A stretch of 63,945 nt of DNA, filler included, from Collodictyon triciliatum (lineage: Eukaryota): NCBI GenBank assembly GCA_043381765.1. It is 3 parts of 3 records of this genome, joined end to end, with 100 filler letters (N's around TTAATTAATTAA, not from the genome) between each part and the next. Parts side by side here need not be neighbours in the genome. Positions count along the whole stretch, not along the records: positions 1 to 21,579 come from JBHJMP010001183.1; 2 more parts are not named here. One strand, written 5' to 3'. Below are positions 1-63,945 of this stretch, one piece after another; within the stretch, counting starts at the first letter, position 1; the number at the start of each line of letters is the position of its first letter. Under the pieces are notes generated by a model. It made no database searches. It was not told the origin of the DNA and worked only from the letters and a program-made list of their open reading frames with translations. The translations under genes and the position numbers were made by a program.

Positions 1-69
1 GTAATAATAATAATCATAATAATCATAATAGTAATAATAATAATCATCATAATAATCATCATCATCATC

Positions 70-135
<66 letters not shown>

Positions 136-325
136 GTAATAATAGTAATAATAATAGTAATAATAATAATCATAATAATCATCATCATAATAATAATAAT
201 AATAATAATCATAATAATAATAATAGTAATAGTAATAGTAATAATAATCATAATAATAATCATAATAATAATCATAATAATAATCATAATAATAATCATA
301 ATAATAATCATAATCATGATAATCA
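1..325. repeat. Compound (TAA)n microsatellite with TCA/TAG variants, probably in a FHIT intron
   Basis: Read directly from the sequence; lies upstream of the first visible FHIT exon. Confidence 0.95.
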
Positions 326-464
326 CTGGAAGTTTTTATTACTGCCATCAGAAACCCCCTCCTTCGACTCCCCAACTTGGGTGCAAACAACGCTCATGAG
401 CCTCCTCCTCATAAAATGAAAATACATTCATGGCCGAACATTCAGCGGTTTCCCTTTGAAATAG

Positions 465-1395
<931 letters not shown>

Positions 1396-1469
1396 ATAAA
1401 CCAGAACAAACCCAAACCCATAAGCAAACCACAAGAAGCATAACACCCAAGAAGCCAAGACAAGACAAG

Positions 1470-4400
1470 ATGAAGGTAAGTCGTCGGAACAGGATAAGCC
1501 CAACCCAAACAATACAAAACCTTAACCCAAAAAGAAAGAAAGAACAGAAAGAACAGAAAGAAGATAGAAGAAGAAAGAAGAAAGAAGAAAAGAAAGAAAA
1601 GACAGAAAAGAAAGAAGAAGAAAAAAGCCCCTTTCACAAAGGCTCCTTCCAGCCGCCCGATGGACGCCCGGCAGTTCGATCAGCCCGCACAAGAAGCCAC
1701 CTCCGAAACACTTGACAAACGCGGAGCGCACGACTACACCAATCTGCTGCGCTCCGCAAAGGCCGACCCGCCAGTCTCGCCGACCTCAAACGCAGAAACA
1801 CAGACACAAACTCGACCGATGCCGCCTTCTGTGGCCGATCTGCGCGCCGCCGAAGCGCCGCATCGCTTCTACTCGAGCCTGACTACTCCGTCGTTCTCTG
1901 ATTACTTCCACGCCTCACGAAACGCCGCAGACGCCGCGCCACACTCGCCTTCGCTGCAGGACGCTGCGTCTGCAAAACACCCTCCTGCGCCGCAGAATAA
2001 ACAGACGGGCTCGAAGCGGCAAAACGCCGCTGCACTCGATGCTCAGAAGGCGCAGACTCCGCACAAGGCTTCGTCCCTGTTTGCTGCAACCATGAATCGC
2101 TCGCTGCGGCCCGCTTTGACAGCCCCGCAGGCAATCCAAAAGTCGCCCTTGCAAAGCAACGATCCGGTCCGTGCGTTTGTCTCGCTCTCCACCGCCCGGC
2201 AGCCTGCCTGGCCTCACTTGTCTCTGGAAGATTCGCTGCTCCAGGTCGATGCATCCTCGCCAAATCCTTTCAATCAGCACATCGGCATGTTTCCTCCGCC
2301 GTCGGCTGCATTGCCCGCTGCTTTGCTTTCTTCGCCGCCCGACAGCGATGCGGTCACCACGGTTTCGTCTCTGTCGGATGATTTGTCTCACAGGCCTCCA
2401 CTTCTGAGGGTGCTGCATCGCAACTATCTCCCTATCTTTTTATTTTCATTTCTTTTCTTTTTCTTTTCTTTTCTTTTCTTTTTCTTCTCTTTTTCTTTTT
2501 CTTTTTCTTTTTCTTTTCTATTTCTATTTCTATTTCTATTTCTATTTCTATTTCTATTTCTATTTCTATTTCTATTTCTATTTCTATTTTTCTTTTTGGC
2601 CCAGTGTTTGATTGCATTTATTGGATTTTATCGTATACTATCGTATTTACCGTTTTTAACCGTACTTACCGTATTTAACCGTATTCTATCGTATTCTATC
2701 GTATTTTATCAACGGACTTTTTATGAATGCTTTTTTTTTTGTTGCATGTCTATAGGATTTGGCGGCTATTTTTGATAGGATTGCGCTGTATGGAGGAGAG
2801 AAGTCTGTGGCATCGTTTCCTTGTGATTTGGTGATAGACAGGAAGGCCCAAATCATCCCAGGTGCTCTTTATGTCACAAACTATCGTGTGGGGTTTATCC
2901 CAGACCAGAGTGACACGGTGATTTTGATTTTTTTGAAGCAGTATACGTCTTTACAAATCCCATTTACCTTGTTATTATTTTTTGATATCTAGCTTCAGAA
3001 ATCATATTTTTTTTTATGTTTTGTGTACGAAAAAGTATATGCTTCAGAATTATTTTCTAAAAGAAATATGTTTCATTTAAAATCATCTTGTTAGATGACC
3101 GATTCAGATCGAGACTACTCTACAATACCCTTGGGACTCATTCATCTCATAGAAAAGGTTTATTATCTGCCCTATTCTCCTCTATTTTTTTATTTACAAA
3201 AACTCTGTCTAACATATTACAAGCTCAATTAAATTTGTTACTGTACTAAACTAGCTACCAGCTCGCAAACTTGGGACCAATTTGATACACGCTTTGGAAA
3301 TCGTGTGCAAAGATTTTCGCTCTCTTCGATTTCTGTTTGCATCAGACTCACAAATTAGACGGGAGGCTTTCCAAGTAATACACAAGAGGCAAGTCAACTT
3401 TTTTTTTGAAGCCATATGTATCCAATACCAAATTGATCTCTCATGAGTGCAAAAATATGTACATAAGCCTATGAAAATGGCACTTTCATCTGTATTCTTC
3501 ATTCTTTTCTTAAATTACGTCTTTCTTAATAATTCTTTGATGAAAATGCAGTGCATTCCCACCGACTGGATATCGTGAGCTATTCGCTTTCAATTATGTC
3601 CCTAACATCAAGTATACAGTCGATGGATGGGCCTTGTTCGACCCAATTACGGAGTTTAAAAGAATGGGCGTCCCTACGCTTCAGTGGAGGGTTACTCACG
3701 CAAACGTGGGATACAAAGTATATGATTAATATAGTTGCTCTCTAAATCCTTCTATTTTTATCTATCTTTTCCTAACACTGAGCAATATCCTCACTCGTTC
3801 ATAGAAGGTTTCTTGTGTTTTATTTTATTTAAATATGAATAAATTGATAGATATCTGATACATATCCGGAGCTCATCGCAATACCAGCTTCGATAACTGA
3901 TGAAGAAATTGCATCTGTGGCATCCTTCCGCAGTCGTGGGAGAATTCCTGCACTTTCATGGAAGCACTTGTTCAATCAAGTTTGTCATTTACCCTGGATT
4001 TTCTCAATTCCATTTATGAATTTTTGAAACTCATGACACGCTTAAGTTCGCCTATACCTATTTGTTATTGTTGAAGAAACAATCGCCATTAGGCTGCAAT
4101 TATCAGATGCAGTCAGCCGTTGGTGGGTATGTCCGGAAAGAGAAATCGAGAGGATGAGAAGCTATTCGATGCTGTCGCACAAGTAATCAAAAAAAAAATC
4201 TCCAAATATATTTCCGTTTCCATAATTTTAGCATGCTTTCTAGCTGTTGGCTTTTCTCCTTCTGAATCTCTTCTCATTTTATTATTCTCATTAAAGCTCA
4301 AATTTAACATCCATACAGGCCACGACCCAAACAAAAGTTTTACATATTATGGACTCCAGACCACGTGCAAATGCGATAGGAAATCAGGTCTACTAAGTGT

Positions 4401-7345
4401 TAGGATGAGCTTTCTGTTTTATATGTAAAAATAAATAAAATGTTAGCAATATAATATCAAAAACATAACGGACTTTTTAGACTTTAATTTTACTTGTCCT
4501 CCAAGATTTGATATGGTTCATTTACTGATGCGAAAGTCATGAATTAATATGTTAATTAGGTCAAAGGTGCTGGATACGAAAGCACTACTTTTTACAAGAA
4601 AATGTCAATATCATTCATGAATATTGAAAACATTCACGTGGTCCGAGATTCTTACAACAAACTACGAACAGTAAGTTTACAAAAGAAAATAATTCAAGTT
4701 TCACTCGTTTTGTTATTACCTTTGCATATTTTATAGGTACTTTGCACGAATGAAACTTGTCTTCTTCTTTTCTTACTGAGATATGAATAACTTAAAATTA
4801 AATAGGTTTGCCTCAACTATGGCAGTGCAACAGTCGATAACTCTTTGATGTCATCAAGTATGCCATTTTCTTTCAAAAAATACATATATTAATTACCGCC
4901 TCACAAATGTTGAGTGTTGTGCCCCTCTCTGCGATGAGAATAGTTAACACATCGTCCCTTTTTCTCTCTCTTCCTCTCTCTTTTTTTTTTTCCCTCTCCT
5001 CTTTCTTGTATTATTTCCTACCAGCCACCGACCAAACGCAAACGTCTCCTTATGAGCACTGGTATTCGTATGTCGACTCCACGCAATGGCTTACGCACAT
5101 CAAAACAATTTTGTTTGCAACCGCAAAGCTTGTTCGATTGATTGTAAATGGCGAATCTGTCTTGATTCACTGTAGCGATGGATGGGACAGGTTTTCATGT
5201 TTTTATACACATACCAGCGAATTTACATTAATTATATACGGACGGAATGATTTTGAAGTACTTGAGTGCGACTACGCCCAAAAGAAATTTACAGTGCGAA
5301 AGATTGTCATATATTTCCGAATATATTAAAATCGTATGAAGTGAGGAGTACTTTAAAAAGAAAAATGGATGAATTTCAACCGCTTATAAGTGATGATACT
5401 CAGACTGATAATCTAAAATATATTGATGATGCTACCAAAATCAAATCCACTTATCAACTTACCACACAAAAAGAACTGCACAGCAGAGCTCCCTGGCGAT
5501 GTTATGTCTAGATCCATATTATCGGACAATAGAAGGATTTATGGTGTTGATTGAGAAGGAATGGTGCAACTTTGGCCATAAGTTTCTTGACCGCACAGGC
5601 CATGGAAACAGGTTCAGACAATCTCGACCCTGGTCTCAAATTGCAGAATTTTTATTTGCATAAGTTTCCCTTGAAGGAAAAAAAGAAGAGGAAAGAACTA
5701 ATGCTCATATGTCATTCAGTTCCTTTGTTATTTCATGAAATTCATTGAATAATTTGTAATTATGCCAAGGAACCACGACGACGAGGATCGCTCGCCCATA
5801 TTTCTGCAGTTCATGGACTGTGTCTGGCAGCTCACCCGCCAATTCCCACGGTCATTCCAGTTCAACGAGCTGTTTCTTGTGCATATCCTTGACCATCTCT
5901 ATTCATGCAGGTTCTCACCCTTACCTATGGTTTTCTATCGTACTTTTTTTTTTCCCTTAAAAATAGTCTGATGATAACAGTAATGTATTTGGCAGTTCCA
6001 AATATTCCTACAACTGGAAAGGTAATCCACAACTCTTGTCATCGCCCATAGATTCGGCACGTTTCTAGTAAACAATGAGCGGGATAACAAATTGAACAAC
6101 CTGAAAAACAACACTGTGTCCCTATGGTCATACCTGAGTGAAAACAAGGTACATATCTTTATATTACATTGGGCATGCTTTTTTTTTTTATTCTGAGAGT
6201 GCTCGAAAGTAAATAGATCCAAATGGAATAGAGAGGAGGATCAGATAATTAATTTTTGCTCGTTGCTCAGGGCATATATGCGCAATGGCATTAATCGCAT
6301 GAATTGAAACCATAGATTCAGTACGAGAGTAAGCGGTACAACGGGCCTGATGTTGCTCGTGCAGTGGCAGCTGTCATGCCTCCTTTAATACCAAACCCGC
6401 ATTCCATCATGGTCACGATATGGGTGAATTATTACCTCCGATGGACTGTGCACGCCTTCGAGCTAGATATTCGACTCTCATCAGAATTCAACACAAGAAC
6501 ATCGTATGTATAGCTCTCTTTAACATGAGCAGAGAAAAGCTTCTCATGGAATATCTCGCATCTTTGTAATACTTTTTGACGACACCAACACGGATGCATA
6601 CCACTTGGAAATCGTTTGATATGATATCAGATAGTGTTAAAATCGAATGCTGGAATTTTCAGGTTAGCTACCGACGCTCCTGCAATGACTCCGGTGGGGG
6701 CATCGAGTTCGTTGTTTTCGCAGATGTTTGATTTGAGCATTGAAGAACTTTCTCCATCGTACGTATCTTTTGACTCCCGTGTCCTCTCTGATACAACCCA
6801 GAGTCCCATATGTCTTGTAATTTATGATTCATTTTTTGCTTGCCTTTTTTTTTCCAGACATCCTCATCGATTTCTTTGTATGGGTTATGACCTTTTGCAT
6901 GTCTTGTGGCATTATGCAGGCCTGGTGAGGAAGGACGGAATTTAAACGAGAAGGAGAATCTTTTATTGAAGGAAAAGATGGAGCAAATAGAAGAACTCAA
7001 GCAGCAAGTGAAAGAATTAAGACAAGAAATAGAAACACTTAACGCATTGAACAGAGAAGGTGTGCTTGGTGAAGAGCTTATCAACAAACAAGTATAGTCC
7101 ATCTCAAAATATTTTTAGAAAATAAAGAAAAAAAAAGAAACAGAAGTATCCGGCCGGAACCATTTTGGAAGGGAAACAAAAAGAAGACATAAATGAATCA
7201 CGCATAGTCATTTGCAATTTTAAAATTCACTTGAAATAAATTTGTCCAGAATGAAGTGGTTCGGACTGATAGTGAGCGAGCAAGTGTGGGAAACCTTGCC
7301 TCATTCATCACCAACCAAACAAAGGAAATGCACGACCCAGAGTGA
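1470..7345 (+). CDS. Myotubularin-related phosphoinositide 3-phosphatase (disordered N-terminus, PH-GRAM, PTP domain, coiled coil); catalytic motif intact
   Basis: ATGAAG|gtaagt joins in frame to 1642 ([13 protein letters not shown]). GRAM segment [49 protein letters not shown] at ~5160-5190/5474; [25 protein letters not shown] probable last exon NEVVRT...HDPE* ends at 7345 (unspliced alternative stop at 7097). Confidence 0.93.
2440..2597. repeat. T-rich / (TTTCTA)n intronic repeat
   Basis: Direct; lies in the myotubularin intron starting at 2410. Confidence 0.9.
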
Positions 7346-7867
7346 GGGACAAATTCCAATTTGAAGTTCTCTTTATTGTTTCAAAGATAAAGATTACGCA
7401 GGATGTTGATTGTTGTTAATGGAAGGTATCAAGCATGCTTGATTCCTTTCTCATTTTTTATAATAAAAAAAATAAAAGAATAATAAATAAATTCTCTTTC
7501 AAGCACCCGCTTGTATGAAAGCACAAACATTTCGATTCCATATAAAGCTCCCCAAATTTGAAGGAAAAAGTAATCATCGTCTTCAATCAGCTTTTTCTCC
7601 TTTCTATAATAGAATAATTCACTGTAAACCTTTCCTCCCTTATCAACGAAAATCATCACTTGGATAGATAAATAAATAAAATTATCCTCAAACCCAGTTC
7701 CTAGCGTGAATCCCTCAGTTATTTTCCCAAGGAATCTCCAAACTACTTTATGACATGACAATAAAATACTCCCACGGGTTTCTTTTCTCTACGCATATTT
7801 AGGTCATCAGGTGGCGCTTGACCAAAAAAAAATCTTTTCCTACTGTCCCAGTCGAAGTGGCTGCCAA

Positions 7868-10800
7868 TCAAATCATTACATTTTGATAATAGAACGAAAG
7901 CGTCTTCAATAAAGCAACAACCGTGTCTAAATCGCGTTTCGAGTTTAGGCTGATAAGCACATCTTCATCCTGTACAAGAATAATCAAGTAAGCAAAGTAT
8001 GAACGACAAGCAATACTCTGCCGCTAATAGTTAACAGAGCGCAAGATGTTTGAATATTATGATAAAATCTGGACTAATGCATCATGGTTTGCACTGCTAA
8101 AATTATAGTTATATATATCTCAGCAAAAGTGAGCTATTCTGATTCGGACTCACATATCTATCCAACAATCGCAGGCGAAGGATTGATGTAAATAAGGTAG
8201 ATTCCTGCGCAGAAGGTTGAGAAAGAAAAAAAAGAAGCAAAAGATATTTCAATAAATCGGACTTGTTTCCTTGTCTAATCCCCCAATAAAAATAACACTT
8301 TAAAAATAGAAATAGGAGAGGTCCGCATAGTTTTTTTTGATTTTTTTTTGATTCCTCTGTATGAGACCATTTCCAAATAATAAAAATGATAAATATACAT
8401 ACATTCGCCAATTCGTAAATGCTCCAAAAATTCCAATCGAATACGAGGCATCGATCGGTTGTTGTAAAAGACCAACTCTCCGGGCTGATGGACAGCGTGC
8501 CTGCCTCATTTTGATATCCATCATATGTCAAAGCCACCGCCAGCGTGAGAAGCGGTGCGTAGTTTCGTGAATCAATTAACGTTTGGATAGAATCGCACGT
8601 TATAGAATTCGCGTGTATTGAATTAGCTGTTTGGTCGGTTACAGAAGATAGTATGGACATGTACTTGCGAACAACAAGGTCGTGTAGCCTCCCTCTTAAA
8701 ATCCGGCGAGCACAGCTTTGAATCCATGATGCAGTCGAGCCTTTTGCCATCAAAAGTGAGATGGTATCGCTCGGGGCCGATGTGGATGCTCTCCTTTCTA
8801 GAATAGTAACCAATTCAGCCGTATTTCTACCAAATAGATCCACAATTATGTGAAACTGGTTGGCTTCTTTTTGAAAAGCAGAGTCTTCATCTCTTACAAG
8901 ACCATACTTTTTTGCAAAAGCCAAGAAGTGTGTAACCAATTGCTGTGAGTAAGCTGCATAGAGCTTGAGTGAACCATTACTTTCAAGAAAGTCGATTGCT
9001 AGCTGTGGTTTCCATAGTAGCTGTTCTGCATGTTGGATAATTTGCACAGCAATTAATTTAGAAAAATGGGTTTGTGCTTCTGGAGCAAATATTCCGTGGA
9101 GCTGCTCGTAGTCTGCCGCCATATTCTCAACAGCAACATGAATGGCATCTTTAATAATATCGGCTTCGTTGTCTGTTACCTTTGGAGTAGTTCTCTTGAC
9201 ATATCGAAAGTGCTTCAAAACTCGAACAAAATCTCTGTGGATTTCCTGGGTCATAGATTTTGTATAGTACGTGGTATATTTTTCTACTCCACCCAATATT
9301 ATCTTCAGAGTAAAACTTACGATTTTGCATTCATTTCTTTCATCTTCCGATGAAAAGAATTGGTCTGATAAAACAGAAAAGTCTGAATAGAGCCTAGTCA
9401 AGTTATTTAGCCAAAGGCACCGACTTGCACTCGTCAGGGCTAATTTATCTCGGGAGTTTGCATCAAAAGTTTTCATGTGATTGATAGTATGTAGCACAAA
9501 TAGCTGCACACCTGAACACAAGGAGCGAATAGAGATATCTCGAAACACCCCAGAAAGCTTATATGAAAGCATCATGTCTGTGGCAAAAACATGAACTGCT
9601 TTGATGAAGCTGACATATGACTCTGTAACAGTCCCCTCTTCTTGGGATGGCTCATTTGTATCCTTTCGAATATATCCCGAAATCAGGCGTTGAAAGGATT
9701 TGTGCAAATGAGATTGGATGTGTGGAGCTAAAGTAGTTACCCCGCCGCATAGTGTCATGTATCGCTCTTTGGTGAGGTAATCGATGATAATTTCAAGCCT
9801 TTGGATTTGCAGCAGAAGCGTTGTAACAACGGACGGAAAATTACCCCCAGAAGGGTCTAAACTTTTCCAAATAGAATCCATCCTTGATTTTAGCTCACAA
9901 AGAAAGAAACGAATTTCATTTTCAAGGGTTTGTCCTGGAATGCGAAGAATGTTCCAAAAGTAAAAGCTATCCTGCACATCAATCAGAATCAGGTTGATTA
10001 ATGCACAAAAGTCATGAATATTGTGAACCTTGCAATCATGCGACATGTAGCCAAATCGCTGCTTTGCCCCTTCTAACAAAAGCTCTTTCAGCAAGTCGCC
10101 TCCAATATTAGGATTCAGCCCTTTGGATTTAAAGAATATTCTTGTCCATAATTTGGGTTCATCAGGGCCATAAGATGATGGGAAAGATACAGCACAATGT
10201 CGTATATGATGAGCGGCTTCCTGTGATATGATATCAATCAATATACCAGATATCGAGAATTCTTGTTTTGTCATAACTGTCTCTACACTTTGAAACATGT
10301 CAACAAACTCGTAGAATACAGAACAAAGATACTTTTCCTCGACTCGGGTGTTAAGCATCATCAAATGGACCAAATGAGTAAGGAGCGATAGTGTACGAAA
10401 AAACTTTGTAATTCCATATCTCTGGGCAAAATCTTGTAAAATATATTGATTGGCTGCAGACAATTGCTTGATAATAGCCTTTTGATAGGTACTTCCATAC
10501 ATATCTTTTAGTTGAGTTTCGAATTGAATCAAATGTGAAAGAAGAATGTGATACTGCGCATTTGCTCCAACAAGCTTAAACTTGTAGAGCGGAGATTTGG
10601 TCATGTTTACAAGGCTAGCTTGATTTGTGGGCCATCCTTCATTTGCTTCCACCTCACAGAATGAGTTTATGTACTTTCTTGCGTTTGAAAAAAGGGATGC
10701 TGAATCACTCTCTTTCTGAATTTCAGGTTGAAAAATATATTGTCGAGATATGTACTTTTGTTTGATGCTTTCGTCAGACTCTTTGAAGTCAACATCGTCA

Positions 10801-13800
10801 AATATCATATATGCAATGTGTAGCTGTGGGGGTGTTGATGAAATACGTGTAGAACTGCCCTGTGTTTCCAAATAAATCCAGTGCCGATTATAGTGTAGTG
10901 GCATCACTCTGTCCAGAGCCATCAGATATTTTGCATAGCATCGACTTTTCTTGAAAATGTTTTTAGCCCATATACTTATTGATAAACTCTGAATACCTTT
11001 TTGAAGTTTGAAAAGTAGAGTCTGTTGGTATTGAGGATTAAGGTTCTTTGGATATTTTCCCGTCTTTAATTTAACATCACCATAAGTGCATTTCACCTTG
11101 GACTCGAATTGTGTGGGGATATCTTGTCCCTCGATTATCGTCAGTAGCAGATATAGATTACATTTCTCTTGGTCCAAATATTGATTTGCAAGATTTATCA
11201 AGCGACTTTTCTGAAAATCCACCCACAGCTGGTGCAAAGCTTGTGTTTGAAAAAGTTCTGGTGTGAAACCGGGAGCTACTGATAAATACCGAAATTGAGA
11301 TAGTAAAAAATTTGAGGTCTTTAATCGCAGGCTTCGTTCTCTACATTTATACTCTACTTTTGTCATTTTAGCTTCGCTGACGTAAAAGGAACATGTAAGA
11401 ATCCCTCTCAGTTCGATGTTTGTAAAAAGATGGTCAACATGGTGACTGAAAGTATTTTTATCTACAACAGGTGATGATATACACATGTACGCATTTTCGA
11501 GCGTGTCAGACCGAATTCCATGGAGAGGGAGCTCCACATTAGGTTTGGTTTTCGAAAGTGACAGGACAAAGTTGTAATGGATTGATTTAAACCTAGATTC
11601 ATTAGTCAGAGCAAGATTTATCCCTTCATTTGTGGAGAAATTCTCCAGAATTAACAGAGGGTCAGGAAATTCGATGGATATGCTGATGTATATCTGACCC
11701 CGATGAATCATGCGTCGCTTCTTTTTTTCTAATGGTAACCAACCAGCCCATGAAATCTTTACAAGGCCATCTGAATCGTGCTCCAATTTTCCATTGACGG
11801 TATCTGATTGGGACATGGATATAATTTCCCATAACCTCATTCTAGTAGTTCCTAGGAAATCATCCAGAAATCCTATATCTTCATCGTAAACTGATATGCG
11901 GAGCATTGGCTCGTTTGGGTCCACTGAATCAAGAAGTTGTGACGTTTTCACCGTTGTGTCAGGCATTGAATTCATTTTCATGTAATTTGGTAGTGCACGG
12001 ATCATTCCTTTGCTAACTTTGACATTAAACCTGGAATGGAATTTCCAGACAGGATTTAAATTTGCTGAAATAGTTGCGGATCTCTGCTTTTGTCTGTCGA
12101 GTTGTACAATGCAATAAGGGTCACTTAGTCCTGAGATGTCTTTTGCTTGTAGATCGCGCGCCTTTAAAAAAAAAAAAAAGAAAGAAAGAAAGATAAAGGG
12201 CACAAGATTTTCACTAGGGTTTCTTGATAATAAATATTCATATTATGAATGAGCTATAAAAATAAGATTGTTTGATTGTATGTCATTTCTCTCCCTCTAT
12301 TTTTTTAATCTTGAAATATTCTCAGTTGAACGTTAAATTCGAGAAAATTATCTGATAAACCTCATGCACATTGACGCGCAGAACAGCCTCCAAGTTTTCT
12401 GAATTGTAGTCGAGCATTTTTACACCTTCCCCCGGATTTATTCTTGTAAATGGAATGATAGTGGACATTTCCACAAATCTATATTTCAATGTCAACGATA
12501 TTAAAGGTGCAAACGAAGTTGGATTGAGTCCTTCAGGGATGTGCATAACTTGCATTTCACTCTCCAGCCTCTATATAAATCATGGTGGAGATTCCTGGCT
12601 TAATATATTTGTATGTATTTGTTTTGCTCTTGTGACATTTTAATGAGTACATTATTTGTAATTAGGGGATTTTAATTCAAATCAAATGAAATAATGCTGC
12701 AATAGTAATAAAGATTATATATGAGCGTACCGATATGATATCTGTAGCCTCTGGAATAGCTCCTGTCATTATTTTTGAAAGCAAAACACGGATATAAGGA
12801 ACCAAGTTGAACTGAAACATGGCTATGGGTGGAGGATGAGGGCCAAGAAACTACATTAAGGTGTTCGAATTGCATCGTGACCATTAGTTTCGCCTTTCAT
12901 TATTGAGCTCATATGTTATTTATCTAAGCATTTCAAGACTTTAAAAATTAGATTTGGATGTTTTGCTCTGGTTTTATGGGTATATTATCTATACCTCTTC
13001 AAAAAGAAAAACGCTAAAAATGGCGGATGGTTGGTCGGTTTCAAAAGAGTACTGTTCAACCCATGTGTACCCATTCTTGAAATCACATGGAAAACTCTGA
13101 ACGACAGTATGCCCATCCGTTGCACTCATGAAACAGCGTGGTCCTGACATATATGTACATTATCATCCGATGAAATAAAAAAAATCAACTAAAAATGAGT
13201 GGAAAACAGTCTAAAGGAAAGAAAATACCTATCGATAAAGAATTTTTTTTTTACTCGATCAGATACTATGTTTTTCTCGATGTGTGTTTGAATTAATACT
13301 ATCTTGGTTGATAATGTGGGATGTATCTTTACCATTTTGAATTCCTCGTATTTTTACATCTTGAATGAGGGAACGGAAAGGCCACACCAAAAAGTATAGA
13401 GAATCACTTGGTTAATGTATTTTCCTTTTAAATTAAAATGAAATCGAATAACAGAAATCACAGTATGAGAGATATAGAATATGTACTCGATTATACTACC
13501 TATGAAAGTCACAGCAGTTGATAAGCGACCCTTTACAAAAAAAAAATCATCATTTATTGCCGAGGATAAGAAACAAATGGAGGGTGTGCCAAGAACTTTA
13601 CAGACGTATATGCAAATGAAGTCTTGACGAATCATTTGATTGAAAGTGACGAATGTGATAAGAAAATGGTGAAGGAAAAGATATAAAGGGGTTCAGTAGT
13701 TTTTAAACAACGTTTTTCTTGTGATCTGTCGAAGATCATGCAAATATTTTATACTTACAAAGAGATTGGCGTAACCCAGTGAGATACCGAGCTGATCAGA

Positions 13801-13863
13801 AAGATTGCGTTCATCTGAATCAGTGAAGTCTTCGGGCTGTTGAGACTTTCCGAAGAGCCACAT
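7868..13863 (-). CDS. Large multi-C2-domain protein with a helical Munc13-homology (MUN/MHD)-like region and a C-terminal PH/GRAM-like segment
   Basis: First exon 13863-13759 (MWLFGKSQ...). Canonical C2 motifs ARDLQAKDISGLSDPYC and VYDEDIGFLDDFLG, and a further C2 (LTIIEGQDIP...NLNPQY). ILQDFAQRYGI resembles MHD-family proteins (inference). Giant exon 8403-12161; terminal exon ...LSFYYQNVMI* stops at 7868. Confidence 0.75.
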
Positions 13864-14090
13864 CTTTACACACGCTCACCTCAAAACAAATCCCAGTAAC
13901 TATTATGTGCTATCGTCGGACTGCAACAAGCTCTTCGCCGCAGTATTGGTGCGTGCCAGAGCGGCCTACAAACTTAGAAGATGCGAAAGGCTGTCTGTAG
14001 CTAAATGCGCACTCCTTTGATAGGAGTTAAAATGAAGTTAAGTTAACCAATAATCTTTCACTCTTGTTTCCCACTATGACTTTTTTTTTT

Positions 14091-14735
14091 NNNNNNNNNN
14101 NNNNNNNNNNNNNNNNNNNNNNNNNNNNNNNNNNNNNNNNNNNNNNNNNNNNNNNNNNNNNNNNNNNNNNNNNNNNNNNNNNNNNNNNNNNNNNNNNNNN
14201 NNNNNNNNNNNNNNNNNNNNNNNNNNNNNNNNNNNNNNNNNNNNNNNNNNNNNNNNNNNNNNNNNNNNNNNNNNNNNNNNNNNNNNNNNNNNNNNNNNNN
14301 NNNNNNNNNNNNNNNNNNNNNNNNNNNNNNNNNNNNNNNNNNNNNNNNNNNNNNNNNNNNNNNNNNNNNNNNNNNNNNNNNNNNNNNNNNNNNNNNNNNN
14401 NNNNNNNNNNNNNNNNNNNNNNNNNNNNNNNNNNNNNNNNNNNNNNNNNNNNNNNNNNNNNNNNNNNNNNNNNNNNNNNNNNNNNNNNNNNNNNNNNNNN
14501 NNNNNNNNNNNNNNNNNNNNNNNNNNNNNNNNNNNNNNNNNNNNNNNNNNNNNNNNNNNNNNNNNNNNNNNNNNNNNNNNNNNNNNNNNNNNNNNNNNNN
14601 NNNNNNNNNNNNNNNNNNNNNNNNNNNNNNNNNNNNNNNNNNNNNNNNNNNNNNNNNNNNNNNNNNNNNNNNNNNNNNNNNNNNNNNNNNNNNNNNNNNN
14701 NNNNNNNNNNNNNNNNNNNNNNNNNNNNNNNNNNN
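14091..14735. other. Assembly gap (N run); others at 29585-30167 and 37592-37801
   Basis: N runs. Confidence 1.
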
Positions 14736-14777
14736 CGTCATAGTTGACTATATAAACAGTTTGGACGGCAGGATTAC

Positions 14778-16993
14778 CGATGGACATATCCAATCTTTCG
14801 CTTGGCTGATGGAATGATGACTGCTGTTACTGTTACTAAATTCCATGTTGGCGATACGACCAAGAACATCTAATCTGCAGTTCGTGACCTTTAGGAATTG
14901 CTCGGCTTCTTCCACAGAGAAAAATACAATGAACCCGAATCCACGTGGCTGGCCCGTCTTTTTTATGGATATTAAGATGGAAGATGAAATCAAGAAGAGA
15001 AGTAGACAGAAACATAGTAAACAAAATGCTATGAGATCACATTTATATGGAGAACATATTCTGATATGATAATACTATAAAATAATTGGAATATGACATA
15101 AAATAATACAAAAATAAAACTACCTCTTTATCCCTTATCAATCGAACTTCCTTCACAGGAGAATGTATTTTGACTGCATACATAAGCTAAATATTGAATT
15201 GTTGATTAAAATGTTGGATTTTTTTTTTTTTGCTAGAACAATTGCTCTCCAAGAAAAAAATAAAAAAATATTTAAGCGGACGATACTATGCTAAAAGCAA
15301 AACAGACATCATCTTCAGTTGCATTCATGGGTAACCCCCGTGCAACAACTACATCGGAGGGTGATATTTCGGAAGAGCTTTTTCTGCCAGACCTAAGCGA
15401 TAAAAATATAATAATCACTATCAATAATATACTCCAGCCGCTTTTAATATTTTTTTAATCAAAAAGAAGAAAGAAGAAGAAAGAAGAAGAAAGAAGAAGA
15501 AAGAAGAAGAAAGAAGAAGAAAGAAGAAGAAAGAAGAAGAAAGAAGAAGAAAGAAGAAGAAAGAAGAAGAAGAAAGAAGAAGAAGAAAGAAGAAGAAGAA
15601 AGAAGAAGAAGAAAGAAGAAGAAGAAAGAAGAAGAAGAAAGAAGAAGAAAGAAGAAGAAAGAAGAAGAAAGAAGAAGAAAGAAGAAGAAAGAAGAAAAAA
15701 GAAGAAAAAAGAAGAAAAAAGAAGAAAAAAGAAGAAAAAAGAAGAAAAAAGAAGAAAAAAGAAGAAAAAAGAAGAAAATGGAATGTGAAAGTAGCTCAGA
15801 TTGTAATTAAGCTTACTTATGGTCATCGTAGTCATCATACTCTACAGGCCCTCTACGGAAGCCGCGATCGTTCCTGCACAATCTCCAATTAAAAATATGA
15901 AGAACATATTATGACAGTGCGATACGATAAGAAAACCTGCCTATGGTGTTAATATTAAAATGGATACTTTGTGGCACGAGGAATGATATATCTTTTTGAA
16001 CACAGACGTTGAGAAGGATGGCACAGTTGACTTGAAAAGCGCCAGATTGAAATCCAACCACAACCAACAAACCTTCTCGGGGATGGAGACCGTGACCAGG
16101 ATGGCGACCTTGACCTTCTCCAGTCCCTATCGCTTCAGTTGCACCATTAAAGTCATTAAATAATGGCATTTGACGTGAAGAAGGAAGCTGATGGTAGATA
16201 ATAAACAGGGCTTTTTCTTACCTCATACACAATTTTTCCAAAAAAAAAGGTACAAAATGTGTATGCATGAATAGAGAAATGAATAGAGAAATGAATAGAG
16301 AAAATAATGGATAAAATCATGGATAAAATCATGGATAAAATGAATATATAAAATAATAGATAAAATAATAGATAAAATAATAGATAAAATAATAGATAAA
16401 ATAATAGATAAAATAATAGATAAAATAATAGATAAAATCAAAGATAAAGGAATAGAAAATGAATAGATAAAAGAATAGATATAGAAGCAGAGAAAAATCG
16501 AGCCGTCGACTATCATTTACCTTCTCTGCACATTCCGATTATATCTCGGCGAACGCGAGCGAGAACGTGAGCGGCGTCTCAAAGGCGATCGTGTCCGTGG
16601 CGAAGGAGCACGCTTCACCCCCGGAGAAGATCGAAGCCGGCGAGACTGCCGCGGAGAACGCGAACGAGAACGCGAACGAGAACGAGAACGCGAACGCGAA
16701 CGAGAACGACGATTCCAACCAGAATGTGAAAACTGGTCAGGCGGCGACCTTTGCGAGGAAGAAAACCGCTGCTGCTGATGTTGTTGCTGCTGATATTGTT
16801 GCTGCGGAAAAGGAGGAGGCGGATAGTTGATCAGCGGTTGGGCGCGGCCGGGAAGCAGCGGGGCCGAATAGTGCTTTGCAGAGTTGGACTGCGGCCGATG
16901 CGAAGGAAGGGCAGCGCGGCCGGGCGGGAAGTGCGGCGTTGGCGTTGGCGTTGGCGTTGGCGTTGGTGGGGGAGTGCGGCGTGGCTGCGACAT
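14778..16993 (-). CDS. RS-rich + RRM + RanBP2-type zinc-finger splicing factor, RBM5/RBM10/SUA-like; 3' part lost in gap
   Basis: RSRSRS tract 16520-16710. Spliced RRM reads SDVVVARGLPMNATEDD|LMYAV...VRLIRDKE|TGQPRGFGFIVF (RNP1), then KDWICPS| (start of zf-RanBP). Start taken at MSQPRR (16993) and is uncertain. Confidence 0.75.
15462..15777. repeat. (GAAGAAA/GAAGAAGAAA)n purine-rich intronic array
   Basis: Direct. Confidence 0.95.
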
Positions 16994-18269
16994 TCGGGCG
17001 GCCGATCGGCGTCTTTTCCTGCGAGGTGGAGGCGTGCTGGTTTGTTTCCAAGTGGTGGGTTGTTTGATGCGTGAGAATAGTTGGGCGAGTTGGGGAAAGA
17101 GCCTTGCAGAAAAATACAAGATAAAGAAAAAAAAAAAGATAAAAGTAAATCAATACATCAATAAATACATGTTTTCGCCTATTCTTTATCTTTTTCAGAA
17201 CTCGTAATGAAGAAGGAAGGTGTCTTCGTGGTCGGTGTTGATATCGCGTCCTGTGTGTGTTCTTGTCGATGATTTCTCACTCGAGTTGGCCTCGTGTTGT
17301 CAGTGCGTGATGGATTCGCTTCTTTGGACTCAGCCTGTGCTGTTTGGCCCTCGGGTGCTTTGGAGCGTTGCGATGGATTCTTCGCGGTCTGCTTGTGCAA
17401 GCCATGAGATTAAGTCTATGACTCTTATCTCGTCGAAGCTCCTTTGTTGTAATGTATATGTTTATCTATTTGCACTCGTCTTCCTGCTGATGGCGATGCA
17501 GGGAGTGTTTCCAGAGTCGCGTAACCATGAAACTTGCAGCACAGCATGCATCTTAGCGGGGAAAAGCACGAGCCTTCGATAGTGCGCGTGAAATTCGATT
17601 ATCAGTCAAGCACAGTTGCATATCTGTGGAGCCTCTAATAATTATGAATCATGATGATAATTATAATGATGGAATAATAGTGGTAATAATTCATTAGATA
17701 AACTTAGCAATCTCGCGTGAAGAACCAGTCTCCGCCTACAAAGCGTCGGATTTCAATATGTTTTCAGTTCACGGGACAGTCGCGTTGATTGGCTGGTTCA
17801 AAGACTACACCACGGTGAAAAAGTTGAGGGAATCGTAGTCAACCTAGTTTTTTGGAAAAAAAAAACCGCTTAACTGAAAAGCCGAGAAGCGCAGTTATGA
17901 TGAGATAAATAGCATGTCGATGGAAATACTTTTGGCCCATTATAATCCAATTGTTATGTATTAGAACGGCTGAGGAGAGTTTTATATAAGGTATATACAT
18001 ATTTTAAATAAATAATTGCGGCATTATAAAACACGGAACTTTGAAATTATGTTACATAAACCTTATCTGCAATACAAACACTTCATCTTCTACATCATTT
18101 ATGTAAAAAAAATTAAATGCAATATTACATACACCCAGTGTAAAGATTGAAATGAAACAAATAACTACATTCGGTTGCATGATCAGTAAATAATATTATA
18201 TTACTTATTTAAGAAACTATACTAAATACAATATTTTATATCGTATAATGTTCCCTTCTCCATAAGTAA

Positions 18270-18341
18270 TCCGTTATGGTGTAGTCGGTAGCACGTATGG
18301 CTCTCACCCATACAACCCGGGTTCGATTCCCGGTAACGGAA
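18270..18341 (+). tRNA. tRNA-Glu (anticodon CTC)
   Basis: Acceptor stem TCCGTTA/TAACGGA; anticodon arm TATGG-CTCTCAC-CCATA; T arm CCGGG-TTCGATT-CCCGG; TTTTT Pol III terminator just downstream. Confidence 0.96.
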
Positions 18342-18899
18342 CTTTTTGCTGTCTTGAGAACGCCGCATCACATTTTTATGCTTGCAGTTAGGGGTTCACG
18401 TGGCTTTAAGATGGTCATGAGTGCTCTCCCAAAGGACACGCCCGTACAGCGTCGCTATTTTCAATACCCTGTTTGTTCGCACTGACACGTATTACATTTG
18501 AAGGAAATACATATATATTTTTTGGCCATGTTTATTCTTGAGTGGGCTGAACCAGGTAGGGAAACAGCTTAAGGTCTGCTAATAAAACCTGTTAACATCT
18601 AAATAATTATTTGATTTATAATCAAGAAAATCACCATTAACTAACAAATGTACAAGAGTGGGGCGAAGCAAAAAAAACTGGGCATTAATATACATATTGT
18701 ATGTAATACTGCTAGATTGAGAATTGATGACATTACACTTATTAAGCTGCACCTCTGGCTCTCCACTACGCAGCCTTCTTTTTTTCGCGCACACTTTGAC
18801 GGCCCATCCTTTTTCACAGCACCCGGAAATTATGAGAAAGACTTGGGGAGTATTCATACCTCTTACCTCTCCCACCTACCCTTTTTTTTTTCTGCCGAT

Positions 18900-20902
18900 T
18901 CTTTCATAATGTTGACAGCACCTTCACAGCCACCCAGCCCACAATTTCTCAAAGGCCCAAAATTATTGGATTTATTTACCCATTCATCCATTCCTTTTTA
19001 ATAATACCCAGGAACAACAAGGATAGCTAGTAGATGTCTATGTAATCTACAGAGTAGTTGTCATCAGTCAGTTCAGCCAGCTCTCTCAAAACACCGAGAG
19101 ATTCGGTCAAGTCTTCATGTACCAGTCGTCTCAGTTTTCCAAAATGATCTACTTCAACACAGATAACTTTAGCCTCATAGTCAAAGGAATTCTTTTTTTT
19201 TTTCTATTCCCTTCCATTTTCGCGACATTCTGCAAGAATAGGGAGCACTTAGGGATATGTGCTCCACATTCCGATACAAATAGCCCAGCAGTCATTAATT
19301 CTTTCTCTTTTTACAGCAAGTTTATTTAAAGCATGAAAGAAATCTTTGTATCCTTGTATGAACTTTTTCAATTTTACAAAATTGTAGATTTCCTGACCAA
19401 TAACTCCAGTTTGATGGGTGACTATTTATCCTCGACCAAGCCCCCATCAATTTAATAGCATTCACATACAAAAGATACCGCCCATGAATACTTCAAATAT
19501 TCTCCAACCATATCTCCTTGTTGATAAATGCATTTATTCGTAGCTGCTAGTTCTTCCAAGACATGAAAAGCCTCTTTAGAGCCTCCTCGAGGTAGATGAT
19601 TCAATTTTTCAAAGCTTTCAGCTTTTATCAGTCACCCAGCCACTTTTTGCAATTTTTCGATACTTCATTCATATGAATAGCACTTGGAGGTTTTTTTTTC
19701 CATTATTCGAAATAGCACTTGGAGATAAACAGAACAAGATGCATATAATTGTTTTTTTGTCATTTTATTAATTCATTCTCTCAAATGACTTGCTTATTTT
19801 AGACATCAAAAGCATCTCTCAATCATTGCCGCACAAGCTGCTCCAAAAACTCAATTTTTCTGCCTTTCGAAACCATGTTAAAGCTTTTTGAATATAATTG
19901 TCAACACACCATCCGTTCCTTAATAATTCAGCTACATTAGATTTTACTTGCGGATGTCTGTATCTTTTATTTGTTTTGAAATTATATGGTGTAGAATATT
20001 TCCCATGATTCCAGCCATCTCAATCAATTTATCTCAAGCATTTTTGGAGCCCTTTTGTGCAAGCTACTTAATTTTTTTCGAAACCATATGCCTTATATGG
20101 AGTATTTCTTAATAAAATAATGATATTTCATCTATTTTCCGGTTACCTCTACTTTCGTGACCTTCACTAAATACAGCTCTATATTTCTTCTCACAATCCT
20201 CTAGCCATAGTCCCAACATTATGATAACTTGTTTTTTGGCTACCCATTTCTTGCAAAATATGGTGCTTCTATCAATTCCTTTATGTATCTGCCTTAATTT
20301 CCCCTCGCCTCTTGCTTTTCCAAACCATTCGATGGCTTTTTGAATGTTCTCACTTATGCCTCAATCATTTTCGTATCATGGAGCAACGATACGGTTTGCC
20401 TGAAGATAAATCATTTTCTCATTTGTTTCCACACAATAATGATCGAAAATGATTCCTTTAATTAAATCCATCTCGTTCAAAGTATCGAATGCAAGCTTTG
20501 AATCATTTTGTGCGATTATTTTCAGATATTTGGAACTATCCACGTGAGCACCTAATGATTTCATCTTCATTGATGCTATCGTATCTATTTCTGTCCCCAT
20601 CCATCTTCATAACATTCCGAATCCATTGAAAAAGATTTTGGATACTAATCATGATAATAGATCTTATGTGTCATCTTGTTCAAAACTTTGAAAGTTTCTT
20701 CGCAATTTCCTCGCGCAAAACATTTTAATATTTCAGAGATTTCGGCCTGTTCAACCCACTAATAAAAATTTTGCATGTTTTTCTCTACAACTCACACATT
20801 TTCATGGCAACCGGCAAGTATAGATAGAGTTTGAGGATCTTTGTACTTTTCACCTATTTTCTTCTCCTAACCTTCAAATACATCATGTTTAACTTCGGTC
20901 AT
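18900..20902 (-). pseudogene. Decayed, apparently intronless Sel1-like repeat protein pseudogene
   Basis: Minus-strand translation gives repeated SLR motifs broken by stops and frameshifts: ILAGCHENV*VVEKN, ECYEDG/MGTEID, YEND*GISENIQKAIEWFGKA, RNGWCVDNYIQKALTWFRKA, ILAECRENG. Boundaries approximate. Confidence 0.75.
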
Positions 20903-20943
20903 TTGACACAGGCGAGGAATGATTTATTTATCTATTATTTGTT

Positions 20944-21345
20944 TCACTTTGCGCAAGATGGTGGAGATGTTGGCTTTGGTTGATAGCCATCGTTTGCATG
21001 GACGATACTTGGTGGCCGGGTGGCGGAGAAGTAGTCGGTAATCAGGATTTGCATCCTGCGCTTTGGCCTGCAGCGTGGGTTTTGTGCCTGCATGAGAGAT
21101 ACAAGGCGAGGTTTAATGTCTTTCTCAGCCTCTTTCCACACATCTCTTCTCACAGGGTCTGAGTAGTAGAGAGCGTGCAGGTGGCGAAGGAAGCTGTTGA
21201 GGAAAAAGGTTTGTATGATGTCATCCAGCCTGTTATCAGGAATGGGTGGTTGGTTGTTGAGTCTTGCTTTGTGTGAGTATATACATGTTATCCACATAGT
21301 CCATAGCAAATGGCCTCGCGTCACTGCCCAGAAATGTTTTTGCAT
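20944..21345 (-). mobile_element. 5'-truncated non-LTR retrotransposon (L1/Tx1-like) ORF2 C-terminal fragment
   Basis: FWAVTRGHLLWTMW...YSDPVRRDVW aligns with the tail of the zf-RVT-bearing element at 62.5-63.3 kb (*AVTRGHMLWFLW...YSDRERRDV). An A-rich tract follows the stop. Confidence 0.75.
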
Positions 21346-21516
21346 AGCTATTTTTTTTCCTATCTCAGACTTTTTATTGAAACAACCAGAATGTTTAAGT
21401 GTTTAATTGAGTTAAAGATGATAAGCGATAAAATAATAATCATAATTATGCAATGAAAAATAAGTCGAGGCCGTTTTCACAACAGTGCAGCAATCGCCCA
21501 ATTAAATGGGATAACT

Positions 21517-21579
<63 letters not shown>

Positions 21580-21679
21580 NNNNNNNNNNNNNNNNNNNNN
21601 NNNNNNNNNNNNNNNNNNNNNNNTTAATTAATTAANNNNNNNNNNNNNNNNNNNNNNNNNNNNNNNNNNNNNNNNNNNN
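21580..21679. other. Artificial contig-join spacer N44-TTAATTAATTAA-N44
   Basis: Exactly 100 nt with stops in all six frames; an identical spacer is at 43244-43343. Confidence 0.95.
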
Positions 21680-21718
21680 TATTTTCTTCGATATTTGGAC
21701 CCCAGCAACACAGACAGG

Positions 21719-21814
<96 letters not shown>

Positions 21815-24377
21815 TTATAACACTGAATGTAATTTTCATACCTAAATCAATCGAATCGAATTCACACGCAAGTTGACATACAATCCCTAGAATATACGAC
21901 ATCGAAAAAGTCGACAAAGGAATGCCTGTCGACGTTTATATCGGGGGAATCGAGCATGCCAATCTCCATTTGCTATATGCAAGGTTTTTTCTATCAGATT
22001 TTTTTTCATATTCTGTTGGATGATTTCGTCATACGTAATATAAGTTTGCTTCTCTAATGCTGAATCTTTCGAGTTAATTCATTTCTTGTTCTTGTTCTTG
22101 TTCTTCTTGTTCTTGTTCTTGTTCTTTTTTTTCTTTTTTTCTTTTTTCTTGTTTCTTTTTTCTTTTTTTCTTTTTTTCTTTTTTTCTTTTTTCTTTTTTT
22201 TCTTTTTTTTCTTTTTTTTCTTTTTTTTCTTTTTTTTCTTTTTTTTCTTCATCTTCATTCTTGATATATCTCACTGCAGATTCTTTAATTATTTTTTGCA
22301 CGACATTGGATATTCACCGACAGAGGAACCATTCAAATATTTGTTGACACAGGTGAACAGTATATGGACTCGTAGATGTGGATCATTCATCTCGATATCT
22401 TCTTTTCATTAGACATTTTACATCTTGCCATTTATCATCGTCACTTCTCACCAATTTATCTTCATATATTTGTTAAAATTGATCTCGTCAACCAGGGCAT
22501 GGTCAAAGGTCGCACTTTCCGACAAAAACAAACTGGGAGATACTTAAAAAACTCGGAGGTGGAGTATTTTGAAAATGAGGGTTATGGGGTCGAAAGAGAA
22601 TCTGGAGACAAAGTGGATGTGTTTTGGGAGAAAATGTCGAAGTCCAAATATAACGGAGTTCACCCAGACGTAGGCGTGTATATATTTCATGTTCATTTAG
22701 CTTGCTACTTACATAAAACACTCATTACTTTCAGGATTGTATTGATACATACGGGGCCGATGTGACTAGATTGTATGTTCTCTTCAAAGGTATTTTCTGA
22801 TTCATGATTCTTACATAGTTTTTACTTTCTTTTTCCCTCCTCCCCTCCCCTCCCTTCTCCCCCTTTTCTTTTTTTTTTTTTTCTCTTTCCCCCCCCCCCC
22901 CCCCCCTTCCCTATTTTTTCTTTTTCGTATATGATAGAGAAATATTATAACTTCTTCGTTAGCTCCGCCAACCAACGACCTTGAATGGGATAGTCGAGCC
23001 ATACAGGGACAATCCAGATGGATAAAGAGACTAGATTCGCTTATTCGTGATTATACAAGAAGCACTCCAGGAGATTCCGTAGCCCGAAAGTATTTCTCTA
23101 TATATTTATTTCCTATGAATTTAAAATTTTATATTGTCTTTATTATCATTACTAGCGGTCTGATGCATTTATTTTTTTTTATTTGTCATTTTCATTACTA
23201 TCACTACCCTAACCCGGCATTCTTTTATTTACGAAGGAATTTAATTGTATTCCCCCCTGTAATAATCCAAATAGGACTTTCACTGACTTTGATAGTCTGC
23301 CCGAAGAGGAAAGAACGTTGGCTATCCAAATGCACCGAACAATAATTAAAGTGACTGATGAGCTCTCAAATAACTTCAGCTTTAACACAGCGGTATTACA
23401 CATGATTTACTAAATTGTATTTGTATAAAGTTTGCACACTATCTCTTAGAGACGATTATATGTTTTGAATTAGCACCTCATTCTTTTTATTTACTTCTCT
23501 GTCCTAATTTCCTTAATCATATTCTGCTTTCTTGTTCCACAGTCAACCACATATGCCTTATCAAAACAGATTTTTTTTTGGAAGATTATTTTCATAGAAC
23601 TTTTCTTTGCATACTACGTAATATATGAATTTCTAAAATAGATATCCAGTTTGATGAAGTTTAGCAATGATGTAACAGAGTTCAAGCAAAAATCATCACC
23701 AGCATACGCTGACTCTATTAAAACGTTGATTATTCTACTGGCACCTATGTCTCCGCATTTTTCTTCTGAAATGTGGCAGATTATACACTCCAAGTCTACA
23801 CCAAATGGAGTATCAGGTAAGCTAAAATAAGATGTTTTCATTCTCTTCATCCACTTCCACTTCCACCTCCACCTTACATATTTACACTGCATCGTCACCT
23901 GCAGAACTGTTTTCTTGAACGCTAAAACCCAACAAGATACACCATGAACCAAGTAAAGGGGAAGAAACATTAACTAATCCATCATGCGATGCAGATGTCC
24001 ATGACCAGCCGTGGCCTGTTGCTGACGCTCACATCGCGTCGGTCGCCGATAAGGTGACTGTCGTTGTTCAAGTGTCTGGCAAGAAGAGTGCGGTTCTCGA
24101 GATGTCTGCCAGAGACTTGGAGGATTCCGAAACACTCATCCGAACTGCCGAGAAGGTAACGCACACGAATACATTTGGGAAAAGATAAAGAATGTGTTGT
24201 CTGCAATCCCATATCATCGCAATGTACCGAAAAGTATTCTGGCGCCGGCTGGACTGAAAGAAAATCTCCTCGAATATATCACAGGCCGCGGAAAGGCAGA
24301 TAAAAGGCCATCCCATCAAGAAGGTCGTCACCGCAAACGGTGGTCGTCTCATCAACTTCGTCGTTCAAAAGCAATAA
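21680..24377 (+). CDS. LARS2: Mitochondrial/bacterial-type leucyl-tRNA synthetase, C-terminal half
   Basis: YFLRYLDP|...[23 protein letters not shown]...[13 protein letters not shown]...[11 protein letters not shown] (KMSKS at ~22630)...[15 protein letters not shown]...VVVQVSGK...LINFVVQKQ*. The N-terminal half is missing at the join. Confidence 0.93.
21720..21814. repeat. (TAA)n intronic microsatellite
   Basis: Direct; similar arrays at 38684-38757 and 55929-56026. Confidence 0.95.
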
Positions 24378-24585
24378 ACTGACCCACTCAATTCAAAAAC
24401 AAAAAAAGCAAAAAAAAAGCAAAAACAAAAAAAGCAAAAACAAAAGCAAAAACAAAAAAAGCAAAAACAAAAAAAGCAAAAACAAAAAAAGCAAAAACAA
24501 AAAAAACAAAAACAAAAACAAAAACAAAAACAAACACAAAAATGAATATATTTTTATTTTCTGAAGAAGGGCTGCAGGAGCACCG

Positions 24586-27039
24586 ATGATGCTAGCTCGG
24601 TGTATGTGGAGGTCGAATCGTACGATAGTAACCCGGCATCTGCAGACAGCAAAGCGGACTCTTTTCGCCCAGGGAAATGGTCTGCCTGGCCTCCCCCGTT
24701 GATTTACAACCATCCCTTCACTGCTTCGACCATACAGAAGTGAAGCGAATCTTTGACGACCTGTCTTTACCTTTGTCTAGCTTTCCTCTTTTTCTTTCTT
24801 GTCATCATTTTTTTTTTATTTATATTTACTACACACCATTGATCGCATGCTCTTGCAGAACACAATGAGACCGAATCCGCGGAGCAGGGAGACTCCGCCG
24901 CAAAGTCCTTCGACTCTGTTGAAATGATGGACATCAATATCCTCACAGCGCAACCCGCAAAGTTTACTGCAGAGGTTGACGGGGCCGATTTGCCAGCCTC
25001 GAAAAGCATCTTTGAAACACATCAACATCCACCACTGAATCAAAAACGCATCGCTAGACTTCTCACAAACTCCCCACAATACACAGTGGATTACAACGCC
25101 ATCATTCGCTATTACGACCACCTTAATATGTAAGTCCCTCCTCTTTATAAAGTCTGGTTTGATTGTGTTCGATACATTAATATCTGCTTTTCTCAATATA
25201 TATTATTTTGAACACGAATTAAACTATTTGTTTGAAGGATTCGCTACGCCAATGAGATATTTGAAGATATGGTTGACGATGGACACCAACCAAATCGACT
25301 AACATACAAGTTTATGGTTCTTTCAAATATCAAACATAACAAATATCTCGAGGTTATGCATTATTATAAGCAATCTGTGAAGACACTTCAGTCGCTCGAC
25401 ATTATCTCTCACAATGCAGTCATGACTGCTTGTTGTGAAACCTTAACATTCCGAGATGCGTATCCGAAAAAAACAAAAAACAAAAAACAAAAAACAAAAA
25501 ACAAAAAACAAAAAACAAAAAACAAAAAACAAAAAACAAAAAACAAAAAACAAAAAACAAAAAACAAACAAAGAAACAAAAAACAAAAAACAAACAAAGA
25601 AACAAAAAATTGTATAACATGATTACTTTTCTTCTTTTCATTTTTAATTTCTTGATAAATTAAATGGTTCGATACTTTAACTCTCCTCCAATCGAAAAAG
25701 GCTCTCAATATACGGTGATATGAACAAACTAGAGCTCAAGCCTAATTCAAGGTCTTACGCTATTCTTCTTCGGGCATGCTTTCATGGGCAACGTCCTGAT
25801 ATTGCTGTCAAGCTGGTTGAGAAGATGAAAGCTGAAGGCATAGAACAAAACTCTTTCACGTTAGCGCCGTTGCTTCAAACTTTGTCGTCCTCGAGCCTTA
25901 CTATGGATGATGCTCTTGCAATATTCCATGCGCATTCGGAAAAACTAGTCTCATTCCCATCGGCTGTAATCTCAATTATGGAGGGCTTGGTTGCATCCGG
26001 CAGGACCGCAGATCTCCTGCGTTTCCGAGAGAAATATAAACCCCCTTCCAACACCTACTTCTGCATATTCAAGTTGTACAACGGAGACAAACCGATGAAA
26101 ATCATGGAATTGTGGAACGATTATTTGACACATGCCAAAATCCAAAGACCTTCTATCCAAAACTTACGTGCGACTCTGAATGCTGCGATTTGTGGATTGG
26201 AATTAAACACATGTCCTTTTAACCTTGAAAATTCGCTTCAAATATTGGTTCTCTTCATTTATTTGTACCAGCCACTAATTTTAATTGCATCATAATTTAC
26301 CTTATTTTCACTGTATTAATTGTTTAACGTCATATACTAGCACATAGTACATTTATATTTTGAGAACTGCCTGTTAATTCCGTTTGTTCGGCAGGAATCG
26401 GTCTTTGGGCTCTACACTATAAACAAAGAGATCGATTTACTTGACAACAAAAACATAGCAAATATCCTCACAGCCACTACATCGAAGGGTAAACATCAAT
26501 TACGTCTTGTGTTTATCCTTCTTAAAGTAGTTACCCAATTTATGACAATCACTAAAGCTTCGCAATGCAGTGTCTTTGCGACTTATTTTTTTTTCCTTAA
26601 CCGACTTTGGAACATGTAAGTGTCAAATCATGACCAGAATATTCATTTTCGTGCAAAGGTAACGCAGAGCAAGCCAGAAGAGCGTGGAAGGCAGTCTTGC
26701 TGACTGCAAGCAAAATAAACCCTGGAGTCCTGACAAAGCTGCTAAACCATGTAAAAATTCTTGGGAGCGAAGACCTGGTCTTGGAGATAGTTGCATATAG
26801 AGACTCACTCAATGCGCATACGGCCGGTGATAACAAACCAACAAAGTCGGCACGCGATGTAAGAGTATTTTAGATTTAAAAGACAAATGAGCCATCAGAA
26901 TTAACTACCCTTTCTCTATCGCCAGTTGCGAGTAAATGAGGAAGTTATCTTATTGTGCATCAATCTCATTTTACGCCCCCCATAAAAATTTATCTAGAAG
27001 AAAAAAAAGTACAGGCCGCCCCAGAGCACCCAGCCTTAG
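24586..27039 (+). CDS. Pentatricopeptide-repeat protein with a putative mitochondrial presequence
   Basis: N-terminus MMLARCMWRSNRTIVTRHLQTAKRTLF is Arg-rich with no acidic residues. PPR motifs: DYNAIIRYY, MVDDGHQPNRLTYKFMV, DIISHNAVMTAC, LKPNSRSYAILLRAC...MKAEGIEQNSFT. Stop at 26873, or 27039 if a last intron is spliced. Confidence 0.82.
25466..25608. repeat. (AAAAAAC)n intronic array; related array at 24395-24540
   Basis: Direct. Confidence 0.9.
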
Positions 27040-27284
27040 CATTAAACAAAATAAACACCCGGAGCTCCTTTTGTCTTTACTTGCCATGGAAAGTCGTAAA
27101 AGATAAAAGAAAAATCAGACTGTTTCACATTGGACTCATAGATTTTAAAAGTTTTGGATTTCGCTATAATTTGACTAGGCGTAGAAGTGTTTTTTTTTTT
27201 TTCACCCTTCTATTTAAGAGATGAATATCGATTTTTTTTTTAATTTGTTTCATTTTGGGACAGCTGCGTTTCTGTGTTGGGGGC

Positions 27285-29551
27285 TTAAAGTTTCGGTTTG
27301 GCTCTGCTTGCAAGGGCCTGGTTGGTGAATGATATTACACATAGTTCATATGTAAATTGAATAAAGTCCATATCCACAGTTTCAAAAGCCTTTAGCAAAA
27401 TATAATTTGTCATATATGAATGGAAAATCATTCATAGGGGTTCATGATAGCATCGTTTGTTCATTACGTCAAAGAACTTTTTCATCTTCAAATCCTGCTC
27501 ACTGAGGCCGAGTAAGTTATTTCCGACTTGGTTATAAATGGCTTGATGAAATTGAAAGATTGTAGAAAAGTTGAAAAAAAAGTTACGAAAATAATTTTGA
27601 ATTAGTTTTATAAATATATATTTGGGAAGAAGGCGATGTGATAATGCGATTGTCGTTTTGGAAATATCGGTAGAGCTCTTTGCAAGCCATGGGAAGCCAA
27701 TAAACACCTTTAGCCATCAAGCTGGTTTCTTGCTTAGCTCGATTTCGATATATGACCGCCCGGACTAGTTGTATGTCCTCATCATCAGGCTTGGCGTGGT
27801 GCGCTATTTCAATCTAAATTACAGAGTCATGAAATTGATATTACTACACAGACAAACAATATAATTACTAAAATTATATAACTTTCTCATTGTGCAACAG
27901 GGAATGTATTCCTCATCTCATAAGTTGGGTTAGTATCAAACCAATTCGCATGCCACTCGGAAATTACTTTTCTCTGCTAAATCTTGGGCTCGCCTAACAA
28001 TTTTACTGATATCTCCGCCTGCCACCCGGAGCTTTTCGATCATAAGTATTGTGCTTAGGAACCTCTGGTGGTTTTAGATTGCAGCTTTCAAAAAATCGAA
28101 TTATACCCATTCTTGAGCGATGTCTTTATCCGAAGCGGGTTTTAAAAAAGCTGGATTCTGCTCATACCAACCTTTTATTATTATTAGTATTATTTTATTA
28201 TGGCTATGTATGTTTTCGTTCATGACGGCAACAGAGGAAAAAAAAGCTTTTCTAAAAAAACACAGTTAGGTGAGAGAGAAAAAAAAGAAAAGAGTGAAAA
28301 AAAAAACCTGCGTACAAACGCCACATATTATGAACAATAAACTCAGGCTCGTCACTATTTGGAGATGTGGGTGGTCAGTTGAATACATGAGATTATATTT
28401 ACGATAAAAATGAAGATATCAGACGCGTGGTTACTAAGTGGGTTGTAAGTATGGTCTTTGCATCAAATCCGTGGGATATTTCATGTTGTGAATGATGTAG
28501 TTCAGAGATTTTCCTGTAAAAAAATATTAATATATGACAGAATGATGAGTCTGTATTGCCTATGAGGGTTGAATATCGATAAATCAATGTATTTGCTACC
28601 TTCATTTATCATTTTAAGGGACTGAGAGATAATGGACCGCAAGAAATCTGCAGTTTCATTCAGGGCCTGTTTGATGCGTTGGGAACCAACAATCGGTGAC
28701 CCATGACCTTCATAGACACCATACTTTTAACTAGAGGGAAGCGACTAATATAACCAAAACACCTTAAAAAATGCTATTCAAAGTATGACGGGCTGCGCTG
28801 GGACGGGGCTAGTATTACAAAGGGAAAACCTGGGAACATTAGTTCAGCATCAACACTGGCCATGTTGCGTAGAGCATTTTCCCACTCCAACTATCAAGTA
28901 TGATAAATGAGTCAAATAAGCAGGTGAAATGGATTTCCTATATTTTTCCCCTCTTCACAATATAAACATATAATGCCATTTATAATCGATTCATGGCTAG
29001 TCTGAAATTTATCAACTCACGGGGTATCTTTGAGCTTTTTGGGGATTACCACAATTTGGGGTGAGGGAGTTAGGGAAATAATCAAAGTGAATGCACATAT
29101 ATTAAATTAAAAGTATGTAATTCCCAATTTGTCACATGTGAAATCATCTAGTCGAAAACATATGACGGAGCGTAAGTAGAAAAGGATATCATGCCCAAAT
29201 GAACAGATCACCAGCACAGACCAATTTTAGTGTGGGGAAATGAACCCTAAAATTTTAATCAATTGAAGGCTTGTCAAACTGTATAAATTTAATTGGAACT
29301 ATCGTTTAATACGTAGTAATGGAGAGGTTTATTGAAGAAGGCTTATGCAGGTCCACTCTTTCTTTTTTTTTTACAACTATATATACCATGTAGCATCATC
29401 TGTTTCTCCTCTCTCGTGCTTGAGACGAACAGGAACACCACCAACGTCGATGTTCAATTCCTTATCATAGGTTACATCTGGATATCGGAACTGAGTAAAA
29501 AAGTCTCCCTTTTCTAGAGAGAATTGTCTCCGATTGATGATTGAATTAAAT
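27285..29551 (-). CDS. Alkyl-sulfatase-like metallo-beta-lactamase-fold hydrolase with dimerisation domain (5' part in gap)
   Basis: Spliced: INRRQF...RYPDVTY...RGETDDATW|VHFP...CAGDLFIWAC|PNCGNPQKAQRYP|LEWENALRNM...MFPG|HGSPIVG...PYLQPTY|DEPEFIVHNMWRLYAG|WYEQNPA...ETSLMAK. These motifs are typical of SdsA/alkyl-sulfatase-dimerisation family proteins. Confidence 0.85.
29061..29189 (-). other. U12-type (minor spliceosome) AT-AC intron
   Basis: 5' site ATATCCTTTT; branch site TTCCCTAAC about 10 nt before the terminal AC. Removal gives in-frame W-A-C-P-N-C-G-N-P-Q-K. Confidence 0.92.
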
Positions 29552-30220
29552 CTAAAAGAAACAAACGTGGAAAAAATATTAATTNNNNNNNNNNNNNNNN
29601 NNNNNNNNNNNNNNNNNNNNNNNNNNNNNNNNNNNNNNNNNNNNNNNNNNNNNNNNNNNNNNNNNNNNNNNNNNNNNNNNNNNNNNNNNNNNNNNNNNNN
29701 NNNNNNNNNNNNNNNNNNNNNNNNNNNNNNNNNNNNNNNNNNNNNNNNNNNNNNNNNNNNNNNNNNNNNNNNNNNNNNNNNNNNNNNNNNNNNNNNNNNN
29801 NNNNNNNNNNNNNNNNNNNNNNNNNNNNNNNNNNNNNNNNNNNNNNNNNNNNNNNNNNNNNNNNNNNNNNNNNNNNNNNNNNNNNNNNNNNNNNNNNNNN
29901 NNNNNNNNNNNNNNNNNNNNNNNNNNNNNNNNNNNNNNNNNNNNNNNNNNNNNNNNNNNNNNNNNNNNNNNNNNNNNNNNNNNNNNNNNNNNNNNNNNNN
30001 NNNNNNNNNNNNNNNNNNNNNNNNNNNNNNNNNNNNNNNNNNNNNNNNNNNNNNNNNNNNNNNNNNNNNNNNNNNNNNNNNNNNNNNNNNNNNNNNNNNN
30101 NNNNNNNNNNNNNNNNNNNNNNNNNNNNNNNNNNNNNNNNNNNNNNNNNNNNNNNNNNNNNNNNNNNTAAAGAAAAGGAAATAAAGCTGCCTCTGATCTT
30201 TGCTGTGTAAGAACACTGCG

Positions 30221-33200
30221 ATGGATTCCAATCGCAAGGGCGGCCTTCTGAAGTTCTTCTCGAGCGGGTCGGCGTCAAACTCGGGCGTTTCATCAGCCTC
30301 CGCTTCACCCACGTCGTCGCCGCATCTCGGTCCGCTCTTTCGATCCTCAGGTTCAAACGCGAAGAGTTCCAGCCAGAGCATACTTTCAATCACCACCCCA
30401 ACACCCTTGACCGCGTGAGCATTATTTCTTAACTTTTTTTCATTTCATTTGTTTTTTTTCTTAATTTTTTATTTTTTATTTTGTTTTTCTCCTTGATGCC
30501 CTTTTGTTTGGCTGAAAATATGATGACAGTTCATATTGAATATGTTTCAACCGGAAACATTGTATGACTTTTTGCAGAGCTCAAACATTTGACGAAGGGA
30601 TTGCTGGTAGCCTAAGCGAATTGGAATGCATCGATTTACTGGAAGAAGATGATTTACTGGTAGCCGAACATTGTTTTTTTTTTAATTTCATTAAACATTA
30701 TATGCTTTTAAAAAAACGCGTCTCTGACCTATGTTTCTGTATTCGAGTAGAGGATTCGGGTTCTGTGATTATTTCTGCTCATTCCTTTCTCAAAAGATTT
30801 TATAAAGAGATTGATGACACCTGTGTGTGGGTTAAATGACTTTTTGGTATTCAGGAATACATCCCTGTCGTGCAAAAATTCGCTGATCGCTATATGACAT
30901 GGACTGTAGACGATAATCCATTCACTCAGCATGTCGTAAGCTTTGTATTGTGCAATCAATTAACTTTGTTGCTATTTGTATAGAAAAACATTCCTTTCGT
31001 GCCATGTCAGGTTTCAATATTTGTATTATTACCATAAAAAAAATCGCTAGAAACACCACGACATCATTCTAAAATGCATGACAAATCGGGTTTTTTCTTT
31101 CGCAGTCGACAACGTGACAAAGAGTAATCCTTCTATCTTCTGCATTCATTTCATTTCACTTTAGTTCATTTGACACCTACACGAATCTAATCATCACTTA
31201 TTTGCTCCCCTTATCTGCTTTATTCCTAGTCCTATGCCGCCCAAATGATTCCCTTCCGACATCAGACCATGTCACCATCGAAACTATTCGCCACTACTGC
31301 ATCTTATTGCGCTCGCCCCAGAATCGTGAGGCTCTCGTACAGTTTCAACAAAAAGACGCATCTTTTACCTATTACACTGCTATTTCTCGCTTCTGTCTGG
31401 CTTTGTACGGGTGGCTATACACTTGGAGCAATGCAGACCGAACGCCAGATGGTCCGGGTCCATCTGTTCCCAAAACTGTGATCTTTCCAGACTACGTGCT
31501 GACGTGCTTAGAACTGGCAGTGGATATCCTCGACTGTCTTGTGCAGCCAGGCTTTTTCAATAGCAAAGTTTGGCCATCCTCAAAGGTGATGACATACGGG
31601 ATACCTTTATATTTATCACGCTAAATGTAAAAAACAAAAACAAAAACGGCACCATTCTTTCTTTTCAAATATTTTCATTCCTTGTACGATTCATCACTGC
31701 CTTTCCCCCAAACAACATTCAATTAGAATACCTTAAAAAACCGTTGTCACTTCACTCATCTGTCATTATCATAATTCGACAAAAAATACAGTTGTCGACA
31801 GTCGCCCGCTATTCTGAGCAACAAAAGAAGGAGTGGATGAGAAAGAGTATCTACCACGATTCCTCCGGAGAAAACACTCATGTTATCAAAGCCATCGCCA
31901 GTCTACTCCCAAGTACCCTCAAATCCTTAATGAATACATACCGTAGATTTGCTGTGATGTTTTGGTATCACTTAAATGATAAACTCATCTTCGATTTTAC
32001 CGCAAAATAAGCAAACTGTTGATTTAATACCACTCAATCATTTTGCTACTTACATATTCATGGAGTAGTGTCCATATTTCATCTTGAAGTAACAAAATAA
32101 AATTACTCTGTCCAGGTGCCATCACATCTTTGACAAAGAGTTTGAAAACTTACATGAATTCAAGCTTTGAGGCAATGATTCAGAGAAAAATAATTCTAGT
32201 TCAAGACCTCCTTATCCAGCTGGAATGTTATTTCATGATTGTTAGCCCTCTCCTGGTATACCTGTTTTCTTTTGATGCCTATATGGACTCCCTTCCATTT
32301 ATTTTTTTTTTATTTATTTTGAACCATATTTATCAAACTACAGTCTCATCACCACATAATATAATACAATATAAAATAAATAGGACGGTTCTGAAGAAAT
32401 TCTAGTAACGCTTTCGGCACATCTTCCGTTCTGGGCCGAGAGTCTCGATAAATGGTCATTTCAAATCGCGAAACTAATACAGTTCATTATTATTTTACGT
32501 ATTTTTTTTTGAAATTGGCTTGAATCTACGACATTACTCTAAACTGACATTCACCACCCAAATTGGATTGCTTCAGCTCCCTGTCATATCGAGAAACCTT
32601 AGGAAACTTGGCTCTTCTAGCATTTCACATATCTACTCATATCGCGTAATTACCAGCTTAATCCGTCTAACTGAATTAAAGAATAAATTTTTTTTAGCTA
32701 AACACACTCACTATGTCTAATACCTTCATTAATCTATGCACATTTATACACTTAGAATCCGTGTTCCAAGGACAGACCCTGCTGTAGCTGATAGTATCAT
32801 CAATAATATATCGCTGTTTGTCCAGATGGATATGATGTAAGCCATTTTCTTCCTTCAAAAAGAATTATAAGATCATTCCAACTTCGCGACGATATTCAAA
32901 ATGTGCCCGATCCAATTAACTTGTTCGTCGCTGTATATATTCCTCTGTTCGACGATTGTGTACAGGAGATATACACTCCCCAGTGCTCGTTCATCCGAGA
33001 GCAAGGACCATGTATTGAGTCCGTCCATTTTCCTCTTGAGTCTCCAAGAAACTGCCAAAGGAGAACCAATGCACCTAGAATTTACTCGAGCTTTGTCTTT
33101 TCTGAAATTTGATGCAAAGGTAATCCCATTCTCACATCTTTCCATGAGTTCATCTCCTTTCCTATCTTCAACTTTTTCTTACAGGTAGTTTTGTTGATAA

Positions 33201-36200
33201 TTACATATGCAATCTAGTTGAATATGTTTTTAATTTGCTTTTTTTTTTTAAAAAATATATATATATCAGGACATTGTTCTTACAGTGGAAAGCTCAATAG
33301 TAAGCAACATCTTGTTGACTCACATCATTAACTACTGTGCTTTGAGCTCGTGGTCTGTTGCAGATAAACAGACTGAGCCCCAAAATTCAGTAGAAACAAT
33401 ATTGTCCTGGAAACTTCTTCCAAACTTAATTCTTAAAGCCGCTGGTTTAATTGAAAACATGGACCTCAGCCAAGGATTACACGAAGAAGAATCAGTTTAT
33501 CTGTACGCACTTCATTTATCCTTTTTATATATATATATATATATATTTATGACTACTAATTTTATGTGTGTGGGCGGAAATTTGAATGACTAGAATGTCA
33601 TTAGTCAGTAATTTTTGTGTTATCAGAGAACGATTGACTTCATTTCCTATTGCTGACCGTTGTTTTCTCTATTTTGAAGACTCTATCCTATACCCCAACT
33701 ATTGTGGATACGCTGTATGTCCACATGTCTTTCTGCATCACCCGAAGATGAAATCAATGATATACTGCAACATTCTACTTGGTCGTTCTTATTGTCTCCA
33801 CATTCCATGCTTTTGCCGTATGAAATGGAAAATAAATCATCGCAGTTTTCGCATTTTAAAGAAGGTATGTATCAGTCAACACACTTCTTTATGTCAGACA
33901 CATGAAAATTTAATAAATCATAAATAATTGTATTTTTTCTTTAGTATTAAAGAAATAAGATGGAAAGATAATTTCTATGTGGTTTATGTATGATTCATCG
34001 CAGACATTCTTCCATTACTGTTCAATACATATGAGAAAGGGCGTATCCCAGTATTCGCACCCTTGGCTCTTCGAAACGGATTGAGTGAGAGCAACATCAT
34101 TATGCATAAGTATTTTTTCCCTGCAGGAATGAAGTCATGATAACGCCGAAGTGTTGATTTTTTATGTATCATCTTATTCTATTTTATTTTTCTCTTTCCC
34201 TTTCCCCCTCTCTTTAGCATATTCTGTACCACCAATAACTCACTTGCTGACTTACCTACAGCCAAGTTCAATATGGAGTGAGTGATTTTATCATTCTAAG
34301 CTGCTGTCATTACATTGATACTGGAGTGCCTCCTGACGTCGCCTGGAATGTAACTCTGGTTTGATTCTAATTCTTCATTACTTCCTTATCAGATGTGAAC
34401 GTATGGCTCATTCACTATCTAAGCATAATAATACTTCAACGCCTTCTTGTGCAAGCGACATTTTATTTCATTTGCTATTGTTTCATCCAGAATGGGTTGA
34501 TTTGTTTCCAAAACACTCCTTCTCTGGTGTGCCAGTTTCTTGGGATTGTGCGAAGGTTTCCCCTTTCACAGACATATTACAGAATAGTTATAATACACTC
34601 ATAGTACATTGTTCCAATTCCAAATAAATCTTACATTTATCCTATTTTTTTCTCAACCAAGGGCTCTCTCCTACAAATCTCTTGAGACGGTCCAAGCCTC
34701 TCGGCGAAATGAGGCCCTCGAAGCCGTCTTTGCAGTAGTTTATAGCTATTTTGGGTACGTATTGTTGAATTTTTTTTTTTTGAGTTCATTGAAACGAAAT
34801 CTTAATCTGACTGATTACCATTTCCATGTCACCAAAAATATTCAGATGTTTAAAATAAATTTGATCAGGAATGAGAATCGTGTGCATCCCTCTCAACTTG
34901 AATGGATGGAGTTGGTTAAGACCCATCTAGTCGCCACAGCTGTATGCCAAAGCCATACTCATGAAATAAATACCAGTTCTTCTGTTTTATTTTCTCATTT
35001 AAAAAATACTCCCCACTAAACTTATTATCTTTTCTTCTTTCTCCATGAATTCAGTCGATGATAATATTGACAATAAGCCGGTCAAACTCTCAGGCTAGCG
35101 AACTAGTTGCTTGGTTTGAAGTAATAAGATTTATTTTAATTTTTTTAAAACACATACGGAAATTTTATGTTCTCTATTTTGTTGACAACTAAAATCATGA
35201 TGAAATCACCTTATTATACACATTATTTTTAAATAACATCAACAAAATCTCTCAGGTCGTAATGGGTTATGCATTCCAACAGAAAACGCGGTCTTACTTC
35301 TCTGAGTTATTATTTGGAATTCTGATTAGTCAAGCAGATTGTGAAGTTTCGAGGCGAAGAGATATTTATACGAGATTCTGCGAATACTTTTCGAAGTTGA
35401 CATTTATTTATAATATAATTTTCTTCCACAACGAATATAACCCCTTATTTGAAAGGGATGTCACAATTATTTCACATTAATTTTAAATGTATTAGGGCTA
35501 TTGAGATTGAGGATGTGTACATGAGAATGGACTCTATCCAATATTTAATCCAAACCGTTCAAAGGCTTGTTGAAATGGACCGAAATGCAAAAGTGAGGGT
35601 TCAACTCATTTTATCCTTCATTTTCCATTTTCCATTTTCTGTATGCGCCAGAATGAATACCTATGCTGCTCATTATCTGAAAATAATTGTCATTATAGGC
35701 ATGGCTCTGCGCTGGTGATATCTTCCTTCAGATGACCAACTGGCTCAACAGTCAGTATTCTAGAGATCTGTGTAATGACGTCTTAAAAACGATACTGTTA
35801 TTGCTGGCAGAAGACTCTACTTGCAAGGTATCATCACAAATAAGGACTTGTTCAATTCAGCATATGAATTCCAGACACTCATAAAGAAGTTTTCCTGTAA
35901 TTTATATATATATATTTGCTTAATGGGCAGCTTTTTGAACATCCCAATACGTACCATTCTTAAACATCTGAATCAAAAGAAATCGTTCGTGGAAAAAATT
36001 GGATACGACACACTTGCTAGTTTGTTACTCAGAGCAGAGGGAGATAGCGTGTCAGAGACTACAATAACAACGCTATTTGAAATTGTACCACTACAAACTA
36101 TGAAACACACTTCATGCAATCTTAAAACATAAGAGAATATCTTCTCATGTCACCACACAATTCTTTTAGGGAATAGTGTCCATATTTTGTGTCGAAAATT

Positions 36201-38681
36201 AACGGAATAAATAATAGGTCTCTGATGTTCATCCTGGCTCTGAAATCCAAGAGTATTCACTGAATAATACTGAAATTCTGCCGATGATCTTAAAGCTAGC
36301 TAACAAATCGAAAGAGCCCAAAATTCTGGTTGGATCTCGAACATCAATTAATAGCTTTGTGTATCTATTCCTAAGACTATATATTGTCTTGTTTCTTATT
36401 CTAAGCCATGAATATATTCGACTTTATTTTATCTGTAGCTTAAGGTCTTGTCCTTTTTTTGCGAACACACGGATACAAGAGAGTTTTCAAGGAGCCAGCT
36501 GTGTAGTGCAGGGATTCTGGACATTCTAATTGACATGATTCCGCATCTTCTTCCGAGCCACATTGCATATGGTAGGCTAAAATGGCATTTTAACTTAGCC
36601 CAGTAAATCATGTACCATTTGACGCTTTCGGAACTGCTTTTCCATCGCCTCGTTGAACTAACGTTGAAGTCTAAAACTCATTTCAGAACGGTTTATTAAG
36701 CTCATATCAAATTTGGGTTCTTACTCGGCGACAGTAAGGCAGCTGAAGCAATTAATCAATTTATGCCGCCCGTCAAGGGATGAGAAAAGGGTTTGTCATC
36801 ACAGTGATTTTCTGACCAATATCAAAAAATAAATCACTCGGGTTTTCTGCATACGTACATCCTTGATTAATCTTCCCTCTTTTGCCTTCTTCCATCTATG
36901 CTAATATCTTTAAAGCCACCTTGGTCTCCTTTTGTGGTCCGCATTCTTCAGAACCTATCCTCAAAATCACAATCTCGCCATTTGTTTGACCTGCATGGTC
37001 CTCAAGTGGTAACGCTTAACGCTACGATATTATCACATTTGTAACTGAGTATTAAAATATTGTAATTTTGAAATGCTATCCATCAATACGTTTTCTACTC
37101 TGACCAATCGTCTTACATGACGCACTTTGTTTTTCTAGGGAATCCAGCTACCTGTGATGGAGGCATTTCCAGGCTCAAATGGATTTACTTTTGCTAGCTT
37201 TGTGAAAATTGACTCATTTAAAACAAAGAATATGTGCCGCCCGACTCTATTTAGGTAGAATAAAATATTATGTCTAGTATGCATAACGAGTTGACATGGC
37301 ATTCTTCAGTTCTCTTACATACTATGATGCACTATCCAACAGTTTCATGTCAAACATCTCTGATGGATTTGAGGCGTATTTTAAAGGAACCAAATTATGT
37401 TTTGAAGTGGTGGACTCGAAAAAAAATACGAAATCATCATACACGTTCAATCACGAGTTTGTAGCGCGTGACTTGCAGCTTTTATGTGTTCAACATGAGA
37501 CTTACATGGTAAACTCTGATTACTATTACTATCACTATTACTATCACTATCACTATCACTATCACTATCACTATCACTATCACTATCACTANNNNNNNNN
37601 NNNNNNNNNNNNNNNNNNNNNNNNNNNNNNNNNNNNNNNNNNNNNNNNNNNNNNNNNNNNNNNNNNNNNNNNNNNNNNNNNNNNNNNNNNNNNNNNNNNN
37701 NNNNNNNNNNNNNNNNNNNNNNNNNNNNNNNNNNNNNNNNNNNNNNNNNNNNNNNNNNNNNNNNNNNNNNNNNNNNNNNNNNNNNNNNNNNNNNNNNNNN
37801 NTTTTTTTTTAAAATTCACATTCACATACTAGACCGAGGAAATCAACACGATAAGGGAGGCACTCCTTCGTGAAAGTATTAAATTGAGAGGCGAATCAGA
37901 CTTGAAAACAAGAGAGCTTCGAAAACTTCAGACTCAGATGGAGACTGGTCAGTTGGATGCACAGCGCGATTATAAAGAAAAAAGTGAATCTCGTGAACTC
38001 CAGAGAAAATTTGTACAGCAAATCCAACTCCTGACTGATGAGAACGAAGAACTGAAAAGCTTCAAAGCTAAAACGATGAACGAGCTAGAGACATTGCGCG
38101 GTATCGAACGAAGGTACACCTAAATTTAAAGTACAATTATTTCGATTATCATCACAAAACAAATATGCCAGGTTTCTATGTGTGCTGAGTATTATTCATG
38201 TATTTTGAAAGAAAATCTCATTCACGCTCTTAAATGCATAATCTAGATATTCACAGATGAGAAAAATTTGGGAGCAGGAGATAACAGCGTTAACCAATGA
38301 GCGGGATGAAACAAAAAAGGCACACACAAAAATAATAAGAGATAAATATCATCAGCACTCCCATATGTATATTTGTTAAAACAAGCCTCCATCTATAGCT
38401 GGCCGAAGAGTCACAAAGGATACTCTCTGAACTACCACTGTCACGCTCAACTTTAACAGATCCCCTGGCTTCTTCGAGATTACGCGAGTCGATAATACAG
38501 GTTTTTCTCCTTTTAATCAAAAGCTCGTATCACAAGTAACACAAAAAGAGTTTATTAGTAACCGATTTATTGCTACACTAGGACAAACAAGAACTTATAC
38601 AAATGGTGCATAAGCAAAAAGAAGAATTAGATATGCTTCGGTCTCAGTCAGGTATACTTCTGTCCTTCCTTTAAATTATGC

Positions 38682-38757
<76 letters not shown>

Positions 38758-41700
38758 TGCAAATTATTGATTCAATTTATTGTACTGGATGGTATGTTTA
38801 TATCCCTGATTGTATTCTATTGCTTTTTATATGATTGATATCATCATTACTTTTCCACGTGTGCAATTAGACATCAGCACCAGAGACTGATCTACCTGAT
38901 GTATAGGAATAGCTGTTCAGCGAGACGGAGATGAAGAGTCAAATAAGGTCAAGTCACTAGAGTTTCGCGTACAAACAGTGGAGCAAGAGTTACAACTCCA
39001 ACGAGACTATGGATTACGGGAAAGAAAGGCTTTTGAGAAGGAGAGATTATGTTTTGAAGAAGAGAAGACTCAATTGAGGTTGGATATTTCAAATATGGAA
39101 AAGAGGTACCAAGAAGAACTTCAGTTGGAAGAGATGAAGTCTCAAAGACTTGAGCAGCAATTAGAAAAAGCCGAACAGCGATATTCAGGTTGTGATATAT
39201 ATATGTTTTCTTTCAGTATCATGCTTTTTTATACACGAAAATGCACTGTTCATCATACAAGACCTTGGTTGACGTAAGTTAGACAAGTGTGACTGTAATC
39301 ATTGAGTTAAATTTTCTATTTAATATAACAGAATTGACTGCAAATTCAAGTGGGGCACTAGGTGAATTGGAAAAGACCATATCTGACATGATTATACTCC
39401 AGACTGCTGTAAAAATGGGAGAACGAAAAGTCAAAGACCTCGAATTGCGTATCGAAGAAGGAAACCGGTGATTTTGCCTCTTCCATCATCGTTAACTTCT
39501 CTTTATTGGGAGAAATAACCACTCACCTCATTCGATTTATTTATTTTTAACTTCATGTCAGAGAGAGGGAATATATTTTACAAAAGCTGTCGGAAGCAGA
39601 GAAAGCCAATTCTCAAATTAGAAAACTACACCAAGATTTGATAGAGTCGAAGTAAATAAAACTTTCCCTGTAAAAATAATAATGTGCGTTTAATATATTC
39701 TAGAAGATTTAACATTTCCTTTTTTTTTTTTATTTCTCTTTCCATGAGAGCCAACTTATATTTTTTTCTTTGATTGCTATTTTACCCAGGACAAGGAACG
39801 AAGGTCTCGCTTTTAGCTTGGCCAATATTGAGGAAGATGTGAAGAGAAAACAGAGGAAAATAGATGCCCTCACTCAACAACTCGACTTGCAAAACGCTGA
39901 GATTCACAAACTGAAAGAAAAGAAACAAATGGAGCTTTATTCTTCAACATCTGAGCGGGTATGCCAGCTTCACGGTTATTTAATATCTAGTCTTGGATGT
40001 CATACAGTTTGTACTTTACACTTTAGAGTAAAAATAATATCTCCTAGGGAGCAGATAAAATAATAAGTGAGAGAACAATCATCGAAATACAAGATATGAG
40101 GAGAAAGAATTCTGAGCTACAAATGCAGCTAACGAGGTTTGTGACATAGCCAATTACTATATCCATAATAACCGCAATATCCAAAATAACCATGAACTGA
40201 AATAAAATTAAATAAACATATACCCTTTTCGACTACAGTATACAGGCTCTTATTGATTCTAGTATGTCTATCTTATCATTACAACCGAGTGATGCTTCTG
40301 AAGCGAAGAAAATGGAATTACTTTATCTTAATATCGAAGAGCTGGCCCGCAGTAAGACTTTCAAAGAATATGGCGACCCATTCAAACCCCTTTGTATCTC
40401 ACGATGTAGGGTGTAAACTAACCCACTCATATGTATTATCATTCACTTTTATTCCTCACTACAACTTGTACTCTAGGGAGGCATCGATTCGAACAAATGG
40501 AGAAGGTCTTTGCTTCTTTTCGTTAATCTATGAATCCGTTCATGATTGATTTATTGCAAAATTCCTTTAACTGTTATTCAATATTTTCTTACCTCGAACG
40601 GAAAAAAAAAAAAACCAAAGGAAATCGTCAAGATGAAGCTCTCTCTTGAAAAGCTCAATCGACATAGGGCTAATTTGATTGAACAAAAGAGATATTTGTC
40701 TCTTCAATTAGAGCTTACTAAACTCAAGTATGTCATTTTTATTTTTATTTATTTTTATGTAAAATGATTACCCACTTTTCCATGAAAAGCGAAATCTTTA
40801 TTAATTATTCTATATTAGGACCAATTTCAACAGGAGCCAAGGGCTACTGTCTTTCAGGCAAACAGCAGAGTCCACACCAAACATTAAATCTCGACAGAGG
40901 TTGAGAAGCTCTGTGTTAGCTGTCATAATCATTTGCCGATTCAGGTTTTTTTTTTTTTTTTTTTTGCTATTTGAGCTACATATCTTAACATATCTCCATA
41001 GAATCATATGAACATGTAATTTTCTTGTTTCTTAAATATTTCCGTTTTTTTTCTTTGCACATTTGTTTCTAGGAGACACCCACAAACTCAACACACCATT
41101 CAAGCACAAGCATCATTACAGAAATCTGAGGCAGACTTTGAGCATTATCTCACTCAACTCCGACAGAAGGAAGATAACATTCGCACGCTCCGGCTTCAGA
41201 TGCAATCATACGAGGTAGCACAGGCACATGATACCCCGTTTTAGTTTATTTCAAGATGCTAATTCGATCCACCTAATTGCCCTTGATTTTTTTTATTATA
41301 AAAAGAACAACATAAATCAGAGCACGAAAAGAAGAAAAAGAAAACATAGGTAAGGAAAAAAATGTTTGAAGGAATGAACACTATCGTTACAAAATTTTAG
41401 AACCAGGTCTCTCAGCAGCGCCAACTCGCGTTAGATTATCAAAATCTGCAGGCACGCTATGTAACATTGCTGGGAGAGCACAAGGATAAAGTAAGTTCAT
41501 CTGATATTCGTCATTTCCATATCTTCATCCCTGCCATCAGTTTTTAAACCATATTACTAGATAAAATGCGATGAATTTCTTTTCTCTTTTCTCTTTTATT
41601 TTTGTTCTCTTTTGTTTTTGTTTTCATTTCGTTTTCGTTTTCGTTTTCGTTATTTTTCTTTTCTTTTTCCTTTTTTCCTTTATTAAGACAAAGACTAAAT

Positions 41701-42814
41701 GAATTGTATGCATTTCGGATTGTATGTTTGCAGGAAACATTTACACAAAATCAAGTTGAAAAAAAATCAGCATAGGCAAGTTGCATACATCCACGACGCT
41801 TTGTATTAAATACGTTTATTCATGTGCGTAGGCGACCAACGCCGAGCGCGTAGTTCAACTGGATGCTGCAGTCAGAGCCAAAGACAGTACAATCGGGGCA
41901 CTCAAGAAGCAGCTCAGTGATTTGTCAAAGGTACACCAATCCAACTTTGGGCTGGATGCATATATTTGCTATTATATTTTTATCATACATAGTGGGGCCG
42001 ACATATTTGTTTTTTTCTTGAGAGAAGTTGCACTACACAGGGGTCTATAGCGACCGAGATGAATGTCGAAAGAGAAGAAACTGTCGATATTCTTTAATTT
42101 TACCCAACCACACAGACAAGCTCTTCGTCACGGGACGAGCTTCGTACCTTGAGCGAGCAGATGCAGGTTTGCTTTACAAGATATATTTTGTGGTTATTGT
42201 CCTTTTGCTCGAAAATGTAAATATTATAGTGCCGCTTTCAATCGTACACGTGCTCAATCCAAAGTGCGGATAAGCCAACATCCTTAAGTAATTCGATGCC
42301 TTATGCCTTTACCTATTGTGTGCCTGCAGAAACTTCAGCGTGACCTACAAACAACTTCAGAGCGAGAGAGCCAAGAGAGGCGACTGAGACAAAAGGCAGA
42401 GTCTGAAGTTAAACTTTTGTCCATGAAGGTGGAAAAGGGTGGTTCGTCGTCTAGGTATCCTCAAAATCCCATAAAATCCCACAAAATCCCACAAAATCCC
42501 ACAAAATCCCACAAAATCCCACAAAATCCCACAAAATCCCACAAAATCCCACAAAATCCCACAAAATCCCACTAAATCCTAACGAACCCATCACCAAGAT
42601 TCTCTCATTTGGCACCCGATGCAATATTCAAATCAAGTAGTCGCCTCTCAAGCCTCTCTGCAACCCGATCACAACGAGACTCTGACCAGGTTAAATTTTA
42701 CATGGCGATACTGTCCATGTTCTTTCATTTCCCCTATTTTTTCTTTCTCTTTTCCTTCTTGGTGTTCTCAACTGTGATGATTTAAAGCAGCAGCCAGATA
42801 CGAGGGAGGCCTAG
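30221..42814 (+). CDS. Very large multi-exon protein: Ser-rich N-terminus, long helical (ARM/BEACH-N-like) region, C-terminal coiled coil; function unknown, may be two genes
   Basis: First exon MDSNRKGGLLKFFSSG..., then many short GT-AG exons such as EKIGYDTLASLLL...TLFEI. Heptad-rich exons from 37833 to 42454; last exon QQPDTREA* at 42814. Spans a gap and the full exon chain was not verified. Confidence 0.55.
37520..37591. repeat. (CTATCA)n intronic array running into a gap
   Basis: Direct. Confidence 0.9.
42463..42572. repeat. (AAAATCCCAC)n 10-bp tandem repeat, ~11 copies, inside intron 42455-42598
   Basis: Direct. Confidence 0.95.
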
Positions 42815-42974
42815 ATAAGGCTAACCAGCAAGTGGCACCAGTTTTCCCAGATTTTCTCGGTAGAGAAATAAACAAAACAACACATGGTCAACGCTGAAAA
42901 GGCAGACGCGAATTAGTGAGCATGTTGTATCATTATAGGTTGCTGGGTGAATACCAAGATGCTCAAATCCACAA

Positions 42975-43190
42975 ATGTGGGGACTACAGGAATTTTTGGA
43001 ACTGGCCTCACACGAAACAAATCATCCATGCGAACGAGAAACGAAGCCACAGCGGTTAAGTGTTGATAAGGTTTATTGTTTTGAAACGACGGGAAGGTGG
43101 GGTGTGTCACAGAATGAAATATCGGAGGAAAGCGGAATGACGAAAACTAGAGCCTTTATTTTTTTTTTTTTTTTTTTTGTGTGTGAGTGA

Positions 43191-43227
<37 letters not shown>

Positions 43228-43436
43228 GGGGTGGGGGGGGGGGNNNNNNNNNNNNNNNNNNNNNNNNNNNNNNNNNNNNNNNNNNNNTTAATTAATTAAN
43301 NNNNNNNNNNNNNNNNNNNNNNNNNNNNNNNNNNNNNNNNNNNCTCGAGTTATTGGTGCCAAGTTAATGGGATCGGTTGCACAACTTATTGACAAACAGG
43401 TTCTGACCTCTAAAAGAAGAATATATGTAAAAAAAG

Positions 43437-43474
<38 letters not shown>

Positions 43475-46400
43475 AAAAAAAAAAAAAAAAAAAATACCCC
43501 CCCTTTTTTTTTTTTTTTAACCAAATGGCATCAGGCTGTTGATATCCTCCCAGTAATACTCAACGTTCTGCAAGGGCGAGCGTCTACCGACGTATCAAAT
43601 GCGTGGACATCTACACTTGTACTTATGTTGGGTGTTCTTCCCATGGATATTTTGCAAGGAAAGGTTCGTCTTGTTCAAGATTTGTCACAAAAAGCTCGTG
43701 AACTTTAGATTTTATCATATATGCGCAACCCTCCCTTTTTCTCTCTCCTATCTTGTTTTTTTCTTTTTGGGAGAATAAATATACTTCTCGTTATAAACTG
43801 TAGTGATTCATTGACATGTTTTGTAGATGGTCGAGTTTGTAATTCAGAGGTCAGACCTCAGTAGCGTAACCCTTTCTCGAGTTATTGGTGCCAGGTTAAT
43901 GGGATCGGTTGCACAACTTATTGACAAACAGGTTCTGAGCTCTAAAAGAAGAATATATGTAATAAAAAAAAGGAAGGAAGGAGACACGGCAAATTTAATA
44001 ACATTTACAAACCAACCTTCGAACTCCCCTCTCATTCATAACTCTAATATAGATTGTCGAATCATCGTTCTACAAGCGCTCCATGATGTTGTGTCAGGAT
44101 ACAGATTATGAAGTACGGTCTGCTGTGTGTCAACAATTGGAATATATCACAAAAGCGATAGGGTACTATAAATGATGAAGCTAATTGCAAACCTATCCTT
44201 CACTTATTTCTATCTAACATCCGTTTATATATACAAATAATCATTTTGAAACGACTTTATAAATTGCAGTTATCTATATCGCCATTATCTAACTCACGTA
44301 CTCAAATAGCAATGAACAAGTTCAGAAGGAATTAATAAATGAGCTCCAGGAGTTATTAAAGGACGAAGAAATTTCCGTGAAAAATGCAGCATTTCAAACA
44401 TTTATTAACCTCTCCGATTTTTTTGACCCATCAATCAGAAAAGAGATAGTTATTCCGTTTCTTAAAAGTATATGTCTGAACCCACCACAAGACATGCTAT
44501 CGATAATCAGCAAGCTATTTGGGGAAATGATTGTGCGAATATCTCGTTTGTTTTCCTTTTCCTTAAAAAAAATATTCTTGAAGGGATTTGTTTATGAGAA
44601 CATCGTTTATTCTTCTCCTATCTTTTCTCCTTTCTTTATACTGTTACTTAATTGAATACAACAAAAGCGGACTTTGGAGATGAGGAAGAAGCGATGATAT
44701 TCTTTACCTTTTACAAAGCTCTAGCTAAAAGATCTGATTACGAAAGCCGAAAAAATGCGGCGTTCAATTTCCCGGTAAAAAAATAATGATACCTTTTTCA
44801 TATGATACAGTTTATGTTCCAAATTTCACTTGTTAAAAAGGTCATGGCTTCACAATTTCATTCACGCTAAGTGATATTTTGAATACAGGCTGTTTTGAAA
44901 TGTATTGGGGCCCGCCGCTATGCTTTAAATCTTCATGACACTTTTTGCCAACTGGTCAGAGATGAGTACATCGATGTGCGTAAAACGATAGCCCATGGGT
45001 TCCATGAGGTATCTAAAACGTAAATAAAATGGACAAATATGAAATTCCTATAAATTTCAATACCATTTCCTTGGCGGTACCACTTGACGAGATACGAAAC
45101 ATATTAAGCAAATATTTGAAAACTTGAACACTTTTTACAAATTCAAAATACCTCTAATACCGATGCTACATTCCTTTCATAATTAGATAGTGAGTATCCT
45201 CGGGAAGGAAAGATCGGGGAAGTACCTCAAGGATTCATTCATATATCTGCTCCAAGATGATAATATTGATGTTAAATTAGCTCTGGTCGATCACTTTGAC
45301 CAAATATTTTCTATGTTTTACGTCCCCAATGAGGAAATCAAGGTAAGAAACATTAGTGCATATATGCAAACACGCATGATTTGATGTCTGGTTTAATTCG
45401 AATCTCGAAGCACACCTCAATACTACATGTAACTTTATTCATTTCCAAGACTAAGTGAATCTGTGGATGATTCGATTTTACATTTAGAACGCAAGTCTCG
45501 CAGATATGCTCCAGATAGTATTAGAATACGTAAATTCTGTATCAAAGAATTGGAGAGCAACAAAAAAATTGTTATTCCAATTTACAAATATGACAGAGTA
45601 TTATTCAGGCGATGTGATATTCGAAAATTTTGTTCCTATGGGATTCAAGATATTGGATGAGGTTCGTCGATTTTCTTTCTTTCTCAAATGCTGTCATTTT
45701 TTTCTAATTGACTATGTCTTTCTATATCCCACTACATTATTGCATGATCTTTGTATTTTTAGAGTCATATGCTTGTCTTGTTGCAGTGTTTTCTTTATGA
45801 TTTTTTATTTACTTATTTACTAAAAGCACAAATACAAATATTTGATTTAAATCTTAGGGAAGCGGGCCTGTAAAAGAACCAGCAGCCCGACTATTATGTC
45901 ATTTTGCTAGAAAAAACAAAAAGAGCTACCAACGATCAAGTATATGCACCCAGTTTGTTCAAAAGTATGGCCGCCGGAAAGCCTTTCACAGTAGATTGGT
46001 GTACATGGACTTTTGTCTCGCAGCTATTGAAATGTTTAGTCGGAGGTTTTTCCGAGACGTGTTTTATGATTGCGTTGTGGAATTAGGAAAAGTGTGTAAT
46101 TTTAATATCTTTTTTCTATACGTTTCTACCATTTATTATTTTCGATCTAAAAATACTGAGATATATTATAATATGGTTTACAAAATACGTTATCTTGATA
46201 GATGAGGCTCGTTTTGTAGTAACTCAAAATCTCCTGTTTTTATATATTCTTCTTCCCTCTCTTTTGTTCCTCTTTGGGAATTATGTTGAAAACAATGCGT
46301 CAGGACCCTGTCTCAAATGTCAGACTTAAATTCTGCGCACTTTTGCCATACCTCCGGGGCTTACTTCGTGGCTCGACGGATGACCTGTATATTCGACGCC

Positions 46401-48502
46401 TAGATGATCTTTTGGAAGTATGTTTTTCAATCGGTTTCCATGTAAAATATGCAACAAAAACTCTTAAAATAAGTCGAATTAATTTACAATATAAACAATA
46501 ACAATTAAAGATAAATGTAAGAGAAGTATGATTTTGTGGTGTCCGGGCAATTTATCCGTTTTTTTTTTCCCCCACCATATAGGCCTTAAAACTAGATAAA
46601 GATAGGGATGTTCGGGAGGCTGCAGTAAAGGCACATGAAAAGGTACTGCTGTAATTGCGGAACGAATTATCTGAATTAGGACGATAAACTATAAATAACC
46701 AAAAGAACTACCTCTGTATGTTAAGTTTTTTTTTCCTGTTCATTCGATTGAAGGGAAGGATGAATCCATATAAAGTTGAGTATACGATGTAATAAGTTGT
46801 GTGATTGGGAAATTTCAATACAGATGCCGGATATTGTCAGAGAGGCTCAAACCCCAAATGCAGACAGTTTGGACAAAAAGAAAGAGGAGGAGGAGAAGCT
46901 GATTGGTGGGATGGTTTGTGCGATTATAGATTGAAATCTAAATGAAACAAAGCAAAAAAATAAAAATGAAAAAAATGAAAAAAAAGAACAGAAGAGAACA
47001 GAAAATAAAAAAGAAGCTTTAACAAATTCATGCAATGTCTAACCTTTCGAATGAAACATATGGTGACTTTGATTTATTTGACAGGAGCCCGACTTTGATG
47101 ACCCACGACGCAGGGACATGGAGTTGGAGAAAAATCGGAGTGAATTCCGAAGAAAGTTTGTAGAGAACGACAATCAAAACCAGCAAGGGAAGACAAAGGT
47201 CGGAGGTCTATCCTCATCAACACCTCGACCACCTCCGAAACTGGGACCGGTGCCACCAGGTCGCACCTCCAACCTGTCCGGGACAGGTCTGTGTAATATG
47301 GAACAAAAATGAATAATAACCGTGAAACCATTTTTACTGCATGCAGCCTATCATGAATCAAACGCTATTTTGAATTTATATGTTTGGATAGCATCATGGC
47401 TATTTGAATATCAATATTCTCTTCGTTTCATATTTTATGTTTATCCCACAAATAAGAGCAACCAACTATGAACAAAAGTGATTGTATGCAAAGTTTTATC
47501 TTCTGATGAAGCCATCCTTTCAGACCAACAGGCAGAGCCGAGACTGCCACCGACCGGCCTTAAACTCCCAACAGCAAATAGCATGAAGAAAGCCCCATTA
47601 TCTGCCCAAGGACAGCGAACAAGCAACGCAGTAGCATCGCTGTCTAATGCGCCCATATCCAACTCACCTTCGCTGTCGTCTTTGTCGTCGAATTCCTCGG
47701 TCACCTCATACTCTGGATACTCCAGCCAGGTAAAGGAAAAACGCCCCCACCAGTACGTTACATATGTCATTACCCGCCATGTGACGCTTCGCAAGAATAA
47801 AAGTGTCCGATGCACCCCTTCAACCACCCACCCCAGAGCGGACTGAACGGACTTCCAGGCAAGCTTCTGAAGCCAATCAACAAGGAATCCGGTAAGCAAG
47901 CGAGGCACACACATCAACATACGACACAAACCCACCGACTACCACCCTCTGAGCCCCACCCACCCACCGAACACAACCTGCCCTCCATGACTCATCGCAC
48001 CCAAGCAGCCACAGCCACAGCCACAGCCACAGCCACAGGAGCGCCGTCCGCACCATCGTCGTTCTCCATCCCCCTCGGCAGGCTCCCGCCCCGCGAGATG
48101 GACTTTGCCACGCCAAAAGGTATCCCCGCCCTCCTTCCGCCCGCCGACACGCGCCACCGCCCGACTGACCCTAACTGACCAGCCCCACCCCGCCACACAG
48201 TGAAGCCGCCGGCCAGCAGGGCAGAGCCCGCCCCGAAGCCGTCGCCCGCATACGCGGGGACCCTGCCGTCCGTGCCCAGCGCCTCCACGCGGCCGTCGCC
48301 CCGCCCGACGCCGCCCTCCCAGGGACGCCGCCCCTCCTCAGACGGCCCTCGCCCCGATGCCCAGTACATGCCCAGGCCCCGCATGGACCGCACGCCAGGC
48401 GCAGCCCCCGCAGCCTCCTCGACTCCCGCCATCGGCCCGGTGGGCGTCGCTGCGTACGAAGGCCCGTCCAGCCTCTCTGGGGGGCGGAGTCGTCGCTTCT
48501 GA
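42975..48502 (+). CDS. PPP4R4: Protein phosphatase 4 regulatory subunit 4-like HEAT-repeat protein with a Pro/Ser-rich tail
   Basis: LCQDTDYEVRSAVCQQL, ELLKDEEISVKNAAF, RKNAAFNFP|AV, DVRKTIAHGFHE|IV, NWRATKKLL, FSRRFFRDVFY, DPVSNVRLKFC, DKDRDVREA. Start exon at 42975 is separated from the rest by a join, and the 3' end is approximate. Confidence 0.82.
43244..43343. other. Artificial contig-join spacer N44-TTAATTAATTAA-N44
   Basis: Same as 21580-21679. Confidence 0.95.
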
Positions 48503-49673
48503 GCGTGCGCCCCTTGCTCTCGCCCTTGCCCTTGCCTGTTGTGTCTCTGCGCAGCTTGTCTAATTTATTCCAGGCTGTGGCTGGGTGGCTGGGATTCCTG
48601 CGCGGCGGCCCACTGCTGCCGGCTGCGTCCCTTCCAATCCCAGTTCTCAGCCTTTGCTCGCCTCTCCCTTCCTCTCTTGCCTTCCCCATGGTCTATTCTG
48701 TTGTTAGTGCTGTATTTCTCTGGTGAAAAGGTAATAACGAAAGAAGCGCACTTGCCCTTTCCTTATTGTTAGCCCACTCCCAACCCCTTCATCGCCACCC
48801 TGATTAAAACGCTTTTCAGTCGTGGAAGTTGTCATCGGGGTATTGCTGGGACTATTTTACTGCTGGCTTCGAAACGCCCGTCTGGCGGCATAGGAAGTGG
48901 GGTTGGCTCAGTGTGGTGCTGTGATTCAGTGGTTTATGTCAGTGCGTCGAAGCAACCAAAACAAACAGACAAACAAATCAAGTCAGTCAAATCAGAGGTG
49001 ATGGAGAAAGTCCGAGGGCGTTAGGGGAAGCATGTGGCATGTGCGGGTGTTTGTGTGGGTTGAATTGGGTAGGAATCGAAGGTGAAACAGAGTGAGGGAC
49101 GGCAGGGCGAGACAGTGCGAGATGGGGAGCGAGCTCATTAGTACCAGCGAAGCACACAGAAGCCACACACACAGGCAGGCAGAGTAAGGAATTTCCTCTG
49201 AAATCAACAGGAGGGCAACAAGAAAATGAAAATGAAGAGAATGGGAGGAAAGAGTAGGCAGAGTCATAATTGCCTTGTGGTGACAAGACAAAACAACGAG
49301 CAGAGAGCGGCAGAAAGGAAAAGAAACGAAAAGAGAAGAGAAAGATTGTGAATTGGCAGCAAGCATGCCACAAAGCGTCGCGAGGGGAGAGACCCTGAGA
49401 ATGCCATGAATCAAATCGGATACTCTCACATTCGACTAGCTCTGTTGCAGAAAAAAAAAGAGATAAAGAAATAGGAATATCTCTCCATTTCAGCTTTGAA
49501 AGAAGATAACGATATCAAAAATAAAAAAAATTCTGCTTAAATGCTCCATTCGAAAAGGAAAAGAAGAAAAGAAACTCAGAGAAGAAAAGCGAGAGACATT
49601 GCGCAGGACTAACGCTAGTCTCTCTGGCCACTTGTCTTTGAGACGTGTCACCCGGGCCGATTCAATATCGGGT

Positions 49674-52641
49674 TTACATAGGCATCCCGAATAAGTCAGA
49701 CGAGCGAGGAGGGGTAGCAGACGAAGAGGCACCAGCGGCGAAGGAGGGTAAGGGTGAGCTCTGGATGGATGCTCGGGACGAAAATGACAGGCGGATGGCT
49801 CGGCCGGATATCTCAAGGCCGTTCAAGTTAATCATAACATTCACTGATGACGCGATATCTGCTATTTGCACAAATGCCTGTCGTTTCTTTTCGTGGTCAA
49901 AGATTTTGATGTCTTGGACAACCCCGTGCACTGAGATGATGCGATGGAGATCTTCTGGCTTCACAACCTTCATCGTCCGTGGATGGAACATTTGACTCGA
50001 AAATTTTTTTTTAAAGAATTATATATAAAAAAAAAATGCGGAGAGGCGGAAGAGTGCAATATAACGGACTTGCTCATCAAAATACGAAATTATTCATCAA
50101 TAAGGTATCAAATGAGTAGATTACCAAGTCTAAATTCGAAATATGCAGAATATGAGACGGATGGCAAAGTCGTTTGGCATTTCGTTGTGCAGCCTGGGGA
50201 TTGGAGAAACGATTCAAGGGACTAGTTGTGTAATCTTTAGCATGGTCACCACTTTCTCCAACAGAAACTTGAATACTCGGGAACTTGGTCAGACTTAATT
50301 CCAGAGGTCTGTTATGAATTGGCACACCCTAACGCATTAAAAACTGGGTCATGACACTGTTAAATTCAATGGAGACACAGTGGACGTTGGCTTTGAGTAT
50401 TCCTCTAGCTAGGTCTAAATCAAAATGAATGTATAAAGTAGATATGCCGGGCAAACCTTCAGGTAAGTCATGATATTGTTGGCTTGCGCGCTATCATTCA
50501 TCTGCACAAGGGCATGGTCAGGTTTTCTATGGAAAATGGCGAGGGAAATGAGTGAATAATACGAGACAAAATCGTTCACACAATTCCAGTCTTCAAGTGA
50601 CTGCTACCGAGCCTAATTAAAAGATACCTGTAGGTGAGCTTAACCTTGAGTACATTGCCATAATTTGAAAACAAATTGAAAATGTGGTCACAGGAAATCT
50701 AAAAATATTATTTTATGGAAGTGAATGTTAGTCCGTTTGGATAGCCAATAAATAGTCAGATTCAATGTCATGATGAAACGCTCACTTCGGGACTCAGATT
50801 TCCAACATCTATTACACATCGCCCACTGCCATTACTATATAGTTGAAAGTGAGCTTTTGTCATTTGCTTAATTTATACATCAACTAAATCGTTATGAGAT
50901 GTTGATTCATCCACCTGTATGGGAATGTTTGGTTATAGAATGGAGATGGATTGTAGAAGTTTCCTGGTTGGGCAGGCTAGCAGGTAAATTGCTTTAGTGA
51001 TGAACCGCAAGAGCCGAAGTAGATGGATTATGACGCTCATAAAAAAAGAACAAAAGTGATGCGAACCATTCGTGTTGGATTGAAACTGTGATTTCGCTCA
51101 CGGTCTTGGGATTCACCGCTTGGAAGGTAGGGATTCGTAAAGTCACTGTTATTTGATGAGTGGTCAATACACATGGAAAGTAAGGCATACATATATTGAC
51201 ATGTAATGTATGATTCATTTCACATGTCAATAATATTCAAAGGAGATATTTTTCAAAGTCATACCGCGAGCGGTCATTGTTGAATCTCACAGATAACTCT
51301 TGTAAATTGGAGAAGTGGATTTGAAGGAGGCAGCAATTTGGGTAAATGTTCTACAATAATCAAGTTCATTCAAGAAAATGGTACATGCATCATTCAATCG
51401 TTAATTGGAACATTCATCACAAAATTGACTGAAGAATGTACCAATCCATTTAAAGTGCGCTGAGCTTGAACTGCATTCTCCACATCTTGGTACTGAAGGA
51501 GGACATTAAGGTCTAGGAACAAATATAATGAGGTTGTCTGTGGGACAAAATTGTTTCTTACAGTACAAAATCACATCAGGGACTTGCCGCTATTCTTTTG
51601 GAAGATGATCAGTTTCATGATTGCGCCGAAGGGAGAGAAGACCTATAAAATGGTAGGTGTGAGTATTATATTTTTGGACTGGTATAGTTCATAGAAAATA
51701 GAAAAAAATATGTTGCTTAAAGTCGGATACCTGATTTAAAACGTCAACGTTGATTGTGTACATTGGGTTGGATATTGTGACTAGGATGATTGAGTTTGGA
51801 ACAACAACATCCTATGCAGAGTTTTGTATAAAAACAGAAAGTTCACCATCAATCGAATAAGATACTGATAATACACTGCAAAACTTTTTCCAAGTTTCGG
51901 ATGCATTGTTTTGTGACCTACTTGATCGTGGCGAGAGCGACCAGGACGATCTTCTCCTGCAAGATCTTGATAAGACGAAAACTGGGCGATGGCTGTCTGA
52001 TTTCTGTGTAATTGAAAGAGCTTCATGGAATGGTGGGAAAGCATGTTCTTTTGATCGATTTCTCAATATGTCAGGAAGTATATATGTATAACATATCCAC
52101 GCACCTGATCACTATTGGTTGTGTGAGGCTGCGTTGAACAAAAGTGACTGCAGATTGTAGATCACCGAATTGAACAAGAGCCTTTTGTTTTGAGTGAGTA
52201 TTGTGAAATAATCGACATAGAAAGATAAGTGAATGAAAGGTTTATGCAAGGAAACTAGCAGTTGACGTGGTATCAGTAGATTTTTTTAAAAATATTCTTT
52301 ATATATGTATTATGGCCTAATTCGACAAAATAAAAAAGGGGTATTTTATGGTTAATTGTATCATTTAGAAGGCCGCCACAGGCGTGGGCAACTAAGAGTA
52401 GATGTCCAAAACCTGATTCTTTGAACGGGTCAGAACCACACGAGTGACTGTACCAAAGGCTGAGCAGAGGGTCTGGATATCTTGCTGTGCATGGAGCATT
52501 GGTGAGGCAGCGTGAGTTCTCTGAGCAGATCACATAGACAAACAGGGACGAAGTTGAGAGGGGGTGGCCAACCTTATTTGCCTCTGGATCGACGTGGCGG
52601 ATGTGGACAACTTTGGAGGGCGCGAGTTCCTGGCCGGACAT
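49674..52641 (-). CDS. Polypyrimidine-tract-binding protein / hnRNP L family, four RRMs
   Basis: MSGQELAPSKVVHIR; SKNQ|ALVQF; ILVTISNPMYTINVDVLNQ|VFSPFG; LNGL|NIYPNCCLLQIHFS; NNDRSR|DFTNPYLPSG; FNLFSNYGNVLKVK; KDYTTSPLNRF; PSHILHISN; IRLSFS. Confidence 0.92.
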
Positions 52642-53373
52642 GGTATTTGCTGCTGTGTGCGTTGTGTCAGGGAGTCTGGTTGAGAAGGGCGCTGTTAGGG
52701 GCTGAGTTGGCTCAGTTTTTTTTTTTTTTGCCAGGATAAAGAAAATAAAAAAAAAAGGAAAAAGAGGAAAAAGAGGAATAGAAAAAAGAGAGGAAAAAGG
52801 GAACACAAGTAGAGCCGAGTGGCTCGAACAGGGGCCATGGTACAGAGACGCCAGCATCCAACCGCCGCACAGGCGATTCGGGGGATCCTTTATTCTCGTG
52901 GGTGTGCCGCGGATTCCGTCTGCTCCTGCGCCAATCCCCCCAAGGCCACAACGCAGGCCATTTCTCTGGCGCAGTGCTTTTGAATGTTCAAATGTCGAGG
53001 GAAGGCAATAATGGAAACATGGTCGGTTGGGTGCTGGATTATTTTGTTATGTTTTGCTGGCTGAACCCTGGCTTTCTAAAACATCCTTATATAGACAGAA
53101 TTCATGAATATTCATTTAATATTGTCCTATTCGAAAGTTTTCAGGAATCTAGATTCCTCAAAATTAACGCAACAACGTCCATCACAAATGCGCCTGCACT
53201 TGTAAAATTATCGAATAATGGGAGCGATATTCATTATGGCTGGGTCTCTGGAGCGTCTTTATCCTTAATGAATCACACAAATTATCCACAAATAGACAAA
53301 ACACAGAACAAAGGTAAAACGAAAAAGTTGTGTGTTTACATTGTGTTGGCTTTTCCTTACCCGACAAGGAAGC

Positions 53374-53457
53374 GCCGAGATGGCCGAGTGGTTAAGGCGG
53401 CGGACTTAAGATCCCCTGGTGTCTATCACCGCGTGGGTTCGAACCCCACTTTCGGCA
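53374..53457 (+). tRNA. tRNA-Leu (anticodon TAA), long variable arm
   Basis: Acceptor GCCGAGA/TTTCGGC; D arm GCCGAGTGGTTAAGGC; loop CT-TAA-GA; T arm GTGGG-TTCGAAC-CCCAC. Confidence 0.93.
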
Positions 53458-53677
53458 GGCTTACATTTTTATCTCTCGAATGCAAAAATTTGACGAAACA
53501 AGACACATATCTTATTCCACATTAGATTTTGTAACCGGTTTCCTTCGCCTTTAAAAAAACTCGAGATCCATCTAGAACCCATGCCCGATTATAACCAGAG
53601 CCAAAACCGCAGCAGCATCGCCGCGACAAGGAGCCGTGACAGAGAACCTTCGACAGAATAGAAACAACCGCGACGAG

Positions 53678-55031
53678 ATGGTTCTCCTGCACATGAAGAA
53701 CAGCGCAGACAAGCAGCTGATCCACGAAGCACCAGCCGCAACGCCCGTCAAGCAGCTCGTGGCGGAGCTTGTGGAGCTTTCCAACCTGCGGCTGTGTGTG
53801 GAGCGGCTGGCCTCTTACGCCGAAGACCTGGCGAATCACGGGCCGCAAAAGCCGACAGGTGCGCCCATGCCTCTGTGATCTGCTCAACAAACTGCCCCAC
53901 TCACACTGCACGCACCCACCCGCAGAGGAGCACGGCCTGGACGAATTCCGGGATCCCCACATCGAAGAAGGAAGGCTTGTGGAGCCGTCGCCGCCGCCCA
54001 TGCCTGAGGGCTACGAGTACCGCAGGGATCCAACAGGACGGCGCACCGGCCAAGGCACCCGCTCCTCTCCTTTTTTCTTTCTCTTCTTTCTCTGGAATTC
54101 TTTTTTTTTTTTTATTCCCTGATGCCTCCACGCTTGTTTGCCTCTAACCAGTGCTTTTCCCCTGCCCCTTTCTGATCCCAATTTGCCGCTCCCTGTGCAG
54201 CCCCGAAGGAGCCCGCTTTCTCCACGCTAGTCAAGACTGCCGAAGAAGCCAAGGCCTGTGCCTCTGCGCAGAATGCCGACCGCAGAGTCGTCCTCACAAA
54301 GGACAGCCTACTCGAGGCCAAGGATCGTATTCGCGGGGCCGTCCTCATAGCATACCCAATGGGGCTGCCGCCGTTTGACCCAGTGCAGCAAGTCTTTGAC
54401 GGCACAGAGGACATATCTGGCTCGTCGGTCTGTGTTTTTGTCCCTGCAGCCTGTTGATCTCCTTTCCTTCCGCTGTGGCGAAGCTGTGTGCTCGGCGACT
54501 AAATACCGGTTTTGTTTTGGGGGCCACAGGCGAGTCTCGATGTCTTCGACCCATCCGCCGCCTCGTTGTGGTGGGCTGGGAAGGAAATGCAGCCTGACCA
54601 GAAGCTCAGTGACTACGTGGGCAAAAACGAAAAGACAAAGATCGTCGTCAAGCTACAGAAGGTATCCCGTTACCCTCATGCAGCCCACCAAGCCATCCTT
54701 GTCCTCCTAAACACCCCGCTGCCCTCTATCTGTTTAGAAGGGCGCGGGTCCGCCTGCCCGAGAGTCCCCACTGGACGAGAAGACTCAAAAGGAGATGATG
54801 GCATTTTGGTATAAAAAGCAGGAGGAGGAAAAGGTTTGCACTTGCTTTACTGCCTGGGTTCATCCCCTTACGCCCACAACTGCTTCTTAAACCCCAAAAC
54901 CTGAGCGAAACTTCACAACACAGCGTATGAAGGAAGACAATGACGATGAGTATGCAAACTCCTCCTGGGCAAACCCTAGAGGGCTGAAGAGCCACTTTAA
55001 TGGACTCCAGAATGTCGGCTTCAAGTACTGA
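53678..55031 (+). CDS. CFAP298: Cilia- and flagella-associated protein 298 (C21orf59/FBB18)
   Basis: MVLLHMK...LANHG...DPTGRRTGQ|AP...IRGAVLIAYPMGLPPFDPV...SLWWAGKEM...LSDYVGKNEKTKIVVKLQK|KGAGPPARE...QKEMMAFWYKKQEE...SSWANPRGLK. Confidence 0.95.
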
Positions 55032-55451
55032 CCACCTTGTGGACTTGCATTAGCAGGAAGCTGATTCCCACCTCACCTCATTTTGCACCCCTGTTCTTCG
55101 TGCACATGTACATCCCGGCGCCGTCCCCTCCTGTCTTCATCAGGTTGAGGCGAATAAAACACCATTTAACCTCATCGGTTGTTTGATGCACCTAGACTAC
55201 CTAATCACTCAAAGTCTATCCAGAGAGAAAGAGCTGGTCAACTCCGCAACTTTTTTTTAATCTGCCTCCTACTGCTTGGAATGCGCAGTTCCAGTGGAGT
55301 TCTGCGGTGTAAAGGGAGGATGTGGAAGTCGGGCAGCTTCGAGATAGAGAATAAGACAGGGCGGGGGGAGTGACCCATACATATAAATATCAAAAAGATA
55401 ACGCCCACAGTCAAAACTGGGATGAGTGACAAGTCCAGCGAGCATTGTCCC

Positions 55452-55929
55452 TTACGAACCAGTGAGTCTCTTGTAGAGCTTGGTTCCTTCCTCGTACACA
55501 ACCCTGAGGGAGTCGTTGACAGTATTGGTGACAAATCCATATGCTTTAAGATATAATGGTGTGAAAGGAATCTGTCGCGCATGTTACCAAATCACGGAGG
55601 AGTGCAGAGCGCGGCGGAGAATGCGAGGCCCGAACCCGCGGTACAGTCCAAATATACCTTCGTTCTGTATGAGAAGAAACAAATAGGGATTGAATTTGTA
55701 GCTATTCTCCATCGAGATTCATAACCTTAGTCTAAGGATGTATTAAACGGCAGTGATAAACAGAGACATATTCCCATACTTGAAAGGCGGATTTTGTCAA
55801 TTGCCAGACACCGCTTCGTTCTTGTCCACTTTCGAGTTGCATTCTAGTCTATTGTTCGAATATTGGAAAGTATAAGTTTCAACAGTAAAGACAAAGACAA
55901 AGACAAAGACAAAGACAAAGACAAAGACC

Positions 55930-56027
<98 letters not shown>

Positions 56028-58001
56028 CTTTTAAACGTACTAAGGGGTAGTAGAGACACATTTCTCCAGTGCATTATATATAATAATCAAACCTTCAACA
56101 CATCAAAAGGATGTGTTACAGCAGTGGCCAAAAACCCAGCTACAAATCCTACAGAATAAAACGGCATTATGAACTGATCAGCAAGGCTAAAAGACAAATA
56201 GCTACACAAGGAGTATCAGGATAGTCACAAACATACCAGCGGACATGTTGACCATAGTATCATTGAAAACAACTCCCAGAAAAGCGGTACCCACGTAAGC
56301 TATTTAATTTATATTTATTAGCACGGTATTGACTAAACTGTACGGAGGTTTATAATGATTTCTATTTTTTTTTATCTATCATCACTGAGAATTATTGACA
56401 AATCTGAAGAGGAATGAGAGTATACGTTTGGCAAATTGTTTGAACTCATTGTAAGACAGGACTTGAATGCCTGCGAAAGGAGCATCACGAAGAATCGTGG
56501 GCACCAGTCCACTAAAAAGGGCTACCATTTCGCAAAAATAGAAAATTCTTAGAACAAGATTCTACACTACAGTAACAACTTCTTGGACTGACCTCGATAT
56601 CCTTCGGTGGCGTAGATGGTTCGCACAGCATGAATAGTATTACGATATCGAACGTCGCCTGCCTAAATACGAAATAGCATTGGCATGGTTCTCATGAAGA
56701 AGCGAACATAATAACAAGAACGACGTTGTTATATGCAGGGGCATAGTGGCCACTTGGCTGGTTGGATATTTTAAAATGAGGGCGACGAAGTACCTCAAAG
56801 CGTGTTTTAATGACCGCAAAGGGTGAAAGAAGGAATGTGACAGCAGAACGAGATGCAACTCCCACCGCCTTCATCAATACCAGATGAATAACCAGCCAAA
56901 GAAATGATTCTCATACTTGTCGTTAATGATATACATATATATAAAAATGCTTCGCGGAAACAAAATGGAAAAAAAAAACACACAGCAGATTGGAGGGGGC
57001 TGAGCTTCGGATTTTCAGGTGTAATCAGCACCTATGAAAAAAGGGCTTTTAAACAGGAAATTTGTTGGGTATTATGATAAGTGTTGCACGAAAAAAAAAG
57101 GAGAGAGTTGCAGAGGTAATGTGCATATCAAGGCAAGCAAGCATCATGTATTCTTAAAGGACAATTTGTTACTAATTATGAGAAATGTACGTTCGTCATC
57201 GCCTGCATAGTCAGAAAGAAGAGACCGTAGCCTGGGACTACGCGAAAGAGGGTGGGTTCTGTTCCTCTCCACAGGCCCAAAAGTCCGTCCTGCTTGATGA
57301 TCTGTCGAGCTACCGAAAAGGTGTTTGCACCAATGACTCGTCCAGTCTTTTGAGTAGCGCTACGACAAAGATAAGCCATATGACTGAGAGGGACTAGCAC
57401 GTTCGAAAAAGTGAAAAAGCTTCCATACGTATAGTGTGCAAACACACATATTTCGAATACAAAGCAAGTTCTTTTATAAAAACCTTTCAGAGCTGGCAGA
57501 CGTTTTCACTTTTTGCATGCTGGTTTTGATAACATCGAGTGGCTTTTCCCCCCAATTATTTATGGAGAGATATTGAGAACAAAAAAAAAAAAAATTGATA
57601 AGTGAGGAAATGAATAAGCAGAGGGTGTCGCATGCAGAATGAGACGAATGACACAAAGCTATTTTCGTGAAACAAATGTGTTCAGACAAGTCGTTTATTT
57701 GATCTCACTATGTAATACTACCGCTATTTCATAACAAAGAACAGAAACCTGGAAGGTAAAGGCTCCCAATGCACCAGACACACCACCCGAAACAAAATCC
57801 TTCGCAGCGTCTGGGTGGAAAGTGGAAAGGAAATAAGAGTATGAGTTTATGGTGCACCATGGGCAAGCAAAAGAGAAATATGAAAAGTGGGGCATGGGTG
57901 TTTCCTTGCACAACAAGGAATATTGCATGCTAAAGTTCCATAAAGTAAAGCAACTCACTCGCCCAGAAGGATGGTTTCTTTGAAGCTCCGCCAGATTCCA
58001 T
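55452..58001 (-). CDS. Mitochondrial carrier, SLC25A38/Hem25 (glycine carrier)-like
   Basis: Three carrier signatures QPLDVIKT, SPFAVIKTRFE and HPFDVLK|TRMQL, plus GLWRGTEPTLFRVVPG, LVPTILRDAPFAGI (RDAPF is typical of SLC25A38) and GFGPRILRR. Confidence 0.85.
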
Positions 58002-58516
58002 GTTGGGCCAGATTATTGCGCGGCCTGTCGTTACTATACGAAGAAAAGGAAAAGAAAACAAAGGGAGGGATGTTAGTGCGTTCTCTTGGCCTTTCAGTTT
58101 GAGTTTCGACAGAGGGGTGGGGAGCAGGTGGGGCATATGCGTCCGGCTTGTTTGTTGGGCCAGCCTGGTCTTGCAGGGCGGGGTCGCAGGATGAGTCTAG
58201 TGTTTTGTGCTTTGTGTTTTGTGCTTTGTGTTTTGTGTTTTGTGCTTTGTGAACTGCTTTTTGCTTTTTATGTAGAACTTGGGAAATCCCTTTTATCTGA
58301 TCCGGCCTTTACGCCTTTGGCCTCTCCTGAATGAACGAATATGAAAATTGTTTGACGGATTAATAAAATTATGAATATGTATAATATATTTACACGTGTT
58401 AAATGTACCCAAAAGATCATAAATTATCATAATAGAATTTATATTATATAATCCAGTAATAGTATCACTAACTAATATCCGAAAGTGGAAAACACAAAAT
58501 CACAAAATCACAAAAA

Positions 58517-58622
58517 ACAATAAAAACACAATAAAAACACAATAAAAACACAATAAAAACACAATAAAAACACAATAAAAACACAATAAAAACACAATAA
58601 AAACACAATAAAAACACAATAA
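58517..58622. repeat. (AATAAAAACAC)n 11-bp tandem repeat in the divergent intergenic region
   Basis: Direct. Confidence 0.92.
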
Positions 58623-58737
58623 ACAGAAAATAAAAACAAAAATAGAAAAAACAAGGACTCATACTATCCATATAAACAAAAATTAATCTGTGGGGGTTTA
58701 GGTTACCGTAATATACAGAAAGCGCGTCGCCAAACTT

Positions 58738-59692
58738 ATGAAACTGCACGTAATCACTTTTACAGAAAGATGCATATACTTTAGTGTTTTTCTGTGTTTA
58801 AAACATATTCTTGTCAGCTTGTCCCTTGCGTAAGCACTTCCTCGTCTATGTTGCAGTTTTTTTTTCAATCAAGACAAACAGCATATTTAATTGAAGTATG
58901 TCAACGAGGGTTATATTATCCTAGCATAAAAGAGGATTCCCTAACACAGGTTCACATTCGAGAGAAAACTCTTCTGGTTCAGTGCGCTGAAGGCACACAA
59001 CCAGTGCGATGGTAGTTCTTTAACATTTGTAAGATGTGTATGATCCATCGAAAACGAGTCTTGTCGCAAGCCTTTTGACTTTTTTTCTTTCGTTTCCCTT
59101 TTGATGTGCCTGCAACTGACTCCGAAATGGGGTTCTTAATCTCATATATCGGAGGTCCTCTGGCATAATTCGTTAAAATGAGTAGCTTCATTTTCAGCGA
59201 CTATGATGTCATCGTTGCATAATACGACTCTTCTACATTTTCAATCTTATTTATTGCCTTTCCGATGATGCAGGATAGGATCGGTCGCGGTGACTCGCTA
59301 TACAAGCTCGAACGGGCTTCAGCTAGGTTACATGAAAGTATTTCGCAAGAAAACGATATGTAGAGGCTTGCCCACAGCCATACAACCATTCCCCGTGATA
59401 TTGTGATAATTTGTTATTGCATCAGGTGTGCCTGCCGCCATTCGAACATCAAACATGATTATACTGGACCCGAGTTCTACGATTAACAATGTCCTAAAAG
59501 ATGACGACCATGTCTGGATAGTTATGGAGGGTTTGGATGCTAACAAATATTATGATCAAGTTGCAAAATACACATATTTCAACATACCACTCAATCATTT
59601 CCAACAAAAGTATGAGAATAAAGGTTACTGAACAAAACACATCAACATATCTAATCATTACTGCTCTCGCAGACGAGATGGCAAACTCATAA
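58738..59692 (+). CDS. 83-aa stand-alone Par3/HAL N-terminal-like (beta-grasp) domain protein
   Basis: Five phase-compatible GT-AG exons (58738-58749, 58950-59011, 59274-59326, 59426-59530, 59673-59692) give MKLHVHIREKTLLVQCAEGTQPVRWIGSVAVTRYTSSNGLQLGVPAAIRTSNMIILDPSSTINNVLKDDDHVWIVMEDEMANS*. Confidence 0.8.
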
Positions 59693-60070
59693 ACATATGA
59701 CTTTTGCGGGTGGATGGACTCTCATCTCTCCTCTCGTAGCGTCGATGTACAAAGTCATTCAACGAATAAAAACGACATATTTTCATAATGAGATTTTTTT
59801 TGTCTGATATGTTGATTATGGGTTAGTAAAGTAACCCTACTCTGCAAAGCTTTGTGTTGCCTCATTCGAATCGAATAAAGGAGAGAAAAAACTGTGTTAC
59901 TATATTTTTGCAACACACATCAGCCTGTTACAGGAAATTCCTCATTACCAAGGGTATTTTAAATGTAAAATATTGACGCTGCGCAGCGCCTTGGTTAAGT
60001 TGTTTATTTCTTTAATTTTTATCTTTTTATTTTATTTCTCCTTTATATAATTCTATTTGGTGCACACAGG

Positions 60071-60359
60071 ATGAGAGGGTTGGCCATGGTTACTAGCTTG
60101 CGTCTGCGTGGTTTCCACACGGGGTCGCGTGTTGAGGGGTCGGCGTTTGTCCCTTCGCAGAAACATCAGCCGGCTTCCGGTGCGAATGGCCGGAGCATTC
60201 GGGTAATTTCTTGGTACCTGCTCATCACCCCGTCATATTTACCCGCTCCCGAAGCCCAACGACCCCCAACAGGCGACGGGTTTAAAGGCCATTTTCAGCC
60301 TAATTCCACTAAACAGAACAAATATAAAGGGTTAACCATTTGGATCAAGGCATTTATTG
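60071..60359. ncRNA. Unidentified GC-rich structured element (candidate ncRNA or SINE-like insert)
   Basis: Nested complementary segments and a 9-bp flanking direct repeat GCACACAGG; no recognised family motif. Confidence 0.35.
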
Positions 60360-60634
60360 GCACACAGGTTGGTGAAGCAAAAGGAGAATCATCCACAATC
60401 CCGGAGCACGGTCAAGTTAAAAGAAGAAAGGAAACAGCAACAAAAAACATCTTGAAACATATATTTGAATCAAATGGGAGGAAAAATATCTTGAAAGACA
60501 TCAGCGCGCATCATTCAATAATGCCTGAAACTTAGTCCTCTCTGGATACGATGACAGCGATAAAATAATATATCGTGATGGGGTTTGAGCTCTTACAAAT
60601 CCTATGGAAAGACCACTTTTAAATAGGTCGCATC

Positions 60635-62153
60635 ATGGACACTCACGCAAACTCTGCAGCTGCTCCTCCTCCAAATGAGTGGGCTATGCGTTGGCAAGCG
60701 CGTCAGATCCAATTCCACGAATCAGATGTAAACAAGTGGGTCTTCTCGTTTGGTACAAAGGGAATATACGAGCCGAGGCATACAATACCTTATCTACTAG
60801 TTACTGCTACACAGCCTATAAAAATTCTTGTCTTATTTCTCTTCTATTTTCAGATTTCTAAGGTTGAACGAAAGTCTTTTGTTTCCTGACCCTTCTCCTA
60901 AACGAGTGAGTCCCTGCAGTTTTTGTCTCTTTCTATCATATTCACTAATCCCGATACTTACACCCGCCTTAGAATAATCCTCATCTAGTTAGAATCGAGT
61001 CGAGCAACCATTATAACATATTTCTTCCAAACTTGCACAATATCAAAAGGTATTTGTGCCGATGGCTGGAAAGACTGTGGATATACCTTATCTGGTTGCG
61101 AAAGGACATCACATCATCGCTGTCGAGTTTGTAGAGCAAGCAGTCCAGGAATTCTTTCAAGATACAAAGCTCTCATTTACAAGAATTGACCTGGGCAATC
61201 AAGTGAGAATCAACGACTTAAACTTGTGTGATTTGAAAAATCCATACATAATTATCCATTGCTGATATAAATGCAAGAGAGTTGCACTGGAATATGTTGT
61301 CTTTTATAAGGGCTATGTTCAGCTAGGCACTAACGGGAGAAAAATATGAGTGAATTAGATAATAAAGTACGACGCAGCCAACGGAAAGATAGAGTTTTAT
61401 CTGTGCGATTTCTTTAACCCTTTCTTTAATGCGACATTGATAGGGCCAATAGACTGCGTATGGGACAGGTATATGATTATCCATGTTTACAAAACTCACC
61501 ACCTTTAAAATGTCGTACAATTTCCTACTCTAGGCCAAACAAAAAGTCAAAGAGGATGTTCAATTGTAAAATTGTTTGTCTGTACCCCATCTTGACTCTT
61601 TTGATAAACCATACAACATAGAGGGTCTCTCATTGCTATGAAAACGGACTCTCTGCAGCCTCTCTATGTGTCAAAAATGAAGGAGCTTCTGAAACCAGCA
61701 AACGCCTCGAAATACAGCGATGGGTTGAAGTATCTTTTATGCACGGTGGAGTATCCCACAGAGGAAATGCGGTGTGATTTTTTCACTTTTAAAGATACAC
61801 TGGAAAAATGCACCGATTTGTAAATTAGATTAAATACACTGATTCAATATCCTCTTATTAATTCAAATATGTACATAAACTCAGCGGTCCTCCTTTCTGT
61901 GTCACAGAGAATATGGTGATTGATTAACCGCCAAGATTTACATGAGATTCTTACAAAAAAAATGCGCTGACGCTATATATAAACTGAAATAGCTGAAACC
62001 ATACAGGTTTTGGAGTATTTTGGTGAAGAATTTGAGCTTCAAGTACTCCAGAAGCACCACAACCATACATTCTGCTTAAAACAAAACATCTCTTTATTCA
62101 ACATCATTTATCTCTTGTCACCTAAGAATATCCTTTCGTCAAAAAAATCATGA
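60635..62153 (+). CDS. TPMT: Thiopurine S-methyltransferase family protein
   Basis: Seven exons: WAMRWQARQIQFHESDVN|...|VFVPMAGKTVDIPYLVAKGHHIIAVEFVEQAVQEFF...CDFF...DCVWDR|GSLIAM...YPTEEMR|GPPFCV. Confidence 0.9.
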
Positions 62154-62375
62154 TTTAGGCGACCATACCGACCTAAGTAAATAGCAAAATACATGAAAAA
62201 AATGATCATGCTTTCTAGTGTGGCTACTTAAATGATTTATGTTTTGGCTAGTTCTCTAAGTATGTATATAAATTAAGAATAAATTTGAACAGGGGAAGCA
62301 AAGAAAGTTCGAGAATAGATTCTTTCCCTCATATTTCCTCTGTGTTAGTATGGAAAATCATGCAATACAAATGTC

Positions 62376-63295
62376 AAACTTTGTTTTTATAGATTCAAAC
62401 TAAGTCTTATCGGAATTAGTGGGCTATGGAGGTTGTCTTCTACTCGATTCAAAGTGCGAACTCGTTAAGCCATACTAGAGGTGAAAGACTTGTGCAGAGC
62501 AGAGAGCAGACGCGAGTAGAAGACGTTACTATGGAGAGGCTAGCACTGGAAAGAAATCAGTGATAGCGAGTTGGTCAGGTGGGCGACCCAACTGGTTGAT
62601 TGGTTGCGTGGGTAGCAGGGGGTTGATATGTTGTAGGAGATATCGCACGACACATTCCCACATCTCTTCGCTCGCGGTCAGAGTAGTGGGGACTGCGGGC
62701 GTGTTTCAGCAGGATACTCAGGAGGCTGTATTGCACGAGGCTTTCCAGTCTGGGTACATTGATTTCTCGTTCGGGTGAATCATTGGAGCGAGAGAATGCA
62801 CGCACACTCCATAAGAACCACAACATATGTCCCCTTGTGACTGCTCAGAGTATTCTAGAGTCGTGGGTCATTTGGTATTGTGGGCCAAACAGGATGTCAG
62901 ACGCGCTGAGTTGGTTGGGAGCATAATCAAGCTCAGAGAGCATCTTGTGGGAAGATTCTGTCACTCTTTGAGCCAGAGACCACTTCAAAAATGTGTGTTC
63001 GATAGAGCCATCTCCACTATGGCACATGGTGCATTCTGGAGAGGTCGTTGCTGCATGGACTACACACGCGCACCTACCCACAGCTCTCTGTTGGAGATAT
63101 TGAGCAGTAGGGCGCGGTGTTTCGGGAGTAACTGAGGTATAGGGACTTGCTTCCAGCTTTTGAATATCAGCGGGTCTATAATGCCTATAGTTTCGGCCCA
63201 ACGACTCATCTTCTCCGGTTTGTAGGGATTCGGGCTGATGATTTTATATCGAAACAGCTTGGAGTACGCCATGGCCATCGAGAATTGAGGAGAGT
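62376..63295 (-). mobile_element. 5'-truncated, frameshifted L1/Tx1-like non-LTR retrotransposon (zf-RVT plus C-terminal tail and 3'UTR)
   Basis: CTMCHSGDGSIEHTF (CxxC...EH zinc-binding region of LINE ORF2), an internal TGA where the other copy has W, and frameshifts. A possible 8-bp TSD CAAATGTC at 62368-62375 and 63296-63303 is weak. Confidence 0.8.
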
Positions 63296-63784
63296 CAAAT
63301 GTCTTTTCTCGATTTACTATTTTAATAACAGAAGGAGTAGGTATGTTCCTCTGCAGTAATCAGCATAAACGACGATGATTATATGCCCACAAAGGAAATT
63401 ATGGCTGTGACAAAATGATTGGTGTTTATGCTCGATAATGCTCATTTTAACACGGAGGAAAATGTTTCACGTTTTTATCTAAAGAAAAATTAGTTTTAGT
63501 TCATGTTTTATTTCATGGAATCGAATGCAGACTTTTTCTTATCCATTATTTTTTTTTCCTTATTATTTCTCTAGCTCTGTCTCTCTCTCTCGATGTGATC
63601 ACCACACTTATTCACATTGTAATGATAAAATAGATTGACCTTTGGTAAAATCCTTCACGCAAACAAAGAAACCTTGAAGATTTTTATTTTCCAATAACGG
63701 AGTGTGACGCATTTCATTTATCAAATACTTTCTCCATCTAAAATTCCGGACGTGAGCCTTGTGCCAGCAGTCCAACCGGAGATC

Positions 63785-63859
<75 letters not shown>

Positions 63860-63945
63860 TCTAAAAGTCTTAGCTGTTGAGCCCGTCTCAACAATCTTTC
63901 ATTCAACCATCAGGCAAGTAGTTCCAAAGTAGGTGGGGATGTGTG

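Follow-up and report, generated by a model that had tools for sequence, protein, structure and literature searches.

A C-terminal PIP box of the TD type is conserved in the ORF2 tail of an L1-like retrotransposon family represented in the Collodictyon triciliatum assembly

Very few host factors are known whose action on LINE-1 is direct and positive. PCNA is one of them, and the mode of its engagement is disputed. For human L1 it is a positive host factor, and its recruitment coincides with target-primed reverse transcription or follows it (Taylor et al. 2013, cited in PMC10830420 and PMC7617806). The PIP box of vertebrate L1 is described as lying between the EN domain and the RT domain (PMC5381506). 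The PIP box of human ORF2p is reported to be a helix, residues 404-419, packed on the palm and fingers (PMC10830420), and a 2025 study put forward an unusual motif of the ORF2p wrist domain, 'PUB', as the PCNA-binding site instead (PMC7617806). R2 is stated to have no PIP box (PMC10830420). Canonical PIP boxes have also been recognized in the pogo, Tigger and Lemi1 DNA transposases, where their functional relevance is described as unclear (PMC5371812, citing Warbrick et al. 1998). In host proteins, K or R at +4, i.e. four places after the box, is the residue that turns a PIP box into a CRL4-Cdt2 degron (PMC3973308, PMC6881253).

The window, by which we mean the whole stretch of DNA that was analysed (63,945 nucleotides, three parts joined end to end), contains two LINE fragments, hereafter copy 1 and copy 2. 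The original prediction placed a LINE ORF2 ending in a PIP degron at 21016-21051, in copy 1, and the peptide was found to be encoded exactly as claimed, on the minus strand. QILITDYFSATR is read from 21051 to 21016, with RRM directly before it (21060..21052), and the minus strand of 21016-21060 encodes RRMQILITDYFSATR inside a 152-codon open frame, P0001 (stop-to-stop 20944..21402). The match to the degron was also reproduced, since RRMQILITDYFSATR fits the printed consensus Q-x-x-psi-T-D-theta-theta-x-x-x-K/R (PMC3973308, PMC6881253). The features of copy 1 are as follows.

21001..21343, minus strand: LINE copy 1, decayed and 5'-truncated, covering the 3' part of an L1-like ORF2 (last ~115 coding codons), delimited by tblastn and repeat depth
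21052..21096, minus strand: basic, variable linker preceding the box, MQAQNPRCRPKRRM
21028..21051, minus strand: PIP box QILITDYF (family contig majority, QFLITDYF)
21016..21027, minus strand: SATR after the box, with R at +4, the degron-defining position
20983..20985, minus strand: codon 140, Tyr (TAT) in the window, stop (TAG) in the other covering contigs
20944..20946, minus strand: TGA closing the read-through frame
20915..20982, minus strand: short A-rich 3' end with AATAAA-like strings; the 3' boundary is approximate

The tblastn matches to copy 1 came from P0008 (86.7% identity), P0003, P0005, P0009 and P0011, and their span was limited to 21001-21343. When freshwater-metagenome contigs were mapped onto copy 1 at 80% likeness, the summed contig depth, which is not a copy number, was 100-450 from ~20950 to ~21330, 2-10 below 20948 and 0 above 21350. 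On the 3' side the depth drops between 20950 and 20925, and the loose ends at 20948 (X2, X3) are A/T-rich. In copy 1, a multi-copy repeat has inserted, 5'-truncated and ~345-400 bp long, between single-copy flanks. Because it is a decayed 5'-truncated fragment, it cannot itself make ORF2p. Among the variants listed, copy 1 has 12 private substitutions, composed of 10 replacements, one synonymous change and one stop loss. At box position 2, I becomes F through the variant 21048 T>A, whose share of the pooled contig depth is 0.93, and the R codon at 21016-21018 has no variant of at least 10% among the variants listed from the contigs. The five residues ahead of the box have a net charge of +3. 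No raw reads of run X9 mapped to copy 1, Pfam gave no family match for the window ORF P0001, and inspection of the copy-1 junctions by eye for target-site duplications revealed just an imperfect A-rich match. An Anticodon_1 exon of a class-I tRNA-ligase gene is located at 23645-23830, on the strand opposite to copy 1; the part of the window that holds copy 1 ends at 21,579.

Copy 2 was first matched by tblastn with P0001, at 41.5% identity over 65 residues. Its features are given below.

62532..63359, minus strand: LINE copy 2, of a second diverged subfamily, decayed and 5'-truncated (tblastn pieces)
62845..63243, minus strand: zinc-knuckle region CTMCHSGDGSIEHTFLKW, last Cys changed to Trp (weak Pfam match to zf-RVT, E 0.07)
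62550..62573, minus strand: PIP box QLAITDFF, with PVLASP and then two stops behind it (TAG 62529-62531, TAA 62526-62528)

The tblastn pieces over copy 2 were obtained with P0005, P0011, P0009 and P0014 (82.7-88.9% identity to P0014). Copy 2 reads in three frame pieces, implying two frameshifts. The piece with the zinc knuckle closes with a TGA at 62845-62847, where its relatives have Trp. By tblastn, everything upstream of the C-terminal domain (CTD) is absent from both window copies. Neither locus in the window is a gene; they are two dead 5'-truncated fragments that belong to two subfamilies of one L1-like retrotransposon.

A HMMER search of 1.84 billion representatives gave six matches, to which cluster mates added three, and a profile search of a 5.8-billion collection gave 12 proteins, eight of them new. 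The 17 relatives in total are metagenome-derived, are unnamed or annotated as 'hypothetical', come from contigs of 0.5-1.8 kb and are at most 392 aa long. Three of them matched zf-RVT (PF13966) above the Pfam gathering cut-off of 27.5 bits (P0009, 34.1; P0005, 36.4; P0008, 31.2). The cysteine motif of the relatives, CTLCHNGIDSIEHTFINC, fits CX2CX8HX4C, which is the cysteine motif of non-mammalian L1 (PMC5381506). Other L1-like traits seen here are the multi-copy state, the 5'-truncated insertions and the A-rich 3' end with AATAAA-like strings. These traits, together with zf-RVT, the cysteine motif and a suggestive fold match to human ORF2p described below, are the grounds for assigning the sequences to the tail of an L1-like LINE ORF2, and the presence of zf-RVT in the relatives supports the LINE assignment of the original prediction. 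No RT or endonuclease was present among the 17 relatives (up to 392 aa, contigs of 0.5-1.8 kb), and a scan of the window for RT motifs found no RT piece adjoining either tail. Word-indexed searches with P0001 and P0009 gave no longer relatives, a null result that is weak for such searches. Patterns derived from a five-sequence alignment, and then from P0003, matched metagenome-contig loci, among which tblastn confirmed no relatives. Rfam gave two tRNAs only. For these tail sequences, which come without RT and EN, an additional internal PCNA site elsewhere in ORF2 is possible.

In all, 19 sequences were examined for the box, namely the two window copies and the 17 relatives. Six of them end before the site and 13 reach it. 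A strict box is present in frame and in the same alignment column in nine of the 13 tails that reach the site. As for the others, P0002 has a one-residue gap inside the box, P0006 has a frameshift within it, P0009 loses the frame about ten residues ahead of it, and P0015, the most distant relative, has QNFPSQYF, which is not a canonical box. The nine in-frame tails represent about four lineages and are not independent.

Subfamily A: QILITDYF (window copy 1), QFLITNYF (P0008), QFLITDYF (P0004)
Subfamily B: QSVITNFF (P0003)
Subfamily C: QTAITDFF (P0005, P0012), QTAITDYF (P0010), QTVITDFF (P0011)
Subfamily D: QLAITDFF (window copy 2)

Subfamilies that keep the box share just 29-42% identity. T is at position 5 in 9/9 in-frame boxes, and position 6 is D in 7/9 and N in 2/9. 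In a protein alignment of eight tails (29-71% identity to P0001), seven columns are invariant and four of these are box positions 1, 4, 5 and 8. In the same alignment only D or N occurs at position 6 and only F or Y at position 7, while positions 2-3 are free. The mean top-residue fraction over the eight tails was highest in the box.

Box: mean top-residue fraction 0.77
Folded domain: 0.69
After the box: 0.56
Linker: 0.54

The two window copies spell four box residues with different synonymous codons (I4, ATT/ATC; T5, ACC/ACT; D6, GAC/GAT; F8, TTC/TTT), which indicates selection at the protein level. Among the variants listed at 0.5-0.97 of contig depth, nine are synonymous and three are replacements, one of which is the I to F change at the free position 2. 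Thus the box is real, in frame and conserved at the protein level as Q-x-x-I-T-[D/N]-[F/Y]-F, 6-14 residues before the stop. As judged from the alignment, retention of positions 1, 4, 5, 7 and 8 with freedom at positions 2-3 is the pattern expected if PCNA pockets read the box.

The distance from the box to the stop differs among the tails: it is six residues in copy 2, seven in P0003, nine in P0005, P0010, P0011 and P0012, and 14 in P0004. In window copy 1, 27 residues follow the box and 23 codons lie between the R and the TGA at 20944-20946. The variant 20983 A>C, which gives TAG at codon 140, accounts for 139.2 of a depth of 139.2 in X2 (five contigs) and for 6.12 of 6.12 in X3 (one contig), i.e. 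for six of the six covering contigs. The ORF2 of the family therefore stops 14 residues after the box, like P0004, and window copy 1 has lost the family stop and reads on. The extreme C-terminal position claimed for the box thus holds for the family, whose stop is 6-14 residues after it, and fails for the window copy, which continues for 23 codons beyond the R.

An AF2 model of P0011 (mean pLDDT 49.8) has a helical domain at residues 172-319 (block-mean pLDDT 56-86), in which the last confident helix is 294-316. The tail from 320 to 345 has pLDDT below 50. The box, at 329-336, lies in this tail, and a short helix is drawn across it at 326-336. In a wide VIA fold search of 48,161 chains, the rank-1 match of the model was 9hdo_A, the CTD of human L1 ORF2p, with a Z score of 9.0 and an rmsd of 3.8 over 154 aligned residues, model residues 147-318 being placed on ORF2p 1094-1266. 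The runner-up was an unrelated helical protein with a Z score of 8.3, and helical models often score so; the human ORF2p CTD is thus a suggestive fold match of the predicted model. Foldseek against the PDB found just ferritin-like helical bundles with E values above 0.2, and the sole match of a PDB sequence profile search was a chance CBS at E 1.4. The P0011 tail with the box extends past the part aligned to the human ORF2p CTD. In the model, therefore, the box sits in a predicted unstructured and accessible tail that follows an L1-type C-terminal domain.

We consider it probable that the ORF2 tail with its conserved C-terminal TD-type PIP box is a functional PCNA-docking tail. The ORF2 of an active family member would end in a short flexible tail bearing a canonical box of the high-affinity type. 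The tail may enter the hydrophobic pocket and the Q-pocket of host PCNA, as the tails of p21, the pogo transposase and FEN1 do. Such docking would tether the ORF2p-RNA particle to DNA-loaded clamps at replication forks or repair gaps. Tethering would in turn favour the choice of target, the completion of target-primed reverse transcription, or both; the latter is the role assigned to PCNA in human L1. The R at +4 in the copy-1 subfamily may additionally expose those proteins to CRL4-Cdt2, as a side possibility and not as a conserved function.

The residues of the box are those associated with tight binding. The pogo box QKKITDYF (also printed in PMC4615156) binds human PCNA at 8.82 nM when placed on a p21 scaffold (PMC8191301). 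The p21 substitutions that put Ile at position 4 (M147I) and Phe at position 8 (Y151F) are each reported to increase affinity (PMC8191301), and the engineered peptide p21-08 has the core QTSITDFF (PMC4615156). The TD pair is described as conferring high affinity (PMC3973308). Of the cores in the LINE tails, ITDYF is also that of the pogo box and ITDFF that of p21-08. For PCNA binding, positive flanks are favourable and negative flanks are disfavoured (PMC6881253); the flanks of the tails have net charges of 0 to +4, and none is negative. According to the same source, confirmed binders carry their PIP motif mostly within disordered sequence, frequently at a terminus (PMC6881253). Several points weaken the PCNA-docking reading. 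The canonical-looking internal PIP box of human ORF2p packs on the RT as a structural helix, with another site now proposed for PCNA (PMC10830420, PMC7617806), and the most distant relative, P0015, has no canonical box. The small number of lineages behind the nine tails, the narrow lead of the fold match over an unrelated protein and the low mean pLDDT of the model also count against it.

It might be argued that the motif is a product of chance or an artefact, a look-alike string within repeat DNA that is decayed and non-coding, since both window copies are dead and the plain pattern is frequent anyway. A six-frame scan of the whole window, compared with 300 simulated windows, gave the following counts.

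Plain pattern, Qxx[ILMV]xx[FY][FY]: 9 observed, mean expected 13.0
TD-type pattern, Qxx[ILMV]TD[FY][FY]: 2 observed, mean expected 0.023
Full degron pattern: 1 observed, 0 in 300 simulated windows

The plain pattern is common by chance, so the TD-type match alone is informative. Both TD-type matches lie in LINE tails, one in each fragment. Such matches, at homologous sites of copies that have diverged from each other, rule out a chance origin, and we regard this reading as extremely improbable; the box is moreover kept in the unbroken ORFs P0005, P0010 and P0011, which run from zf-RVT through to the shared stop, and the window copies differ in it by synonymous codons. A conserved box might instead serve something other than PCNA, either as an intramolecular or RNP element packing on ORF2p or the RNA, or as a ligand of another partner with a Rev1- or Mlh1-type pocket; PIP-like motifs do overlap with Rev1 or Mlh1 binding. 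The behaviour of human ORF2p is consistent with such a role, in that its PIP-like box at 404-419 touches the palm and fingers (PMC10830420) and PCNA is proposed to bind at the different 'PUB' site (PMC7617806), as is the short AF2 helix over the box. However, the box lies outside the confident fold (pLDDT below 50), C-terminal of the segment that aligns with the human CTD and past a variable linker, which is where confirmed binders mostly have their motifs, disordered and often at termini (PMC6881253). The kept positions 1, 4, 5, 7 and 8 with free positions 2-3 also match the PCNA-pocket pattern exactly. A role apart from PCNA thus seems unlikely to us.

The remaining alternative is that the tail is a PIP degron. 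It would dock on chromatin-bound PCNA, the basic residue at +4 would recruit CRL4-Cdt2, and ORF2p would be ubiquitylated and destroyed in S phase or upon damage, so that transposition is limited. Three of the nine in-frame tails (window copy 1, P0011 and P0012) satisfy the entire printed consensus, and P0008 fails by N at position 6 alone. The R codon of the copy-1 subfamily, as described above, is without a variant of at least 10% among those listed, and R predominates at +4 in that subfamily (R, R and L). TD is reported to be rare outside CRL4-Cdt2 substrates (PMC3973308). The frequency of K/R at +4, four of nine, exceeds a background that we roughly estimate at ~1 residue in 9. On the other side, four of the nine in-frame tails have R at +4, two have H, and L, P and A occur once each. 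The +4 residues in the eight-tail alignment are R, R, L, P, H, H, R and R, and the entropy of this column, 1.75 bits, puts it among the least conserved; copy 2 has A. TD alone is insufficient for degradation (PMC6881253). There is no obvious benefit to the element from destroying itself. The pogo box carries TD too, and we know of no degron role for it. We therefore consider the degron doubtful as the explanation of the box. The sequences indicate that the degron is not conserved across the family, and the reading of it as a family property in the original prediction is not supported. A degron in some subfamilies is possible from the sequences, and self-limiting, replication-coupled transposition could hold for some subfamilies only. 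No paper tying a PIP degron to a transposable element was found in the literature searched.

PCNA docking through the tail thus remains the reading we prefer. A more elaborate scenario, which we regard as quite unlikely, is that this lineage has exchanged the buried, non-canonical interface through which vertebrate L1 meets PCNA for an exposed TD box close to the optimum, or has added such a box to it, convergently with pogo. CRL4-Cdt2 reads precisely a TD box with K/R at +4. The erratic +4 residue (R, H, L, P, A) could then reflect a tug-of-war in which tight docking on the clamp brings ORF2p within reach of destruction in S phase and lineages lose the basic residue to escape it.

What is new in this L1-like ORF2 is how known parts are combined, with a TD-type box that is C-terminal and exposed. 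No description of this arrangement was found in the literature searched, which excluded subscription papers and supplements. A related LINE family with a conserved, exposed PIP box may be regarded as a natural experiment, which would indicate that clamp docking is selected in LINEs regardless of the interface. Presence or absence of the tail would be a simple peptide-level handle on the role of PCNA in target-primed reverse transcription. Convergence on the sliding clamp is known from bacterial insertion sequences and DNA transposons, and the family would extend it to a retrotransposon. If the degron is true for some subfamilies, theirs would be the first mobile-element enzyme wired into the CRL4-Cdt2 pathway.

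The family resembles human L1 in having an L1-type ORF2 with a PIP-consensus sequence and a CTD with a CCHC motif, human ORF2p being also the top, though just suggestive, fold match of the P0011 CTD model. The internal box of human L1 is not known to have a TD pair. It is internal (404-419 or 407-415), packed as a helix and perhaps not a true PCNA site, whereas the TD-type box here is C-terminal, in a predicted flexible tail. The contrast between this position and the internal one of human and other vertebrate L1 is in agreement with the published descriptions (PMC10830420, PMC5381506).

The pogo transposase is likewise a transposable-element enzyme with a TD-type box, located near its C-terminus, and the core of that box, ITDYF, is the same as in the copy-1 subfamily (QFLITDYF). 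However, pogo is a DDE DNA transposon, and because the 8-residue motif is not embedded in any wider homology, the likeness between pogo and the LINE is convergent. With FEN1, Pol delta p66/POLD3 and archaeal polymerases, the family shares a short motif placed at the C-terminal edge of a folded enzyme or close to it, within a tail that is disordered (PMC6881253); the boxes of those proteins are mostly without TD, and their native peptides bind weakly, in the micromolar range (Table 1 of PMC8191301). The degrons of p21, Cdt1 and Set8 have the same Q-x-x-psi-T-D-theta-theta with K/R at +4 as window copy 1, P0011 and P0012, but they belong to cellular regulators, while the LINE family keeps a basic residue at +4 in just four of nine tails. 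The basic run before the box in the copy-1 subfamily, PKRRM, resembles the KRR-Q of p21 (PMC4615156).

The first LINE copy, a 5'-truncated and decayed L1-like ORF2 3' fragment, has lost the family stop: at 20983-20985 (-) it carries TAT, whereas all six contigs covering this position have TAG. Loss of the stop adds 12 codons before the next one, and the codons gained by this read-through are unselected. Immediately N-terminal to the C-terminal PIP box, a candidate PCNA-binding motif, the subfamily of this copy has a basic run of the type RPKRRM or RPNHRM (21052-21066 (-) in the window; also in the metagenome-derived relatives P0008 and P0004), which is absent from the other LINE subfamilies. 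The run resembles the KRR-Q flank of p21 and could have a second role as a nuclear localisation signal. The most distant relative, P0015, from a Logan assembly, has QNFPSQYF at the box position, the fourth residue being Pro, and its end, NTPFFYYSK, is longer and rich in aromatic residues. Either P0015 is a copy that has decayed, or it represents a lineage whose clamp motif is non-canonical.

Besides the LINE fragments, the window contains the following protein-coding features, tRNA genes and GC-rich block.

Other features of the window
8112-12242 (-), single open frame of 1377 codons with C2 domains (Pfam)
18270-18342 (+), tRNA-Glu (CTC)
21880-24188 (+), class-I aminoacyl-tRNA ligase exons, with Anticodon_1 above cut-off at 23645-23830
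25684-26295 (+), pentatricopeptide-repeat (PPR) protein exon, with PPR_2 and PPR_3 above cut-off
47400-48730 (both strands), GC-rich block of long overlapping open frames with Gly/Arg/Ala-rich translations
53374-53457 (+), tRNA-Leu (TAA)

The closest Atlas clusters to the 1377-codon frame are BAIAP3 / unc-13-like C2+MUN proteins; the frame belongs to the host's own genes, and its exon is unusually long. Among the ligase exons, that at 21880-22023 (+) resembles leucyl-tRNA synthetase. The first LINE copy is about 500 bp from these exons in window coordinates, on the opposite strand and with a record join between them. Both tRNA genes score above the Rfam gathering score and are also called by ARAGORN.

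The GC-rich block stands out from the approximately 39% GC of the window; it could correspond to a promoter region resembling a CpG island, or to a further repeat. Poly-A/T, (TAT)n, (GAA)n and (CT)n form long homopolymer and microsatellite tracts at 63780-63860 (-), 21510-21580 (+) and many other places. The poly-A run directly upstream of the second, diverged LINE copy could represent another retroelement's tail. Several N gaps are found at about 14090-14740, 29580-30170 and 37590-37800, and further N runs at about 21580-21680 and 43300-43350 coincide with the filler at the record joins.
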